DNA of 64,000 bases from Saccharofermentans sp. (GTDB taxonomy: Bacteria; Bacillota; Clostridia; Saccharofermentanales; Saccharofermentanaceae), in contig JAZLML010000076.1 in assembly GCA_045598625.1 (NCBI GenBank), forward strand, positions 15,525-79,524, in the 5' to 3' direction. The position numbers and the translations under genes are program-made. The notes under the pieces are model-generated. The model made no database searches. It saw only the letters and a program-made list of their open reading frames with translations, and was not told where the DNA came from. Numbering within the stretch: position 1 is the stretch's first letter; every line of letters starts with the position of its first letter. Below, piece by piece: positions 1 to 64,000 of this stretch.

Positions 1-1455
1 TGCATCTTCATAACTATAGGAACCTGCTGCTGCATCTGCAGACTGAACAGCCGTATATGCAGAACTTCTTCCCGCCATAGGATCGATAGGGTCTGACTTA
101 TCGTCTTCCTGATAGAACAGGGTCTTGGAACCTCTCCACTTAAGTTTGATGGTACCGGTCTGACCGTGACGATTCTTGGCTACGATGATTTTCGCATCCT
201 GAATGTCTTCAGAACGTTTCTCAGCACTATAGTAATCGTCTCTGTCAATAAAGATAACGCTGTCGGCATCCTGCTCGATGGCACCGGAATCACGAAGATC
301 GGCAAGTTGCGGTGTATGGTCGTCTCTTTGAACAGAGCCTCTGGAAAGCTGTGACAAAGCAATAACCGGAACGCCTAAGTCTTTTGCCAAAATCTTAAGA
401 GATCTCGAAATATCGGATACTTCCTGTTGTCTTGAATAGTTGCTTGCATTCTTACCCATCGTCATGAGCTGTAAGTAGTCGACAATTACTACGCCCAAAC
501 GATTTTGGGATTTAAGTTCTTTACATTTAGCCATCATTGAAGCCGGGTTTACGCTTGACTTATCGTCAATATAAAGAGGCAACGACTTCAAATCATTTAC
601 TGCTCGTGAAACCTCGAGAAGTTTTGTCTCACTTAAATTGGCACGTTGCAAATCTTTAGAAGTGGTATCGGACCTGGATGCAAGAATTCGGTTACCGATT
701 TCGCTTTTTGACATCTCAAGAGAGAAAATATCCACTGGTTTATTAACATTAATTACAATGTTTGTAGCAATATTCAATACAAAAGCAGTTTTACCCATAC
801 CAGGTCTTCCTGCAATAATATGAAGAGTACCCGAACGAAGTCCGCCCAAATACTGGTCCAATCTTGTAAAGCCGGTAGGAATACCGGTTCTGTCAACCTG
901 TCCGGTCTGAACGGCATGAATCTCACGAATATTATTCTTGAGGATATCTCCGATAGGTTCAAAACCGACACCCTCGTTATCCACTTTCATATCTGCCAAT
1001 TGCGAAATGGCAGAATCAACAATTCCGTTAACGGAATCTTTGTTGTTAAAAGTAATTTCCGTAAATTCCTGAAATTTTTGAATTAACGTACGCTGACGGC
1101 TTTTCTCGCTTACAATATCGATATAGTAGTCAATGGACGAGAAAGAAGCAACGGAATCGGCAAGACCCAAAACATAAGCCTGACCGCCTGCTTTCTCCAA
1201 TTCCGCGTGACGAGACAAGTCTTCACTTACCGTATAAGCATCAACGTTTTTGCCGTCCAAAAACAATCTTAATACGGAAGCGAAAATGGTTTTATTCTCA
1301 TTCGAATAGAAATAATCAGCGCTGAGTTTTTTACCGGCGGTAATGTCAACAGCTTGAGAATTTTTAAGGCAAAGAGATAATATCGCACGTTCTGTTTCCA
1401 AATCGTACGGCAGTTCTTTGTCCATATTCAGATTGTCGGTATATTTCCTGGCCAC
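1..1455 (-). CDS. dnaB: Replicative DNA helicase DnaB (3' end runs off the window; absent from the ORF track)
   Basis: Manual minus-strand translation: IPTGFTRLDQYLGGLRSGTLHIIAGRPGMGKTAF (Walker A), FSLEMSKSEI, AKNRHGQTG. Start GTG at 1455 or ATG at 1425, directly after the rplI stop; no stop codon before base 1. Confidence 0.96.
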   Translation of the reverse strand, partial: MARKYTDNLNMDKELPYDLETERAILSLCLKNSQAVDITAGKKLSADYFYSNENKTIFASVLRLFLDGKNVDAYTVSEDLSRHAELEKAGGQAYVLGLADSVASFSSIDYYIDIVSEKSRQRTLIQKFQEFTEITFNNKDSVNGIVDSAISQLADMKVDNEGVGFEPIGDILKNNIREIHAVQTGQVDRTGIPTGFTRLDQYLGGLRSGTLHIIAGRPGMGKTAFVLNIATNIVINVNKPVDIFSLEMSKSEIGNRILASRSDTTSKDLQRANLSETKLLEVSRAVNDLKSLPLYIDDKSSVNPASMMAKCKELKSQNRLGVVIVDYLQLMTMGKNASNYSRQQEVSDISRSLKILAKDLGVPVIALSQLSRGSVQRDDHTPQLADLRDSGAIEQDADSVIFIDRDDYYSAEKRSEDIQDAKIIVAKNRHGQTGTIKLKWRGSKTLFYQEDDKSDPIDPMAGRSSAYTAVQSADAAAGSYSYEDA

Positions 1456-1457
1456 TG

Positions 1458-1901
1458 TTATTCAGCCTCAACCTCTAAAGTACAATCGCAGGATACTTCG
1501 GTGTGAAGCTTAACCTTTACACTATAGGTACCAACGTTCTTGATTGTATCTTTTACGGTGATATTTTTCTTCTCTACGTTAAAGCCTTCCTTTTTCATTA
1601 CTCCCGCAATATCCATGGAAGTAACCGCACCGTAAAGACGTCCGCCCTCACCGGTTCTTACCTTGAGAACAAACTTCTTTCCGTCAAGCTTTTTCTTTGT
1701 TTCTTTACAAGCCTCAAGTTCTCTTCTGGCATGCTCTGCTTCAGCACCCTTCTTGAGTTTAACATCATTTAAATTTGCAGCCGAAGACTCTTTTGCAAGC
1801 TTCTGCTTCAAGAGGAAATTGCGGCCGTAACCGTCATTTACTTCAACTACATCATTGGCTTTACCTAAGCCCTTTACATCTTTGAGAAGTATAACTTTCA
1901 T
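1458..1901 (-). CDS. rplI: 50S ribosomal protein L9
   Basis: [37 protein letters not shown]; upstream of dnaB. Confidence 0.98.
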
Positions 1902-1920
1902 ACTGATTTTACTGCTCCGA

Positions 1921-1962
1921 AAAAAATAATAGGCACTCCGCGGAACTTGCGGAGTGTCTATT
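1921..1962 (-). terminator. Intrinsic terminator after rpsR
   Basis: Plus strand AATAGGCACTCCGC-ggaactt-GCGGAGTGTCTATT with an A-tract at 1921-1926 (U-tract on minus). Confidence 0.8.
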
Positions 1963-1963
1963 G

Positions 1964-1992
1964 ATTATACACTTAATATTGTCTTTTTCCAA
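1964..1992 (-). promoter_or_regulatory. SigA-like promoter for rplI-dnaB
   Basis: Minus strand TTGGAA-N17-TATAAT with TG immediately upstream of the -10. Confidence 0.6.
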
Positions 1993-1998
1993 TTACAA

Positions 1999-2268
1999 TC
2001 AGTCAGCGATGAATGGAAGAAGTGCAATCTGACGTGCACGCTTGATAGCTGTTGTGAGCTCACGCTGGTGCTTTGCACAAGTACCTGTCATTCTCTTTGG
2101 GAGAATCTTACCGCGCTCAGAAACAAACTTACGAAGCTTAGCTGCGTCTTTGTAATCGATTACTTCAACTTTCTCTGCACAGAAAGCGCAAGTCTTTCTG
2201 CGGGAACGTCTTGGTCTCATGTTGCCGCCGAACTCACGACCTGCTTTAGGTGCTCTGTTATCAGCCAT
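1999..2268 (-). CDS. rpsR: 30S ribosomal protein S18
   Basis: CAFC...[33 protein letters not shown] (zinc-binding C+ form). Confidence 0.98.
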
Positions 2269-2287
2269 AATTCTAAATCTCCTTTAA

Positions 2288-2761
2288 TTAAATCTCGAAC
2301 GGAAGTTCTATACCATCGTCCGTCTCTTCGAAGACCGGAGAATCCATCTGTGGAGCGATAGGAGCTTTAGGTGCAGAAGGTGCCTGATGATTTGCTGCAG
2401 GAGCTGCCGAAACAGGAGCTGCTGCCTGGGCGCCGTCACGTGAACCGTTTGATTCGCAGAACTCTGCCTCATCTACGATTACTTCCGTAACATATCTCTT
2501 CTGACCGTTGTTGTCGTCATAACTTCTGGACTGCAATGAACCGCAAACCATTATCTTGGAACCCTTCTTAAAATAAGAGTTAATAAATGTTGCCGTCTGT
2601 CTCCAAGCTACACAACTAATGAAATCTGCCTGTCTTTGTCCGTTTGCATCCTTAAAACGGCGGTCAACCGCAATTGTAAAGTTACAGAAAGGAACCTGAC
2701 TAGCAGTATTCTTAATTTCCGGATCCTTGGTTAATCTTCCCATTAAAATTACTTTGTTCAT
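2288..2761 (-). CDS. ssb: Single-stranded DNA-binding protein
   Basis: MNKVILMGRLTKDPE, DFISCVAW, acidic tail ending LPFEI; start moved to ATG 2761. Confidence 0.97.
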   Translation of the reverse strand: MNKVILMGRLTKDPEIKNTASQVPFCNFTIAVDRRFKDANGQRQADFISCVAWRQTATFINSYFKKGSKIMVCGSLQSRSYDDNNGQKRYVTEVIVDEAEFCESNGSRDGAQAAAPVSAAPAANHQAPSAPKAPIAPQMDSPVFEETDDGIELPFEI

Positions 2762-2788
2762 TATCTTTGCCTCCGATGTCAATAAGAT

Positions 2789-3076
2789 TTACTCATCAAC
2801 ACGAACGACTAAGTAACGCAAAACACCTTCGGTAATCTTGAGAACACGCTCAATCTCCTTAGGGAATGCAGACTCAGCAGAGAAATTGAACTGAAGGTAA
2901 TATCCTTCTTTCTGGTCGTTAATCTCGTATGCTAATTTCTTCATACCGAGAACGTCCATTGTCTCAATGGAAGCACCTGCCTCAACCTTAGCCTTAACGC
3001 TTTCAGTCAAAGTATTGAGAGCTTCTTCACCCATGGAAGGGTTGAGAACTACGATCAACTCATACTTGTTAGCCAT
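2789..3076 (-). CDS. rpsF: 30S ribosomal protein S6
   Basis: MANKYELIVVLNP, GMKKLAYEI, VLRYLVVR; RBS GGAGGTG before ATG 3076. Confidence 0.97.
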   Translation of the reverse strand: MANKYELIVVLNPSMGEEALNTLTESVKAKVEAGASIETMDVLGMKKLAYEINDQKEGYYLQFNFSAESAFPKEIERVLKITEGVLRYLVVRVDE

Positions 3077-3079
3077 TAT

Positions 3080-3135
3080 TTCACCTCCTCTTGGTCTCAA
3101 CGGCCCGATAACGTGTATCGAGCAAGGAACTTTAC
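3080..3135 (-). ncRNA. S6:S18 ribosomal protein leader (autoregulatory mRNA element)
   Basis: Minus strand TTCCTTGCTCGATACACGTTATCGGGCCGTTGAGACCAAGAGGAGGTG: hairpin, CCG core and 5' pyrimidines able to pair with the Shine-Dalgarno, matching the known Firmicute rpsF leader layout (from recall; not confirmed by covariance model). Confidence 0.75.
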
Positions 3136-3156
3136 TGCATTTTTACAGCATTTGAG

Positions 3157-3186
3157 AGAATACCACAAACAATGCAATCAAGTCAA
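3157..3186 (-). promoter_or_regulatory. SigA-like promoter of rpsF-ssb-rpsR
   Basis: Minus strand TTGACT-N18-TATTCT, extended -10 TG, just upstream of the leader. Confidence 0.55.
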
Positions 3187-3314
3187 GTAAAAAGAGCTTT
3201 TCCGAAGATATCTGACGAAACACTTTAATCGTTTCGCGTTCGATTTTCTTTTCGATATAATTCTACTACGTCAGACGCTTCAAAAAAATATCAAAAATTC
3301 CCATTTTTTGAAGG

Positions 3315-5123
3315 TTACGCTCTTTCGAGTCCCAAATCGACCAAAATATACGGAAACAGCAATTTCAGGTATGCTTCCACGGCGCGAACCGTGTGAAGAT
3401 GCGTAGGATAGCTTTCTCCCTGCGGATCGGGAACAGAAATCGATACGGTTCTTCCCTTATCATCTTTTATCACAAGACCCTTGGATACTGCATAAGAATA
3501 CATTGAGAACACTTTGCCGCGCATTTCAGGGAAAGCTCTTACGATTTCTTCGGCCTGCTCATCACGCATCGCGAAAACCAGATCGCTTTCATCGTACATA
3601 TCAACAGAAACACGTTTTGTGCTCATATAACCGATATCTTTTCCGAGAACTTCCTTTACGGCTTTCTCTGTATCTTCGGAAATTGCCTCGCCGTCATAAG
3701 CATAAAGACCTGCAGACTCGCAATAAAGTTCACCCGCAGTCTTATGGTCTTCTGAAGAACAAAACGGTCCCTTACGAACTATCAAATCCGAGAAAACGCT
3801 TTCTGCGGCAATACTTAACGAACGGTTGCTGTCACATACAAACAATACCGATGCGGTCATTACACCGAAAGAATCGTCTTCTTCAAAGTTCTTACCCGAT
3901 ACCTCAAAAGACTTCTCGGCCTTTAAGGAATCAGGCAAATCACCGCTTTTTACGGCTGCTTTTGAAAGTCTGTTCATATATGCTTTTGAAAGACCTGCAC
4001 CACCGAAACCGGAAGCCAGAATATAGTCAACTTCCTGCAAATCCAATGTGCGAAGACCGTCAAAAAGTCCGTGACTTGCAGCGGATACATCGCAGGACTT
4101 ACCGTAAACAAAGAAGTTTGTATGTGATAAAAGGACGTTATCGCCTAACTTCTCAAAAAGAATTCTTACTTCTTCACCGCAGAAAAGCCCTACTCTTGAA
4201 AGAGGATTCAAAGCGAGAATTTCCTTGGTTTTCAAAAGGTACGGCTTAGCTATGGAGAAAAGTTCCTCCCTTTCTTCATCGGAAAGAGATTCGAAATCGA
4301 TTTCTTCCGTCTTCTCTTCGGCATTTTTAATACTTAAAGTATCTTCATCACCCGTAAGAGAAAGACTTTGAGGAAAATCCATTATCAAAACTTCCGCTTT
4401 TGGAGCATAGTGTCTGTATTTCATACCCGGAGCCTTAGGCGTTTCCCCTTCATTAAGACTTAATTGACTTTCGGTTTTAACGTTACAAACCTCATCAACC
4501 TGACTTTGTGTTACGGCACCCGGTCTTAAAATTACAGGTATTTCTCCAGTAGCGTCAATTACCGTGGATTCAAGTCCGTAGTCACTTTCGCCGCCGTCAA
4601 TTATTGCATAGATGTATTTATTCATATCTTTAAATACGTGGGATACTTTTGTAGGAGAAGGACTTCCCGAAAGATTGGCCGAAGGAGCTGCCACGGGACA
4701 CTTACAATATGAGAGGAACTTCTGCGCAACGGGATTTACCGGCATTCTTATGCCTACCGTATCAAGGCCCGCAGTTACATTATCGGGAATAATCTTGCTT
4801 TTCTTCATTATTACGGTAACCGGCCCCGGCATAAAAGCATCGATAAGTTTTTGAGCCAAAGGAGTAATCTCGCTTACAAGCTCATTAATCTGACTTTTAT
4901 CGCTTATATGAACTATAAGAGGATTATCGCCCGGACGTCCCTTGGCCTTAAAAATCTCGGCTACGGCATTCTCGGACAATGCGTTCGCACCGAGACCGTA
5001 AACGGTTTCGGTCGGAAAACCCACTACCTCGCCCTCGCGAAGGTGCTCGGCCGCATCTCTTATTCCTTCGTCATCGAAAGAATCGTAAACAATGGTCTTG
5101 TCATATTTATTTACACGTTCCAT
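3315..5123 (-). CDS. sua5: Sua5/TsaC threonylcarbamoyl-AMP synthase fused to a C-terminal degenerate LMW phosphatase-like domain
   Basis: FPTETVYGLGA, KGRPGDNPLIVH, AAPSANLSG, PGMKYRHYAP; C-terminal ~175 aa with VLFVCDSNRSLS and VPDPQG. Confidence 0.92.
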   Translation of the reverse strand: MERVNKYDKTIVYDSFDDEGIRDAAEHLREGEVVGFPTETVYGLGANALSENAVAEIFKAKGRPGDNPLIVHISDKSQINELVSEITPLAQKLIDAFMPGPVTVIMKKSKIIPDNVTAGLDTVGIRMPVNPVAQKFLSYCKCPVAAPSANLSGSPSPTKVSHVFKDMNKYIYAIIDGGESDYGLESTVIDATGEIPVILRPGAVTQSQVDEVCNVKTESQLSLNEGETPKAPGMKYRHYAPKAEVLIMDFPQSLSLTGDEDTLSIKNAEEKTEEIDFESLSDEEREELFSIAKPYLLKTKEILALNPLSRVGLFCGEEVRILFEKLGDNVLLSHTNFFVYGKSCDVSAASHGLFDGLRTLDLQEVDYILASGFGGAGLSKAYMNRLSKAAVKSGDLPDSLKAEKSFEVSGKNFEEDDSFGVMTASVLFVCDSNRSLSIAAESVFSDLIVRKGPFCSSEDHKTAGELYCESAGLYAYDGEAISEDTEKAVKEVLGKDIGYMSTKRVSVDMYDESDLVFAMRDEQAEEIVRAFPEMRGKVFSMYSYAVSKGLVIKDDKGRTVSISVPDPQGESYPTHLHTVRAVEAYLKLLFPYILVDLGLERA

Positions 5124-5142
5124 AAGTTTTCCTCTTACAAAA

Positions 5143-6228
5143 TTAATCCTCGTTATCTTCGCCTGACTTTTCTTCCGATGCGTAATATACGGTCAGACTG
5201 TCGATTATCTCATCCAAGTCTCCGGCCAGAATTTCCTCCAAACGGTAAAGCGTTAAGTTTACTCTGTGGTCGGTTACTCGACCCTGGTGATAGTTATATG
5301 TTCTTATTCTTTCGGATCTGTCGCCGGAACCTACCTGCGATTTGCGTTCCGAATCTTCGGCATCTTTATCCTTCTTGTTCGCAATTTCCCAAAGCCTGCT
5401 TTTTAATACCGCCATGGCTTTGTCTTTGTTCTTAAACTGGCTTCTTTCATCCTGACATTGTACCACGAGGCCCGTAGGAATATGGGTAATTCTTATTGCG
5501 GATGAGGTTTTATTTATGTGCTGACCTCCCGCACCGGAAGATCTGTAACGGTCGATTTTTAAGTCGTCGGGGTTTATTACAACATCAGTTCCGATCGCTT
5601 CAGGAAGAACAGCCACCGTGCAGGCCGAGGTGTGAATTCTTCCGCCCGATTCAGTTACGGGAACTCTTTGAACACGGTGAACCCCGCTTTCAAATTTAAA
5701 TCTGCTGTAGGCGCCCTTACCGCTTATCTCGAGCACAACTTCCTTAAAGCCTCCGAGTTCCGTCTCGTTGGCATCTATTATCTCCATCGAAAACCCTTTG
5801 GAAATACAATATCCTCTGTACATCTTAAGCAAAGTATCTGAAAATAGCGCTGCCTCTTCGCCGCCCGTCCCGGCTCTTATTTCCATAATAACATTACGGT
5901 CGTCTCTCGGATCCTTTTCCGCAAGTAAGAGCTTCAGCTCGTTTTCGAGCTTTTCAAGTTCGGAAGATATTTCGGAAAACTCTTCGTTTGCAAGCTGCCT
6001 TAATTCTTTATCGCTTTCGTTCTCATAAATCTCCCGCGCTTCGGCAAGCTGATTTTGAAGCGTAAAGTACTTCTTTACGAGGTTTGCCTTTTCCTCCAGT
6101 TCACCGAGTTCTCTTGACAGAGCAAGATATCTTTCGGTGTCCGAAAGGACGTTCGGATCTGACACGGACGACAAGAGTTCTTCGTAGCGGTTTAGTATAG
6201 ATTGGGTTTTCGAGAGGTCGACTGACAT
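5143..6228 (-). CDS. prfA: Peptide chain release factor 1
   Basis: GGQ motif (GAGGQHINKT), PVT recognition motif, RIRTYN. Confidence 0.98.
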   Translation of the reverse strand: MSVDLSKTQSILNRYEELLSSVSDPNVLSDTERYLALSRELGELEEKANLVKKYFTLQNQLAEAREIYENESDKELRQLANEEFSEISSELEKLENELKLLLAEKDPRDDRNVIMEIRAGTGGEEAALFSDTLLKMYRGYCISKGFSMEIIDANETELGGFKEVVLEISGKGAYSRFKFESGVHRVQRVPVTESGGRIHTSACTVAVLPEAIGTDVVINPDDLKIDRYRSSGAGGQHINKTSSAIRITHIPTGLVVQCQDERSQFKNKDKAMAVLKSRLWEIANKKDKDAEDSERKSQVGSGDRSERIRTYNYHQGRVTDHRVNLTLYRLEEILAGDLDEIIDSLTVYYASEEKSGEDNED

Positions 6229-6272
6229 ATATTTCTCCTTCGGTTTATATAAGTGTGTAAAACCGAAACCGA

Positions 6273-7076
6273 CTAACCGACAGTTTGAACAGAAGACTCT
6301 TCATCGATATAAGTATCCGTATCGGAAGCAGAAATTTCCTCAGTCAAAGAAGGCTCTGCGGAAACCTCAGGCGCGGAAGTTTCAGGCAACGGGTAAAGAG
6401 TCGTTTCTACAACTGCCTCATCCGTCTTTACGATATCCGAAAGCATAATATTCAACAATTGTACCGAAAACTCCTTGTCATAAGAAGAAAAATCCGTCGC
6501 ATACTCTTCGTTGATTATATCCATAGCCGTACCGAGAAGGAGTGAAAACCTCATAGAACAGTAATGATCGTTTTCACTTATCGGCATAAGAAGAAGAGAA
6601 CGATAAGTCGTAACATTATTTTCGCCAAAGACATAAACAGTTGCACCGTTTGAAACGGCGCATTTATTAACTATTTCCCACTGTGCTTTACTGAGACCGC
6701 TTACCGGATTGACTACAATAAAAATGTTTTCCGCATACTCACGTTTTCCTGATGTTTCCAACACATTACCTTCCTGATCGGATATTGTAACGTTAAAGGT
6801 ACGTGTCTCGGTCGGAAGATTTGTATCGTTTAGATCAAAAGAGTCCAATTTAATAATATTAAGATTGGCACTTTCAATATGTGCCGGAACATCACCGATC
6901 CAATAAATAACGCAATCTTCGTTCTTTAGTGCAGCAACAGCATCCTGAAGATTTGCTTTCTCGACAGATACTTCAGAAATCGTGTTAAGACTTAACCCGA
7001 ACTTCACAAAAAAGAATATCAGGATTGCAGCCACTATTGCCAATACTATAAACAAAGACGCACTGGACTTTCTCAT
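6273..7076 (-). CDS. Hypothetical membrane-anchored protein
   Basis: 267-aa ORF, one N-terminal hydrophobic helix, acidic Ser/Thr/Glu tail; RBS GGAGG; lies in the mutS2-prfA run. Confidence 0.75.
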   Translation of the reverse strand: MRKSSASLFIVLAIVAAILIFFFVKFGLSLNTISEVSVEKANLQDAVAALKNEDCVIYWIGDVPAHIESANLNIIKLDSFDLNDTNLPTETRTFNVTISDQEGNVLETSGKREYAENIFIVVNPVSGLSKAQWEIVNKCAVSNGATVYVFGENNVTTYRSLLLMPISENDHYCSMRFSLLLGTAMDIINEEYATDFSSYDKEFSVQLLNIMLSDIVKTDEAVVETTLYPLPETSAPEVSAEPSLTEEISASDTDTYIDEESSVQTVG

Positions 7077-7086
7077 AATTCCTCCG

Positions 7087-9555
7087 TTAATAAAGCTCGG
7101 CTATGGTTACGCCGTCTTCTCCCTCTCCGACGGTTCCGAGTCTGTGAGATTTAACTCTGGAATCGCCTCTTAAATAAGAATCGACAACACTTCTTAAAGC
7201 ACCGGTTCCTTTACCGTGAACTATTCTTATCTGCTTAATCGAAGTCAAAGAACAGTCGTCGATATAAGAAGCAAGCATACTTTCGGCCTCGTCGGCACGC
7301 TTTCCCAAGAGCATAAGTTCAGGCAATGTATTCATTGACTTCTCGAAAGCCAAATTTACGGCTGCCGAATTCTTTCTTTCGTAAGGTCTGTCGCGTCTTA
7401 TCTTCTGAGAAGACGTATCTTCAACCTTAAGCTGACTCTTGGAAGGTACTCTCAGGCACTCAACCTCAACGGTCATTTTAACCGTTCCCGCCTCAATTTG
7501 CACCTTATTATTTTTAGATGGCTTGGTAAGACAGATTCCCATCAGGTCAAGATGCGGAATATAGTAGGTTTTTCCGACCTCAACTTTATTCGGAACCTCG
7601 CCCGGCATACTCTTTATATCAAGATTATCGTCGGAACTGTCATCGGTTAAATCCTTAATTCCTGCACGAAGTCTCCTTCTTACCTTCTCGGTCTCGGTAA
7701 GTGTATCTTCACGCTGCTTTTTCTTACTCTGCTCACGAAGTTCCTTGATAAGGTTATCGAGCTCCTCCTCTTTTTCTTCAAGCAAAGCCTTCTGTTCAGC
7801 TCTGGAATCATTCAAGATTTTGGTCTTGGACTGCTTTAACTTGGAATATTCTTCCTTAAGCTTCTCCTTTTCTTCCGAAAGTTCAGCCTTTAAAGCCTCA
7901 TTTTCCTTACGTAAAGCCAAAGCTTCTTTATTATTCCTTTCGGCTTCTTCGAGAAGTCTTTCGTAAGAGAATTCGTCCTCGGAAAGCTTTCCCACGGCCT
8001 CGTCAATAATTCTTCGAGGAAGGCCGAGTTTCTGTGAAATAACAAAAGCGTTACTTACACCCGGAACACCTATTATGAGCCTATAGGTCGGCGACAATGT
8101 CTGCGTGTCAAACTCGAAAGAACCGTTAATTACGCCGTCTTTCTCGATAGCGTAGGCCTTAAGTTCCTTGTAGTGAGTAGTCGCCATGGTAACGCAATCT
8201 TTATTAAAAAGCTCGTCCAAAATGGCAATTGCCAAAGCAGCACCCTCGTTAGGATCGGTTCCCGAACCCAATTCATCAAGCAAAACCAATGCTTTGCCGC
8301 GAATGTTCTTCAGAATAAATACGATATTTGACATATGTGCCGAGAAAGTGGAAAGACTTTGTTCAATACTTTGCTCGTCACCGATATCAGCCAGAATCTT
8401 ATCGAAAACGGCAACCTCAGAACCTACTGCACAAGGAATCATAAGTCCTGCCATACACATAGCGGTAAGAAGTCCGCAAGTCTTTAAAGATACCGTTTTA
8501 CCGCCCGTATTAGGTCCCGTTATGATAAGGGACTTATATTTCTCACCGACCTCGATATCAACAGGCACAACCTGTTTCTTATCGATAAGCGGATGTCTTG
8601 CTTTGCAAAGCCTTATGTACCCGCGATTATTAAGGGCAGGCTTAACAGCCTCCATCGAAATCGCCAATTTTCCTTTGGCGGAAGCAAAATCGATATTTGC
8701 CACCAACGAAACATCGGATAAAATTGCATCCTTATTTTTGAGAACCTTATTCGTAAGCATCTCGAGAATTCTTCTTATTTCTTCCTGCTCAAGACCCGTA
8801 AGCTCTCTTATTCGGTTATTCGCCTCAACTACCGAAAGCGGCTCTATAAATACCGTCTGACCTGTAGAAGAAGTATCGTGAATGATACCGGGGATTTTAT
8901 TCTTGCATTCAACACGCACAGGAACACAATATCTGTCACCTCTGATGGTTATGATTGCTTCCTGCAAAACATCCTCGTTATTCCTTATTACTCTGTCGAG
9001 AAGAACTCTGATGTTCTGCTGAATATCTTTTTTCTCGCGTCTTAAAGAGTAGAGCGTATCACTTGCACGATCGTTCATCTCTTCCTCGTTTACGATACAT
9101 GCACCAATCTCCTTTGAAAGGGCTTCAATCGGGTCCAAAAGCGCGATGGCTCTGAAAAGATTTGTTTCGGCCATATCGGCATGCTCGTTGGAAATTACTT
9201 TCTTAAGCGAGAAAGATGAGTTTAAGAAAGCGGCCACGTCCAAAAGATTTTTCATTGTAAGAATGCCGCCTGCCTCCGCATAGGATATGGCAGGTTTTAA
9301 ATCTCTGAAACCCGATAACGGCAACGGGCCGTATTTATTTATGTATGTAAACGCTTCGTATGTGTCATTTAATGAATCTTCCACAAATTTGTAGTCGGAA
9401 GTAGGACATAAATCCTTAAGTAAATCTTTTCCGTAACAAGTGGAAGCGCAACCCAAAAGCTGCTCTTTAATTTTGTCAAACTCGAGTACGGACAGTACGC
9501 GCCCTTTTATTTGCTTACGTCTTTCCTCTTCTTCGAATGTTGAATATCTGTACAT
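7087..9555 (-). CDS. mutS2: Endonuclease MutS2
   Basis: ARHPL, ITGPNTGGKT, DIGDEQSIEQSLSTFS, LLDELGSGTDP, C-terminal Smr domain IVHGKGTG. Confidence 0.97.
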   Translation of the reverse strand: MYRYSTFEEEERRKQIKGRVLSVLEFDKIKEQLLGCASTCYGKDLLKDLCPTSDYKFVEDSLNDTYEAFTYINKYGPLPLSGFRDLKPAISYAEAGGILTMKNLLDVAAFLNSSFSLKKVISNEHADMAETNLFRAIALLDPIEALSKEIGACIVNEEEMNDRASDTLYSLRREKKDIQQNIRVLLDRVIRNNEDVLQEAIITIRGDRYCVPVRVECKNKIPGIIHDTSSTGQTVFIEPLSVVEANNRIRELTGLEQEEIRRILEMLTNKVLKNKDAILSDVSLVANIDFASAKGKLAISMEAVKPALNNRGYIRLCKARHPLIDKKQVVPVDIEVGEKYKSLIITGPNTGGKTVSLKTCGLLTAMCMAGLMIPCAVGSEVAVFDKILADIGDEQSIEQSLSTFSAHMSNIVFILKNIRGKALVLLDELGSGTDPNEGAALAIAILDELFNKDCVTMATTHYKELKAYAIEKDGVINGSFEFDTQTLSPTYRLIIGVPGVSNAFVISQKLGLPRRIIDEAVGKLSEDEFSYERLLEEAERNNKEALALRKENEALKAELSEEKEKLKEEYSKLKQSKTKILNDSRAEQKALLEEKEEELDNLIKELREQSKKKQREDTLTETEKVRRRLRAGIKDLTDDSSDDNLDIKSMPGEVPNKVEVGKTYYIPHLDLMGICLTKPSKNNKVQIEAGTVKMTVEVECLRVPSKSQLKVEDTSSQKIRRDRPYERKNSAAVNLAFEKSMNTLPELMLLGKRADEAESMLASYIDDCSLTSIKQIRIVHGKGTGALRSVVDSYLRGDSRVKSHRLGTVGEGEDGVTIAELY

Positions 9556-9572
9556 TTTACCTTTATTGAAAC

Positions 9573-10628
9573 TTATTTAAGTCGTTTAAATCTCTCTATA
9601 TCGTCTTGTGTCAAAGACTTCTTCATGGAAAGACCTTCCTCGATATCGACATCGGTAATCTTGCCGTCACGAACGCAAACAAGTCTGTTAATTCTCTTCT
9701 CGAGAAGACAATCAACCGCATGCTCGGCCATAAGGCTTGCCATTACACGATCTCGCAAAGTAGGGCTTCCGCCTCTCTGAAGGTGACCCAAAATCGTAGG
9801 TCTTGCCTCAATTCCGGTTGCCTTCTCAATTTGTGCGGCAATCTCCGTAGCGGAACCCGCACCCTCGGCAACAATTACGATATAGTGTCTCTTATTCTTA
9901 TTTCTGCAATCGAGAATTACTCTCAAAATATCTCTGTCAAAGTCGAAATCCACTTCAGGAATTACAAGGCACTCGGCACCTGTTGCAATGCCTACGTTTA
10001 ATGCGATATATCCTGCGTGACGACCCATAACCTCGATAACGCTGCAACGCTCGTGAGAAGATGCCGTATCACGAAGCTTATCGATGGCTTCGATGGCCGT
10101 ATTCATGGAAGTATCGTAACCGATTGTATATTCCGTGGAAGCAATATCGTTATCGATAGTGCCCGGAATTCCGACAACCGGAACGCCGAGTCTGGCCAAA
10201 TCTCTTGCGCCCTTAAAGGAACCGTCGCCTCCGATTACTACCAAAGCATCCAAATCGTATACTTTGAGCATTTTCGCGCCCTGCAAAACTCCTTCCGGTG
10301 TCATGAAAGACTTGGAACGGGCGGTCATAAGGAAAGTACCGCCTTTCTGCAAGGTCTCGGATACGTCTCTTGTGGTAATCTGAGAAATCTCACCCTTCCA
10401 AAGACCGTGGTAACCTCTCGTAATACCGAAAACCTCGAGGCCGCTATTAATACCTGCACGAACTACGCCACGTATTGCCGCATTCATACCCGGTGCATCA
10501 CCGCCGCTCGTAAGAACGCCGATGCGCTTAATCTGAGGCAATTCCTCAGGCTTCATATCCTCAGCTTTAACAGCTTTAACTTTTCTGATTTCCGATACGT
10601 TATTCTCATCATATAAAAGGTTAACCAT
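9573..10628 (-). CDS. pfkA: ATP-dependent 6-phosphofructokinase
   Basis: TSGGDAPGMNAA, GGDGS and PGTIDND (ATP-type signature), MGRHAG, GHLQRGG; ~30-aa N-terminal extension. Confidence 0.96.
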   Translation of the reverse strand: MVNLLYDENNVSEIRKVKAVKAEDMKPEELPQIKRIGVLTSGGDAPGMNAAIRGVVRAGINSGLEVFGITRGYHGLWKGEISQITTRDVSETLQKGGTFLMTARSKSFMTPEGVLQGAKMLKVYDLDALVVIGGDGSFKGARDLARLGVPVVGIPGTIDNDIASTEYTIGYDTSMNTAIEAIDKLRDTASSHERCSVIEVMGRHAGYIALNVGIATGAECLVIPEVDFDFDRDILRVILDCRNKNKRHYIVIVAEGAGSATEIAAQIEKATGIEARPTILGHLQRGGSPTLRDRVMASLMAEHAVDCLLEKRINRLVCVRDGKITDVDIEEGLSMKKSLTQDDIERFKRLK

Positions 10629-10662
10629 ATTATTCCATCTCCTGAAAGATTACTGTCAGATA

Positions 10663-13600
10663 TTATAATGCAACGTTATTGTCACCGCAAACATTATGCA
10701 AAATATTTATTACCTCCTGGTCCGTCGATACATTACACTCCTCGGGAAGCCTTATGAGCTTATTTGATTTCGGAATATATATCTTAACAACCCTATTGCC
10801 GTGGAAGAACGCCAAAGTGTTTACGATTCGCTTATACTTTTTATCGCCCTTTTCTCCCGAATATCTTATTATCAGGGCGTTATCAGGATCATTTGAGCGA
10901 ATCATAAGAAGTTCGGAATCTAAATTTTCTTCCGTTAATTCAACCGAAACTTCAGGCGCTTTAAAGGATTCCTGCATCTTAAAACCGGAAGAATAAGACT
11001 TTTCCCTGCTTAAAACCCTATACACAAGCGAATCTTTGGATACTTCCTTCGCGCTTTCCTCATCTGTCGGCATCTCAAGAATTCTGTCTACATAAAGCGA
11101 GAACTCCGTCATGTCGCGAACTCTTCTTTTTCCGACCACCAGATAAGACTTATTGGTAACAAGCATCTGGTTATACTGCTCAAAGATTTTTCCGAAAATC
11201 GCACATTCATACTGTCCGTACAAATCCTCGAAAACCAAAACCGCCATCTGCTGCTTCGACTTTGTGAGCCTTGTCTGCTTTTTCTGAAGCACGCCGCACA
11301 TTATTATGGTCTTATCGTCGTTTATCTCGTCTAATTTCCCGGTTTCCTGATATTCTCTGAAATCATTCATTCCGAAGGTCACGAATCTGTCTATATATTC
11401 GCGGCTCGAATTTAACGGATGACCCGAGATATAAAGACCTATAACGTCCTTCTCGAACTGAAGCTTAACATCCGGCGGATACTCTGCAAAATTTTGTATT
11501 TCTATCTGCCTGCTGTCCGATACGGAAGATTCATTTCCGTCAAGCCCGTCGAAAAGGCTTATCTGACCTTCCATCGAATAGTTTTTACTCTTTAAAAGTT
11601 TATCAAGTTCGGTCTGAACCGCAGCAAACATCGAGGCTCTCGTTAAGCCCGTAAAATCAAGAGCCGAAGAATAAATAAGAGACTCCATCATCTTCTTATT
11701 CATTCCGTCTGCCGATGCTCTTACCAAAAAGTCCGTAAAGTCCTTAAAGGCTCCGTCTCTTTTACGGTCTGAAATAAGAATCGAACAAGCCTGCTCGCCC
11801 ACGTTTTTAATCACGGAAAGACCTATTCTTATGGCACGGGTACCATCCGGCATTTTTTCCGTACAAAACTTCTCGTAACTTTTATTTACATCCGGCGGCA
11901 ATACCTTTATGCCCATCATCTCGCAGCAGCCTATGTACCATGCGGCCTGATCGAGGTTAAATCTGAAAGAATTAAGCATAGAAGCCATAAACTCTGTCGG
12001 ATAGTAATATTTAAGATAAGCCGTGTAGTAACCCACAACCGCATAGCACGCAGCATGCGATTTATTAAATGCATAGCCTGCGAAGTTTGTAACATCACTA
12101 TAAATCTTGTCGGCAACTTCCGCAGGAACGCCTCTATTAACGGCACCCTCAACGATTTTACCGTTATCGCCTTCACCGCCGTAAATAAACTGCTGACGGT
12201 ATTTTTCGATCATGGCACGCTTCTTTTTACTCATGGCACGTCTGATGTTATCGGACTGTCCCATCGAGAAGCCGGCCAAGTCTCGTACTATCTGCATTAC
12301 CTGTTCCTGGTAAACCATACATCCGTAGGTTACGTCCAATATAGGCTCAAGAAGATGATGGTCGTATGTTATTGCCGCACCGCCGTTTTTGCTTTTAACG
12401 TATTTAGGAATCTGATCCATCGGACCCGGTCTATAAAGAGAAATTCCAGCGATGATATCTTCCAGCGAATTCGGCTTTAGGTCCTTCATAAAAGACGTCA
12501 TGCCTTTACTTTCAAGCTGGAACACTCCGATGGTATCGCCGTCGCTTATCATCTTATAAATATTCGGGTCATCAAGCGGAAGCTTATCGTAATTGATATC
12601 GATTCCGTAGTTTTCCTTTACCATTTCCGCAGTATCGCGAAGAACCGTAAGAGTTCTTAAGCCCAGAAAGTCAAACTTCAAAAGGCCCACGCTTTCGACA
12701 TCTGCTTTCGCGAACTGAACCACCGTAGATTCGTCGTTTACCGAAAGAGGCGCAATTTCCGTAATAGGTTTACCGGAAATAATAACGCCTGCCGCGTGTG
12801 TAGACGTATGTCGCGGCATTCCCTCAAGTCGCATCGAATAGTCGACTATGGTTTTTATATTCTCGTCCGTTTCATAGCCGCGCTTTAGTTCAGGACTAAC
12901 TTCCAGAGCTTTCTCGAGTGTCAGATTCATAGCGTTAGGAATCATCTTGGCAACCTTGTCGCCCGTTTCGTAAGGAAGACCCAAAACTCTGGCAACGTCC
13001 CTAACACACATCTTAGGCTGCAAAGTTCCGTAGGTTATAACCTGTGCAACTCTGTCCGTACCGTATTTACGAGTAACGTAATCGATTACTTCCTGGCGTC
13101 TTTCGTAGCAGAAATCCACGTCGAAATCAGGCATTGATACACGCTCGCTGTTAAGGAATCTCTCGAAAACAAGATTATACTTAAGCGGATCCAAATTTGT
13201 AATTCCTATGGCATAAGCCACGAGGGAACCCGCACCCGAACCTCTGCCCGGACCGACAAAAATACCGTGAGACTTGGCATAGAAAATAAAATCCCAAACG
13301 ATAAGATAGTAATCCGTATAGCCCATATTATTGATTACGGAAAGCTCGTATTCGGCTCTGGCCTTATAATCCTCATAAGAAACCGCCGCACGTCCGTCCT
13401 CAAAAAGCTTATCGATTCCCTTAAAGCACAAGTAGTTTAAGTATTCCTTGTTATCATTAAAACCTTCCGGGATATCAAATTCCGGCAAATGAATCGTATT
13501 AAAATCGTACTCCGCCTTACACATCGACGCAATCTTTACAGTGTTCTCCAAAGCCTCCGGAATATCGGAGAAAAATCTTCTCATCTCACTCTCGGATTTT

Positions 13601-14367
13601 ACATAGAAGTCATCTGTCGACATTCTCATCCTGTCCGTGTCCGTTATCTTGGAACCTGTCTGCATACAAAGTAAAACATCGTGAGCCTTGGAATCCTCGC
13701 GCTTTAAATAGTGGCAGTCGTTGGTTGCAACAAGCGGTATTCCCGTATTTCTCGACATACGAATAAGTGCTGCGTTAACTTCCGCCTGCTCGGGCATCGT
13801 ATTGCTCTGAATCTCGAGATAATACTTACCCCTTCCGAAAAGGTTATCAAACCACAAAGCCGTCTCTTCAGCCTTCTTTAAATCCCTGTTCAAAATATGG
13901 GACGACACCTCGCCCGCGATGCATGCCGAAAGGCAGATTAAACCTTCGTGATACTTCTCAAGTAGCTCCTTATCGATTCTCGGTTTCTTATAAAAACCTT
14001 CCGTAAAGCCCGCAGAACAAAGCTTATTTAAGTTCTTTAAGCCTTCATTGTTTTCGGCCAGCAAAATAAGGTGGTGGTAGGCTCTTTTATCACCCGTATA
14101 TTCCCTGTTAAATCTGGAATCCGGAGCAACATAAACCTCACATCCGATAATCGGATGAAGTCCCTTCTCCTTCATCTTTTTGTAGAAATCCACGGTTCCG
14201 TACATAACGCCGTGATCGGTTATGGCACATGAAGACATTCCCATCTCAAGAAGTCTGTCCGGCAAATCCTTAAGTCTTACGGCTCCGTCCAAAAGGCTAT
14301 ACTCCGTGTGCAGATGAAGATGAACAAAACCGCTTTTCTGAGCCAAAAATTCCCCGTTCATTATCAC
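10663..14367 (-). CDS. dnaE: DNA polymerase III alpha subunit
   Basis: [13 protein letters not shown] (PHP), [24 protein letters not shown]. Confidence 0.98.
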
Positions 14368-16361
14368 ACCTCGTCGCTTTTGAGCGAAATAATCATGTCA
14401 CGCAGCTTGGCAGCCGTCTCGAATTCGAGATTTTTCGCTGCTTTAAGCATTTCCTTCTCAAGATTTGCAATAAGCTTCTCTTTCTCTTTACCCGTAACCT
14501 TGGTCTTCTCTCCGGATGTAAGTTTGCCTGCGACATCTTTTCCTGCACCTAAATCCTTGGCAGCATCTTCCGCAATATCGAAAACATCCCTGATTTCCTT
14601 CTTTACGGTCTTCGGTACAATACCGTGCTTCTCGTTATAGGCTTTCTGAATTTCTCTTCTTCTGTTGGTTTCAGATACCGCTCCCATAATGGAATCGGTT
14701 ATCTCGTCCGCATATAAAACAACACGACCTTCACTGTTTCTTGCACATCGTCCGATAATCTGAATCAAAGAACGCTCGGATCTTAAGAAACCTTCCTTGT
14801 CCGCATCCAAAATCATAAGAAGCGAAACTTCCGGTAAATCGATACCTTCTCTTAAAAGGTTAATTCCTACTATGCAATCGTACTTACCGATTCTTAAATC
14901 CTTCAATATCTTCATTCTGTCAACCGTATCGATATCAGAGTGAAGATAAGCAACCTTAATATCCTCTTTTTTAAGAAATTCGGTCAAATCCTCAGCCATT
15001 TTCTTGGTTAAAGTCATAATGAGACTTCTGTTACCCTTGGCTGTATTTTCCTTAAGTCTTTCAAGCACATCGTCAATTTGCCCCTCTATCGGATGCATAA
15101 TGATTTCAGGCTCCAAAAGACCCGTAGGTCTTATTATTTGCTCAACGATTCTTTCGCTGTGCTTCTTCTCGTAATCGGCAGGCGTTGCGGAAACATAAAT
15201 CGTTCTGCCGTGTTTCTTCTCGAATTCCTCGAATTTCAGCGGTCTGTTATCATAAGCCGAAGGAAGCCTGTAGCCGTAATTTACAAGCATATCTTTACGA
15301 GATCTGTCACCGTTATACATAGCTCCGACCTGCGGAACCGTAACATGCGACTCATCGATTAAAAGCAGAAAATCCTCCGGAAAAAAGTCCAACAGAGTGC
15401 ACGGCGGCTCTCCTTCCTTACGTCCCGAAATATGTCTCGAATAGTTCTCGATGCCTTTACAAAAGCCCGTCTCATTAAGCATCTCGATGTCATATCTTGT
15501 TCTTTGCTCAAGCCTATAAGCTTCCAAGACCTTACCTTCGTCACGAAGCTTTGGCACATAAAAGTCCAGTTCTTTCTCGATGGATTCTATAGCCTTCATA
15601 AGCTTCTCGCGACCTGTCGCATAGTGAGATGCCGGGAAAATTTCCACGAAAGACTTCGTCCACATAACTTTGCCCGTAATATGGTGTATAAACGATATTT
15701 TCTCTATCTCATCACCGAAAAAGCTGATTCTGGTAACCGCTTCCTCCGAATCCGGAGTAAAAATATCCAAAACGTCACCCTTTGCCCTGAAAGTACCTCT
15801 GGTAAGTTCTATCTCGTTTCGCTCATACTGGATATTGATAAGTTGAGCCATTACTTCGTCTCTGGATATTTCCATACCGACACGAAGCATAACCATAAGA
15901 GAAAGATAGTCTTCTTTCTCACCGATACCGTAAATACAGGAAACCGAGGATACAACTATTACATCGTCTCTGGTAAGAAGCGACCTTGTTGCGCAATGTC
16001 GCATTCTGTCTATCTCGTCGTTTATTGCACTGTCCTTCTCGATATAGGTATCGGTTTCAGCAATATAAGCCTCAGGCTGGTAGTAGTCATAGTAGGATAC
16101 GAAATACTCTACAGCATTATTCGGAAACAGTTCCTTAAATTCACTGTAAAGCTGTCCCGCCAAGGTTTTGTTATGTGCCAAAACCAGAGTCGGGCGGTTA
16201 ATTCTTTCTATAACGTTCGCCATGGTAAAAGTTTTACCTGAACCTGTTACACCCATCAAAACCTGACCTTTATCGCCCGCGTTAAGACCTGCGACAAGTT
16301 TATCTATCGCCTGCGGTTGATCCCCTGTCGGTTTGTACTGTGATACCAATTCGAAAGGCAT
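14364..16361 (-). CDS. uvrB: Excinuclease ABC subunit B
   Basis: [30 protein letters not shown]-terminal UVR coil. Confidence 0.98.
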
Positions 16362-16364
16362 TTT

Positions 16365-17102
16365 TTACTCCGTGAAATCAGGATTAAAACTTGGCATCAA
16401 TTCAAGCTTAAAGAGATTTCTCTTGTGAAGAGTATCGATTCTCTCCTTCTTGGCCTGATCTTCGATTACGCCTTCTCTTATATACTTATCAAGCTCTGCA
16501 TATGTAAATCCGAGGTTATCTTCGTCCGTCTTACCGCAAAGTCCGTCTATCGGTACCTTATCAACCAAAATACTCGGAAGACCGCAAACACGGCCGATTT
16601 CTTTCACTTCCTGAACGGTAAGGTGCGAACAAGGCGAGAAATCGCCTACGGAATCACCGTATCTTGTGGAATAACCTACCCAGTCCTCGGAAAGGTTACA
16701 GGTATTTGCAACACGGCCGTTTACGCTCTGTGAAACGGCATAAAGCGTTGTCATACGAATTCTCGGAGGAAGGTTTGTCGTTGACTGAACCGAAAGTTCC
16801 AAATCATAAGGCATACTCTTCTTTAAAGCCTCGAGACATTCCTTAATATTTACAACATAATGCTTAATTCCCAAATGATTTACCAAAAGATAAGCCATAT
16901 CGATATCATGCTGCTCACCGCAAGGCATAAGAACTCCGATTACTCGATCCTTACCCAAAGCCTCAACGCACAAAGCTGCAACTACGGAGCTGTCTTTACC
17001 GCCGGAAATACCTACAACTGCATTGCAGTCAGGTCCGTTAGCGGCAAAAAAATCACGAATCCAGGCTACACACTGATCCTTTACTTTAACTGCATCAAAC
17101 AT
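16365..17102 (-). CDS. nadE: NH3-dependent NAD+ synthetase
   Basis: GISGGKDSS, N..PRIRMTTLY, GYSTRYGD; no glutaminase domain. Confidence 0.93.
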   Translation of the reverse strand: MFDAVKVKDQCVAWIRDFFAANGPDCNAVVGISGGKDSSVVAALCVEALGKDRVIGVLMPCGEQHDIDMAYLLVNHLGIKHYVVNIKECLEALKKSMPYDLELSVQSTTNLPPRIRMTTLYAVSQSVNGRVANTCNLSEDWVGYSTRYGDSVGDFSPCSHLTVQEVKEIGRVCGLPSILVDKVPIDGLCGKTDEDNLGFTYAELDKYIREGVIEDQAKKERIDTLHKRNLFKLELMPSFNPDFTE

Positions 17103-17120
17103 ATAAACACCTCTTAAATC

Positions 17121-17645
17121 TTAAATAATATCAATCTGACAGCATGCCATTGTTTCAAGGGCCGCCTTATGAGTAGCAGGAGAAACACCCGCACAGCAGG
17201 ATGCTTTAACGCTTATATCGTTCTCAGGGAAATTGGCCTTAAGCATTAATGCGTTAGATACAACGCAAATATCCGTGCAAAGACCGATTAATTCTACGGA
17301 GAACTTTTCTCCGGCTGCATCATCTGCAATAAGCTTCGGTAAATCGACCGAACCGAATGTGTATTTAATTACTTCGGTATAGTCTTTACCTTCCAAAGCT
17401 TCGGCGATTTTATCGTGAAGTTTATGTCCGTCGGTTCCTTTTATACAGTGCTCGACAGGAAGCTTTTTACCTTCCGAAGTCTCAAGATAGTTCTCGAAAT
17501 GTGTATCGTAAGTAACGAAAATCTTACCGTCAAAAGCCTTGATTTCATCCGAAGCGGCATCAAGAATCTCAATTGCTTCAGGGGTTCCCAAAGAACCTGT
17601 CGTGAAATCCTTCTGAATATCAACTACCACCAAATACTTCTTCAT
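17121..17645 (-). CDS. pncA: Nicotinamidase / isochorismatase-family hydrolase
   Basis: VVVDIQKDF, DTH, HCIKGT, KYTFGS, GLCTDICV; start moved to ATG 17645; adjacent to nadE. Confidence 0.85.
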   Translation of the reverse strand: MKKYLVVVDIQKDFTTGSLGTPEAIEILDAASDEIKAFDGKIFVTYDTHFENYLETSEGKKLPVEHCIKGTDGHKLHDKIAEALEGKDYTEVIKYTFGSVDLPKLIADDAAGEKFSVELIGLCTDICVVSNALMLKANFPENDISVKASCCAGVSPATHKAALETMACCQIDII

Positions 17646-17774
17646 ATTCTTACTCCTTATTCTGTTTTTTCCTAACCTTAATATTATACAACGAACGTTT
17701 GTTTTATACCACCTGAGACTATAGGTAAGAAACATCCCGTTAAAAAGAGCTTTTTCGAGCAAGCGGATTCGTAC

Positions 17775-17815
17775 AAAAAGAAAAAGGCTGCCTCCGACAA
17801 TTAACGAAGACAGCC
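17775..17815 (-). terminator. Intrinsic terminator after ABC permease
   Basis: GGCTGCCTCCG-N8-CGAAGACAGCC with an A-tract on the left (U-tract on minus). Confidence 0.7.
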
Positions 17816-17837
17816 ATAAATCCGTGATAATATTAAA

Positions 17838-19466
17838 TTACTTGTAAGCTTCCATATTGTCCAAAAGCTTTCCCGAAAAAGCGAAAAGGATCAATGTGAT
17901 TAAAGAAATAGAGCCCGTAAATATCAACATAATTCCTGCCAAGCTTATATCACATACGATTGCGCATATAACTGCAGGTACTGCACTGATTCCGAGATAG
18001 ACATAAATCATGAGGTAACGTAACATCATAAGACCCGTCTTACCGAGATTTTTGAATATTCTTACGGAATAAAGTGACGTTAAGATGCAAAGGAAATCAA
18101 AGATGAATGAGTAAAGGAACATTACCAAAACCAAAGGAATTTCCACCGTTCCGCCCTTGAGATAAAGTCCGACAGCTACGGCAACAGAAGCCAATACCGA
18201 GTTAAAAACGATTTCCGGAACGAAAGCCAATATTGCGTAGAAAAGTTTAGTGGAAGACTTCTCAGGAATAAGGAAGATATAAGGCTTTGTATATTCCGAT
18301 ATAATTCGTCCGCCTGCAAAAACTGCACTGTCAAGCAATGAGAACATCAATACAGCCATAAAAATATATGAACGGCTGTCATTAAACGTTTCATTTCCCG
18401 TCGACAAGAACAGGTATACAACTGCCATAACTTTAAACATAATTGTAAGCGGATTTACGAAGAACAATTTTGAGGTTCTCTTGTTCTCAAAAAGGTGCTT
18501 ATGGAAAAATACGCTCGCACCGCTTCCCTTCTTAAAGGCCTCGTTTCCGACGGTAATATTTTTTCTTGTTACGGAAGTACTCTCGTCGTTGATTCCGGCT
18601 TTCTTTGCAGCCATTATTTCTTCGATTCGCTGAGCGCTCTCAATTGCTGCCTCATAGTAATCCAAGTTCGAGTTGTAAAGAAGAATGAAAAGGAATACTA
18701 CAAATGCGATTGTAAGTGCAATACCCAATATAAGGATGAAAACGTTATTGTTGTAGGCACCGTCGAAAATAAACGAATACCATCCGGCACCCGGAATAAG
18801 CTTAACCCAAAAACTTCCGAATACGGAAACTACTATGTTTACGACACCTGAATGAAGGAATTCGGATACGGAAGCATAGTTGGCAGATGCTGTAAGGAAT
18901 GCTACTGCGATAAACACTACATCAATTGCTACTACCGTCCAAATTACCCTGTCACGAACCTTCTTGTCGTTACAGCATTTTGCACTGATAAACTGCGATA
19001 CTACGCTTGCTATTACGATTAAGAAGAACAAACTCAACACAAGGAACAGCGCATCTTTGGCACCTGTAACCAGAAACTCCGAAAGAATACCCATCTGGCA
19101 ACAGATAACAAACATAAAGTAAACGCCGATGGCAGCTGCCGTAACTACCATATGAATAATGTTAAACCTCGGAGTAAACGGACCCGCGAGATAAAAATTT
19201 ACGTCAGCCGTCGAGAAACCCAAATTACCCGAAGACAAACCGTTTATTACCATGTATGTGAAAACAACCACTGCGAATAATGTAAAGAACGCAGCGATGG
19301 CTGCAGGATTTCTGACCTTATCGGAATCTTGTGCAATCAATTCCGAACAAATGATCATTATCGTGCACAAAGCTAAGCCGAGTATGCATAATACTACGTT
19401 GGACTTTTTCTTCGTAAAACTCTTAAGAGTCTGATAGCAAAATGTTCTAAACATATCAAGCCTCAC
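17838..19466 (-). CDS. Putative ABC exporter permease (multi-pass membrane protein)
   Basis: 542 aa, about 12 hydrophobic segments, overlaps the ABC ATPase gene. Confidence 0.8.
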   Translation of the reverse strand: MRLDMFRTFCYQTLKSFTKKKSNVVLCILGLALCTIMIICSELIAQDSDKVRNPAAIAAFFTLFAVVVFTYMVINGLSSGNLGFSTADVNFYLAGPFTPRFNIIHMVVTAAAIGVYFMFVICCQMGILSEFLVTGAKDALFLVLSLFFLIVIASVVSQFISAKCCNDKKVRDRVIWTVVAIDVVFIAVAFLTASANYASVSEFLHSGVVNIVVSVFGSFWVKLIPGAGWYSFIFDGAYNNNVFILILGIALTIAFVVFLFILLYNSNLDYYEAAIESAQRIEEIMAAKKAGINDESTSVTRKNITVGNEAFKKGSGASVFFHKHLFENKRTSKLFFVNPLTIMFKVMAVVYLFLSTGNETFNDSRSYIFMAVLMFSLLDSAVFAGGRIISEYTKPYIFLIPEKSSTKLFYAILAFVPEIVFNSVLASVAVAVGLYLKGGTVEIPLVLVMFLYSFIFDFLCILTSLYSVRIFKNLGKTGLMMLRYLMIYVYLGISAVPAVICAIVCDISLAGIMLIFTGSISLITLILFAFSGKLLDNMEAYK

Positions 19467-20154
19467 TGCCTTCCGTTATTCTGAAGAAAATATCTTCGAG
19501 GCTCTCACCGTCGGAATTGTTTCTGTGCTTCTCGGCTACTACTCTTCCTGCCTGCATGATGTATACCGTATCCCATACGTCGGCAATGGTATCAATCATG
19601 TGTGTTGATATGATAACTGTCTTTTTCTGAGCCTTAAGTTCGTAGAAGATTTCCTTAAGTACCTTAATGGCATGCGGATCGAGACCTACCATCGGCTCAT
19701 CGAAAATAACCACCTCAGGATCAGGCAGGAGTGCGCAGCAAATCGAAAGCTTCTGCTGCATACCCTTTGAAAGCTCCTTTGCCAACTTCTTCTTGTTTTC
19801 GAGCATCTCAAAACGCTCGAGGAGCATATCTGCTCTTTCTTCCCAATTCTCCAACTTATAAGCTCTTCTTATGAATTCCAAATGCTCCTGTACCGTGAGC
19901 AAATCGTAAAGTGCAGGAATTTCAGGTATGTAACCCAGTTTTCTTTTAGCTTCGATACTTCTGTTCGGAAGTCCGCAAACCTCGATATCTCCCTCGTACT
20001 TAAGAAGTCCTACCGCGGACTTTATAAGAGTTGATTTACCGGCACCGTTAGGTCCGAGCAAAATTCCGATTTCGCCGTCGTTCAATGTCATTGAAACATC
20101 GTTATTGGCAGCGACCTTTCCGTATTTTTTAGTAACATTTTTTACTGTGAGCAT
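19456..20154 (-). CDS. ABC transporter ATP-binding protein
   Basis: GPNGAGKS, LSKGMQQK, FDEP, H-loop STH. Confidence 0.96.
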   Translation of the reverse strand: MLTVKNVTKKYGKVAANNDVSMTLNDGEIGILLGPNGAGKSTLIKSAVGLLKYEGDIEVCGLPNRSIEAKRKLGYIPEIPALYDLLTVQEHLEFIRRAYKLENWEERADMLLERFEMLENKKKLAKELSKGMQQKLSICCALLPDPEVVIFDEPMVGLDPHAIKVLKEIFYELKAQKKTVIISTHMIDTIADVWDTVYIMQAGRVVAEKHRNNSDGESLEDIFFRITEGSEA

Positions 20155-20236
20155 ACATTTCTCCCCCCTTTGACGAAATCATAATACCTATGAATAGTAA
20201 AACGGGGGTTATGTAAAGTTAAAGAAAGTATAAAGA

Positions 20237-20689
20237 TTAGTGAACTATCTCGTCTGAATCCATCATTACGGTAAATGGACCGTCATTAAGAAGGCTTACC
20301 TTCATATCTGCACCGAATATTCCGGCCTCGGGTTTAAATCCGGCTTTTTCCGTCAGTTCTTTTACATATTCGTAAAGTTCGTTTGCCGCCTGAGGCTTTC
20401 CGGCCTTGATAAACGAAGGTCGATTGCCGTGGCTCATATCGGCATACAAAGTAAACTGGGATATTTCCATTATCTGACCATCTACATCTGCTACGGAAAG
20501 GTTTGTTTTTCCCTCGCCGTCCTCGAAAATCCTAAGCTTAATAAGCTTATCTACCATCTTTTGTGCAATTTCTTTTGTATCGGTGTCCGAAATTCCGACC
20601 AGCACAAGAAGACCCGGGCCTATTTTGCCCGTAACCTCACCTTCAACCGATACTTCGGCAGATTTTACTCTCTGTACAAGAAATCTCAA
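20237..20689 (-). CDS. dtd: D-aminoacyl-tRNA deacylase
   Basis: LVQRV, SQFTL, RPSF, FGADM, NDGPFT; TTG start at 20689 overlapping the upstream TGA. Confidence 0.95.
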   Translation of the reverse strand: MRFLVQRVKSAEVSVEGEVTGKIGPGLLVLVGISDTDTKEIAQKMVDKLIKLRIFEDGEGKTNLSVADVDGQIMEISQFTLYADMSHGNRPSFIKAGKPQAANELYEYVKELTEKAGFKPEAGIFGADMKVSLLNDGPFTVMMDSDEIVH

Positions 20690-20949
20690 TTTTTGCCTTC
20701 CTCTTCGTTTGCTGCGGCACGAACTGCCTTTGCGAACTGATCGGCGCATGATGTCGATTTAAAACCGCATGTATTTCCCGAAAGTTTTGCTTCGATTTCG
20801 TCAGCCGTCATGCCGTCACACAAAATTGCGATAGCCTTGAGGTTGCCGTTACAACCTCCGATAAACTCGATATTGGTTACGACCGAGTTATTAATGTCAA
20901 AATTAATCTGCATGGAACAAACTCCGCGCGGTTGATATGAATATCTCAT
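20686..20949 (-). CDS. TIGR03905-like TSCPD-domain small protein
   Basis: GVCS, GGCNGN, CGFKSTSCADQ Cys pattern. Confidence 0.85.
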   Translation of the reverse strand: MRYSYQPRGVCSMQINFDINNSVVTNIEFIGGCNGNLKAIAILCDGMTADEIEAKLSGNTCGFKSTSCADQFAKAVRAAANEEEGKN

Positions 20950-20961
20950 AATGTTTCTCCT

Positions 20962-22584
20962 TTAAACAGGTTCTGAAAATTTAACTACTATTACTCCGTT
21001 AACAAGCCCAACGGAATTCTCGGAAGGCCAAACGCCCATATTTCTTACTTCATCGGTAAAACCTATTCGATATGATGCTTCATCGTCAAGCACTCTGAAA
21101 TGTAAATCATACGGTTCGTAAGCAGGTTCATTCGGATTTGGATAGAATTTCGGAAGTTCAGCACCCGGATGATTGGAATAGTAAGACATCCTAAATCCCA
21201 CTTCTTCCTCCAGGAATAAGATTGCATAGCTTCTGTTCTCAACAAGAGAATCGTAGACATGATAATACATAAGTCCCAACTGTCCGTATTCCGAAGGATC
21301 GGTAAAAACAGAATCGTCTTGGAAAGATGCTCTGCCGACAAAAGCTATCGGAATATCGGTTCCGTCATCGAACTCATGAATCCTCATAGCAATCTCTTCC
21401 GCAGTATATCTTGAATATTCCACGCATTGTTCAACTTTGTACCAGTACATATTTGCCGTAAGGAAATTATTGAATACGATAACAACCAATAACGTCGCGA
21501 AAACGTTCTTAACAACCTTCTTGCACCACTTCTCACAAAAAACTGCATTCAAAATATAGATGAGAGTCATCGAATAAAGCATTCTGGCAGGATACTGAGA
21601 AACACCCGTTACAAACTGAAAAACACAAGCAGAAACAGGAATCAGAGCAAGACTTCCCAAGAATAAAAGGAGATGAACATATCTTCCGATAAGTCCGCTC
21701 TTCAAAAGAACCGCAATCAAAACAACTGCTCCCGCCAAAAGGAACAACAAGTTCAGAAAGTTATATACGGTAAAGCCGTCAATGGCGACATTCCACTGCA
21801 TGAAGAAAATAACACTGTTTTGAACCGAAGAAAAAAGAACTTCCGAAAAATCACCGAACACAAGTGAATTTGCTCCGGCATACTCCGTAGCACTCATATG
21901 GGATACAGCAAGAATGATTTTCCATACCAGATAATAAAGTCCGGTACCGACAACAAAAACAACAAGTTGCTGAGCAGCCCAAACCAGATACTCCTTTGTC
22001 TTGTGCGAATTAATCGCCAAGTGGTACATAAAATAACACAAAGTCAAAACCAAACCGAAGCTTAAATATACTTGGTATATACCGCATGCGAGGCATATCA
22101 GAACAACTGCGATAATCTTATCTGAAATCTTCTTGTTATCAAATCTCAAAAGATAAACGGCTATTGTAATCATCATCATTGCCGCCATATAACCGTCAGC
22201 CGTAAAAGAATAGTAAAGCGTTTCTACAACAGCAGGAGATGTAACCAAAAATCCTGAAATCAAAATAATAAGAAACGGATTTTTAACTTCAAAAAGCTTA
22301 ATGATAAAAACCGCCGCAACGGCAATATAAATCACAGAAAGTAATCCGGTAACCCACGGCAAATCGAAGAAAGAAGATAATGCACAAGGAACAGCCAAAA
22401 ACCATCTGCCCGAGCCTACCATGTTCTGGGTTGAATAAGTGTTAAACAGAGAATCACCGGACGGAAGATTATTTACAAATTTATAAAGGAATGTTAGAAG
22501 ACCTATCAAGATTGCAGAATAAAAAGCAATCTTACTTTCCTTCTTAAACTTTGTATTATACCAATTTACTATTCCTTCACCCAT
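20962..22584 (-). CDS. GtrII-like (Glucos_trans_II) integral membrane glycosyltransferase
   Basis: 540 aa polytopic; D-containing first loop (SGDS), GRWFL, IYQVY, extracellular C-terminal domain. Family assigned by resemblance. Confidence 0.65.
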   Translation of the reverse strand: MGEGIVNWYNTKFKKESKIAFYSAILIGLLTFLYKFVNNLPSGDSLFNTYSTQNMVGSGRWFLAVPCALSSFFDLPWVTGLLSVIYIAVAAVFIIKLFEVKNPFLIILISGFLVTSPAVVETLYYSFTADGYMAAMMMITIAVYLLRFDNKKISDKIIAVVLICLACGIYQVYLSFGLVLTLCYFMYHLAINSHKTKEYLVWAAQQLVVFVVGTGLYYLVWKIILAVSHMSATEYAGANSLVFGDFSEVLFSSVQNSVIFFMQWNVAIDGFTVYNFLNLLFLLAGAVVLIAVLLKSGLIGRYVHLLLFLGSLALIPVSACVFQFVTGVSQYPARMLYSMTLIYILNAVFCEKWCKKVVKNVFATLLVVIVFNNFLTANMYWYKVEQCVEYSRYTAEEIAMRIHEFDDGTDIPIAFVGRASFQDDSVFTDPSEYGQLGLMYYHVYDSLVENRSYAILFLEEEVGFRMSYYSNHPGAELPKFYPNPNEPAYEPYDLHFRVLDDEASYRIGFTDEVRNMGVWPSENSVGLVNGVIVVKFSEPV

Positions 22585-22602
22585 TGTAAATCTCCGTAAT
22601 CA

Positions 22603-23721
22603 TCAAGTAGTTCGCCTGTTCATTGCTATATTTAGTATGATACCAAACGATATGTAATTTACCAGTACTGCCGTTCCGCCTTGACTTACAAACGGGAGAG
22701 GAATACCGGTAATAGGAAGAAGTCCTACAGACATACCCATATTCTCTATGAAATGGAAAGCAAAACTTGCCGTAAGACCTACAACAATATACGAATAGGC
22801 ACTTCTTTTGGCTTTGGAAGCTACATAAAGGCATCTGCAAAGGAAAAAGAAAGCGAGGAGAATAACGGCCGTTGTTCCGATGAATCCCAAGCGTTCGGAA
22901 ACAGCAGAAAAAACAAAGTCACTTTGTTTTACCGGAACCGACACAAATATTCCGGTGTCATTTCCCGAAAGTCCTCCGGATGCTATCGCAGCCTTAGACA
23001 TAACAAGGTTATACTCGGCCTGAGGATCCGAACCTTCGAAAACGAGTGACAGAATTCTCTTTTTCTGGTAAGGCTCAAGATAGAAATTCCAGATAAGCGG
23101 GACACCGCAAACAATTGCCGCGGAAACCGCCAAGAGAAAATATCTGTACTTTACTCCCCATACAAACAATACACAAACAAACGAGAACATGATAACCATT
23201 GCGGTACCGAAGTCAGGCTGGGAAAGAATCAAAAGCATAGGAACGGAATAAACCAGGGCAATAAGTCCCAAGCCTTTAAAAACACCGATTTCCTTGTTTT
23301 TCATCTGCTCAAAAAAATAGGCCGAAACCATAACAAGTCCGATTTTCGCAAGCTCGGACGGCTGGAATGTTCCTACGACAGGAAGATTGAGCCAGGAATC
23401 GGCACCCCAAAGATAAGACATATCATAATTATCTATAGGAACCAAAACCAGAAGGAAAATCGAGGCACCGTAAATAACCCATCCTACAAATTTAAGGATA
23501 TCGGTATCCAAAAAGCAGATTACTATGGTGATGACAATTCCGAGAATGCTTGCAAGCACTTGTCTTCCGAAGTCACCTACATAACCTTCCTGATTCAGCA
23601 CCAGATTTAAAACGTAAAGACCGATAACAGTGAGCAATATAATCGGAACAACCAGATAGTAATCGATTGTTTTGATATAACTGTTGCGTGATTTTTCGAT
23701 ACCTGACTTATGTAATTCCAT
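22603..23721 (-). CDS. rodA: SEDS family protein RodA/FtsW
   Basis: FQPSELAKI, QPDFGTA, SDFVFS, GLLPITGIPLPFVSQGG. Confidence 0.88.
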   Translation of the reverse strand: MELHKSGIEKSRNSYIKTIDYYLVVPIILLTVIGLYVLNLVLNQEGYVGDFGRQVLASILGIVITIVICFLDTDILKFVGWVIYGASIFLLVLVPIDNYDMSYLWGADSWLNLPVVGTFQPSELAKIGLVMVSAYFFEQMKNKEIGVFKGLGLIALVYSVPMLLILSQPDFGTAMVIMFSFVCVLFVWGVKYRYFLLAVSAAIVCGVPLIWNFYLEPYQKKRILSLVFEGSDPQAEYNLVMSKAAIASGGLSGNDTGIFVSVPVKQSDFVFSAVSERLGFIGTTAVILLAFFFLCRCLYVASKAKRSAYSYIVVGLTASFAFHFIENMGMSVGLLPITGIPLPFVSQGGTAVLVNYISFGIILNIAMNRRTT

Positions 23722-24734
23722 TAAGTTTTCTCTGATATATCGTCTTCTTTGTCGGAAACTTCTTCATTGGATACAGTTTCTTCTGAAACCTTTTCATCGG
23801 ATACAGCATTTTCGGAAACTTCTTCGGAAACTTCGGTCTCAACAGGTGCATCAATGATGAACTTGCTTTCTTCCTTGAGAATAAACTTCTCAGGCAAAGG
23901 CGTTCTCATAATGTCCTTAGTTCTGGCAAAGGCAATCCAAAGAAGTCCTGCAAGAACAAGAATTACGGAAAGAAGCTGTGAAGTTCTGATTCCTGTGGAA
24001 CCGATGTAAAGAGAATCCGTGCGAAGGCCCTCAATAAAGTATCTTGCACCCCCGTAAACGATAAGATAAACAGATGTAGTTTCGAAAGAATGCTTGCTGT
24101 TCTTTCTGACCTTAAGAAGGATAAAGAACAAAATCAGATTGCAAATCGACTCATAAAGGAAAGTCGGATGAACCGGCATCGTAGGATCAAGTTCAGGACA
24201 ATATCTTGCAAGATAAGAAGAAATCTCGTTGCTTGTCATACCCCAAGGAAGAGTGGTTGTCGTACCGAAAGCTTCCTGGTTAAAAAAATTGCCCCAACGG
24301 CCGATTGCCTGACCCAATGCAAGATAAGGAATGCAATAATCCGTGCATGTAGCAAAAGAAATCTTTCTTATGCGGCACATAATAAGGAGAGCAAGAAGAG
24401 CTCCGATGATACCGCCGTATACGGCAAGGCCGCCTGCTCTGGTATTTACCACAAGCTTCCAATCGGTGGAATAGTAATCCCAGTTACAGAAAACATAGTA
24501 AAGTCTGGCGCCGATAATTGCACTCGGAAGGCAAAGAAGTAAAATATCCGATACCAAATCCGATGAGAACTTATTTTTTCTGGCCTGGTAAATGGCGAGC
24601 GCAAAGCAAAGAGCAACGCCCAAACCGATTATGACTCCGTACCACTTTATCTCAAAGCTTCCTATTGAGAAAGCAACATCATTTACATTAAACGTTATTC
24701 CCAAACCCGGGAAACGAACTTCCGTACTACCCAT
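23721..24734 (-). CDS. lgt: Prolipoprotein diacylglyceryl transferase
   Basis: KWYG, GGLAVYGG, QAIGRWGNFFNQEAFG, HPTFLYES; acidic VS(E/D)-rich tail. Confidence 0.97.
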   Translation of the reverse strand: MGSTEVRFPGLGITFNVNDVAFSIGSFEIKWYGVIIGLGVALCFALAIYQARKNKFSSDLVSDILLLCLPSAIIGARLYYVFCNWDYYSTDWKLVVNTRAGGLAVYGGIIGALLALLIMCRIRKISFATCTDYCIPYLALGQAIGRWGNFFNQEAFGTTTTLPWGMTSNEISSYLARYCPELDPTMPVHPTFLYESICNLILFFILLKVRKNSKHSFETTSVYLIVYGGARYFIEGLRTDSLYIGSTGIRTSQLLSVILVLAGLLWIAFARTKDIMRTPLPEKFILKEESKFIIDAPVETEVSEEVSENAVSDEKVSEETVSNEEVSDKEDDISEKT

Positions 24735-24818
24735 AAAAATCTCCCTTGGTGACAGATTAAAAAATGCAACTGTTATTCTACCACCTTTATTTTAAATATT
24801 TAAGTGTTGCCTATATTT

Positions 24819-25757
24819 TCATTCATTTTCGGAAAGACGGGTTTTCGCGGATACTATATCGTCGGAAATCTGAGATTTAAGATTGTCAAGCGACTCGAAT
24901 TTCTTTTCTTCTCTGATAAAATCCGCAAGTAAAACCGTAACTTCTTTACCGTATAAATCTTCGTCAAAATCGAAAATAAATGTCTCCAAACGCGGTATAC
25001 TGCTGTTTTCGGCCGTCGGGCGAAGACCCAAATCGGTAATGCCGCACTTTAAAATACCGTCGATAAGTACGTAAGATGCATATACTCCGAATTTCGGAAT
25101 GAATTTCTTATCCGGTATCCCGATATTAATCGTAGGAAAACCCAAAGTCTTTCCGAGTTTTTTTCCGACGGTAACGGTTCCCTTAAACGAATAAAACCTC
25201 CCGTCGCAAAGTCTTTTGAAGGTCTTAACATCGCCTTGCTTCAAAACCTCATAAGCTATGGTGGACGAGATTCTTTGTTTCTCGAACAATATATCATCGA
25301 AAACAAAAGTTTTAATGCCGTCTTTTGAAGAAAGTTCCTTCAAAAGCTTGCTGTTACCTGATTTGCGGACTCCGAAAGAATAATCATTTCCGCAAAACAA
25401 AGCCTCTGAATTAAAAGCATTCTTAATGATTTTTCCGTAAAATTCGGTTGCTTCGGTCGATTTAACCTCGTCGGAAAAATTAATAAAAACTACCTCGTCA
25501 ACGCCCAAAGACTCCAAAATCTCAAGTCTTTCCTCCAAGGTAAGAATCGTCGGCAAGTCGCGCGCCGGAAAGTTATCGAAGGTCTGAACGCAGGATAATA
25601 TGTTATGCTCACGTGAGTAAGAAACCACAGATTTAATGATATCGGTATGTCCCTTATGAAGCGCGTCAAAATAGCCCAATGCCACCGCACGTTTTTCTTC
25701 GTAAGGAAGATTTGTAAGAACTTTTCCGTTTTCGATGTCCAGATTATAGACTTTCAT
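24819..25757 (-). CDS. ribF: Bifunctional riboflavin kinase/FAD synthetase
   Basis: GYFDALHKGH, GNDYSFG, ISST, LGFPTIN, LETFIFDF. Confidence 0.95.
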   Translation of the reverse strand: MKVYNLDIENGKVLTNLPYEEKRAVALGYFDALHKGHTDIIKSVVSYSREHNILSCVQTFDNFPARDLPTILTLEERLEILESLGVDEVVFINFSDEVKSTEATEFYGKIIKNAFNSEALFCGNDYSFGVRKSGNSKLLKELSSKDGIKTFVFDDILFEKQRISSTIAYEVLKQGDVKTFKRLCDGRFYSFKGTVTVGKKLGKTLGFPTINIGIPDKKFIPKFGVYASYVLIDGILKCGITDLGLRPTAENSSIPRLETFIFDFDEDLYGKEVTVLLADFIREEKKFESLDNLKSQISDDIVSAKTRLSENE

Positions 25758-25770
25758 CAAAAAGCACCTT

Positions 25771-26718
25771 TCAATTTCCCGCAAGCATTCTTTCTATTCT
25801 AAGAATTCTCTCGTTTTCTTCCGTCACAAAATAGCAAACCGCAACAAGTTCATCGCCGTTTGTGCAACGGACAAGTTCGTTATCCTTAATAAGGCTTAAG
25901 TCCTGCTTAAAAAGCGATGCCTTAAGTTTTCTTCCGTTTCTTATAAGTTCCGTCTGTTTCTGATTTAGCTTTATTTCCGGCATATATTCGGTGATTTTTG
26001 CCGCATTTAATATGCAGGAATAGTCTTCGACCTTAATTTTCTCTTCAAGTTCGTCCAAGGTAATCGCATCTTTGACGTTAAACGGTCCCGTGGCAATTCT
26101 TTGAAGTGTTAAAGCATAGGCACCGTAACCCAAAATCTTTCCTGCATCCTCACAAATCGTTCTGATATAGGTTCCCTTGGAACAATTAACTTCGAATGTT
26201 ACGTAAAAAGAATCCTCGTAATCGCCGATATCAAGAATATTGATATCGTAGATTTCGATTTTATTCGGTTTTAACTCGAATGCTTCACCGTTTCTCGCCA
26301 AATCATAGGCTTTGCGACCGTTTATTTTCTTGGCGGAAAACTTAGGCGGGAGCTGTTCTTTGGTCTCCTTAACCTTTGCAAAAGCATCTCTTACGGCTCT
26401 GAAATCGGTCGCTTTAAGCTCATCCAGTTCCTCTTTTGAAGGAGTATTTACGGACACTACTTCGCCGTCCTTGTCCTGAGTATCTGTAGTTTTTCCGAAA
26501 ACCGCCGTGCACCTGTATGTTTTATCGAAATTATCGCCGAATCTGATAAATCGTAAGCCTTTTTCGACGCAAATCGGCAAAAGACCCGTGGCAAAAGGAT
26601 CCAAAGTTCCCATGTGACCTACTTTTCGAGTACCGAAAATCTTCTTCACCCGCGAATCGCAGGCAAAAGAAGTCATCTGCTCTTCTTTATTGATCAGAAT
26701 CAGTATGCTTTCTTCCAT
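25771..26718 (-). CDS. truB: tRNA pseudouridine(55) synthase
   Basis: KVGHMGTLDPFATGLL, PPKFSAKKING, CSKGTYIR. Confidence 0.97.
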   Translation of the reverse strand: MEESILILINKEEQMTSFACDSRVKKIFGTRKVGHMGTLDPFATGLLPICVEKGLRFIRFGDNFDKTYRCTAVFGKTTDTQDKDGEVVSVNTPSKEELDELKATDFRAVRDAFAKVKETKEQLPPKFSAKKINGRKAYDLARNGEAFELKPNKIEIYDINILDIGDYEDSFYVTFEVNCSKGTYIRTICEDAGKILGYGAYALTLQRIATGPFNVKDAITLDELEEKIKVEDYSCILNAAKITEYMPEIKLNQKQTELIRNGRKLKASLFKQDLSLIKDNELVRCTNGDELVAVCYFVTEENERILRIERMLAGN

Positions 26719-26737
26719 GATGTTGCTTCAATAATCC

Positions 26738-27769
26738 TTAAATAAGTTTGGACGCCTTAGATACGATTTCATCCCTTAATTCATCGATATCACGGCCTTC
26801 GATGGTAAAACCTGCGGCTCTTAAGTGTCCTCCGCCGCCGTAACCTTCAGCAAACTCCGAACTGTTAAACGGCTCCTCGGATCTTATGTTTACACGAATT
26901 TTTCCGTCATTGGTTTCTCTTAAAACGAAAGCAACCTTTACACCGTCCACATCTCTTAAGTGCGATACTACGGAGCCTATGGAATCGTTACCTGCATCGA
27001 ACTTCTCAAAAAGTTCCTTCTTGGCAACCGTGCTTGCAACTTTTCCTCCGCAGTCAAAATGCGTTTGTGACTCCAGGAAACTGCAGATAAGAAGTTCTTC
27101 CTTCTGCTTGCAATCGAAAAACCAATACATTACGGAACTTATATTACCGCCGAGCTTAACAAGTTCTGAAGCCGCGGTAAGTGTTTCCGGATTTGTATTC
27201 GTATAAGCAAAACGTCCCGTATCGGTAATGATACCCGCGAGCAAAAGATGGGCCGATCTTGCGGTTATAAGTTCATCCGTTCTCTTTCCCGTAAGTTTTG
27301 CAACTTCGCAAATAAGATAGTAAACAAGTTCGCTTGCCGAAGACGCCTCCGGTACAACCCACATATTATCCCCGTCGTTCTTAACACTTGCGTGGTGATC
27401 TACGATAAAAGGCTTTAAGCACTTCTTATAAATTTCGCCCGCACCGCCCATACGTGAAAAATCGGCACAATCTACTGCAATGGCGGCCTCAAATTCCGAA
27501 GGGGCTTTACCGGTTATATCTGTAACGATATCCTCAAGATTTAAATGCTTCATCATAAACGGAAGTTCTTCCGCTACCAAAACCTCGCAATCGGCGCCCA
27601 AAATACGAAGTGCCGTACAAAGAGCACAGGAGGATCCGATACAGTCTCCGTCCACGTGTTCATGCACGAAAACATATATTTTTCCGTGATTTTCTGCTAT
27701 CGGAACAAGTTTTTCCGTAAAGTATCGTGCAAAGGCTTCTTTTTTGAAGTACAAATCGGTATCGCTCAT
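26738..27769 (-). CDS. nrnA: DHH-family oligoribonuclease / pAp phosphatase (NrnA-like)
   Basis: HEHVDGDCIGS, VDCAD, IVDHH, DTGRF, GGGGHLRAAG; start moved to ATG 27769. Confidence 0.9.
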   Translation of the reverse strand: MSDTDLYFKKEAFARYFTEKLVPIAENHGKIYVFVHEHVDGDCIGSSCALCTALRILGADCEVLVAEELPFMMKHLNLEDIVTDITGKAPSEFEAAIAVDCADFSRMGGAGEIYKKCLKPFIVDHHASVKNDGDNMWVVPEASSASELVYYLICEVAKLTGKRTDELITARSAHLLLAGIITDTGRFAYTNTNPETLTAASELVKLGGNISSVMYWFFDCKQKEELLICSFLESQTHFDCGGKVASTVAKKELFEKFDAGNDSIGSVVSHLRDVDGVKVAFVLRETNDGKIRVNIRSEEPFNSSEFAEGYGGGGHLRAAGFTIEGRDIDELRDEIVSKASKLI

Positions 27770-27773
27770 ATAA

Positions 27774-28181
27774 TCACCCTTCTTCGGAGCTTTCTCCCCC
27801 ATCGTTCTTTTGCGTTTTGGCACGAACCTCTTCGTCGTGCTTAATGGTCTTATCTATAAGATCGTTAATTCTTGCGGCATTTTCCATGGAATTATCCAAT
27901 TTAAAATGTAGTTCCGGCGCCACGCGAAGATTAATATGCTTACACATTTCGCGTCTAATAAAGCCCGTTGCATGTAAAACAGCCGTAAGACAGTCATTTT
28001 TAACTTTTTCGTCTCCGTAAACGGAAAGATAGCAAACCGCATGCGTCAAATCCGATGACATCTTAACCTCCGTTATCGAAGTCAAAAACGGAATTCTCGG
28101 ATCTTTAACATCGTTTGCAATAATAGAGGAAAGAACTTTCTGCATCTCGTCACCGACGATTTGTGCTCTGTTTCTTCTCAT
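27774..28181 (-). CDS. rbfA: Ribosome-binding factor A
   Basis: VKDPRI, DLTHAVCYLS, LRVAPELHF. Confidence 0.96.
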   Translation of the reverse strand: MRRNRAQIVGDEMQKVLSSIIANDVKDPRIPFLTSITEVKMSSDLTHAVCYLSVYGDEKVKNDCLTAVLHATGFIRREMCKHINLRVAPELHFKLDNSMENAARINDLIDKTIKHDEEVRAKTQKNDGGESSEEG

Positions 28182-28195
28182 GTAATTACCTCCGT

Positions 28196-28246
28196 CAAAA
28201 AATCAAAACTGCCCTTATGCCCCTTCTAATAAGGAGCATAAAGACA
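28196..28246 (-). terminator. Terminator-like hairpin between infB and rbfA
   Basis: Minus strand CTGTCTTATGCTCCTT-atta-GAAGGGGCATAAGGGCAG followed by TTTTGATTTTTT. Confidence 0.7.
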
Positions 28247-28262
28247 GTACATTAATCAAAAA

Positions 28263-30968
28263 TTAACGCTCTACTTCTCTCATCTCGTAAGCTTCGATTA
28301 CGTCACCGATCTTAATATCGTTATAGTTCTCAATTGAAAGACCGCACTCGTAACCTGCGTTTACTTCTTTCACGGCATCCTTCATTCTCTGGAGAGATGC
28401 GAGATGACCCGTATAAACAACGATATCGTCACGAACAACACGAACGTCGCAGTTTCTTGCAATCTTTCCGTCGAGTACGTAAGAACCTCCGATTGTTCCG
28501 ACACCGGAAACCTTAAAGAGTTCACGAATCTCAACGTGACCCAAAACAACTTCCTCGAATGTAGGAGCGAGCATACCCTTCATAGCCTTCTCGACATCCT
28601 CGATAGCGTTATAGATTACGCTGTAAAGTCTTATATCAACACCGACTTCCTTAGCCTTCTCCGTAATGATTGCATTAGGGCGTACGTTAAATCCGATGAT
28701 GATGGCATTGGATACATCTGCAAGAACGATATCGGACTCGTTGATGGCACCTACGCCGCCGTGGATAACCTTAACACGTACTTCGTCGTTGGAAAGTTTC
28801 TCGAGAGACTGGATAACTGCCTCAACGGAACCCTGAACGTCTGCTTTGATGATGAGGTTAAGATCCTTAACATCACCTTCGGCAAGCGTCTGAGCCAAAG
28901 TCTCAAGGCTCATTCTGGAGCTCTTATGGAGCTGCTGCTCACGAAGCTTAATCTTACGCTTCTCAACGAGCTGACGAGCCATCTTATCGTCTGTTACGGC
29001 ATAAAGTGTCTCACCTGCTTCCGGTACTTCAGGAAGACCCAAAATCTCAACCGGAATAGAAGGACCTGCCTTCTTGATATCGGAACCCTTGTCATCGTAC
29101 ATAGCACGAATGTTACCGATCATAGGACCGCAAACAACGGAATCGCCTGCCTTAAGAGTACCTCTCTGTACGAGAACCGTCGCAACAGGACCTCTTGCCT
29201 TATCAAGTTTAGCCTCGATAACAGTACCCTTAGCCTGACGCTTAGGATCTGCCTTAAGTTCCAATACGTCTGCCGTAAGAAGAACCATCTCGAGAAGGTC
29301 ATCGATACCCTGACCCATCTTAGCGGATACAGGTACCATAATAGTGGAACCTCCCCATTCTTCAGGAATGAGTTCATAGTTGGCAAGTTCCTGCTTAACC
29401 TTATCAGGATTTGCTCCAGGCTTATCCATCTTGTTGATGGCTACGATAATTTCCGTATTAGCTGCCTTGGCATGGTTAATAGCCTCGATTGTCTGCGGCA
29501 TTACACCGTCATCTGCAGCTACTACGAGGATAGCGATATCAGTAACCTGCGCACCTCTTGCACGCATCGTTGTAAATGCTTCGTGACCAGGGGTATCGAG
29601 GAAAGTAATCTGACGACCCTTAAGTCTTACCGTATAAGCACCGATTGCCTGCGTAATTCCGCCTGCCTCGCCTGCAACAACGGATGAAGATCTGATTCTG
29701 TCGAGAAGCGATGTCTTACCGTGGTCAACGTGACCCATAACTACAACTACCGGCGGACGTGGCTTCAAATCTTCTTCCTTGTCCTCAGCCTCATCAAAAA
29801 GGATATCCTCCTCGGTAACCTCAGTAATAGGTTCAGCGTTAATTCCGAAAGCATCCGCCAAAAGGCAAGCCGTATCAAAATCAAGTTCCTGGTTGATTGT
29901 AGCAAGAATACCGAGCTTCATAAGTTCCTTAATTACGTCACCGCTCTTCTTGCCGATACCGTCAGCAAAGTCCTTAACCGTAATAAACGGAGGAAGCTGA
30001 ATATCTGTTATCTGCTGAACTACAGGAGCAGCTTCAACCTTCTGAGCCTTCTTATTCTTTTTCTTTGAACCGTACGAATAACCGTCGTAATCTTCACCGA
30101 AAGCATCGGTACTTCTGCCCTTATAATTATTGAAGTCGTTCTTGGAACGTCTGTCATTACTTCCGGCACCCTTACCGTTATCACGTCTGTTCTCTGTGTT
30201 CTCTGTTCTCTTCTTATCGAAAGCGTTACGCTCGGCAAAATTAGCTCTGCTCTTCTTACCTTCATCGATAGGTGACTCCTGCTTAGGCTTTGTCACCTTT
30301 CTTTGCATCTGGCGTGGCTGATCGTCATCGTCCTTATCCTTGCCGAAACCGCCCTGGCCGCCGTTATTTCCCTTGAAACTGTTTCCGTTTCTGAAATCGC
30401 CGCCCTGACGCTTCTCAAAACCGCCTCTTTCGCCGCGGTCGTTATTTCTCTGTCCGCCGTAATTTCCGCGACCCTGACCGTCACCGTTTCTCTGGAAACG
30501 ATTCTGTCCGTCACGATTGTTGGAATATGAAGTTCTCTTAACCTGACCGTCGCTCGGACGAGCTGCCTTATCAGGCATGGCGATAACTGCGGAAGATACC
30601 TTTGTCTTAGGCGCAGGCTTTTCTTCCGAGGCCTTAACTTCAGGCTCAGAAGGCTTTTTCTCAGACTTTTCAACGGTCTTGGAATTATCTTCTGCTTTTA
30701 CTTCCTTTTTAACTTCCGGCTTAGCTTCCTTTTTAACTTCAGGTTTAGCCTCAACTTCAGGCTTAACTTCAGCCTTCGGTTTCTCGACAGGCTTAACGGC
30801 AGGCTCTGCTTTTGCTTCAGGAGCCTTCACCTGTTCAGCTTTACTTTCAATATTTTCACCTGCTTGTTCAACAGGCTTCTTCTTGTGGACTTTTCTGACT
30901 CTGAGCTCCTTGTTACCTGAAACACCGCTCATGCTTATAGACTGCTTGTTTTCGTTGTCTTCACCCAT
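28263..30968 (-). CDS. infB: Translation initiation factor IF-2
   Basis: [22 protein letters not shown]; long low-complexity N-terminal region. Confidence 0.99.
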
Positions 30969-31300
30969 CAGTTGTTGCCCTCCTCATCAAAATCGTTCAA
31001 CATTTCACTTAATTTTCGCGCGAAGCCGTCATCAGAAATTCCGATAACCGCTTTCGGAGATTTTCCCAGGGCGTCTCCGAGACGTCCCGCTGTCGAGAAA
31101 CTATATGCATCAGGTAATTTGATACCCTTCTCTCCCAAAGTAAGCAACTTATCAAGAGTGTTTCTCGATATATCCCCGGCGAAAATCAGAAGCTTAACTT
31201 CTCTTTTCTTCAGGGAATTACAAACCGCATCAAAACCGCAGATTACTTTTCCCGCTCTCATGGCAAGTCCCATGAATCCCAAAATTCTGTCTTCGGTCAA
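30968..31300 (-). CDS. ylxQ: L7Ae/YlxQ-family RNA-binding protein
   Basis: [23 protein letters not shown]; operon position; TTG start. Confidence 0.9.
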
Positions 31301-31578
31301 TTCGCATCTCCTTCTAAGGCCGCATCAAGAATCGATTTCACAACGTTTTCGATCTCGTCAGCGCTTAATGAATGTCTTAAGCCCTTCGAAAGTCTGTGCG
31401 CTTTAATCTCCTCTTTAATGCACTTCTCGTTACGGCAGATATATGAACCGCGGCCCGGCATCTTACCGGTAGGATCGGAAACTATGCTTCCGTCCTCCAA
31501 GAGAACAATTCTGGCAAGCTCATTCTTGTCTTTTTTCTCTCGGCAGCTCACACACATGCGTTGCGGTTTTTTCTTCAT
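31297..31578 (-). CDS. ylxR: YlxR (DUF448) RNA-binding protein
   Basis: PQRMCVSC, GRGSYIC; operon position. Confidence 0.92.
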   Translation of the reverse strand: MKKKPQRMCVSCREKKDKNELARIVLLEDGSIVSDPTGKMPGRGSYICRNEKCIKEEIKAHRLSKGLRHSLSADEIENVVKSILDAALEGDAN

Positions 31579-31579
31579 A

Positions 31580-32731
31580 TCAGTTTTCTTCCTCTGCCTC
31601 AACAACGGTAAACTCGTTTATGAAGTTCTCGCTCTCAACCTGAGATACCGTAGATCTTGTCTTGATATCAATCTTGCAGCCGGTAAGTCTTGCAGCCAAA
31701 CGAACATTCTGGCCTGATTTACCGATGGCAAGTGAGTACTGATCGTCTTCAACAACAACCTGAGCACGATTCTCGATTCTTCCGTCGTCTCTTGTAAATG
31801 TTTCAACGTCAACACTGTCAACCTTTGCAGGCTGCAAAGCTGCGCTTATGAACTCAGCAATGTTCTCGCTATAGTCAACGATATCAATCTTCTCGCCGCC
31901 CAACTCCTGCATAATCTGCTGAACTCTTTGTCCTCTTTGTCCTACGCAAGCACCCTTTGCATCGATGTTCTCGCCTCTTGAACGAACAGCAACTTTGGAA
32001 CGTGAACCCGGCTCACGGGATACAGCCATAATTACTACTTCGCCTGCAGCGATTTCAGGAATCTCAAGTTCAAAAAGTTTCTTAACGAGCTCAGGACTTG
32101 TTCTGGAAACACGAATGGAAGGGCGACCGTTATGCTCCTCAACACACTGTACAAGGAACTTCATGCTTGTGTTGTGGTCATATATCTCATTCTTAATCTG
32201 CTGATCCTTCGGAAGAACAGCCTCTGCTCTTGCGATATCAACATAAACATATCTTGAATCCTTACGTTGTACGATACCTGTTGCAATCTCACCGATTTTA
32301 TCTGAGAAATCGGAATAGATTCTGTTATACTCAGCATCTCTTACCTTCTGGGAGATTGCGCTCTTTGCAGCTGTAGCAGCAAGACGTCCGAGCTTATCAA
32401 CGTCGAGACCTACTTCAAGGGAGTCACCGAGTTCAACCTCATCGTCCATACCCTTAGCCTCTTCCAAAGAAATCTCGTTATCAGGATCCAAAACTTCCTC
32501 TACAACCTCAACGAGCTTATAAACGAAGATTTCACCTGTTTCTCTGTCGATTTCGGCACCTACATCGTTAATTCCCTTAGCACTGGAGAACTCACGACGG
32601 AAACCTGCTACGATACCATCTTCGATAGCCTGAAGCAATACTTCCTCATCAAGACCTCTCTCTTTTGCAAGCTCTTTTGCAACGGTCAAAAAATTCTCCT
32701 TAGGCTCAGAATTATCAGTCTTTTTAGCCAT
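31580..32731 (-). CDS. nusA: Transcription termination factor NusA
   Basis: SREPGSRSKVAV, ACVGQRGQRV, LAIGKSGQNVRLAARLTG. Confidence 0.98.
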   Translation of the reverse strand: MAKKTDNSEPKENFLTVAKELAKERGLDEEVLLQAIEDGIVAGFRREFSSAKGINDVGAEIDRETGEIFVYKLVEVVEEVLDPDNEISLEEAKGMDDEVELGDSLEVGLDVDKLGRLAATAAKSAISQKVRDAEYNRIYSDFSDKIGEIATGIVQRKDSRYVYVDIARAEAVLPKDQQIKNEIYDHNTSMKFLVQCVEEHNGRPSIRVSRTSPELVKKLFELEIPEIAAGEVVIMAVSREPGSRSKVAVRSRGENIDAKGACVGQRGQRVQQIMQELGGEKIDIVDYSENIAEFISAALQPAKVDSVDVETFTRDDGRIENRAQVVVEDDQYSLAIGKSGQNVRLAARLTGCKIDIKTRSTVSQVESENFINEFTVVEAEEEN

Positions 32732-32751
32732 TTTTACAAACCTCCCGGCAA

Positions 32752-33225
32752 TTAAAATTCAATGTGTCTTACTGTTTTTGACATCTGTTCGTACTTCAAA
32801 AACATTGTTTTTGTTTCTTTGTTGTCCTCAAACTCAAAGACAACCCCTTCGTCGCTTATTTCTTTGGCATGTCCCGTAAAGTCCTTTACGCCGTCAACCT
32901 TCTCGAAAAGCGATACCTCAAGAAGCTCGTCCTGATAACGTACATAGTCCTCAGGAGTCGTAAGCGGCCTCGTAAGTCCCGGTGAAGACACCTCAAAATA
33001 ATCGGCATCATGCTCAACCTTCTCGTCCAAAATCGGATCTACGGCTCTCGAAAACTCTTCGCAATCGTCAATGGAAATTCCGCCCTTCTTATCGATATAC
33101 AATCTCAGAAACCAATACTGGCCCTCTTTCTTGTATTCCGCATCAACAAGTTCGAATCCCATCTCCTCCGCAAGCGGCTTGGATACATCGAATGCTGCCT
33201 GTGCTATTTTCGAACGTTTTGCCAT
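32752..33225 (-). CDS. rimP: Ribosome maturation factor RimP
   Basis: LRLYIDKKGGISIDDC, FEVSSPGLTRPL. Confidence 0.97.
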   Translation of the reverse strand: MAKRSKIAQAAFDVSKPLAEEMGFELVDAEYKKEGQYWFLRLYIDKKGGISIDDCEEFSRAVDPILDEKVEHDADYFEVSSPGLTRPLTTPEDYVRYQDELLEVSLFEKVDGVKDFTGHAKEISDEGVVFEFEDNKETKTMFLKYEQMSKTVRHIEF

Positions 33226-33240
33226 AAAACCTCCCTTAAA

Positions 33241-33271
33241 CGAACAAAAAACGGACCCGAAAGGCCCGTTT
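33241..33271 (-). promoter_or_regulatory. rimP-leader-type attenuator hairpin
   Basis: Minus strand AAACGGGCCTTTCGGGTCCGTTTTTTGTTCG between the promoter and the rimP RBS; a leader terminator before rimP-nusA is established in Firmicutes. Confidence 0.7.
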
Positions 33272-33298
33272 CATTGAAGTTAATCATAAAACATAAGT

Positions 33299-33328
33299 AT
33301 TCTACCATATGTGCCGATGTTTAAGCAA
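33299..33328 (-). promoter_or_regulatory. SigA-like promoter of the rimP operon
   Basis: Minus strand TTGCTT-N18-TAGAAT, extended -10 TG. Confidence 0.55.
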
Positions 33329-33467
33329 ACAAATTTTAAATATGTTAAATGTTCACAAATACGCACCTAAAATAACACAATTCGCTATTCAAATTACACT
33401 AAGATTCGTATAAAATAAATTTATCCAGTTATCCAATGGATAATATAAGCCAAAGGAGATATTTATT

Positions 33468-33875
33468 ATGATTAAGATTATTGCAGGTGCTAAGGGAACG
33501 GGAAAGACGGCTAAGCTTGTTGAGGACATCAACAGTGTTGCCGTAGAAGACAACAATGTTGTATGCATTGAAAGAGGCAATCGTCTCGACCAGTTATTGA
33601 ATCACAATGTAAGGCTGATTAACATCACGGAGTATCCTTGTTCCGGTTTTGATCAGCTTCTTTCGTTTATCGGAGGAATTTGCTCAAAGGATTACGACCT
33701 TACACACATTTTTATTGACAGCATTAAGAAAGTTGCAAGCTGTGAGGATTTTGACCTCCTTAAGGATTTCCTCATCAAGCTCGACGCTTTCCTCGCTGAT
33801 AAGAACATCAACGTTACTCTCATTATGACATGTGACGTAGACTCACTTCCTGAAGAAATCAAGCAGTTTTGCTGA
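33468..33875 (+). CDS. Small P-loop NTPase-like hypothetical protein
   Basis: GAKGTGKT Walker A and HIFID Walker-B-like motif in 135 aa; RBS GGAG. Confidence 0.8.
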   Translation: MIKIIAGAKGTGKTAKLVEDINSVAVEDNNVVCIERGNRLDQLLNHNVRLINITEYPCSGFDQLLSFIGGICSKDYDLTHIFIDSIKKVASCEDFDLLKDFLIKLDAFLADKNINVTLIMTCDVDSLPEEIKQFC

Positions 33876-33911
33876 TTTGAATATTTAAAACATATCTAAG
33901 GAGTTGGTTTT

Positions 33912-34355
33912 ATGGGATTAATGAAGGATTTCAAAGAGTTTATCAGTAAAGGAAACGTTATCGATATGGCAGTCGGCGTTATCATCGGCGGTGCTTTCGG
34001 TAAAATCGTTACTTCACTCGTAAACGACATCATCATGCCGCCTATCGGTAAACTTATCGGCGGTATCGATTTCAATGACATGAAGGCTGTCCTTTCCCCT
34101 GCAGTTTTGGACGAAGCAGGAGAAATCGTTACACCTGAGAATGCAATCAGATACGGTACATTCATTAACACAATTCTTGAGTTTTTGATTATCGCCATCT
34201 GCATTTTCCTTGTAATCACAGCAATCAAGAAGGCTAACGAGAAGCTCGCTTCCATGAAGAAGAAGGAAGAAGAAGCTGCTGCAGAAGAGCCTGCTGAGCC
34301 TTCAGAGGAAGTTAAGCTTCTTACTGAGATCAGAGATGCTTTGAAGGATAAGTGA
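33912..34355 (+). CDS. mscL: Large-conductance mechanosensitive channel
   Basis: FKEFISKGNVIDMAVGVIIGGAF, LLTEIRD. Confidence 0.98.
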   Translation: MGLMKDFKEFISKGNVIDMAVGVIIGGAFGKIVTSLVNDIIMPPIGKLIGGIDFNDMKAVLSPAVLDEAGEIVTPENAIRYGTFINTILEFLIIAICIFLVITAIKKANEKLASMKKKEEEAAAEEPAEPSEEVKLLTEIRDALKDK

Positions 34356-34381
34356 TTTCTAATCCAATCATCAAAAACTAC

Positions 34382-34413
34382 GGACCGCTTCCTTTTGGAA
34401 ACGGTCCTTTTTT
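34382..34413 (+). terminator. Intrinsic terminator after mscL
   Basis: GGACCGCTTCC-tttt-GGAAACGGTCC-TTTTTT. Confidence 0.85.
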
Positions 34414-34458
34414 GTGTTCCGGAATTATCGCGAAAGAGATATCAAGATTTATTCCATT

Positions 34459-34640
34459 ACCTCTTAGTAGACTACATATGCTTTAGATTATATATATTTG
34501 TACTTTCGGAATACCCCAAAAGTGTCTTCACGTTTCTCTATTGAATATCGACTAGTCTCGGGCATCAGATTTGCCATCAAATGGGTGTCAAATGATGGCA
34601 ATATTGATGTCAAGGTGAAATAAGAGGTCCAAACACCCAT
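34459..34640. ncRNA. Candidate structured RNA/DNA element with possible pseudoknot
   Basis: Nested inverted repeats 34459-66/34621-28, 34469-74/34553-58, 34561-79/34593-611; hairpin-loop ATGGGTGT is complementary to ACACCCAT at 34633-40. Family unknown. Confidence 0.4.
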
Positions 34641-34663
34641 GATTTCAGCAGAAACTTCGGAAA

Positions 34664-34697
34664 CAAAAAAACCGTCCGCAGTTTTACCTGCGGGCGG
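34664..34697 (-). terminator. Intrinsic terminator after the ArsR-family gene
   Basis: Minus strand CCGCCCGCAG-gtaaaa-CTGCGGACGG-TTTTTTT. Confidence 0.85.
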
Positions 34698-34735
34698 AAA
34701 AACAGAAGTGTATCAAAAACGCTTTTACTTTCTCA

Positions 34736-35251
34736 TCACTTTTTCTTCTTTTTCTTATCTCTATCCTTATCCTTGTTCTTTTTCTTGTCCTTATCCTTCT
34801 TTTTGCTCTTCTTACCCTTCTTAATTTCTTCCAAATCCGGGCTTACTATCAAAGACTTCGGCTCCGGAACGGAAGCTGTCTTTTTAAGAGCAGGAGCAGG
34901 CGCAGATACCTTCTTGACAGGAGATGCCGATACAGAAGGTTTTCTTGCTCTTACCGTCTTTACAATCGGTGGCTCTGAAAGAGATAAAACAAAGACCGAT
35001 AGTTCGTTTACTGTATCCTTGTTAATGGAATAGTATGTGCAACGTCCGTCTTTTCGAGCGGTGATAATCTCATACTCGGTAAGCTGATTCAAATGGTGGG
35101 ACAAAGTCGGTTGCGTAATACCGAACTCAGGCAAAATATCGATGGCACGAAGCTCACCCGCATTTGCAATTAGTTTTAAGATGCGAAGTCGCATAGGCTC
35201 CGACATAACTGAGAGTCTCTGAATCTTAAGTTCGGTCAAATTATCAGGCAT
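34736..35251 (-). CDS. ArsR/SmtB-family regulator with a Lys-rich C-terminal tail
   Basis: RLRILKLI, ITQPTLSHHL, RKDGR..YY winged HTH; tail KKGKKSKKKDKDKKKNKDKDRDKKKKKK. Confidence 0.88.
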   Translation of the reverse strand: MPDNLTELKIQRLSVMSEPMRLRILKLIANAGELRAIDILPEFGITQPTLSHHLNQLTEYEIITARKDGRCTYYSINKDTVNELSVFVLSLSEPPIVKTVRARKPSVSASPVKKVSAPAPALKKTASVPEPKSLIVSPDLEEIKKGKKSKKKDKDKKKNKDKDRDKKKKKK

Positions 35252-35264
35252 AAGTCCCTCCTGA

Positions 35265-35891
35265 TTATGCTATAAGCTGATCTTTCAAAGCTTCTTCAAA
35301 TTCCATAAGATTTGCGCAGGCAATAATCTCTGTGTTGTCCTCCAAAAGGATGTCATCCTCGCCGGAAACAAGAACAGTCATCGGAACACCGAGTTTTCGA
35401 AGAAGCAAAAGCTGGTATTCTTTACTTGCCTCAACTGAAAGGTACTTACAAAGCATTCTTAACACCTGCTTTGCGTCCTCGAGATATATTCCCGACTGAT
35501 GCATAAGACTGTCAACAACATACATTCCGAAAACGTCGTCAAAATCCAATACCTTCTTCTCCGGATAAACACTGGAGAAAGCCGTAAGTGCAAGCTTACT
35601 TACCAAGCCCAACTCATCGAAATCTCTAAATGGGATTTTAAAGCTCTTAACATTGGCAGAAAACAATTCGCGCATCTGCTCAACGGTTAAATCCTTCTTC
35701 AATTCTTTGATTCTGTCTATACGAGCGAAAATTTTCTCGCGCGGGAAGAAGGTCTCCTGACCTGTTGCCGTTGCCTTATGGATAAACCAGCACTCCGGAA
35801 TAAGGTTCATTCTCTTCCAACGATAAAGTGTTCCGTACGAAATACGGGCTGCACGTAAAAGTTGTTTCTTTGAAATCAATTCTTCCTGCAT
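35265..35891 (-). CDS. DUF4004 (YhbD-like) protein with a MerR-like N-terminus
   Basis: ISKKQLL..ISYGTLYRWKR.NLIP..WF..K.T.TGQETFFPR pattern. Confidence 0.8.
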   Translation of the reverse strand: MQEELISKKQLLRAARISYGTLYRWKRMNLIPECWFIHKATATGQETFFPREKIFARIDRIKELKKDLTVEQMRELFSANVKSFKIPFRDFDELGLVSKLALTAFSSVYPEKKVLDFDDVFGMYVVDSLMHQSGIYLEDAKQVLRMLCKYLSVEASKEYQLLLLRKLGVPMTVLVSGEDDILLEDNTEIIACANLMEFEEALKDQLIA

Positions 35892-36050
35892 ATCATCATC
35901 TCCAAAAAATATAGTTCCCGATATGCCTATTGTAATTCTCCTATGTTACAAATCAGAGTCACTGAGGTTTTATTCACAATGCAAATTGTTTCTTCCTACT
36001 CTCCGACAAAACCAGAGGTGCTGTCTGAAGAATTCCGAGAAGCCAGCTTA

Positions 36051-36464
36051 CAGTATAGATTTTGCGGAATTTGAATTTTCTATACTGCAAATCGCGAAAA
36101 CTAGGTTCATGACACAAGGAAAAGTAGTATAGAAACGTAGGAAATCAGGAAATAATGCTGCATTTTAAAAAAGCGTATAATGAGGTGCGAAAACATCTCA
36201 TCTATACGCCTTTTTGAAGAATCGACTCTTGGGAGATCCATGTATTTGTCAAATAAGCGTATAGATTATTCTTTATTTTCAAATCTATACGCTTTTGATG
36301 TTGCATCTAGGACAGTAACCCTAATCTGAAGTACCCAAAGGCGTATAGAATCGAAAAAAGCGTGGATTCTATACGCTTTTTACATCGCGGGGCATCTTAA
36401 GAACGTCCACAAAGAAGAAAAAAGCGTATAGATTAAAGCCCAAAAACCAATTCTATACGCTTTT
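36051..36464. repeat. Array of five ~36-bp palindromic units, four with an 84/84/83-bp period
   Basis: GCGTATA...TATACGC at 36173-209, 36257-292, 36341-376, 36424-460; variant CAGTATAGA...TCTATACTG at 36051-087. Confidence 0.9.
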
Positions 36465-36540
36465 ACTCAAAATCATTAAAAAGAAGTGCATCTAAGTAAA
36501 GAAAGCACAGCGGATTTGCAGAATTTCGATTTTTTCAGGA

Positions 36541-36581
36541 GAAAAAAGCTGTCCCAAAACCGCATTTCGGTTTGAGACAGC
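36541..36581 (-). terminator. Intrinsic terminator after the zinc-ribbon gene
   Basis: GCTGTC-cc-AAAACCG-cattt-CGGTTT-ga-GACAGC with an A-tract on the left. Confidence 0.7.
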
Positions 36582-36609
36582 ACCTTGTGAAATTCAATGT
36601 AACAAATTA

Positions 36610-37548
36610 TCAGATTACGGCACCGAAAATATCAAGAAATGCATCTACGATTCCGTATACGCCGCTCGGATTAATTGCATAAAGAACAATGCAAGCAGCA
36701 AAGAAAAGAATAATTCCGATGATGTAATAAGCGAGCAAAGCTCTTACAAACTTCTTTCTGTTCTGATTGTGACCTGCAAAAGAAAGAATAATTACTGCTA
36801 TAAAACCAGCTACAGGCACACCTGCAAGGAACAAAAGCCAGAAGTAAGAAGATGTCTTAAGTGGCTTAAACTGACTAGGAACGGAATCCTGAACAGCCTG
36901 TATTCTCTGCTGCTGCTCAAACTTAAGACGGCTCTTGTCAGCCTTATCCTGTGCCTTCTTGGCATCCTTCTGAGCTTTCTTCTCAAGCTTCTTGTCAAGC
37001 TTATCAAGCTTCTTCTGATTCTTCTCAGGAATGACCGCACCTGCTGCCGCTCCGGCAACTGCTGCCTCCGAAGGAATAACATCAAAAGCATCTGAAGGCA
37101 TTGTCTGCAAAGGCGCAGATTCAGAAACCGGTTCTGCCGTAACAGGAGCTGTCACAGGGGCTACAACAGGCGCTGCAACAGGAGCGCCAAAGCTCGGCTG
37201 TGGCTCGGCCGGTGCAGGAAAATCGAATACATCGGATGTAGCGTCCTCCACAAGAGGCTTAGTCTCAGGCACTGCAGGAATCACTTCCGGAATCTCTTCA
37301 GCTGCTTCTTCGGCTGCATCTTCAACTATTTCTTCAACAACCGCTTCCGTTACTTCTTCAGCCTCAACGATTTCTTCAGGAACCTCTTCTGCAGATACTG
37401 CAGGTTCTGATGAAGCTGCTTCATTAATTTCTTCTGATGCTTCCGAAACCGATGTTTCTTCGGCAACTATATCTTCAATTTTGGCTCCGCAGCCGGAACA
37501 AAATTTGCTTCCTTCAGCTACTTCGCTTCCGCAAGATGAACATACCAT
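36610..37548 (-). CDS. Zinc-ribbon membrane protein with an acidic Ala/Glu/Pro linker
   Basis: N-terminal CSSC...CSGC, long EEA/PA-rich region, Lys/Gln coil, two C-terminal TM helices. Confidence 0.85.
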   Translation of the reverse strand: MVCSSCGSEVAEGSKFCSGCGAKIEDIVAEETSVSEASEEINEAASSEPAVSAEEVPEEIVEAEEVTEAVVEEIVEDAAEEAAEEIPEVIPAVPETKPLVEDATSDVFDFPAPAEPQPSFGAPVAAPVVAPVTAPVTAEPVSESAPLQTMPSDAFDVIPSEAAVAGAAAGAVIPEKNQKKLDKLDKKLEKKAQKDAKKAQDKADKSRLKFEQQQRIQAVQDSVPSQFKPLKTSSYFWLLFLAGVPVAGFIAVIILSFAGHNQNRKKFVRALLAYYIIGIILFFAACIVLYAINPSGVYGIVDAFLDIFGAVI

Positions 37549-37607
37549 ATCCTTGCCCTCCGAAAAGTTTTGTTTAATTATAACACAGCCAATAAAAGAA
37601 TTTTAAC

Positions 37608-40600
37608 TTAATTTACTTCAAGGATAAGAATTTCGCCCGCCTGCAGGGTTTGTCTTGTTACGATTCGACCAAGTTTTCGAGTTGTAAGAAGTTCACCCGA
37701 ACTCGAATAGCGGCTTACCACAGAACCGTCCAAAGAAAGATTTATCCCCGAAAGAGTGAACTGCTGTTGCGTATCGGATGTATTTGCCACAACGAGATAA
37801 AGTCCGTTATCATTCTCGAAAAGGTACACTCCGACCTCCGAAGTGAACTCTTCTGCAGAATACTCAGCATTCTCATCAAGCGGGTCTGCAACGGTAACAC
37901 TTAATCTGGTTGAGTTTCCTATTGTACCCAAAGCTTCGATTGTATTAAACAGAGTGCTGAAATTTCTCATCTCAACAGCCGCATCCGGATACTGCTCGCA
38001 AAGTGCATCAAGATTCATGTCAGTCTCATAAAACGATCCGATATCGCTCACGGTTACATCTGCCGCAGGCATTCTGGTAAACAACGCTTCATCTGTAAGA
38101 AGTGCTGCCGCGTATCTTGCTGCCGTTATTTCCGTCGGACGCATGCCCGGAACCAAATCGTTACTGTTATATACGTACGAACTTATGCTTAACGAAGAAA
38201 TATATTCTCCGATATCGTTTCCTCTTCCCGTAAGTCTCGGAACCTGATAGTTAAAGTCAGAGTAGAGATTGTTGACATATGATATATAGTTAAAATCTTC
38301 GCTTGCCAAATCCTGCTCTATGTTCATCGAGAAAGCCCCCGCATGGAAGTCTGCACGCGACAATACCGTACCGCCGTCGTAGTTCATACCGTCCAAAAAC
38401 ACGACGCAGTCTTTTATATCTGTATAGTATTCGGACTGCTGAATTGCGCCGATAATATAATCTACATAGGCACTTCTCTGAAGATCGCTGTTAAACAAAT
38501 TGTTATCGTCATTTACTTCCACTACGATTTCCGAGAACTGTCTGTTCCATGGAACTGCCGTACCGTTATTTATTCTCATGATTCCATAGTCGGAAGATAC
38601 CGAACCGCAAAGATATTCCAAAGTCTTCTCTATGCTGTCGGCATTCGTATACGAATCGAAAACAAGCCACGGCAGAGCGTTTCCTGACTTGGCAAGACGC
38701 AAGGAAGTCTCGAGTTCTTTGAAATACGAACTGTCATTGGAAGATTCGGAGAGATTGTTGAATCTCATAATGTTAGGCGAAGCGCCTGTAATAATATCCT
38801 CAAAACCTTCCGGCAGTCCTTCTGAATCGTATTTATCAAAGCCCAAATAGATACCGTCTGCGTAAACACTTCCGATGCCGTCGAAAGAAATATTAAAGCG
38901 AATCTCATTCTCTCCTTTCAGCATGCTGTCCGTTACTGCAAACGTATAAGAATAAAGATTAAACTTGTCGCTTACTTCTTCGGCGGTAAATCCTATACCG
39001 TCTGCATTGGCGCCCGATATCCAAACATTAACCTTACCGTCCGAAAGATTTGTGGCTCTGAGCATTATATCGATTCGCATAAAGGAACCGTCAATAAAAA
39101 CATCTTTTCCGTTATTCGCAATAACCTGCGATACCGCATGAACACCTTCTCCGGAACCGCTCAACATAAGACTGTTCTCACCGAATCCCAAAGCGGCTTC
39201 ATCCGAAATAAGTGCCGTAGTTCCGTCACCGTAAGTTTCCCATGCATTTTCCATCGGAGTATTTACTTCCGACTCTATATAGCAAATATCTCCTTTTACC
39301 GTCTGATCCTCACCCAAAGCCTGATCCAAAGTAATAGAAGCGAAAAGTGATGTCTGATAAAGAGTGTTGTCCATATAAATAAACAGCTTGTTGTCTTTTC
39401 CGGCAAAAACTGCACGCTCTTCACCGATTTTCCCTACGAGAAGACGAAGTGTCTTATCTTCCGGACCAGTAACATACTCGTTTCCATAGCCGTCGGAAAG
39501 AATGGTCATACGGTTTCCCGTTACAACGATATACTGATTAGAATCGGGATTTATCGTAATCTGACCTTTCTCAAGAACTGTAATCTCATCACCGTCTTCC
39601 GCTATAGAAATGACATTTCCGTTATTGGTCAGAAGAACCGCACAATCCGAAGATGACGATACACACCTGACGCCGTCTGCACCGATTACTTCCTCAATTT
39701 CAGAGGCCTCCTCGAAAACCAAGCCGTTCCCGGTCGAGAAGCACTTGCCTTCTTTGGTAAAAACATAAAGTCTGTTATCGGTATTTATAACTTTGTCCGC
39801 AGTTCCCTCAATAAATACATCCGAAAACTCCGTACAACCGTCGGAACAGACAACCGATTTTCCGTTGTCGGAAATCACGAAAACCGTGTTCTTGATTGAA
39901 GCTACTCCCGTAATCGTTCCGAGTCCCGTAAAATCGTATGTAAGACCTCTGCTGAAATTGCGGCCGTCGGCCGAAGTATATAAAACACCTTCATCAGTCA
40001 CTGCGGTGAGGGTTTGTCCGTTTTTCGAAAGCCCTGCGAAAACAGGCTCAAATTCATCATATACATTGGCAAGTTCGCCCGAAGTAACATCTGATATAAG
40101 TTTTCCGGACTCGGTAATCGCTACAACGGATGAATCAGTGTTTATAAGCCTTACTATCGGATCTTGTGTCCAAAGCCAGCCTGAATCCTCAACTTCTTCG
40201 TTTGTACCGAACTGAAGTCTGCTGTAGTCCGTAACGTTAGCCTGAATACGAAGAAACATACGACCGCTCTCGTCGATGGAATAAATACGTGCGGTGCTGC
40301 CTATAAGTTGATTGGAATTAATCGTACCGTTAATACTGTCCGGCTTAATAAAAATCTTATCGCTTGAACCGTCGGCAACGGTAAAAACCGTAAACTCTGA
40401 AGACGCCTCGAACGAAGAATCTTCTATAAGATTATTGGAAGGAAGACGGTCAAAATTAAGTCCTATACCTTCGTAATTCTGAATATGATTACCGTTACGT
40501 TCGATTCGTATGCTGCAAAGTGAAGTATTTCTTCCGAGAACACCCGCACCGATAAGAACCACCAAAGCCATAGCAATGATGACAACAACGATTGAAAGGA

Positions 40601-40661
40601 GAACAAAAAATCTCCTTCTTCTTATTTGAAGAAACATATCAATCAAAGTTCCTTTTCTCAT
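37608..40661 (-). CDS. Large membrane-anchored extracellular protein: beta-propeller-like region plus GH51-like barrel (catalytic motif divergent)
   Basis: N-terminal RRRR plus TM; NNLIEDSSFE; Asp-box SADGRNF; PNIMRF, NALPWLVF, EYLCG...YG.MRINNG...PW, EVND. Family assignment by motif resemblance. Confidence 0.6.
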   Translation of the reverse strand: MRKGTLIDMFLQIRRRRFFVLLSIVVVIIAMALVVLIGAGVLGRNTSLCSIRIERNGNHIQNYEGIGLNFDRLPSNNLIEDSSFEASSEFTVFTVADGSSDKIFIKPDSINGTINSNQLIGSTARIYSIDESGRMFLRIQANVTDYSRLQFGTNEEVEDSGWLWTQDPIVRLINTDSSVVAITESGKLISDVTSGELANVYDEFEPVFAGLSKNGQTLTAVTDEGVLYTSADGRNFSRGLTYDFTGLGTITGVASIKNTVFVISDNGKSVVCSDGCTEFSDVFIEGTADKVINTDNRLYVFTKEGKCFSTGNGLVFEEASEIEEVIGADGVRCVSSSSDCAVLLTNNGNVISIAEDGDEITVLEKGQITINPDSNQYIVVTGNRMTILSDGYGNEYVTGPEDKTLRLLVGKIGEERAVFAGKDNKLFIYMDNTLYQTSLFASITLDQALGEDQTVKGDICYIESEVNTPMENAWETYGDGTTALISDEAALGFGENSLMLSGSGEGVHAVSQVIANNGKDVFIDGSFMRIDIMLRATNLSDGKVNVWISGANADGIGFTAEEVSDKFNLYSYTFAVTDSMLKGENEIRFNISFDGIGSVYADGIYLGFDKYDSEGLPEGFEDIITGASPNIMRFNNLSESSNDSSYFKELETSLRLAKSGNALPWLVFDSYTNADSIEKTLEYLCGSVSSDYGIMRINNGTAVPWNRQFSEIVVEVNDDNNLFNSDLQRSAYVDYIIGAIQQSEYYTDIKDCVVFLDGMNYDGGTVLSRADFHAGAFSMNIEQDLASEDFNYISYVNNLYSDFNYQVPRLTGRGNDIGEYISSLSISSYVYNSNDLVPGMRPTEITAARYAAALLTDEALFTRMPAADVTVSDIGSFYETDMNLDALCEQYPDAAVEMRNFSTLFNTIEALGTIGNSTRLSVTVADPLDENAEYSAEEFTSEVGVYLFENDNGLYLVVANTSDTQQQFTLSGINLSLDGSVVSRYSSSGELLTTRKLGRIVTRQTLQAGEILILEVN

Positions 40662-41644
40662 TCGAACATATCCTCATCGTAACGATTCTCAACATTTTCG
40701 GAAGGTAACTCAGTGTTTCTCACAGGTCCCCTGCGTTGTGCATCGTTAATCGTAAAACGTGCACCGAGAGACTTATCGGCATTAAATCGTCTCACAAAAA
40801 GCAAAGCTATAAATGCAGGAAGCGGCAAATACAATTCGAGCAAAGCAAGTATATTTGAAATCGAATTCATAATTTCTTCAGGCAAAACAAACCAACCGTC
40901 TGTCAAAAAGATAATAAGTGCCCCGCCTATTAAATTAAAAACGGCATGTACGGTAATTGAAGCCCAAATGCTTCTTCCGTAATAACAAACAAGTCCCAAA
41001 ATGCATCCGCTGAAGAACGCATAGAATGCCTGTACCGCTGTTCCGTGCAACAGAGCAAACGGGACGGACGACAAAATAATCGCAAGCGCCGGATGATACT
41101 CTTCTTTAAGCATATGCTCCATAACAATTCCGCGAAAACAAAGTTCCTCGGCAATCGGAGCCAAAATAACCATTGAGACATAGTTCATAATCTTATCCAA
41201 GGCCGGAACCGCATCTACCGCAACTTCCGAATAGCGATCTACAGATTCCGAATAATCTGCCATCAGGTTTTCGACCGGCTTAAACATTTCAGCCAATTCC
41301 GAAACACCGAGCATAAAAACCGTTACTACACCCGCAAGGCCGAATGCAATAACTACGGCTGCAGGAAACGTAATCGGATGTGGTTTGCGGAATTTGATAC
41401 AACATTTCTTTCCGTCTTTGTAAAAAACACGAACGGCTTTCTCGTAAATCAACAAAATAATAACCAGAAGAAACTCATATGCACTGCTCAAAGTTCCTTC
41501 ATATGTTTGATAATCGATTTTGAAAACAGCGAAAAACAGTTGTACAACAAGCTGGCTGAAAACTACCAGAAGGATTACAAAAGCCGCAGAAATCATCGGT
41601 AAAATATATCGGATGAATTTATTCTCAACAATTCCCTGTGTCAT
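40658..41644 (-). CDS. CPBP (CAAX/Abi) intramembrane metalloprotease
   Basis: EELCFRG, FALLH, HAVFN motifs intact; polytopic. Confidence 0.92.
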   Translation of the reverse strand: MTQGIVENKFIRYILPMISAAFVILLVVFSQLVVQLFFAVFKIDYQTYEGTLSSAYEFLLVIILLIYEKAVRVFYKDGKKCCIKFRKPHPITFPAAVVIAFGLAGVVTVFMLGVSELAEMFKPVENLMADYSESVDRYSEVAVDAVPALDKIMNYVSMVILAPIAEELCFRGIVMEHMLKEEYHPALAIILSSVPFALLHGTAVQAFYAFFSGCILGLVCYYGRSIWASITVHAVFNLIGGALIIFLTDGWFVLPEEIMNSISNILALLELYLPLPAFIALLFVRRFNADKSLGARFTINDAQRRGPVRNTELPSENVENRYDEDMFE

Positions 41645-41656
41645 ATCAATTCCTGC

Positions 41657-42046
41657 TTAAAAACTCTTGTATGATGTATTTTTTCCATATTTGTTAGAAC
41701 CCTTGGACTCATAATAACGCCTTATAAAGCAGTTAAATGCTCGGTCGAGCTCTTCCTCGTCTTTGATGGAAAGGAACTGCTGATTTCCTTTATCCGTAAA
41801 AACGGAACGCATAATTACGAGCTCGGGCTTATGGTGATTGCCGTTGTCGGGCTCATAATTATACATAACAACATATTCCTGTTTTGCTATAACGAAGGTG
41901 TCGATTACGGAAAGATAATAATCTTTTCCGCTCGAAACATCGCGAATGACGATTAAATCGTCATTCGCTTGTTTTTGACTGTTAATAACAGGCTTGGAAG
42001 CCTTAAATTTAGAGAAAAAACTCTTACTCTTTTGACTCGTCTTCAT
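41657..42046 (-). CDS. DUF1292-like protein (basic paralog)
   Basis: DVSSGKDYYLSVIDTFVIAKQEYVVM...ELVIM...LSIKDEEEL; start ATG 42046 overlaps the previous gene. Confidence 0.65.
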   Translation of the reverse strand: MKTSQKSKSFFSKFKASKPVINSQKQANDDLIVIRDVSSGKDYYLSVIDTFVIAKQEYVVMYNYEPDNGNHHKPELVIMRSVFTDKGNQQFLSIKDEEELDRAFNCFIRRYYESKGSNKYGKNTSYKSF

Positions 42047-42374
42047 CTTCGGAATCGTAATCCTCGAAACAATCGTCAAGAAGTGAATCATAATAATCGT
42101 AAATCGGATCTGCCTCTTCGTCATCGAGTGTAAGAATATCGAATTCTCCGTTCTCACCCTCAATCAACTCAGCGATTACCATTTCAGGCTCTTCGTCAAG
42201 TGTAAGAAGAACTGCATACTCTTTTCCTTCGTAATCGAAAGAATCAACAAACTCGAACTGGAACTGCTCGCCGGTCTCTGTATCCGTAAGAACTATAACG
42301 CCGTCTTCGATTTCATCACAACCGGAGCAACCTTCACAATTCTGATCACAATCTAATTTCTTATTTTCATCCAT
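42024..42374 (-). CDS. DUF1292 (YrzB-like) protein (acidic)
   Basis: IVLTDTETGEQFQFEFVDSFDYEGKEYAVL; position after ruvX; RBS GGAGG. Confidence 0.85.
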   Translation of the reverse strand: MDENKKLDCDQNCEGCSGCDEIEDGVIVLTDTETGEQFQFEFVDSFDYEGKEYAVLLTLDEEPEMVIAELIEGENGEFDILTLDDEEADPIYDYYDSLLDDCFEDYDSEDEDESKE

Positions 42375-42452
42375 AGTAATAAACCTCCCAAGTGTAGTAA
42401 GTACAAAGTACATAACAATTTATTATATCATATATGCTTTTAGGTATATAGA

Positions 42453-42878
42453 TTATCTGTTCTTCTCAAGGTATTCCTGAAGAATTATCTCGGCCGCAAC
42501 CTGATCGATAATTTTCTTCTGTTTTTGCGCCTTAATATTGTTCTCATGCAAGAATCTGGATGCGATAACCGTGGTATATCTCTCATCTATAAAAGTCGGC
42601 ACCAAGCCTGTTTTCGCTTGAAGCAACTCACCGAAAAGTATCGCCTTGCGCTCGGACTCCGACATAGTACCGTCCGTCCTCGAAGGTTTACCCATTACAA
42701 GTTCCTTAACGTCTTTCTCCTTAATAATTGCCGCAATTCTGTCAGACGGAGCTTCAGGGTCGATGCCGTTCCAGTTAACGGTCTCAAAACCCGACGCGGT
42801 AATTCTCAAAGTGTCGGACAAAGCAACACCTATGTGTCTCATTCCGAAGTCAATTCCCATAACTCTTCCGGATGCCAT
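42453..42878 (-). CDS. ruvX: RuvX/YqgF pre-16S rRNA nuclease / resolvase-like protein
   Basis: MGIDFGMRHIGVALSD, DERYTT, IDQVAAEIILQ. Confidence 0.95.
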   Translation of the reverse strand: MASGRVMGIDFGMRHIGVALSDTLRITASGFETVNWNGIDPEAPSDRIAAIIKEKDVKELVMGKPSRTDGTMSESERKAILFGELLQAKTGLVPTFIDERYTTVIASRFLHENNIKAQKQKKIIDQVAAEIILQEYLEKNR

Positions 42879-42940
42879 ATATTTCACCTCATAAAAATCG
42901 GTGCCTCAGCAGAAGCACCGACGATTTCAAAATCACTTTC

Positions 42941-43195
42941 TTATTTAAGTCTCGAACAATAATCGGTAATGATAACTTCCAAAAGCTCGTCGCGCTCCAT
43001 ACGCTTTATTACGCCTCTTGCTCCCTTATGGTTCGTAATATAAGTAGGATCACCGGAGATAAAATAACCGACAAGCTGATTAATCGGGTTATAACCCTTT
43101 TCTTCCAAAGCAGAAAGCACATATGTCATAAGTTCTCTTACGTTGGCACTCTTATCGTTCGAAAAATTAAATCTTGTAGTCTCTGAATTTACCAT
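42941..43195 (-). CDS. ireB: IreB/ReoM-family (UPF0297) regulatory phosphoprotein
   Basis: ALEEKGYNPINQLVGYFISGDPTYIT; RBS GGAGG before ATG 43195. Confidence 0.93.
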   Translation of the reverse strand: MVNSETTRFNFSNDKSANVRELMTYVLSALEEKGYNPINQLVGYFISGDPTYITNHKGARGVIKRMERDELLEVIITDYCSRLK

Positions 43196-43266
43196 AATTA
43201 CCTCCAAAACTTATCCCTACCATTAAGATAATATCATAAACAAAGACAAAACAATTTAAGTATTTA

Positions 43267-44598
43267 TTAATTTTTCAATTCTTTCGAAAGCAAAACTCCG
43301 TTATGGGACAAAAAAGGAACACAACTTAAGATTTTCCCGCAATAAGAACTGCCGTCAATCCCTTCCGGAAGAGATATTCTCGTAAGAACATATTCCCTGC
43401 TGTAACCTTCCAAAAAGCCTTCTTCCGCATTATATTTCTCGCAAAGCACTTCGATTTTTTTACCGATAAAGTTCTCGGCAAATTTTTCTTCCGCTTCGTT
43501 TGAAATCTTAAGCAAAACCGAGGTTCGTTCTTTTGCTGTTGTTTTCGAAACCTGCGCCATACCTGCTGCTACGGTTCCTTTGCGGACAGAATACGGAAAA
43601 ACGTGTATTTTATTCAGTTTTACGGCCTTAACAAACTCCTTTGTTTCCGCGAATTCATCATCGGTCTCTCCCGGGAATCCGCATATAACGTCTGTCGTAA
43701 GCGACATATCAGGAAATCTCTCTCGAAGAAGATTAACCTTATCCATATATTCCGAAGCCGTATAACGGCGGTTCATTCGCTTAAGAACCGTATCCGAACC
43801 GCTTTGAAGCGAAAGGTGGAAATGCGGGCAGATTTTGGGTTCCGATGCCAAAAAATCAATAAACTCGTCGGTCATCGTTTTCGGCTCCAAAGATCCGAGT
43901 CGTATACGCTTAACGCCGTCAATCAAAGCCGCCTTATGAATCAGGTCGGAAAGATATGATATATCTTTACCCAAATCCTTACCGTACGAACAAATGTGAA
44001 TGCCCGTAAGAACAAATTCACAGTAGCCCTTACCTGCCAGTTCTTCTATCTCCGCCAAAATGCTTTCGGGACTTCTGCTTGATACTCTGCCTCTCGCAAA
44101 AGGAATAATGCAATAAGTGCAAAAATTATTGCAGCCGTCCTCGATTTTCACAAAAACTCTGGTTCCCTCAGGCGAAAGAACCGTTCCGAAATCCGCATAA
44201 GTATCTTCCTTTGAAACCGGCGGTACTTCGTGTAAAATTCTGCGGTTTCCGTCTGACTTCGGACCATGCTCGTCAATGAAAGCCTTAAGTCTCTCAACCA
44301 GAAGATTTTTATCTCTCGTGCCGCAGATAACGTCCGCCTCAACAAAGCCGTCCGTCATCTCAATGTTACAGCCCATGGCACAAATAACTGCCTCCGGGTT
44401 TTCCTTAGCCAAACGTCTTATATGCTGACGGGATTTGCGGTCCGCTTCACCCGTTACCGTGCAGGTATTAATAACGCATATATCCGCATCTTTTGCGGTA
44501 TCGCTAATCTCATATCCTTCCTTTAGGAAAAGTTCGCGCACAGCATCAGTCTCGTACTGATTTACCCTGCAACCCAATGTGTAAAAGTATACTTTCAT
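43267..44598 (-). CDS. mtaB: tRNA ms2t6A methylthiotransferase (radical SAM)
   Basis: TLGCRVNQYET, INTCTVT, CNNFCTYC, HLSLQSG. Confidence 0.93.
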   Translation of the reverse strand: MKVYFYTLGCRVNQYETDAVRELFLKEGYEISDTAKDADICVINTCTVTGEADRKSRQHIRRLAKENPEAVICAMGCNIEMTDGFVEADVICGTRDKNLLVERLKAFIDEHGPKSDGNRRILHEVPPVSKEDTYADFGTVLSPEGTRVFVKIEDGCNNFCTYCIIPFARGRVSSRSPESILAEIEELAGKGYCEFVLTGIHICSYGKDLGKDISYLSDLIHKAALIDGVKRIRLGSLEPKTMTDEFIDFLASEPKICPHFHLSLQSGSDTVLKRMNRRYTASEYMDKVNLLRERFPDMSLTTDVICGFPGETDDEFAETKEFVKAVKLNKIHVFPYSVRKGTVAAGMAQVSKTTAKERTSVLLKISNEAEEKFAENFIGKKIEVLCEKYNAEEGFLEGYSREYVLTRISLPEGIDGSSYCGKILSCVPFLSHNGVLLSKELKN

Positions 44599-44710
44599 TA
44601 AACCTTTCCTTTCACGTCATATGCTGAAAATGTTAATCCCAAGATTTCATCTTGTCAAACGTACGCTTTGTGCTAAACTTCTCTTAATAAACGCAAAGGA
44701 AAGAAGAAAA

Positions 44711-44944
44711 ATGATTAAACAAACCGTTATGCTTAAATCCATTAATGACGTTAAGGATTTTGTTAATTTCGTTAACCGTTTTGACTTTGATATAGACTTA
44801 ATCGCAGGACGCTACGTCGTAGACGCCAAAAGCCTTATGGGCATTTTCAGCCTTAATCTGAACGCTCCTATCGATTTGGTAGCTTACTCGGACAACTGCC
44901 CGGAGCTCACCGAAGGTCTCAAAGCTTTCAGCGCCGACAATTAA
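44711..44944 (+). CDS. HPr-like protein lacking the phospho-accepting His
   Basis: VDAKSLMGIFSL (Ser46 motif); no His in 77 aa; start moved to ATG 44711; stop overlaps the rnr stop. Confidence 0.85.
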   Translation: MIKQTVMLKSINDVKDFVNFVNRFDFDIDLIAGRYVVDAKSLMGIFSLNLNAPIDLVAYSDNCPELTEGLKAFSADN

Positions 44945-46911
44945 TATTTCCTGTGGTGCACATTGCTGCGTCTTTTTCTCGAGGTTGCCTTAAGTTTTCT
45001 TCTGGCAACCTTTTTGTTTGTCTTCTCGCGACGCGGAGTCTTTTTGCCGCCTGTTTCGGATTTATTCTTTTGTGCCGAATAATCCTCCTCGAAAACAAAA
45101 TCGACTTTATTGGTATCCAAGTCAGCCGCAGCGACAACAATCTTCACTTCCTGACCAATCATCAAAATACTTCCGCCTCTGATTCCGACAGCTCTTAAAG
45201 CGCGCTCATCGAAAACATAGTGGTCACGCATTGTTCTGAACGGCACAAAGCCCTCGCAGGAGTTTTCGAGCTCTACGAAAACACCCGACGAGATTACCGA
45301 CGAAATCTTTCCGACAAAATGCTCGCCCAAACGCTCGTGCATATACATCGTGGTCTTAATATCAACCGACTGTCTCTCTGCCTCAACGGAATTTCGCTCC
45401 ATCTCGGAAGCATGCTCGGAAACCTTATCGCTTACTGTACCGAAATGTCTCTTATGATTCTCTTTATGCAGATAACTTTTAATAACACGATGGATAAACA
45501 AATCCGGATATCTTCTTATCGGGCTCGTAAAATGGCAATAATATTCAGATGCGAGACCAAAATGTCCCAGGTTATCCGGGCAATACCTTGCCTTCGCAAG
45601 TGAACGGAGAAGAATCGTCTCAAGAGACGGCAACAAGCTCTCGTTTGTCACGGTAGACATATAATCGCTTATGGCCTTCGGTGTAATTCTTCCTCTTATG
45701 GTTCCCAAAGCACCGTAGCTTTTGGCAACGGAACAAAAGCCCGATATCTTTATTCTGTCAGGATCTTCGTGAACACGGTAAACAAACGGATATTTAAGTT
45801 TATTAAACTTCTCGGCGATAAACTCGTTGGCACAAATCATAAACTCTTCAATCATTCCGTGGCAGTAGTTTATCGGATAAGGCATAACATCCGTCGGATT
45901 TCCGTCGTCATCCAAAATAACCTTGGTTTCCGGAAGATTAAACTGCAGTGCGCCTCTCTCGCTTCTTGCCTTCTTAAGGATATCGGTAAGGTGCTTCATG
46001 TTCCACAAAAGCGAAATATAAGGTCCGAACTCCTCGCTGTTTTTCTTATCCGGCTTAAAAAGAACCGCAAAACACTCGTTATAGCTCGTTCTCTTATCGC
46101 TTTTAATAACGCTCTCATAGACATCGCCTTCAATGGTCTTGCCGTTTTTATCAACAACCATCTCGGCAGTCAAAGCCAGACGCGGTACTCCCGGATTTAA
46201 AGAGCAAAGACCGTTCGAAAGCTTAGGCGGAAGCATAGGAATTACCCTATCCACCAAATAAACCGAAGTACCTCTTAAGAAAGCTTCCTTATCAAGATTG
46301 GTATTCTCGCGAACATAATGCGAAACGTCGGCAATGTGAACGTAGAGTCTGAAGTTACCGTTCTCTGTCATCTCCAAAGAAATAGCATCGTCAAGGTCTT
46401 TTGCTTCCTCGCCGTCCATCGTAACGGTAAGAAGATTACGTAAATCCTTTCTGCCGTTTTTAATTTCTTCTTCAATAGTCTCATCCGCAGGATTTATCGG
46501 AAGATCTTTTACTTCCTTCAAAACCTTATCCGGGAAAGTTCCGCTTAAACCGAACTGTCTCATAAGTGCGGTCATACGAACATCGTTGTTTCCGATGTCT
46601 CCCAAAACCTCAACTATCTTTCCTCTGTATCTCTTATCCGGCGCGCTTGGATTAATAATCTCAGCCGTAACAACCATGTTAAACGGCGCACCGTTCAAGT
46701 TATTCTTCGCAATATCAACAAGTCCGAAATTAGTCTCCTTAAAGGAAGGATCCGGAATTACGACACCGTGATCGCCGTTCTCTCGTAAAATACCTACAAC
46801 AAGATTTTTAACCTCGAGCGGGCCTCTTGGGGCTACCTCATCAAAACCCTGAGGCTTATCGGGATTAATAGGCTTCATTGCTCCGTTTCTGCTAGACTGA
46901 TTATATATCAT
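44941..46911 (-). CDS. rnr: Ribonuclease R (short N-terminus)
   Basis: DGEEAKDLDDAIS, HFTSPIRRYPDL, C-terminal S1 domain and basic tail. Confidence 0.92.
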   Translation of the reverse strand: MIYNQSSRNGAMKPINPDKPQGFDEVAPRGPLEVKNLVVGILRENGDHGVVIPDPSFKETNFGLVDIAKNNLNGAPFNMVVTAEIINPSAPDKRYRGKIVEVLGDIGNNDVRMTALMRQFGLSGTFPDKVLKEVKDLPINPADETIEEEIKNGRKDLRNLLTVTMDGEEAKDLDDAISLEMTENGNFRLYVHIADVSHYVRENTNLDKEAFLRGTSVYLVDRVIPMLPPKLSNGLCSLNPGVPRLALTAEMVVDKNGKTIEGDVYESVIKSDKRTSYNECFAVLFKPDKKNSEEFGPYISLLWNMKHLTDILKKARSERGALQFNLPETKVILDDDGNPTDVMPYPINYCHGMIEEFMICANEFIAEKFNKLKYPFVYRVHEDPDRIKISGFCSVAKSYGALGTIRGRITPKAISDYMSTVTNESLLPSLETILLRSLAKARYCPDNLGHFGLASEYYCHFTSPIRRYPDLFIHRVIKSYLHKENHKRHFGTVSDKVSEHASEMERNSVEAERQSVDIKTTMYMHERLGEHFVGKISSVISSGVFVELENSCEGFVPFRTMRDHYVFDERALRAVGIRGGSILMIGQEVKIVVAAADLDTNKVDFVFEEDYSAQKNKSETGGKKTPRREKTNKKVARRKLKATSRKRRSNVHHRKY

Positions 46912-46963
46912 GTGAATTCTCCCCTTATGTCTTTTATATTATTATACTTTAACGTCGACAATT

Positions 46964-47041
46964 TGTATTAATGCAAATTCCGCTTTATCGGAACGCTGAT
47001 TCCGACTTAGCGGTACGCAGTTCCGCTTCGTTCGGTACAGC
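46964..47041. repeat. IS21 terminal region with three subterminal repeats
   Basis: TTCCG-N6/7-CGG(A/T)AC starting at 46978, 47000 and 47021. Confidence 0.8.
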
Positions 47042-47065
47042 ATTAAAATAAACAGCATGCCGCCA

Positions 47066-47615
47066 TACAATGGTAGATTTTCTTGAGTCGCGAGTTTCAA
47101 TAATCTCAAAGAGATCTCTGCACTTATCCAGATCAAGTTCCATAAGACCAAAGTCATCGATTACAAGTAAGTCATAGGAAGACATCTCGTTTGTATATTC
47201 ATAACTCGAATTCATTTTACGAGCTTTCTCACTTTCTTGAAGCAAAGCATTAGCACGGATATACTTCACAGTTCGTAATTGTTGTAATGCTGTAACACAT
47301 AAAGCATTGGCTATATGTGTTTTTCCTGCTCCGGCACTCCCGGTTATCAGAAGATTCTTCGGTTCGTCAATCCAATTGCACGTCTGAAGTTTTTCTATAG
47401 TATGGGTATCGAGCATCCTGTCAGGTTCGTACAGCGACTCGTCAAAGTCAGCGTGAGGATACTTCAATGTTGCCTTACGCAGTAGTTTGTTGAACTTTGT
47501 GCTCTGACGCTTCTGCCATATGTGAAAGTTTGAATTTGAACAGTCTGTCCATAAGTATATTTTCTTCTATTGTTAACTTTGAATTGTACGTGTAATCCTT
47601 TTGTTTATATGCCAT
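47066..47615 (-). pseudogene. istB: istB ATPase pseudogene (internal deletion/frameshift, 3' truncated)
   Basis: MAYKQ...LSHMAEA in one frame, WQKRQSTKFNKLLRKATLKYP...GSAGAGKT...LVIDDFG...RKSTIV in another; lacks the normal C-terminus. Confidence 0.88.
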
Positions 47616-47626
47616 TGTCTTATACC

Positions 47627-48195
47627 TTATTTGTAGAAATTTCCTCTAATATTCTCGTGTGTAGGCAGTGCCTCATCTGAGGTTATGGTTCCTGACTGCA
47701 TCTTTCCGAGAATCTGCTTGAATGTTTTGTATTTACATGAATTCATCTCAACGCATTGGCGAGCTGCCTCTTCAGCTATTCCGTGTGGAATATCCTTAAC
47801 CGAATGTAGAATTCCTGCACAGGAGTTATACGATTGTTCTTCATGCTTAGACGATTTAAGGATTCGGTCTATAAATTCCAACATGTTAGGACCAAATACA
47901 GATGCCCATCGCCTGTAATATGCACCGTCCTTGGAATTGACTTCTTTGTAGTATAGATGTTCCGGTCTCATGTGACTGTCTTCGGTAATGTAGCGAGGAA
48001 AGTCTCTGTAAGAACGATTGTGTTTACATAACAAGCGATTGTAACTGTCGCAGATTCTTATTTCTGTATGTGTAGCTTTTAGGATTGCAGGCTTTCCGCA
48101 CTGTGTGTAAACTACGGAGTAGTAGTGGCCATCGTACTCTATATGGTAGTTATCAGGAACCTTGCTTTTTGCTTTGTAATCACATAAGATGGGGC
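47627..48195 (-). pseudogene. istA: istA transposase C-terminal fragment
   Basis: KVPDNYHIEYDGHYYSV...H.R.Y...HENIRG; first ~20 aa of the called ORF are not transposase-like; no DDE region. Confidence 0.85.
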
Positions 48196-48232
48196 TCAAT
48201 CCCAAAGACAAGGAATGACATGAGGAAGATTT

Positions 48233-49099
48233 ATGGATGTACACGTTGATTATTTTCATGAGTTAATCAAACAGGAATGGGGTTATTCCTGTTATAAAAA
48301 CGAGTTTGATGATGCGCAATTAGATATCAAAGCGGCGAATTCAGATGTTGCCGGATCCATCAGGTATATCAGTGATATCGATAAACTTGCTGATCACCCG
48401 GAAGTAAAATCTGTAAGGATTTTTGCATTGGATCAAGATACATTTGAGTACTTTATCAACAAATACGGCCGGCAGTTACGATATATACATTTTTACAGTA
48501 ATAAATCTGTTGAAGACTGGTCTTTGCTTGGGACTCTTCCAGATCTCGAATGTGTAAACTGGTTTCATAATCAGAAGATAGACAGATTGTGGGACATGAG
48601 CCGGAACTATTCTTTGAAAGCACTTAAGATCAGTGATTTCAGCAAGCTGCATTCTATCTCGGGAATCGAGAAGGCTCCTGCTCTCGAATGGGTTGAGTTC
48701 GGAGATGCCATTTGGCGCACATCAGAAATAGAAAGCTTAAAACCTCTTGAAAACACCGGGATTCGCAGAATAAACTTTTCAGGAAAAAAGATTAGTGATA
48801 TGGATGTATCATGTATTCCCAATATGGAAAAACTGGAAGTGTTTGACTGTCCGACAAATCTGTTTACCACGGAAGAGATCGCGTGGATCGTTGCAAAATG
48901 TCCGGGACTGGAAGGCTATGCATTACGACCATATCTCGACTATATGATATATAACGAAAAAACACACAAAGCCGATATACCGGGTGTAATGATTATCGGA
49001 AAAAGAAAGCCTACATTTGCAATTGAAGGAAATGAGAAGAAACTTGAAAAATACGTTTCTCAATTCGACAGTTTAGTAGATAAATACCGCACAGAATAA
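48233..49099 (+). CDS. Leucine-rich-repeat-like protein (no signal peptide)
   Basis: Repeated LxxLxx-like blocks (LRYIHF, LECVNW, LKALKI, LEWVEF, LEVFD); RBS GAGGA. Confidence 0.75.
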   Translation: MDVHVDYFHELIKQEWGYSCYKNEFDDAQLDIKAANSDVAGSIRYISDIDKLADHPEVKSVRIFALDQDTFEYFINKYGRQLRYIHFYSNKSVEDWSLLGTLPDLECVNWFHNQKIDRLWDMSRNYSLKALKISDFSKLHSISGIEKAPALEWVEFGDAIWRTSEIESLKPLENTGIRRINFSGKKISDMDVSCIPNMEKLEVFDCPTNLFTTEEIAWIVAKCPGLEGYALRPYLDYMIYNEKTHKADIPGVMIIGKRKPTFAIEGNEKKLEKYVSQFDSLVDKYRTE

Positions 49100-49104
49100 A
49101 AATC

Positions 49105-49174
49105 TGTACCCAAAATGTACCCAAAAGGCATAATAAAACCCCGAAAGCGTTGATACTAAAGCGTTTCCGGGGTT
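49105..49174. repeat. att-like end: tandem 11-bp repeat plus hairpin
   Basis: TGTACCCAAAA x2 (49105-49126), then AAACCCCG...CGGGGTT inverted repeat (49136-49174). Confidence 0.5.
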
Positions 49175-49448
49175 GCAATATTTTTCGAGTTCGAGCGTGT
49201 AAGGGGGCTTGCGAGCCCAAACCGTCCATAAAAATCAGGGGAAAAGCGATTTTATATGGTTTTTCGTTAAATGGCAAAGGCGGCCTGTTAAGGCGCGGAA
49301 GTCAGTCATCAAGGCGCGTAGGCTCATTTAGTATAAAACTAAGAAATACAGGAATTTATACTAAAACCGCTTGCGATTCACTTGCAATCCGCTTGTTATC
49401 CGCATACAAGACAGGGATATTGCGGTTACTCTATGTTTTCGAGAATAT

Positions 49449-49496
49449 AAAAGGAGTTGCTTCTTAAGTGAACAAATCACTTATGAAACAACCCCT
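49449..49496 (-). terminator. Intrinsic terminator after secG
   Basis: Minus strand AGGGGTTGTTTCATAAGTG-atttgtt-CACTTAAGAAGCAACTCCT-TTT. Confidence 0.8.
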
Positions 49497-49520
49497 CGTA
49501 AATTCAATTTATATCGTTTC

Positions 49521-49772
49521 TTACCAACCGCGGGAGATTGCGAGATAAAGAACAATTGAAATGATTGCGAAACCTACTACACAGTAAAGTGTGAATCTCT
49601 TAAGTTTCTCCTCAAGTGTTCTTCCCTTTGCTTTGCTGTAGAAAGAATCGGAAGAACCGCCGCCTACAACACCCATACCCTGATCGTTACCTTCCTGAAT
49701 AAGGAAAAGAGCAATCATAGCTACAGCAAGAATAATATCTACAATTGAAAGCACAATAACCAAAGCGCTCAT
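49521..49772 (-). CDS. secG: Preprotein translocase subunit SecG
   Basis: Two TM helices, LFLIQEG..QGMG..GGG....F, KGRTLEEKLKRFT. Confidence 0.93.
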   Translation of the reverse strand: MSALVIVLSIVDIILAVAMIALFLIQEGNDQGMGVVGGGSSDSFYSKAKGRTLEEKLKRFTLYCVVGFAIISIVLYLAISRGW

Positions 49773-49846
49773 GAAATATGCCTCCGATAACAATAATACT
49801 AATTTAACCGTTGGATAATACCATAAAAACCACAGGTATGCAAACC

Positions 49847-52612
49847 TTATTTTGTTTTCATACTGCGCTTTATAAGTTTGGTGATTTCACCCACTGCAAA
49901 CGGTATCAATGCCAAAGGAAGTATTACAAGCCAAGCGGTAGCGTTTAAAGCAACGTTATCGAAAACGGAATTGACTTTCGGAATGTAGATAACTGCAAAG
50001 AGCAAGATAATTGAACCCAATACCGAGATATTCATAAACTTGTTGGTAAAAAGGCCAATCTTAAATACCGACTGTTTCTCGGAACGAGCTGAGTATGCTC
50101 TGAAAAGCTCGGCAAGAATAAGTGTTGCAAATGCTACCGTTCTTGCTCCGGAAAGACTTGAAGCAGACTCACCGAAGAAGAAGGTTCCCTTGGATGTAAG
50201 ACTTACGAGGAATGCGGTACATACGGAAACGAAAATAGCCAACGCCTGAACCAAAATCGATACCTTAACGGAACCGCTTAAGATTGATTCGTTCTTCTTA
50301 CGCGGAGGAACGGACATAAGTCCTGCCTCACCCTTTTCGCGACCCAAAGCCAAAGCCGGGAAGCTGTCTGTCACAAGGTTAAGCCACAAAAGCTGTATAG
50401 CCGTAAGCGGAGCTGCAATACCCGGTACCAAAGAAACCGGAATAAGCGAGATAAGGAAGATTACCAAAATCTCACCGACATTACATGAAAGAAGGAAACT
50501 TACAAACTTTCTGATGTTGGAGTAAATTACACGACCTTCCTCAACGGCACTGGCGATTGTTGCGAAGTTATCGTCCATCAAAATCATATCGGCGGAGTTT
50601 TTCGCTACGTCGGTACCGGTAATACCCATTGCAACACCGATATCGGCACTCTTTAATGCCATAGCGTCGTTAACACCGTCACCCGTCATGGAAGCAATGT
50701 GATCCTTCTTACGAAGTGCATCTACGATACGAACCTTATGTTCAGGAGATACACGTGCATATACGTTTGTGGTCTCACAAAGAGTAAGAAGTTCTTCATC
50801 AGTGGTGTTATCGAGCTCAGCACCGCTTAATGCGCCGATACCCTCACCCATCATATTCAAATCTTCTGCAATTGCTACGGCGGTATCCTTATAGTCACCC
50901 GTAATCATTACGGTTCTGATACCTGCTTCCTTACACTTCTTGATAGCAACCTTAGCTTCTTCTCTTGCAGGGTCAATCATACCGATCAAGCCGATAAATG
51001 TCATCTGATCCTCATCTGAGAATTCAGGAACCTTTATGGCATCTGCATCGTACTCGTTATAAGCGAATGCGAGTACACGAATGGCCTTTGTTGCAAAACC
51101 GTGGTTAACCTCTTCGATTTTACGAAGTGTTTCAACATCCATCTCAACGGATTTCTCACCGTCGAAAAACTTGGTACAACGTGAAAGAACGATATCCGGA
51201 GCACCCTTGGTGTACTGAACGATTCTGCCTTCCTTGATACCTGTGTGATATGTTGACATCATCTTTCTGTCGGAATCGAAAGGAAGCTCGTTTATACGCT
51301 CGAAAGAAGCGTTCAAATCGGCCTTTGTCATGCCGTTCTTATTACCCAATGTGATAAGGGAACCCTCGGTAGGATCACCGATACAATCGTACTTATTGTC
51401 GTTCTCGGTGATGGATGCATCACTGCACAAAACAGCTGCTCTTACCAAAACCTCAAGGCGGTTATCGCCTTTAACGGTAACCTTCTTTCCGTCAGGATCA
51501 AGAACGTCACCTTCAGGACCGTAACCGTTACCTGTTACATCATAGATATCTGTGCCGTTGTAAAGTTTTTTAACAGTCATCTGGTTTTGAGTAAGTGTAC
51601 CTGTCTTATCGGTACAAATTACGTCAACGCAACCCAATGTCTCAACTGCAGAAAGACGTCTTACTACGGCGTTTCTTTCAGCCATCTTGGTCATACCGAG
51701 AGCAAGAACAATCGTAACTACAGCTGCAAGGCCTTCAGGAATTGCAGCAACAGCCAAAGATACGGCCGTCATCAAAGCATCCTGCCATCCGAGTTTCTGT
51801 ACGAAAACGTCAACCACGAAAACAACAATACAAACTGCTATACAAACAATTGCAAGAAGCTTACCGAGTTTATTGAGATTCTTCTGAAGAGGTGTCTCTT
51901 CATCCTCGATATTTGAAAGTCTGTCGGCAATCTTACCGAGTTCGGTATTCTTACCTGTTGCAACGATAACGCCTGTAGCACGGCCGTAAGTAACCGCGGT
52001 ACCCATGTAAAGCATGTTGCAGTGATCGCCGATGGAACTGTCCTCAGCAAGGACCTCATCCGCATCCTTTTCTACAGGAACCGATTCGCCCGTAAGGGAT
52101 GCTTCCTCGGCCTTAAGTGAACTTGAAGTTAAAAGTCTGATATCGGCACAAACCGAATCACCTGCATCAAGAGCAACGGTATCACCGACACAAACATCCG
52201 ATGAAGGAACCATGGTAATTTTGCCGTCTCTTAAAACCTTGGCTTGAGGTGAACTCATTTTCTTCAAAGCGGCAATGGCATCGTCGGCCTTGCCCTCCTG
52301 ATATACGCCGAGAACGGCGTTTAAGATTACAATGGCAAGAATTACTATAACGTCAATCCAGCCCTCGAACCCGCCTTCCTGATAAGCCATAAAACCTGAA
52401 AGAGCTGCAGCTGCAATAAGAATAATAACCATTGCGTCGGCAAACTGCGAAAGGAATCTCTTCCAAAGCGGCTTTTTCTTCTCTTCGCCCAATGTATTCG
52501 GTCCGTCCTTTGCAAGTCTTGCAGCAGCTTCTTCGGATGAAAGACCGTTTATCTCGTCGGCTCTAAAAAAAGCCAATGTTTCTTCTTTAGATTTAGAATA
52601 AAATTTTTCCAT
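49847..52612 (-). CDS. P-type ATPase, type IIA (Ca2+-translocating)
   Basis: TGES, PEGL, DKTGTLT, KGAPD, GDGVND, QLLWLNLVTD. Confidence 0.95.
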   Translation of the reverse strand: MEKFYSKSKEETLAFFRADEINGLSSEEAAARLAKDGPNTLGEEKKKPLWKRFLSQFADAMVIILIAAAALSGFMAYQEGGFEGWIDVIVILAIVILNAVLGVYQEGKADDAIAALKKMSSPQAKVLRDGKITMVPSSDVCVGDTVALDAGDSVCADIRLLTSSSLKAEEASLTGESVPVEKDADEVLAEDSSIGDHCNMLYMGTAVTYGRATGVIVATGKNTELGKIADRLSNIEDEETPLQKNLNKLGKLLAIVCIAVCIVVFVVDVFVQKLGWQDALMTAVSLAVAAIPEGLAAVVTIVLALGMTKMAERNAVVRRLSAVETLGCVDVICTDKTGTLTQNQMTVKKLYNGTDIYDVTGNGYGPEGDVLDPDGKKVTVKGDNRLEVLVRAAVLCSDASITENDNKYDCIGDPTEGSLITLGNKNGMTKADLNASFERINELPFDSDRKMMSTYHTGIKEGRIVQYTKGAPDIVLSRCTKFFDGEKSVEMDVETLRKIEEVNHGFATKAIRVLAFAYNEYDADAIKVPEFSDEDQMTFIGLIGMIDPAREEAKVAIKKCKEAGIRTVMITGDYKDTAVAIAEDLNMMGEGIGALSGAELDNTTDEELLTLCETTNVYARVSPEHKVRIVDALRKKDHIASMTGDGVNDAMALKSADIGVAMGITGTDVAKNSADMILMDDNFATIASAVEEGRVIYSNIRKFVSFLLSCNVGEILVIFLISLIPVSLVPGIAAPLTAIQLLWLNLVTDSFPALALGREKGEAGLMSVPPRKKNESILSGSVKVSILVQALAIFVSVCTAFLVSLTSKGTFFFGESASSLSGARTVAFATLILAELFRAYSARSEKQSVFKIGLFTNKFMNISVLGSIILLFAVIYIPKVNSVFDNVALNATAWLVILPLALIPFAVGEITKLIKRSMKTK

Positions 52613-52726
52613 AAAGACCTCTGTTTGTATTAATCCCTAAAACAACATTTGGATTATATACTAAACACAGAGGAAATAAATATGAATAATGCAAAATATA
52701 AAAGGTTATTTTGTGTAATTTTTCAT

Positions 52727-53827
52727 TCAGAAAAAATAACAACCGCAAGAAAAAAGCGAAGAAGTAATTATAAACAATGCAAAGAAGCAAAACAGCGATA
52801 TACTCCTTTTGTTTCTCGTTTTGGCAAAATCGCAAACGTATATATATAACGGGAACAAACCAAGATAGTATCTGTAGAAACTTGTCATCGGTGCAGCATG
52901 AGGAACTACTCTTATAGTTAAATTAAAAGCAAAAATGCTACCCAACAGATAAATGGCATTAACCAGATAATCCACATTAATCTCTTTCTTTTTCAGATAT
53001 GGAATCAATTTCATAATAAGAAGATAGATAATAAAACCGAGAATAGCTATGGAAAAGATTTCATTTAAAGCAAATAACAGTATTTCATCCGGTTCGAGCG
53101 TAGGATCTTTAAAAAGCGCAATCTCATACTTAATAAACTCTAACGGCCACACTTTACCTCTTCCCCAATTGGTGTACTGGCTGTCTATAAAGAGCTTCCA
53201 GCTGCCTTTCTCGAGTTGGAGATAAAGCGGATACAAGACGCTGATAACCGTTGCAGGTACGTATGTAAGAACAATTTTAAGGAAACCGGTCTCTCGCTTA
53301 TACCAAAGGTAGCACATACCGATAAACATTGCAAAAAACAGCATCGAGCCGCTGTTCCTGGTAGCTACACTCAACCCGAGAAGAATTCCAGTTACTATTC
53401 CAAACTTTCTGTTTGCAAACATCCAATAGGAAGCAATTGTAAAGAAAAAGAACAAACTCTCTGTATAAAGAATGATCGAGAAGAAAGACACCGGAGAAAA
53501 AGCAAACAAAATCAATGCAAATTTACATGACTTGCTCTTTTCCACCAGAGAATAAAGCAAAAACATTGAACCTAAAAAAGCTGACTGGTTAACGGTTATT
53601 GCTCCTGCTTTTCCGATATATCTGATCAAAAGCGGTAAAACAGGAAAAAAACAATACGTAGATGTATTGAAGTAACCGTTCTCGGCAATGTTTATATACC
53701 ACTCGCCGTCAAAAAGCTGTAAACACTCAGTGTAGCCTTTTCCGATAAAAGTAATAGCCACGCAAACCAAACGTGACACCAAGAACAAAAGTATAAGAAA
53801 TTTATAGTCTTTCTTTTTCGTAAGCAT
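52727..53827 (-). CDS. PIG-V/mannosyltransferase-like GT-C membrane glycosyltransferase
   Basis: FDGEWYINIAENGY, FFPVLPLL, YTESLF, RYY; polytopic; AT-rich. Confidence 0.7.
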   Translation of the reverse strand: MLTKKKDYKFLILLFLVSRLVCVAITFIGKGYTECLQLFDGEWYINIAENGYFNTSTYCFFPVLPLLIRYIGKAGAITVNQSAFLGSMFLLYSLVEKSKSCKFALILFAFSPVSFFSIILYTESLFFFFTIASYWMFANRKFGIVTGILLGLSVATRNSGSMLFFAMFIGMCYLWYKRETGFLKIVLTYVPATVISVLYPLYLQLEKGSWKLFIDSQYTNWGRGKVWPLEFIKYEIALFKDPTLEPDEILLFALNEIFSIAILGFIIYLLIMKLIPYLKKKEINVDYLVNAIYLLGSIFAFNLTIRVVPHAAPMTSFYRYYLGLFPLYIYVCDFAKTRNKRSISLFCFFALFIITSSLFSCGCYFF

Positions 53828-53849
53828 AATAGAATTATATCTTTTTTTG

Positions 53850-53881
53850 GCAAAAATAAAACTCCGAAATTACTTCGGAGT
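53850..53881 (-). terminator. Terminator after tRNA-Phe
   Basis: ACTCCGAA-atta-cTTCGGAGT with an A-tract on the left. Confidence 0.65.
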
Positions 53882-53885
53882 CTTA

Positions 53886-53961
53886 TGGTGCCCAGAGACG
53901 GAATCGAACCATCGACACGGGGATTTTCAGTCCCCTGCTCTACCGACTGAGCTATCTGGGC
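53886..53961 (-). tRNA. tRNA-Phe(GAA)
   Basis: GCCCAGATAGCTCAGTCGGTAGAGC...ctGAAaa...GGTTCGATTCC...GGGCACCA; CCA encoded. Confidence 0.98.
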
Positions 53962-53994
53962 GAATAGCAATCGGCCCTCATCAGGCCGATTAAC

Positions 53995-54072
53995 TGGCGA
54001 CGCAGGAGGGGCTCGAACCCTCGACCTCCAGCGTGACAGGCTGGCATTCTAAACCAACTGAACTACTGCGCC
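53995..54072 (-). tRNA. tRNA-Asp(GTC)
   Basis: GGCGCAGTAGTTCAGTTGG...cctGTCacg...GGTTCGAGCCC...CGTCGCCA. Confidence 0.98.
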
Positions 54073-54076
54073 ATCG

Positions 54077-54152
54077 TGGTGGAAACTACAGGGCTCGAAC
54101 CTGTGACCCTCTGCTTGTAAGGCAGATGCTCTCCCAGCTGAGCTAAGCTTCC
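54077..54152 (-). tRNA. tRNA-Val(TAC)
   Basis: GGAAGCTTAGCTCAGCTGGGAGAGC...ctTACaa...GGTTCGAGCCC...TTTCCACCA. Confidence 0.98.
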
Positions 54153-54192
54153 ATCTAAGTTACTGGGTACGTCTCTCTCGAAACGCAAAAGA

Positions 54193-54222
54193 AGTATATA
54201 TTAAACACCTTGCATATGTCAA
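54193..54222 (-). promoter_or_regulatory. SigA promoter of the tRNA cluster
   Basis: Minus strand TTGACA-N18-TATACT with an A/T-rich UP region. Confidence 0.7.
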
Positions 54223-54300
54223 CAACTTTTTTCAAAAAAAAGAAAAATCGTTGTGGACAATTCTGAAGACGCAGCATTTTCAAGTGTTTTCAGATAAATA

Positions 54301-54771
54301 TTATCGAGTAAAATATATGTAAACAAAAGCTATCGATTCACCTTCGATTGAAACCACAAACGTTACGGTGTTACCATCAGAATCCGTACCGCGAAGAATT
54401 ACAATCTGACTTTGCGGATCAGGATTCGGTCGTATAGTCGCAGAAGCAAATACGTCGGAAAATTGTTCAACAAAATCCTCATAATTGTAGAGTTCAGGTT
54501 CAAAATCGTAACTATTCATTACAAGGGTTACAAAGTCTCCCAGCCGGCTGGTCGGAATTTGAACCTGTGCCTGATAAGAGTTTCTGTAAAACATAATTCC
54601 GCTTTTATACATATGAAGAATTTTCATATCTTCGGTTCTTTCTATCTTAAGTGTTCTGTCAAAAACAGCAGTATTTCTATCGTAAAATAAACCTGCTGCC
54701 AAAGCAATTACCAGAACAATCGTAACTATAATAAGTATGGTGTCTTTCTTAGAATTAGAACTGTTTGCCAT
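54301..54771 (-). CDS. Hypothetical membrane-anchored protein
   Basis: 156 aa, one N-terminal TM helix; RBS AAGGA. Confidence 0.75.
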   Translation of the reverse strand: MANSSNSKKDTILIIVTIVLVIALAAGLFYDRNTAVFDRTLKIERTEDMKILHMYKSGIMFYRNSYQAQVQIPTSRLGDFVTLVMNSYDFEPELYNYEDFVEQFSDVFASATIRPNPDPQSQIVILRGTDSDGNTVTFVVSIEGESIAFVYIYFTR

Positions 54772-54797
54772 GTAATACTACCGTCCTTTGTGTTGTT

Positions 54798-55661
54798 TCA
54801 GTCTATTCTGTATAAATTTTTAGCATTTTCCGTAAGGATTTTAAAGACTTCTTCAGAAGACATTTCTTTAATTTCCGCTATTTTCTCCGCCACAAACGGC
54901 ACAAATTCCGGCTCGTTTGTTTTTCCGCGGTTAGGCTCCGGTGTCAGATATGGGCTGTCCGTCTCGATTACGATTCTATTAAGCGGAGTTTCGCGACACA
55001 CTTCTATGCCTCTCTTATTATTCTTGAAAGTAAGCGGTCCGTCAAATCCGATATAAAATCCCATGTCGACGAGTATTTTCGCGATTTCAGGCGAACAAGA
55101 ACAACAATGGCATACACCGGGGGTCTCTAAAAGCCTTCCGGACTTATAAAAAGACCTCAGGATGTCGGTCGAATCTCCCGCCGCATCTCTTTCGTGCAAA
55201 ATGAACGGTATATCCGCTTCAAATGCCAGATTAAGCTGCCTCTCGAAAACATTCTTCTGAACATCTCTCGGCGAGAAATCATAGTAGTAATCAAGTCCTA
55301 TCTCTCCCAAGGCCCTGATACGGTACTTCTCGCGCTCAGAAAGCCACTTTTTAAGCGTTTCTTCGGAAGCCTCGTCATAAGTTGACGCCTCATGCGGATG
55401 GACGCCGCAGGCGGCATATAAATTGACACCGCCAAAGCCGTTATACTTCGTCGCGAATTCGAAAGCTGCCTTCGAAGATTCAATCGAGTCACCCGGAATA
55501 AGAATATCGGTAACACCGGCCTTGGCGGCGCGGGTCAAAATATCTTCCGGGGTTGTTCCCTCCTCCGAAAACCTCGTATCATAAAGATGGGCATGTGTAT
55601 CAAACATACCCATCTCGAAATCGTTAATATAGTGTATTGTCTCTCTATGCGAATGAGACAT
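54798..55661 (-). CDS. tatD: TatD-family deoxyribonuclease
   Basis: DTHAHL, GVHPH, GEIGLDY, HER, ETDSPY; true start may be 55613. Confidence 0.94.
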   Translation of the reverse strand: MSHSHRETIHYINDFEMGMFDTHAHLYDTRFSEEGTTPEDILTRAAKAGVTDILIPGDSIESSKAAFEFATKYNGFGGVNLYAACGVHPHEASTYDEASEETLKKWLSEREKYRIRALGEIGLDYYYDFSPRDVQKNVFERQLNLAFEADIPFILHERDAAGDSTDILRSFYKSGRLLETPGVCHCCSCSPEIAKILVDMGFYIGFDGPLTFKNNKRGIEVCRETPLNRIVIETDSPYLTPEPNRGKTNEPEFVPFVAEKIAEIKEMSSEEVFKILTENAKNLYRID

Positions 55662-57610
55662 TATGAAATATCTGCACCCGGAACGATTGAAGAATCAAGT
55701 TCTACAACGCGGTATCCGTCTCCGTCCTTGGCAGACAAAATCATTCCGCGGCTTTCAAGTCCGCACATTTTTCGAGGTGCGAGGTTAACAACCATAGCAA
55801 CCGTCTTTCCCACCAACTCTTCAGGCTCATAGTATTTAGCGATGCCCGAAAGAATCTGGCGACCGCCGAAACCGTCGTCAATCTGCATGCAAAGGAGCTT
55901 ATCGGACTTCTTAACCTTCTCGCAGGACAAAATCTTACCTGCACGAATATCAAGCTTAGCAAAATCGTCGTAAACGCACTCTTCCTTCAAAGGCTCCAAG
56001 GAAGGCTTCTCTTCTTCCTTCGGTTCTTCTTTCTTAGGTGCCAAAGCTTCAAGCTCCGCAAGTTCCTTCTCAATATCGATTCTCGGGAACAAAACAGGAC
56101 CTTTCTGAACCTTTACGTCAGCCTTAAGACCGTTTACCAAAGAAGCGGCATCCCAAGTGGTAATATCGTCCGCAGCACCGATCTGCTCATAAATAAGCGG
56201 AGCCGTGTTTGGCATTGCAGGTGAAAGCAAAATTGTGCAACGGCGAATTGTATCCAAAAGGTTATAAAGAACCGTAGCAAGACGTGCCTTCTTGGACTCG
56301 TCTTTTGCAAGAACCCAAGGTGCATTCTCGTCGATATACTTGTTTGCACGTGCGATAACCTTGAAGATAGCCTCAAGACCGTCGGCAATATGAAGAGTCT
56401 CATAATCCGAAGTTACCTTTGAAGGAAGCTTATCAAGCATCTCCAAAAGCTCGTTATCGGTAGCATCGGCCTCACGCTCGGTAGGCAAATTCTCACCGAA
56501 ATACTTCAAAACCATGGCAACCGTACGTGAAACGAGGTTACCCAAATCGTTTGCGAGATCGCTGTTAAGACGGTTAAACATCATCTCATTCGTATACGGG
56601 CAGTCGGAACCGTAAGGCATCTCACGAAGCAAGTGATAACGCAAAGCATCTACACCGTATCTGTCGCAAAGAATAAACGGATCGATTACGTTTCCGGAAG
56701 ATTTACTCATCTTACCGCCGCCGAATGTAATCCAGCCGTGGCCGTAAACCTTCTTAGGAAGCGGCAAATCCAAAGCCATAAGCATTGCAGGCCAGATAAG
56801 TGTATGGAAACGTACGATTTCCTTAGCCATTACATGAATATCTGCAGGCCAGTACTTATCGTAGTCGTTATAGGTGCTGTTGCCGTAACCCAAAGCCGTA
56901 ATGTAGTTCGAAAGAGCATCTACCCAAACGTAAACAACGTGGTCAGGGTCAAATGTAACCGGGATACCCCATTTAAAGCTGGTTCTTGATACACACAAAT
57001 CCTGAAGACCCGGCTTAATGAAGTTATTGATCATCTCGTTAACACGGGACTTCGGCTGCAGGAAATCGAGTTCTTCATCTGTAAGAAGCTTCTCAAGCCT
57101 TGGTCCGAACTCGGAAAGCTTAAAGAAGTATGCTTCCTCGGAAGCATCCACGCACTCTCTGCCGCAGTCAGGGCACTTGCCGTCCACAAGCTGGCTCTCG
57201 GTCCAGAAAGACTCGCAAGGCTTACAGTATTTGCCTGTATATTCACCCTTATAGATGTAACCCTTCTTATAAAGATCCTCGAAAATATGCTGTACGGACT
57301 CAACGTGATAAGGATCGGTTGTTCTTATATATCTGTCGTATGTGATTCCGAGTCTGCCCCAAAGCTTTTTGAAGTTTGCAACAATCTCATCAACATACTG
57401 CTGAGGAGTAACTCCTGCTTCTTTAGCCTTATCTTCGATTTTCTGTCCGTGCTCATCGGTACCGGTAAGGAACATTACATCATAGCCCTGCATTCGCTTC
57501 AGACGTGCAACTACATCGCATGCGAGCGTTGTGTAGCAATGTCCGATGTGCGGATTTCCCGAAGGATAATAAATAGGCGTTGTAATGTAATAAGGTTTCT
57601 TTTCTGTCAT
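55661..57610 (-). CDS. metG: Methionine--tRNA ligase with C-terminal tRNA-binding domain
   Basis: PHIGH, KMSKS, CKPCE..CPDC zinc knuckle; RBS GGAGG before ATG 57610. Confidence 0.98.
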   Translation of the reverse strand: MTEKKPYYITTPIYYPSGNPHIGHCYTTLACDVVARLKRMQGYDVMFLTGTDEHGQKIEDKAKEAGVTPQQYVDEIVANFKKLWGRLGITYDRYIRTTDPYHVESVQHIFEDLYKKGYIYKGEYTGKYCKPCESFWTESQLVDGKCPDCGRECVDASEEAYFFKLSEFGPRLEKLLTDEELDFLQPKSRVNEMINNFIKPGLQDLCVSRTSFKWGIPVTFDPDHVVYVWVDALSNYITALGYGNSTYNDYDKYWPADIHVMAKEIVRFHTLIWPAMLMALDLPLPKKVYGHGWITFGGGKMSKSSGNVIDPFILCDRYGVDALRYHLLREMPYGSDCPYTNEMMFNRLNSDLANDLGNLVSRTVAMVLKYFGENLPTEREADATDNELLEMLDKLPSKVTSDYETLHIADGLEAIFKVIARANKYIDENAPWVLAKDESKKARLATVLYNLLDTIRRCTILLSPAMPNTAPLIYEQIGAADDITTWDAASLVNGLKADVKVQKGPVLFPRIDIEKELAELEALAPKKEEPKEEEKPSLEPLKEECVYDDFAKLDIRAGKILSCEKVKKSDKLLCMQIDDGFGGRQILSGIAKYYEPEELVGKTVAMVVNLAPRKMCGLESRGMILSAKDGDGYRVVELDSSIVPGADIS

Positions 57611-57687
57611 AAAACCCACCTCCGATATAATGTAACAGTCTTTTATTATAAGGTTGATACCATAAATAGTCAAAAGGGATTTGAAGT

Positions 57688-57734
57688 AAAAAAAGTAGGC
57701 CAAATCCGCGAGAAAATCGATTTTTGGCCTATTT
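57688..57734 (-). terminator. Palindrome / probable terminator between the EAL gene and metG
   Basis: TAGGCCAAA-N18-TTTGGCCTA (36 bp) with an A-tract on the left. Confidence 0.55.
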
Positions 57735-57806
57735 CGGGTTTTTGAACTGATCATGAATGTGCCGGGTGCAGCACAGTCTTGAAAAAGAACAACGGAAGTT
57801 ACTTAC

Positions 57807-60290
57807 TTACTTAAAAAACCTGTTCTCGAAGTTGAATACGGTAAGAGGTTTGCTGTAATAGTATCCCTGGAGTACGTCGGCGCCCATATCGCGTATGGAC
57901 TTGGACTGGGACTCGCTTTCGATACCCTCAACGCAGACCTGCTTCTTGATTGAGTGAGCAAGCATAGTGATAGCGGAAATAAATGACCTGTTAAATGCTA
58001 TGGTATCCATATCGTCAACAAAGGCTTTATCTATCTTAATCTCGTCTACCGGAAGTTCTCGCAGGTAATTAAACGAAGAATATCCCGTACCGAAGTCATC
58101 AAGAGCGATTCTTATATTCTCGCTTCTTAAACGGATAAGATTCTGACGGCATACGGCAATATTCTTCATGAGGGATGTCTCTGTAATCTCGAGAAGAATA
58201 TTCCTCGGGGAAAGATTATATCTTGCAAGCAAAACCAGGACGTCATTTACAAAATCCTTACGGACAACATCGTCAGCCGTACAGTTGATATGTACGTAGA
58301 AATTAGGGTCCGCACCGTTTTTGAGCCAGTTTGCGCACTGGTTCATGGCTCTTTCCATAATCCATGCACCGATTGTTTCCATCTGATCCGTGGACTCGAG
58401 AGCACTTACGACTCTTTCAGGGTTAACAAGTTCGCCGTTAGGAGCAATCCAACGAAGGAGGGCTTCTGCACCGACTACGCGTTCTGTTTGAGCGTCAACC
58501 AAAGGCTGATAGTAAAGCTGGAAACTGTCCATGTTGTTACGGATGGACTGAGAAATCTGGTGCTCAAAATCGACCTTTTCCTTAAGTTCGCGCTTATCCA
58601 TAGGAGAATAAATGGAATACTTAAGTTTCTTATCCTGCTTAACCTTGTGAAGTGCAATCTCGGCGTTATCCAAAAGTTCCTCGACGTTGGAGCCGCAGGA
58701 CGGATAGATGGATGCAGCCAAAGCATATGTGATGAAGAACGAACCGCGGCCTACTTCAAGCGGCTGGTTGCTTTCTTCCTGAAGATAATTCATATATTCG
58801 GTTACTCTTACACGAGAAGCATGCGGCCAGAGTATGCAGAAAATATCCACATCGATATGGTAAATCGCACAGCCTTCAGGAAGTCTCTTCTGAAGAACTT
58901 CGGCCAATGCAATCAATATCTCGTTACCTGTCGATCTTCCGTATCTGTCGTTATACGAATGGAAGCCGTTAATATCAATCAAAATCACAGATGCCGAAAG
59001 CAAATCTTTATTTCTGAATATTTCCTCGGCATCCGAAATCAAACGTTCACGCGTAGGAAGACCCGTAAGCTCGTCGCAGGATGCATTACGCTCCACGCCT
59101 TCCCTAACCTCATTCATTCGTGTAAGGTCGAAAACGGTTCCTACCACAACAAGACCCTGTTTGGAAGAGTCGTAGAAACTCTTGCCTCGGCAGGCTATCC
59201 AGATTCTGTGATTGGAAGCATCCATAACACGGAACTCGATAGAGAACTTCTCGAGCTGTCCGTCTGTAATCTGATGCATCATGTCCTTAAAACGCTTGCG
59301 GTCATCAGGATTTATATGTTCTGATATCGTTTCTACCACGGAACCCGATACCTCTGTATTAACATCCGGCAGAATTTCATGGATATTCTCCGAGAAAACA
59401 ACCTTCTCGTGCTTCATATCCGCATAGAACGTAATTGCCGAAGAACCTTCGATAAGATTGTTACGAATGGATTCGTCCTCGATAAAGCTTGTGATATCGG
59501 TAAAGCAACCTGTTACAAGCTGCGGGTCACCGTTAGGATTTCCGTCATAAGAAGCATCCGACATTCCGAGGGCACGAAGATGAATTTCTCCGCGGCTGGA
59601 AGACAGGAACTTATAGTCACCCGTCAGCGTATTGGACTGCTGAGAAATAAATGCTCTGACACCGGCGAAAAATCTCTCGCTGTCATCAGGATGAATATAT
59701 CTTCTGAATTCACGGGACGCATTCATTACCTTATAACTCATAAGGTCAAAAGCTTCTACTATTCTCTCGTTACAATAACAAACATCATAAACAATATCGT
59801 AAGCGAAAATATAAGCATCAATACCGTTACTTATAAGCTGTGACATAGCGCGTTCACGGATGGAAGGAGTAATGTCGTTTACTATACCGACGATATATAC
59901 TTTCTTCTCAATCATTACTGCCTGCATGTGAACAGCTACTTTACAAATATCGAAATTGCCTTTACGCAGTGAATGCTCAATGGTAATAATATCGCCGTTC
60001 ATAAGGATCAAGTCCTTAACGGCATCCTCAAACTGAATCTCTATTGAAGTTCTTTCGTCATCCGGAACAAGCTGGAGATAGGATGTAAGCAAAACGTCCT
60101 GCTTCACCATAGGTCCCAAGAAATCTTTCATGCCGTCCGTGAAGAACATTCTTCTTTCACGCGGAATCATAATAAAGGAACTTAAAATTACGGACGAAAT
60201 AATACCCGATATTTCATCGAGTGACGTACCGTCCAGGAGTTTCAACATCTCCTCGCGTCCCTTATATAAATCAAAATCGAAATTTTCCAC
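57807..60290 (-). CDS. PAS-domain c-di-GMP phosphodiesterase (degenerate GGDEF plus EAL)
   Basis: LTGLPTR, DINGFHSYNDRYG..GNEIL, HIDVDIF in place of GGDEF; EALLRW, EITE, LDDFGTGYSS, KIDK, EGIE, QGYY. Confidence 0.92.
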   Translation of the reverse strand: MENFDFDLYKGREEMLKLLDGTSLDEISGIISSVILSSFIMIPRERRMFFTDGMKDFLGPMVKQDVLLTSYLQLVPDDERTSIEIQFEDAVKDLILMNGDIITIEHSLRKGNFDICKVAVHMQAVMIEKKVYIVGIVNDITPSIRERAMSQLISNGIDAYIFAYDIVYDVCYCNERIVEAFDLMSYKVMNASREFRRYIHPDDSERFFAGVRAFISQQSNTLTGDYKFLSSSRGEIHLRALGMSDASYDGNPNGDPQLVTGCFTDITSFIEDESIRNNLIEGSSAITFYADMKHEKVVFSENIHEILPDVNTEVSGSVVETISEHINPDDRKRFKDMMHQITDGQLEKFSIEFRVMDASNHRIWIACRGKSFYDSSKQGLVVVGTVFDLTRMNEVREGVERNASCDELTGLPTRERLISDAEEIFRNKDLLSASVILIDINGFHSYNDRYGRSTGNEILIALAEVLQKRLPEGCAIYHIDVDIFCILWPHASRVRVTEYMNYLQEESNQPLEVGRGSFFITYALAASIYPSCGSNVEELLDNAEIALHKVKQDKKLKYSIYSPMDKRELKEKVDFEHQISQSIRNNMDSFQLYYQPLVDAQTERVVGAEALLRWIAPNGELVNPERVVSALESTDQMETIGAWIMERAMNQCANWLKNGADPNFYVHINCTADDVVRKDFVNDVLVLLARYNLSPRNILLEITETSLMKNIAVCRQNLIRLRSENIRIALDDFGTGYSSFNYLRELPVDEIKIDKAFVDDMDTIAFNRSFISAITMLAHSIKKQVCVEGIESESQSKSIRDMGADVLQGYYYSKPLTVFNFENRFFK

Positions 60291-60317
60291 TGTGAAAGTC
60301 CTTTTAAGCAGTTTTTA

Positions 60318-61148
60318 TTATTTTAACAGATTCAATATATAATTATAGAGTTCTTTTTTACTTTTATGTAACGATTGGCTTAAGTTTGAGGCAATTTCCT
60401 TGGTTGACATTCCCTCGTTCGAAAGTCTTATGATTTCGGCATCCAAATCAAAATCCGAAGAAACAGAATGCTTATCTTCGGCAGGAATTGGATCCATACA
60501 AATTACATACTCTCCTTTAGGCGGAGTCTCTTCGTAGTACTTCACCGCCTCATCCAAAGTCATACGAACTATCTGCTCGTATTTCTTGGTAAGTTCTCTG
60601 CAAAAAGCCGCACGGCATGAACCGAAGCCCGCTTCGCAAAGTTCGGATACGGTCTTTTGAAGTCTGTGCGGGGCCTCATATAAAACGATGGTTACGTTAA
60701 CGTCTCTTAATGCAGCAATACGGTCTTTACGCTCTTTTCCTTCCGACGGGATAAACCCTTCAAAATGATATCTTCTGGTTGAAATTCCGCTTAATGCAAG
60801 CGCCGTTACCGCAGCTACGGGGCCCGGCACTGCCGTAACGTCAAGGTTTTCGAGCTCGCAAAGTTTAACGAGGTCATATCCCGGATCACTTATGCAAGGC
60901 ATTCCCGCATCAGTTACCAAAGCAATATTCTTACCTTCCTTAAGCATCGATACCAAAACGGGACCTTTGGCAGCCTTGTTGTGCTCGTGATAGGAGAACA
61001 GCTTATTCTCGATGTCGAAGGATTTAAGAAGCATACCGGTTCTTCTCGTATCTTCGCAGGCAATCAAATCAACCTCGGACAGAACTTCGGCTGCGCGGGG
61101 TGACAAATCACCGATATTTCCTATTGGCGTTCCTACTAGATAAAGCAA
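60318..61148 (-). CDS. rsmI: 16S rRNA (cytidine1402-2'-O)-methyltransferase
   Basis: LYLVGTPIGNIGD, CEDTR, DAGMPCISDPG, YEAPHRL, RELTKKYE. Confidence 0.97.
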   Translation of the reverse strand: MLYLVGTPIGNIGDLSPRAAEVLSEVDLIACEDTRRTGMLLKSFDIENKLFSYHEHNKAAKGPVLVSMLKEGKNIALVTDAGMPCISDPGYDLVKLCELENLDVTAVPGPVAAVTALALSGISTRRYHFEGFIPSEGKERKDRIAALRDVNVTIVLYEAPHRLQKTVSELCEAGFGSCRAAFCRELTKKYEQIVRMTLDEAVKYYEETPPKGEYVICMDPIPAEDKHSVSSDFDLDAEIIRLSNEGMSTKEIASNLSQSLHKSKKELYNYILNLLK

Positions 61149-61939
61149 TCGGTATGTTCCTCCTCATATATTTTCAAAACTCTCCCGTCGGTGATTATAT
61201 CACCTGAAAGGTCATCTTTTGTATTCAAAATCAACGGCGGCAAAATTTTAAGTTCGGATGTTCCCGCGCCTTTTTTGCCTGCGGCAAGGAACATGCAGGC
61301 ATTTCTGTCATTAAAAGAGTGTACGCTTAAAAGATGCGTCATTGTAAGTCCGTTTCTTTGAAACGAAGCATAGACATCGTTAAAACGGTTACCCTTCATT
61401 ATCATGGTAACAAAACCTTTGGTGGTAACAACTCTCGATGAGGCTACTCTGATAAAATCGTCGATGCTGCCGTTCTCTTCAAAACGGGCATTGAGAACCA
61501 CATCGGATTTTGAAGAGGATGTTTTCGGACCCTTAGAGGAAGAAAAAAACGGCGGATTCATAAAAACCACATCATAGGAAGTGTTCTTAATCTCTGAAGG
61601 AAGCATACGGATATCGCAGTTAAACGGATTAATCTTTCCCTGAAGATTGTTAAGCTCAATATTTCGGCACAAAACCTTAAAAGAATCTTCCATCAGTTCG
61701 CAGGCATCGATCGATACATTCCCGTTTCTTGCATAAGTAAGTATCGAACAGGCGCCGCATCCGCTTCCGAGTTCCAAAAGCTTCGGAGTATCAGAAGATT
61801 TGCCGCGACGGATAAAGGACGCCGTAAACCAGGCAAGCAAAGCAGTATCGGTTCCGAATCTGAAACCGTCTTTAAGCTGGTAGTATTTGAACCCGCCTCT
61901 TTGCAAGTCCTCAAGAGTGCACCTGTCTTCTATTTTCAT
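61136..61939 (-). CDS. tRNA1(Val) adenine-N6-methyltransferase-like (YabB/TrmN6 family)
   Basis: FRFGTDT, LELGSGCG, NPPFF; start moved to ATG 61939. Confidence 0.85.
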   Translation of the reverse strand: MKIEDRCTLEDLQRGGFKYYQLKDGFRFGTDTALLAWFTASFIRRGKSSDTPKLLELGSGCGACSILTYARNGNVSIDACELMEDSFKVLCRNIELNNLQGKINPFNCDIRMLPSEIKNTSYDVVFMNPPFFSSSKGPKTSSSKSDVVLNARFEENGSIDDFIRVASSRVVTTKGFVTMIMKGNRFNDVYASFQRNGLTMTHLLSVHSFNDRNACMFLAAGKKGAGTSELKILPPLILNTKDDLSGDIITDGRVLKIYEEEHTDCFI

Positions 61940-61951
61940 ATCTTCCTTCAA

Positions 61952-61988
61952 AAATAAAAAAAGCTGCAGCACGTCAAAATGCTGCAGC
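61952..61988 (-). terminator. Terminator after the ferredoxin gene
   Basis: GCTGCAGCA-N8-TGCTGCAGC with an A-tract on the left. Confidence 0.75.
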
Positions 61989-62006
61989 CGATGAATCGCT
62001 TATATA

Positions 62007-62177
62007 TTATTCAGCAACGATAGCAGAAACCGGGCAACTAGCCTCGCAAGCTCCGCATCCGATGCATGTATCAGCATCAATGTTGTACTGTGTATCGCCC
62101 TGTGAAATAGCAGATACAGGACAGCCCTCAGCGCAACTTCCGCATGAAAGACAAGCGTCTGTAATTACATATGCCAT
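62007..62177 (-). CDS. 2[4Fe-4S] clostridial-type ferredoxin (56 aa; below the ORF-track cutoff)
   Basis: Manual translation MAYVITDACLSCGSCAEGCPVSAISQGDTQYNIDADTCIGCGACEASCPVSAIVAE; two CxxCxxCxxxCP motifs; RBS AAGGAGG. Confidence 0.97.
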   Translation of the reverse strand: MAYVITDACLSCGSCAEGCPVSAISQGDTQYNIDADTCIGCGACEASCPVSAIVAE

Positions 62178-62255
62178 TGGCGTAATCCTCCTTTAATATT
62201 TAAATGATTAATTGGATTATACATAAAAAATCAGAAATTTGAAATTAATTTTTTG

Positions 62256-63143
62256 TTACGTATCTTCCTTATCGTCGAAAACCTCATCGGAATCAGCCTT
62301 AAAATCCTTGGAAGGTCTATCATCGTGCTGTTTCGGATTAAGCGGCTCGAGCTGCGCCCAATCGAAAACATTCTGCTCAATCTCGTCGCCTCTGTCAAAC
62401 TTAACCGTAACCTTCTCCGACAAAAGATTAACCTCGGATACAACGCCGGTACCCATAGGGGTTCTTATTGTCTTTCCGTTTTTCGGAAGGCGTCGGTGAG
62501 CATCCTCATAGGCTTCCTTCTCAAACTGGAGACAGCACATAAGTCTTCCGCAGGAACCGTTAAGTTTGGTCGGATTTAATGAAAGGCCCTGATCACGTGC
62601 CATACGAAGAGATACCGGAGCAAAGTGATTAAGGAATGTACAGCAGCAAAGTTCTCTTCCGCATACGCCGATACCGCCTACAAGTTTTGCCTGGTCGCGG
62701 GAACCGATCTGGCGAAGTTCGATTCTTGCCTTGAAAGCAGCCGCAAGGTCTTTTACCAATTCACGGAAATCGACACGGTTATCGGATGTGAAGAAAAATA
62801 CGATTTTCTTTCCGTCAAATGCGAAAACAGCATCGATAAGGTTCATATCGAGCTTATGCTTCTCGATTAAAGCAAGACATTTCTCGTATGCTTCTCTCTC
62901 CTTAACCTTCTTGGTTTTGAAACGCTCAAGTTCTTTGTCGTTCGCAAGACGCAGAATCGGCAAGGTATCCTCCGGAACCGATTTAGGATTGATATCGAGA
63001 GGCTCCTCAACTACGTGTGCCAAATCAAGACCCAACGAGGTTTCAACCATTACGGCATCACCAATATTTAAGTTCAGACCGTCACATGTAAAACGGTAAC
63101 TCTTGCCCGCATCGTGAAAAGACACGTTTACTACTTTTGTCAT
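62256..63143 (-). CDS. ricT: PSP1-domain protein RicT/YaaT
   Basis: RVDFRELVKDLA, RIELRQIG.RD, G.CGRELCC, CGRLMCCL. Confidence 0.92.
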   Translation of the reverse strand: MTKVVNVSFHDAGKSYRFTCDGLNLNIGDAVMVETSLGLDLAHVVEEPLDINPKSVPEDTLPILRLANDKELERFKTKKVKEREAYEKCLALIEKHKLDMNLIDAVFAFDGKKIVFFFTSDNRVDFRELVKDLAAAFKARIELRQIGSRDQAKLVGGIGVCGRELCCCTFLNHFAPVSLRMARDQGLSLNPTKLNGSCGRLMCCLQFEKEAYEDAHRRLPKNGKTIRTPMGTGVVSEVNLLSEKVTVKFDRGDEIEQNVFDWAQLEPLNPKQHDDRPSKDFKADSDEVFDDKEDT

Positions 63144-64000
63144 TTTGTTAACTCCTTTTTAAGCTGCATCAATGCGTCGCAAACGCAGGACTCAAAATTA
63201 ACGTTCGCTTTTATTCTGTGTGAAAGCGTGTTAATCACTGTCGCAGCCTTTATGAAATTGTCGGTTTTGAGTTCGCTGTCAGAAGAAACGAACTCTGATA
63301 ATCTTTCTCGACAGTCGTTATTTACCACTCTGTCGGTATTCGGATTTTTGGAAAGGAAAACCAAATCTCCGATGAACCAAGTCAATAATAGCAAAATATC
63401 ATCCGTTCTGTCTTTGTTTTTGTCAAAAAGAGAATAATCGGTGTAAAGAATTTCCGTATAACTTCTCTTATTTATTCCCAAAAGCAAATCCAAAGTTTGC
63501 TTTTTAAGTTCCGTAAGTTCTTCGTCGCCGATGATTTTTAAGGCCTTTCCGATTATTCCTTCGGAAAATCTCACGCAAAATTCCATGGTCTTAACATCGG
63601 TATCGAAATCGTTCTCCTCGATGTACTTAAGTAAAGCACGTCTTACCTCGTCATCGGTATTCGGAGTAAATTTCAATGTTTCCACGCGGGACAAAACCGT
63701 GGGAAGTATTTTGGAATCATCGGAGCACGTAAAAATAAACGAGATATCCTCCGGCGGTTCCTCTATGGATTTTAAAAGAGCGTTTTGCGCAACGTTTTCG
63801 AGCTTGTCGGCGTTAATAAGATAAACCTTGCGGTGACTTATCTGCGATCCGATGTTAATCGAGGACAAACAGTTCTCACGTAAATCGTCGATTTTTATGT
63901 TCCGTTTGCCCTTTGCTGCCTCAAGAGATATGAAGTCCGGATGTGTTCCCGCATCAAAATAGGTGCAACTGTTGCATTTTCCGCACCCGCCGTCCTCTGT
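63140..64000 (-). CDS. holB: DNA polymerase III delta' subunit (5' end outside the window)
   Basis: CGKCNSC...HPDF, AQNALLKSIEEPP, TVLSR; the frame continues past base 64000. Confidence 0.93.
   Translation of the reverse strand, partial: TEDGGCGKCNSCTYFDAGTHPDFISLEAAKGKRNIKIDDLRENCLSSINIGSQISHRKVYLINADKLENVAQNALLKSIEEPPEDISFIFTCSDDSKILPTVLSRVETLKFTPNTDDEVRRALLKYIEENDFDTDVKTMEFCVRFSEGIIGKALKIIGDEELTELKKQTLDLLLGINKRSYTEILYTDYSLFDKNKDRTDDILLLLTWFIGDLVFLSKNPNTDRVVNNDCRERLSEFVSSDSELKTDNFIKAATVINTLSHRIKANVNFESCVCDALMQLKKELTK

Follow-up and report, generated by a model that had tools for sequence, protein, structure and literature searches.

Small palindromic repeats of the REP/BIME type are known mostly from Proteobacteria, and BOX elements are built as boxA-boxB(n)-boxC. 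REP/BIME are imperfect, extragenic palindromes of 20–40 nt with conserved stems, which form mosaic clusters with linker motifs and for which roles in termination and mRNA stability have been proposed (PMC2817692; PMC3733652). BOX, SPRITE and RUP of Streptococcus pneumoniae are small, non-coding, multicopy intergenic repeats that are rich in stem-loops and tend to cluster and nest; SPRITE was named for its rho-independent-terminator-like form (PMC10969869). BrickBuilt, a MITE of Porphyromonas gingivalis, has small inverted repeats at its ends, a leader and a tail module, and a tandem array of variable length between them; its ~19 copies per genome are always intergenic (PMC4596501).

Within the 64-kb stretch of DNA analysed here (the window), a preliminary description had pointed out a phased array of hairpins as the best candidate for an undescribed system. 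This wording is too strong: the array looks like part of a small dispersed intergenic repeat, probably mobile, of a family that was not described before but whose general kind is known. We consider it probable that the array lies inside a MITE-like element of ~570 bp, which is non-autonomous, non-coding, modular and multicopy, is bounded by terminal inverted repeats (TIRs) and carries bidirectional-terminator-like hairpins (Table 1). The larger inverted-repeat-bounded element (36016–36585), the absence of the array at related loci, and quasi-palindrome correction as an alternative to selection had all been missed previously.

In our best reading of the comparison, the closest architectures are those of BOX, SPRITE, BrickBuilt and REP/BIME. 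BOX, SPRITE and RUP share with the element a Gram-positive host, a modular build in which end modules flank internal units that vary in number, and stable stem-loops. However, BOX and SPRITE, which were compared by description only, have another host and another sequence, and boxB copies are near-identical direct repeats, whereas the 84-bp units found here have only 2 x 13 nt in common and are otherwise unalike. BrickBuilt likewise combines inverted-repeat ends and end modules with an internal array of variable length, but inside it lies a 23-nt minisatellite that has no spacers and shows promoter activity, in contrast to the phased palindromes with non-repetitive 47-nt linkers and no promoter signal described below.

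Table 1. Features of the element and of its neighbours (positions in the window).
Feature	Position	Strand	Basis or remark
ArsR-family gene, next after the DUF4004 gene	34736–35251		neighbour outside the element
DUF4004/YhbD MerR-like regulator	35265–35891	-	PF13171, 2.6e-60; neighbour outside the element
Whole non-coding repeat element, ~570 bp, inverted-repeat-bounded, hairpin array inside	36016–36585	.	homology breaks, contig ends, depth
Left terminal inverted repeat AGGTGCTGTCTGAA	36016–36029	+	14 nt, 93% complementary to 36572–36585
Unit 0, hairpin with altered arms CAGTATAGA / TCTATACTG and 19-nt loop	36051–36087	.	repeat listing, folding
Orphan half-arm GTAGTATAGA	36124–36133	+	repeat listing
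Unit 1, AAAAAAGCGTATA-ATGAGGTG-CGAAAA-CATCTCAT-C-TATACGCCTTTTT, 15-bp stem with one bulge	36167–36215	.	pattern, folding
Unit 2, perfect 13-bp stem AAGCGTATAGATT/AATCTATACGCTT, 14-nt loop, T4 tail	36251–36296	.	pattern, folding
Unit 3, 12–16-bp stem, loop GAAAAAAGCGTG	36337–36381	.	pattern, folding
Unit 4, perfect 13-bp stem AAAAGCGTATAGA/TCTATACGCTTTT, 19-nt loop	36418–36464	.	pattern, folding
Conserved tail motif GTGCATCTAAGTAAAGAAAGCAC	36486–36509	+	paralog contigs
Strong intrinsic terminator at the right end of the element, stem GCTGTCTCAAACCG/CGGTTTTGGGACAGC and T6	36542–36584	-	folding
Right terminal inverted repeat, reverse complement AGGTGCTGTCTCAA	36572–36585	-	inverted-repeat listing, contig break points
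Zinc-ribbon membrane protein	36610–37548	-	neighbour outside the element; transcript would end in the element's terminator

Hairpin units, loops and linkers

A pattern search of the window for GCGTATA-N22/23-TATACGC returned four palindromes (36173–36209, 36257–36292, 36341–36376 and 36424–36460), which span 37, 36, 36 and 37 bp and start 84, 84 and 83 bp apart, exactly as previously stated; 100 shuffles of the window yielded no match. Their arms lengthen to AAAAGCGTATAGA and TCTATACGCTTTT. Units 1–4 fold on either strand with energies of -14.5 to -20.8 kcal/mol (z -5.4 to -7.7; unit 1 at -18.2/-18.5 kcal/mol), and pairing extends inward of the shared arms by 8 bp with a bulge in unit 1 and by 2–3 bp in units 2–4. 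The inner stems reported earlier do pair, but their covariation is not maintained in a paralogous copy of unit 1. The proposed fifth unit, unit 0, is real, but folds more weakly than units 1–4 (z -2.9/-4.9), and in metagenome contigs it occurs at a low copy number of ~1–5x host depth.

On the + strand, every hairpin is followed by T4–T5, and on the - strand T6 follows units 1 and 4. Judged from sequence and folding, the units may be regarded as intrinsic terminators, i.e., stable GC-based hairpins with a U-run directly after them: G-C pairs lie at the stem base by the U-run, an A-run upstream gives them a bidirectional form, and the energies amount to about -14 to -21 kcal/mol. They differ from typical terminators in their loops of 12–19 nt and AT-rich stems, and in the 13-nt arm sequence recurring in every unit, which is not needed for termination alone. 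A simple terminator scan did not call the hairpin units. Their loop length is also atypical when set beside the ordinary terminators of the window (e.g., 41942–41968).

The linkers do not resemble each other. TRF reported no tandem repeat over the array, and the likeness of linker pairs within it was not above that of shuffles, except for L2–L4 (p = 0.02), where it is due to the GCATCT motif, which lies at 36303 and 36395 as a shorter copy of the tail motif (Table 1). A simply decayed tandem duplication, one of the alternatives by which the preliminary description was to be judged, is rejected, because TRF is blank and the linkers are unalike. Downstream of the unit 4 hairpin, the sequence differs among several paralog contigs, which then rejoin in CAGTGCATCTAAGCAAAGAAAGCAC / CAGTGCATCTGAGC / CAGTGCATCCAAGC; the tail motif or GTGCATCTAAG shows no enrichment within the window. 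The loops and linkers are indeed unique within the window, as had been claimed, but the source metagenomes contain multiple near-copies of the linkers, with 65–95% conservation between copies.

This multiplicity speaks against an acquisition array of the CRISPR or integron attC type, which had been considered because a conserved element is regularly spaced, the intervening sequence is dissimilar, and structure is better conserved than loop sequence. Besides the linkers being multicopy and homologous between copies, the “repeat” consists of only 2 x 9–13 nt and is not identical over its full length, the 47-bp “cassettes” are too short to encode anything, and cas and integrase genes are absent among the 37 ORFs scanned, the lack of cas genes having been noted before. 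The arms do not match the attC R/L-box consensus (R''/L''...L'/R' boxes). With consensus, cassette content and integrase all failing for attC, and with linkers shared between copies for CRISPR, both analogies are effectively refuted.

Ends, depth and copies of the element

Public runs holding the array are restricted to three gut samples (X1, X2 and X3), which are not necessarily the sample of origin of the window; no RNA run holds the array stretch. Copy numbers were inferred from the assembler word depth of short Logan contigs in these three metagenomes. While the flanking genes lie at ~1–6x, the array reaches 20–390x. More precisely, 10 kb of flanking genes, at a likeness of at least 80%, have depths of ~5x (X1), 0–4x (X2) and 0–6x (X3), apart from a few conserved stretches at 15–42x (31668–32001 and 33672–34339), whereas the two bins containing the element have 117–120x (X1), 21–31x (X2) and 22–39x (X3), with peaks at 393x and 147x. 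Relative to the host chromosome, element sequence is therefore 15–70 times as deep within each sample, a ratio that does not imply one shared genome; the copies could also sit in other members of these communities or on an extrachromosomal element there.

The depth excess is limited to 36014–36583, and at 36584 the depth drops from 36–50x to 6x. These limits coincide with the TIRs (14 nt, 1 mismatch), whose 11-mer AGGTGCTGTCT occurs perfectly in the 64 kb only at 36016 (+) and 36575 (-), in inverted orientation. Since ~7% of shuffles of the intergenic region contain an 11-nt inverted repeat whose halves are separated by more than 100 bp, the call of the TIRs leans mainly on their coincidence with contig break points: Logan contigs with different flanks have common, sharp ends at 36016/36018 and ~36581–36585. 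At least five unlike A-rich flanks adjoin 36016/36018 (contigs of 148–1301 nt), and at least two other flanks begin past 36581. The element resembles MITEs in being non-coding and shorter than ~600 bp, in its terminal inverted repeats, and in its many copies with common ends and different flanks in metagenome contigs. Its ORFs are all of 69 aa or fewer, and when the longest open frame through the array was used as a protein query, no homologue or candidate was returned. The inverted-repeat boundaries, together with the 15–70x host depth, point to a dispersed repeat family rather than to a CRISPR-like or gene-regulatory system. At the window copy, no target-site duplication is seen, i.e., no direct repeat between the flanks (...AAAACCAG, element, TTGTGAAA).

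Between copies, the arms stand out by their constancy. Among 31 variable positions in 36172–36480, none falls on the 68 arm-core positions (binomial 4.5e-4); in variant contigs, loops and linkers change, but arm cores never do. For unit 4, at least five loop variants were found in one sample, with a total depth of up to 393x versus ~5x for the flanks. Unit number varies as well: one contig joins 36222 to 36341 with 34 other letters in between, which amounts to a net loss of exactly 84 bp and keeps the linker length of 47 nt. Another joint leads from 36056 to 36200, and in a further copy a U0-like hairpin directly adjoins unit 1 (loose end at 36161). The left-end module is present at 1–5x host depth versus 25–70x for the units, and is thus rarer than they are, so that many copies must have other ends, or units must also occur outside such elements.

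The multicopy nature of the region raises the question of whether the unit order is partly an assembly artefact, with paralogous repeat copies collapsed or chimerically joined. The array breaks into many short variant contigs (31–233 nt in Logan), and 36231–36293 is not covered by any X1 contig at a likeness of at least 99%. However, exact-match contigs at host depth tie the unique left flank to unit 1 (36015–36185) and unit 4 to the unique right flank (36453–36527 and 36499–36859), and a 233-nt contig of X3 is colinear with the window over units 1 to 4, gap-free and differing by 20 substitutions, which makes an artefact very unlikely.

The array might also be a captured fragment of an abundant phage or plasmid replicon, such as an origin, a partition site or a phased array, where a dimeric protein binds half-sites 29–30 bp apart and 84 bp correspond to 8 turns. 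The depth excess varies by sample from ~15x to 70x, as it would with a carrier other than strictly the host chromosome, the half-sites are invariant in sequence and fixed in spacing, and the paralog with 65% linker identity still has a 47-nt linker. On the other hand, contigs of 148–2536 nt, in which parts of the element lie beside unlike, foreign sequence, have host-like depths of 4.7–7.9x instead of a high depth, and the flanks are many and different. No replication or partition genes lie near the array, and blastn searches of the plasmid and phage collections PLSDB and INPHARED, a comparison suggested earlier, gave no match, for the linkers either. IMG/VR returned 66 singleton hairpins, among them a gut-phage terminator family that has only the searched 8-mers in common with the arms, and nothing resembling the array. 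Finally, the inner-stem pairing and the A/T-run tails favour hairpins over duplex sites. We regard a replicon fragment as decidedly unlikely.

Searches of other collections were similarly empty. Among 185,579 GTDB species representatives, a strict two-unit pattern gave two chance-level matches only, in unrelated phyla, and in JGI metagenomes a strict single-unit pattern gave only four unrelated terminators. Exact look-ups of three window proteins retrieved no other copies of the element. Given that nothing alike was found in GTDB, JGI, IMG/VR, PLSDB and INPHARED, the family appears to be very narrowly distributed or poorly assembled. Neither an autonomous parent element nor a transposase with the same ends was found in the 64-kb window or in the plasmid and phage collections.

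Of the four options offered by the preliminary description, a REP/BIME-type cluster comes nearest. Each palindrome of 36–45 nt would then be an independent unit and form a single-stranded DNA hairpin for an HUH/Y1 enzyme (RAYT- or IS200/IS605-like) encoded elsewhere, the array would stem from local duplication, and the outer repeat would be incidental. The units do fall among the imperfect extragenic palindromes of 20–40 nt, at 36–37 nt, with stems conserved in sequence, variable loops and occasional bulges; they are multicopy, occur in mosaic combinations of hairpins with conserved linkers, and are commoner than either end module. BIMEs, too, are described as regularly spaced REPs (PMC2817692). 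However, the arms carry neither GTAG nor CGTC, the tags by which most REPs are sorted into two super-families (PMC3733652): they start with (A)AAAGCGTATAGA, and the orphan half-arm at 36124 is the one place with a GTAG. The alternating orientation typical of REPs is not definable, because the units are near-perfectly symmetric. While REP/BIME are mobilised by RAYT, the gene for which usually has REPs on its flanks, neither such a Y1 transposase, whose co-occurrence had been proposed as a check, nor an integrase is encoded among the 37 window ORFs scanned. The linkers are conserved between copies, not between units, and the copy number of REP/BIME often exceeds 100 per genome, compared to ~15–70 host-genome equivalents by contig depth here, which need not all sit in one genome. 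Isolated single units were not found elsewhere in the 64 kb, and the sharp common ends at outer TIRs bounding a larger element are unexpected for REP clusters. We consider a REP/BIME-type origin rather unlikely.

The locus and its neighbours

At the window locus, the element lies between a DUF4004-ArsR operon and a zinc-ribbon membrane gene (Table 1), with no second copy in the remaining 63 kb. The right-end terminator is predicted to follow closely on the zinc-ribbon stop codon (ORF end 36610): a 71-nt stretch folds at -23.6 kcal/mol, with a 14-bp stem and then UUUUUU. This stretch (36542–36584) is itself multicopy, at 50–67x in X1. Apart from IS21-type fragments and three ORFs without a Pfam match, the scanned ORFs of the window are housekeeping genes. 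The incomplete IS21-type fragments (46985–48259, ~10 kb off) are the only transposon-related ones among the 37, and no link between them and the element was seen.

The array is absent at 14 of 14 related loci with DUF4004 orthologues. These include proteins 99–100% identical to those of the window; flank DNA, compared for three loci (L001, L002 and L006), is ~86–90% identical. Homology to the related loci ends at 35996 and 36582, with 185 unrelated bp in between, and none of them presents a clean empty site. All 14 retain the genes and a conserved palindrome, TTGTAA-N10-TTACAA, at the DUF4004 promoter. As an operator of the adjacent DUF4004 regulator, the array is rejected, given the 14 loci without it that keep their own promoter palindrome; the characterised DUF4004 (Cap0037) site, ATATTTTCATATAAAT, is also unlike the arms (PMC5050335).

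The same observations bear on a local functional RNA device, i.e., small RNA genes in tandem, or an insulator or attenuator made of several terminators and selected at this locus for control of the DUF4004-ArsR operon. The placement of the array between a gene 3' end and the next promoter, and the stable hairpin with a T-run in every unit, would suit such a device. However, the related loci do without it, no promoter-like sites beyond chance are found in the linkers, and Rfam yielded only sub-threshold chance matches (mir-927 and trpB; 21–27 bits versus gathering thresholds of 59–60); no tRNA-like structure was found in the array. The loop size mentioned above, the multicopy occurrence of the units elsewhere and the dissimilar Cap0037 site likewise speak against this idea, which we consider extremely unlikely. 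A processed small-RNA array and a phased protein scaffold, two further options of the preliminary description, gain no support from the promoter and Rfam results either.

Proposed origin and significance

In the favoured interpretation, a MITE-like element, TIRs (AGGTGCTGTCT) would enclose a left-end module, 84-bp units in varying number, and a right-end module with a canonical intrinsic terminator; every unit would consist of a hairpin, whose arms AAAAGCGTATAGA/TCTATACGCTTTT are invariant, and a 47-nt linker. The element might spread, or have spread in the past, in the manner of MITEs via a transposase that is encoded elsewhere and recognises the ends, and the number of units could be altered through recombination between identical arms. 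Template switching inside a hairpin or from one hairpin to another (quasi-palindrome correction) may rewrite loops and inner stems, and the apparent covariation would be produced in this way. Covariation had been taken as a sign of selection on a hairpin; templated correction can explain it instead. In support of template switching, the loop of unit 3 matches, at 11/11 positions, the stretch leading into and beginning the arm of unit 4, while an abundant paralog of unit 3 carries another loop, AAGGAAATCACG. When transcribed, the hairpins with A-run, GC-based stem and U-run might act as bidirectional terminators or 3'-end stabilisers; at the window locus, the element could supply a terminator to the upstream zinc-ribbon gene and insulate the DUF4004-ArsR operon.

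The identity of the arms may result from repeated binding sites for a mobilising enzyme or a host factor, or from gene conversion, and the data fit either. A more far-reaching idea is that the invariant 13-nt arms are recognised by a dedicated hairpin- or half-site-specific protein, which builds and maintains the arrays one unit at a time; the phasing by 84 bp (8 turns) and the strictly constant linker length of 47 nt would then be functional. We hold this to be highly doubtful; if true, the array would represent a new kind of system and not a decaying MITE, for example a nucleoprotein scaffold built in phase, or structure-specific recombination that acts on a dispersed family of arrays in an uncultured lineage of Clostridia.

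To our knowledge, small dispersed repeats have not been described from the Saccharofermentans-like lineage. The element would add a repeat family from this uncultured gut or rumen lineage of Clostridia, with an unusual architecture, in which inverted-repeat ends surround phased palindromes, and arm cores are invariant while all else drifts. On a practical level, short-read assemblies break at elements of this sort, which may also be taken in error for regulatory sites or CRISPR-like arrays. The family would provide a natural data set on the homogenisation of short inverted repeats and on quasi-palindrome correction, and may illustrate how ready-made terminators or insulators are dropped between genes.

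Geometry and genomic setting of the array

The hairpin array sits in a 718-bp gap that separates two minus-strand genes, encoding a zinc-ribbon membrane protein and a DUF4004/YhbD regulator. The pattern GCGTATA-N(18-26)-TATACGC has four matches in the 64-kb window and none in 100 dinucleotide-preserving shuffles of it; units 1-4 start 84, 84 and 83 bp apart, and their common arms read, in the longest form, AAAAGCGTATAGA / TCTATACGCTTTT. On both strands, the folding energy per unit is -14.5 to -20.8 kcal/mol (z -5.4 to -7.7). TRF found no tandem repeat in the array, the arms are the sole conserved part in a MAFFT alignment of the units, and linker pairs show no excess likeness over shuffles except L2-L4 (second and fourth linkers, p=0.02), which reflects a GCATCT motif. 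Tandem-repeat search, alignment, linker scores and pattern scan therefore agree with the preliminary description of four regularly spaced palindromes, a fifth unit with changed arms, and loops and linkers that are unalike save for this motif.

Features of the array and its surroundings (window coordinates)
Feature	Position	Strand	Remarks
L20-leader-like stretch	34261-34419	+	right after mscL
Imperfect palindrome	34560-34610		long; CATCAGATTTGCCATCA ... TGATGGCAATATTGATG; gap between mscL and ArsR gene
ArsR-family regulator gene	34736-35251	-	long lysine-rich, histone-like C-terminal tail KKGKKSKKKDKDKKKNKDKDRDKKKKKK
DUF4004/YhbD MerR-like regulator gene	35265-35891	-	ArsR-family gene next
Promoter palindrome TTGTAA-N10-TTACAA	35930-35951		perfect 6+6 inverted repeat; close upstream of DUF4004/YhbD start
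End inverted repeat, left	36016-36029		AGGTGCTGTCTGAA
Unit 0 (fifth hairpin)	36051-36087		altered arms CAGTATAGA/TCTATACTG
Orphan half-arm	36124		GTAGTATAGA
Unit 1 palindrome	36173-36209		37 bp
Unit 2 palindrome	36257-36292		36 bp; perfect 13-bp stem
Unit 3 palindrome	36341-36376		36 bp
Unit 4 palindrome	36424-36460		37 bp; perfect 13-bp stem
End inverted repeat, right	36572-36585		pairs with left copy
Zinc-ribbon membrane protein gene	36610-37548	-	
1017-aa protein gene	37608-40661	-	N-terminal membrane anchor; zero Pfam matches
IS21-type element fragments	46985-48259		only transposon-related ORFs among those scanned
LRR-protein gene	48233-49099		abuts IS21-type fragments

The remaining scanned ORFs of the window are ordinary chromosomal genes (nusA-infB-rbfA-truB-ribF, dnaE, uvrB, prfA, metG and others), and three scanned ORFs have no Pfam match. 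The reported lack of cas genes holds among them, and neither an integrase nor the suggested Y1 transposase was found there. The IS21-type fragments comprise two ORFs: a 160-aa one that is IstB-like and covers positions 60-190 of the IstB profile (238 positions in all), and one of 210 aa whose sole match is a Mu-transposase C-terminal domain.

The ArsR-family gene is always coupled with the DUF4004 gene; in relatives, Fur and rubrerythrin genes follow the pair, and both are missing here. In relatives of the L001 type (named after one fetched locus), the 1017-aa protein gene likewise adjoins the zinc-ribbon gene, and the mscL-ArsR gap holds an additional 176-aa gene. The palindrome in this gap is another hairpin whose loop varies; Logan contigs show "going-back" joints there and alternative G/C-rich centres, e.g., GCAGCCCCCCCTTC. 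In Rfam, the ribosomal protein L20 leader matches the stretch after mscL below threshold (32.4 bits, E 0.0011; gathering score, 58.7); no infC-rpmI-rplT genes lie nearby, and this stretch is probably the mscL terminator region.

Copy number, ends and variation

Only three public runs contain the array stretch (X1, X2 and X3), all from one gut-metagenome study. With Logan contigs aligned at a likeness of at least 80% over 10 kb around the array, flanking genes have depths of ~5x (X1), 0-4x (X2) and 0-6x (X3), a few conserved stretches at 31668-32001 and 33672-34339 excepted (15-42x); the two 334-bp bins with the element reach 117-120x, 21-31x and 22-39x, respectively, with local peaks of 393x and 147x in the array. 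Dozens of mutually different contigs of 31-233 nt cover the array (74 aligned in X1), a pattern typical of repeat families in de Bruijn graphs. Depth does not rise over conserved neighbours, nusA among them, so related species with a single array at this locus cannot account for the excess. Contigs of 148-2536 nt that pass from a portion of the element into unlike sequence have 4.7-7.9x in X1, i.e., host-chromosome depth, from which it may be inferred that paralogs lie in the same genome or in others of equal abundance. Copy number and dispersal are estimated from short contigs of three metagenomes, by the word depth that the assembler assigns; on this measure the array sequence is multicopy in these runs.

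The contigs also delimit the element. At its left end, at least five different A-rich flanks meet the same point, 36016 or 36018; at the right end, other contigs part ways after 36581, and at 36584 a depth of 36-50x gives way to 6x. At both ends lies the end inverted repeat, whose 11-nt core has no other perfect copy in the window. A comparable inverted repeat is present in ~7% of shuffles of the gap and would alone be weak evidence; it is convincing because it coincides with the contig break points and with the homology breaks to relatives. No target-site duplication was seen at the element. The right-end module (50-67x) opens, on the minus strand, with a predicted canonical terminator (14-bp stem, then T6) just downstream of the zinc-ribbon gene's stop codon, and the left-end module including unit 0 has only 1-5x host depth.

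Between these ends, copies differ. One contig joins 36222 to 36341 via 34 other letters, so that, in net terms, it lacks exactly one 84-bp unit; its linker still has 47 nt and is ~65% identical to linker 1 (hand count). A second has a joint from 36056 to 36200, a third carries a unit-0-like hairpin immediately ahead of unit 1, and tails 3' of unit 4 differ among contigs before returning to the conserved motif CAGTGCATCTAAGCAAAGAAAGCAC. Variants recorded from contigs give 31 variable positions in 36172-36480, 16 of them in loops or inner stems; the arm cores (68 positions) contain none (binomial 4.5e-4). In the window's unit 3 loop, GAAAAAAGCGTG, the lead-in of the unit 4 arm recurs at 11/11 positions, where the abundant paralog has AAGGAAATCACG; the seven clustered changes look like one templated event. 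Inner-stem covariation had been read as selection on a hairpin: the stems are indeed complementary in the window, but a paralog of unit 1, GCGTATAGAAAGGCGCAAAAGCATCTCATCTATACGC, lacks the window's 8-bp inner stem, and covariation is therefore not a conserved family property. Quasi-palindrome correction, a known mutational mechanism, explains it as well as selection. Since X1 has no exact contig over 36231-36293, the unit order in the window may be partly chimeric, against which counts one 233-nt contig in X3 that runs colinear with it through units 1-4.

Related loci and known repeat systems

Homologues of the DUF4004 protein are labelled by their sources as Saccharofermentans sp. or Clostridiales MAGs. 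Around proteins 88-100% identical to the window's, 14 loci were fetched, and the array, or even one arm, is absent from all 14. In L001-type loci the same two genes are 318 bp apart (vs. 718 bp in the window); in the three compared (L001, L002, L006), flank DNA is ~86-90% identical to the window, and homology ends at 36582 and 35996 in window coordinates; 185 unrelated bases lie between the two breaks. The array is not a conserved feature of the DUF4004 locus. The promoter palindrome is kept as TTTGTAACAT...TTACAAT in L001-L013 and L086, relatives only 86-89% identical, and is a good candidate, better than the array, for the autoregulatory operator of this member of a poorly known regulator family. 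As a DUF4004 operator the array was rejected: the one characterised binding site, that of Cap0037 (ATATTTTCATATAAAT), is unlike the arms (PMC5050335), and relatives lack the array.

A CRISPR-like array, the initial analogy, does not fit linkers that are multicopy and homologous between copies, repeats that are not full-length, and the lack of cas genes among the scanned ORFs. The attC-like reading was likewise abandoned (arms deviating from the consensus, 47-bp intervals, no integrase among those ORFs). No known RNA family in Rfam matches the array, and the proposed comparison with phage and plasmid collections gave no match. A conserved terminator, GCGTATAGGCGACTTGTTTTTATCGCCTATACGC, is common to a human-gut phage contig family (L084 9845-9882 and ~20 IMG/VR loci, e.g., L014-L018), lying in L084 between the end of a tyrosine-recombinase-like gene and a tRNA; its likeness to the arms is taken as chance, since only the searched 8-nt arm ends are common and it is single-copy per contig. 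Strict pattern searches found the array neither in 185,579 GTDB species representatives nor in JGI metagenomes, and the family therefore either has a narrow distribution or assembles badly.

By description, the pneumococcal BOX element, which consists of end modules and a variable number of internal units, is among the nearest architectures. So are the terminator-like pneumococcal SPRITE (PMC10969869), BrickBuilt, a MITE of P. gingivalis that surrounds a minisatellite (PMC4596501), and REP/BIME clusters (PMC2817692, PMC3733652). Unlike all of these, the element has only 2 x 13 nt common per 84-bp unit and strictly kept spacing. The suggested REP/BIME likeness extends to architecture, but the arms fail the REP tag test and the scanned window ORFs include no Y1 (RAYT) transposase.

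Nature and possible effect of the element

Most likely, the element is non-autonomous, non-coding, bounded by inverted repeats, multicopy and modular, i.e., MITE-like; inside it, 84-bp units, each a hairpin plus a linker, are repeated in variable number. The hairpins are built like bidirectional intrinsic terminators, with an A-run, a stem base of G-C pairs and a U-run; termination as such requires neither loops of their length (12-19 nt) nor an identical sequence in every arm. What moves or maintains the element might recognise the arms as repeated sites; alternatively, gene conversion might keep them homogeneous. At this locus, the element would provide a predicted terminator for the upstream zinc-ribbon gene, and it puts four to five further hairpins ahead of the DUF4004-ArsR promoter. 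Judged from the sequence, an insulating effect on DUF4004-ArsR is plausible, and since relatives lack the element, this would be an effect of its presence here and not a selected local function.
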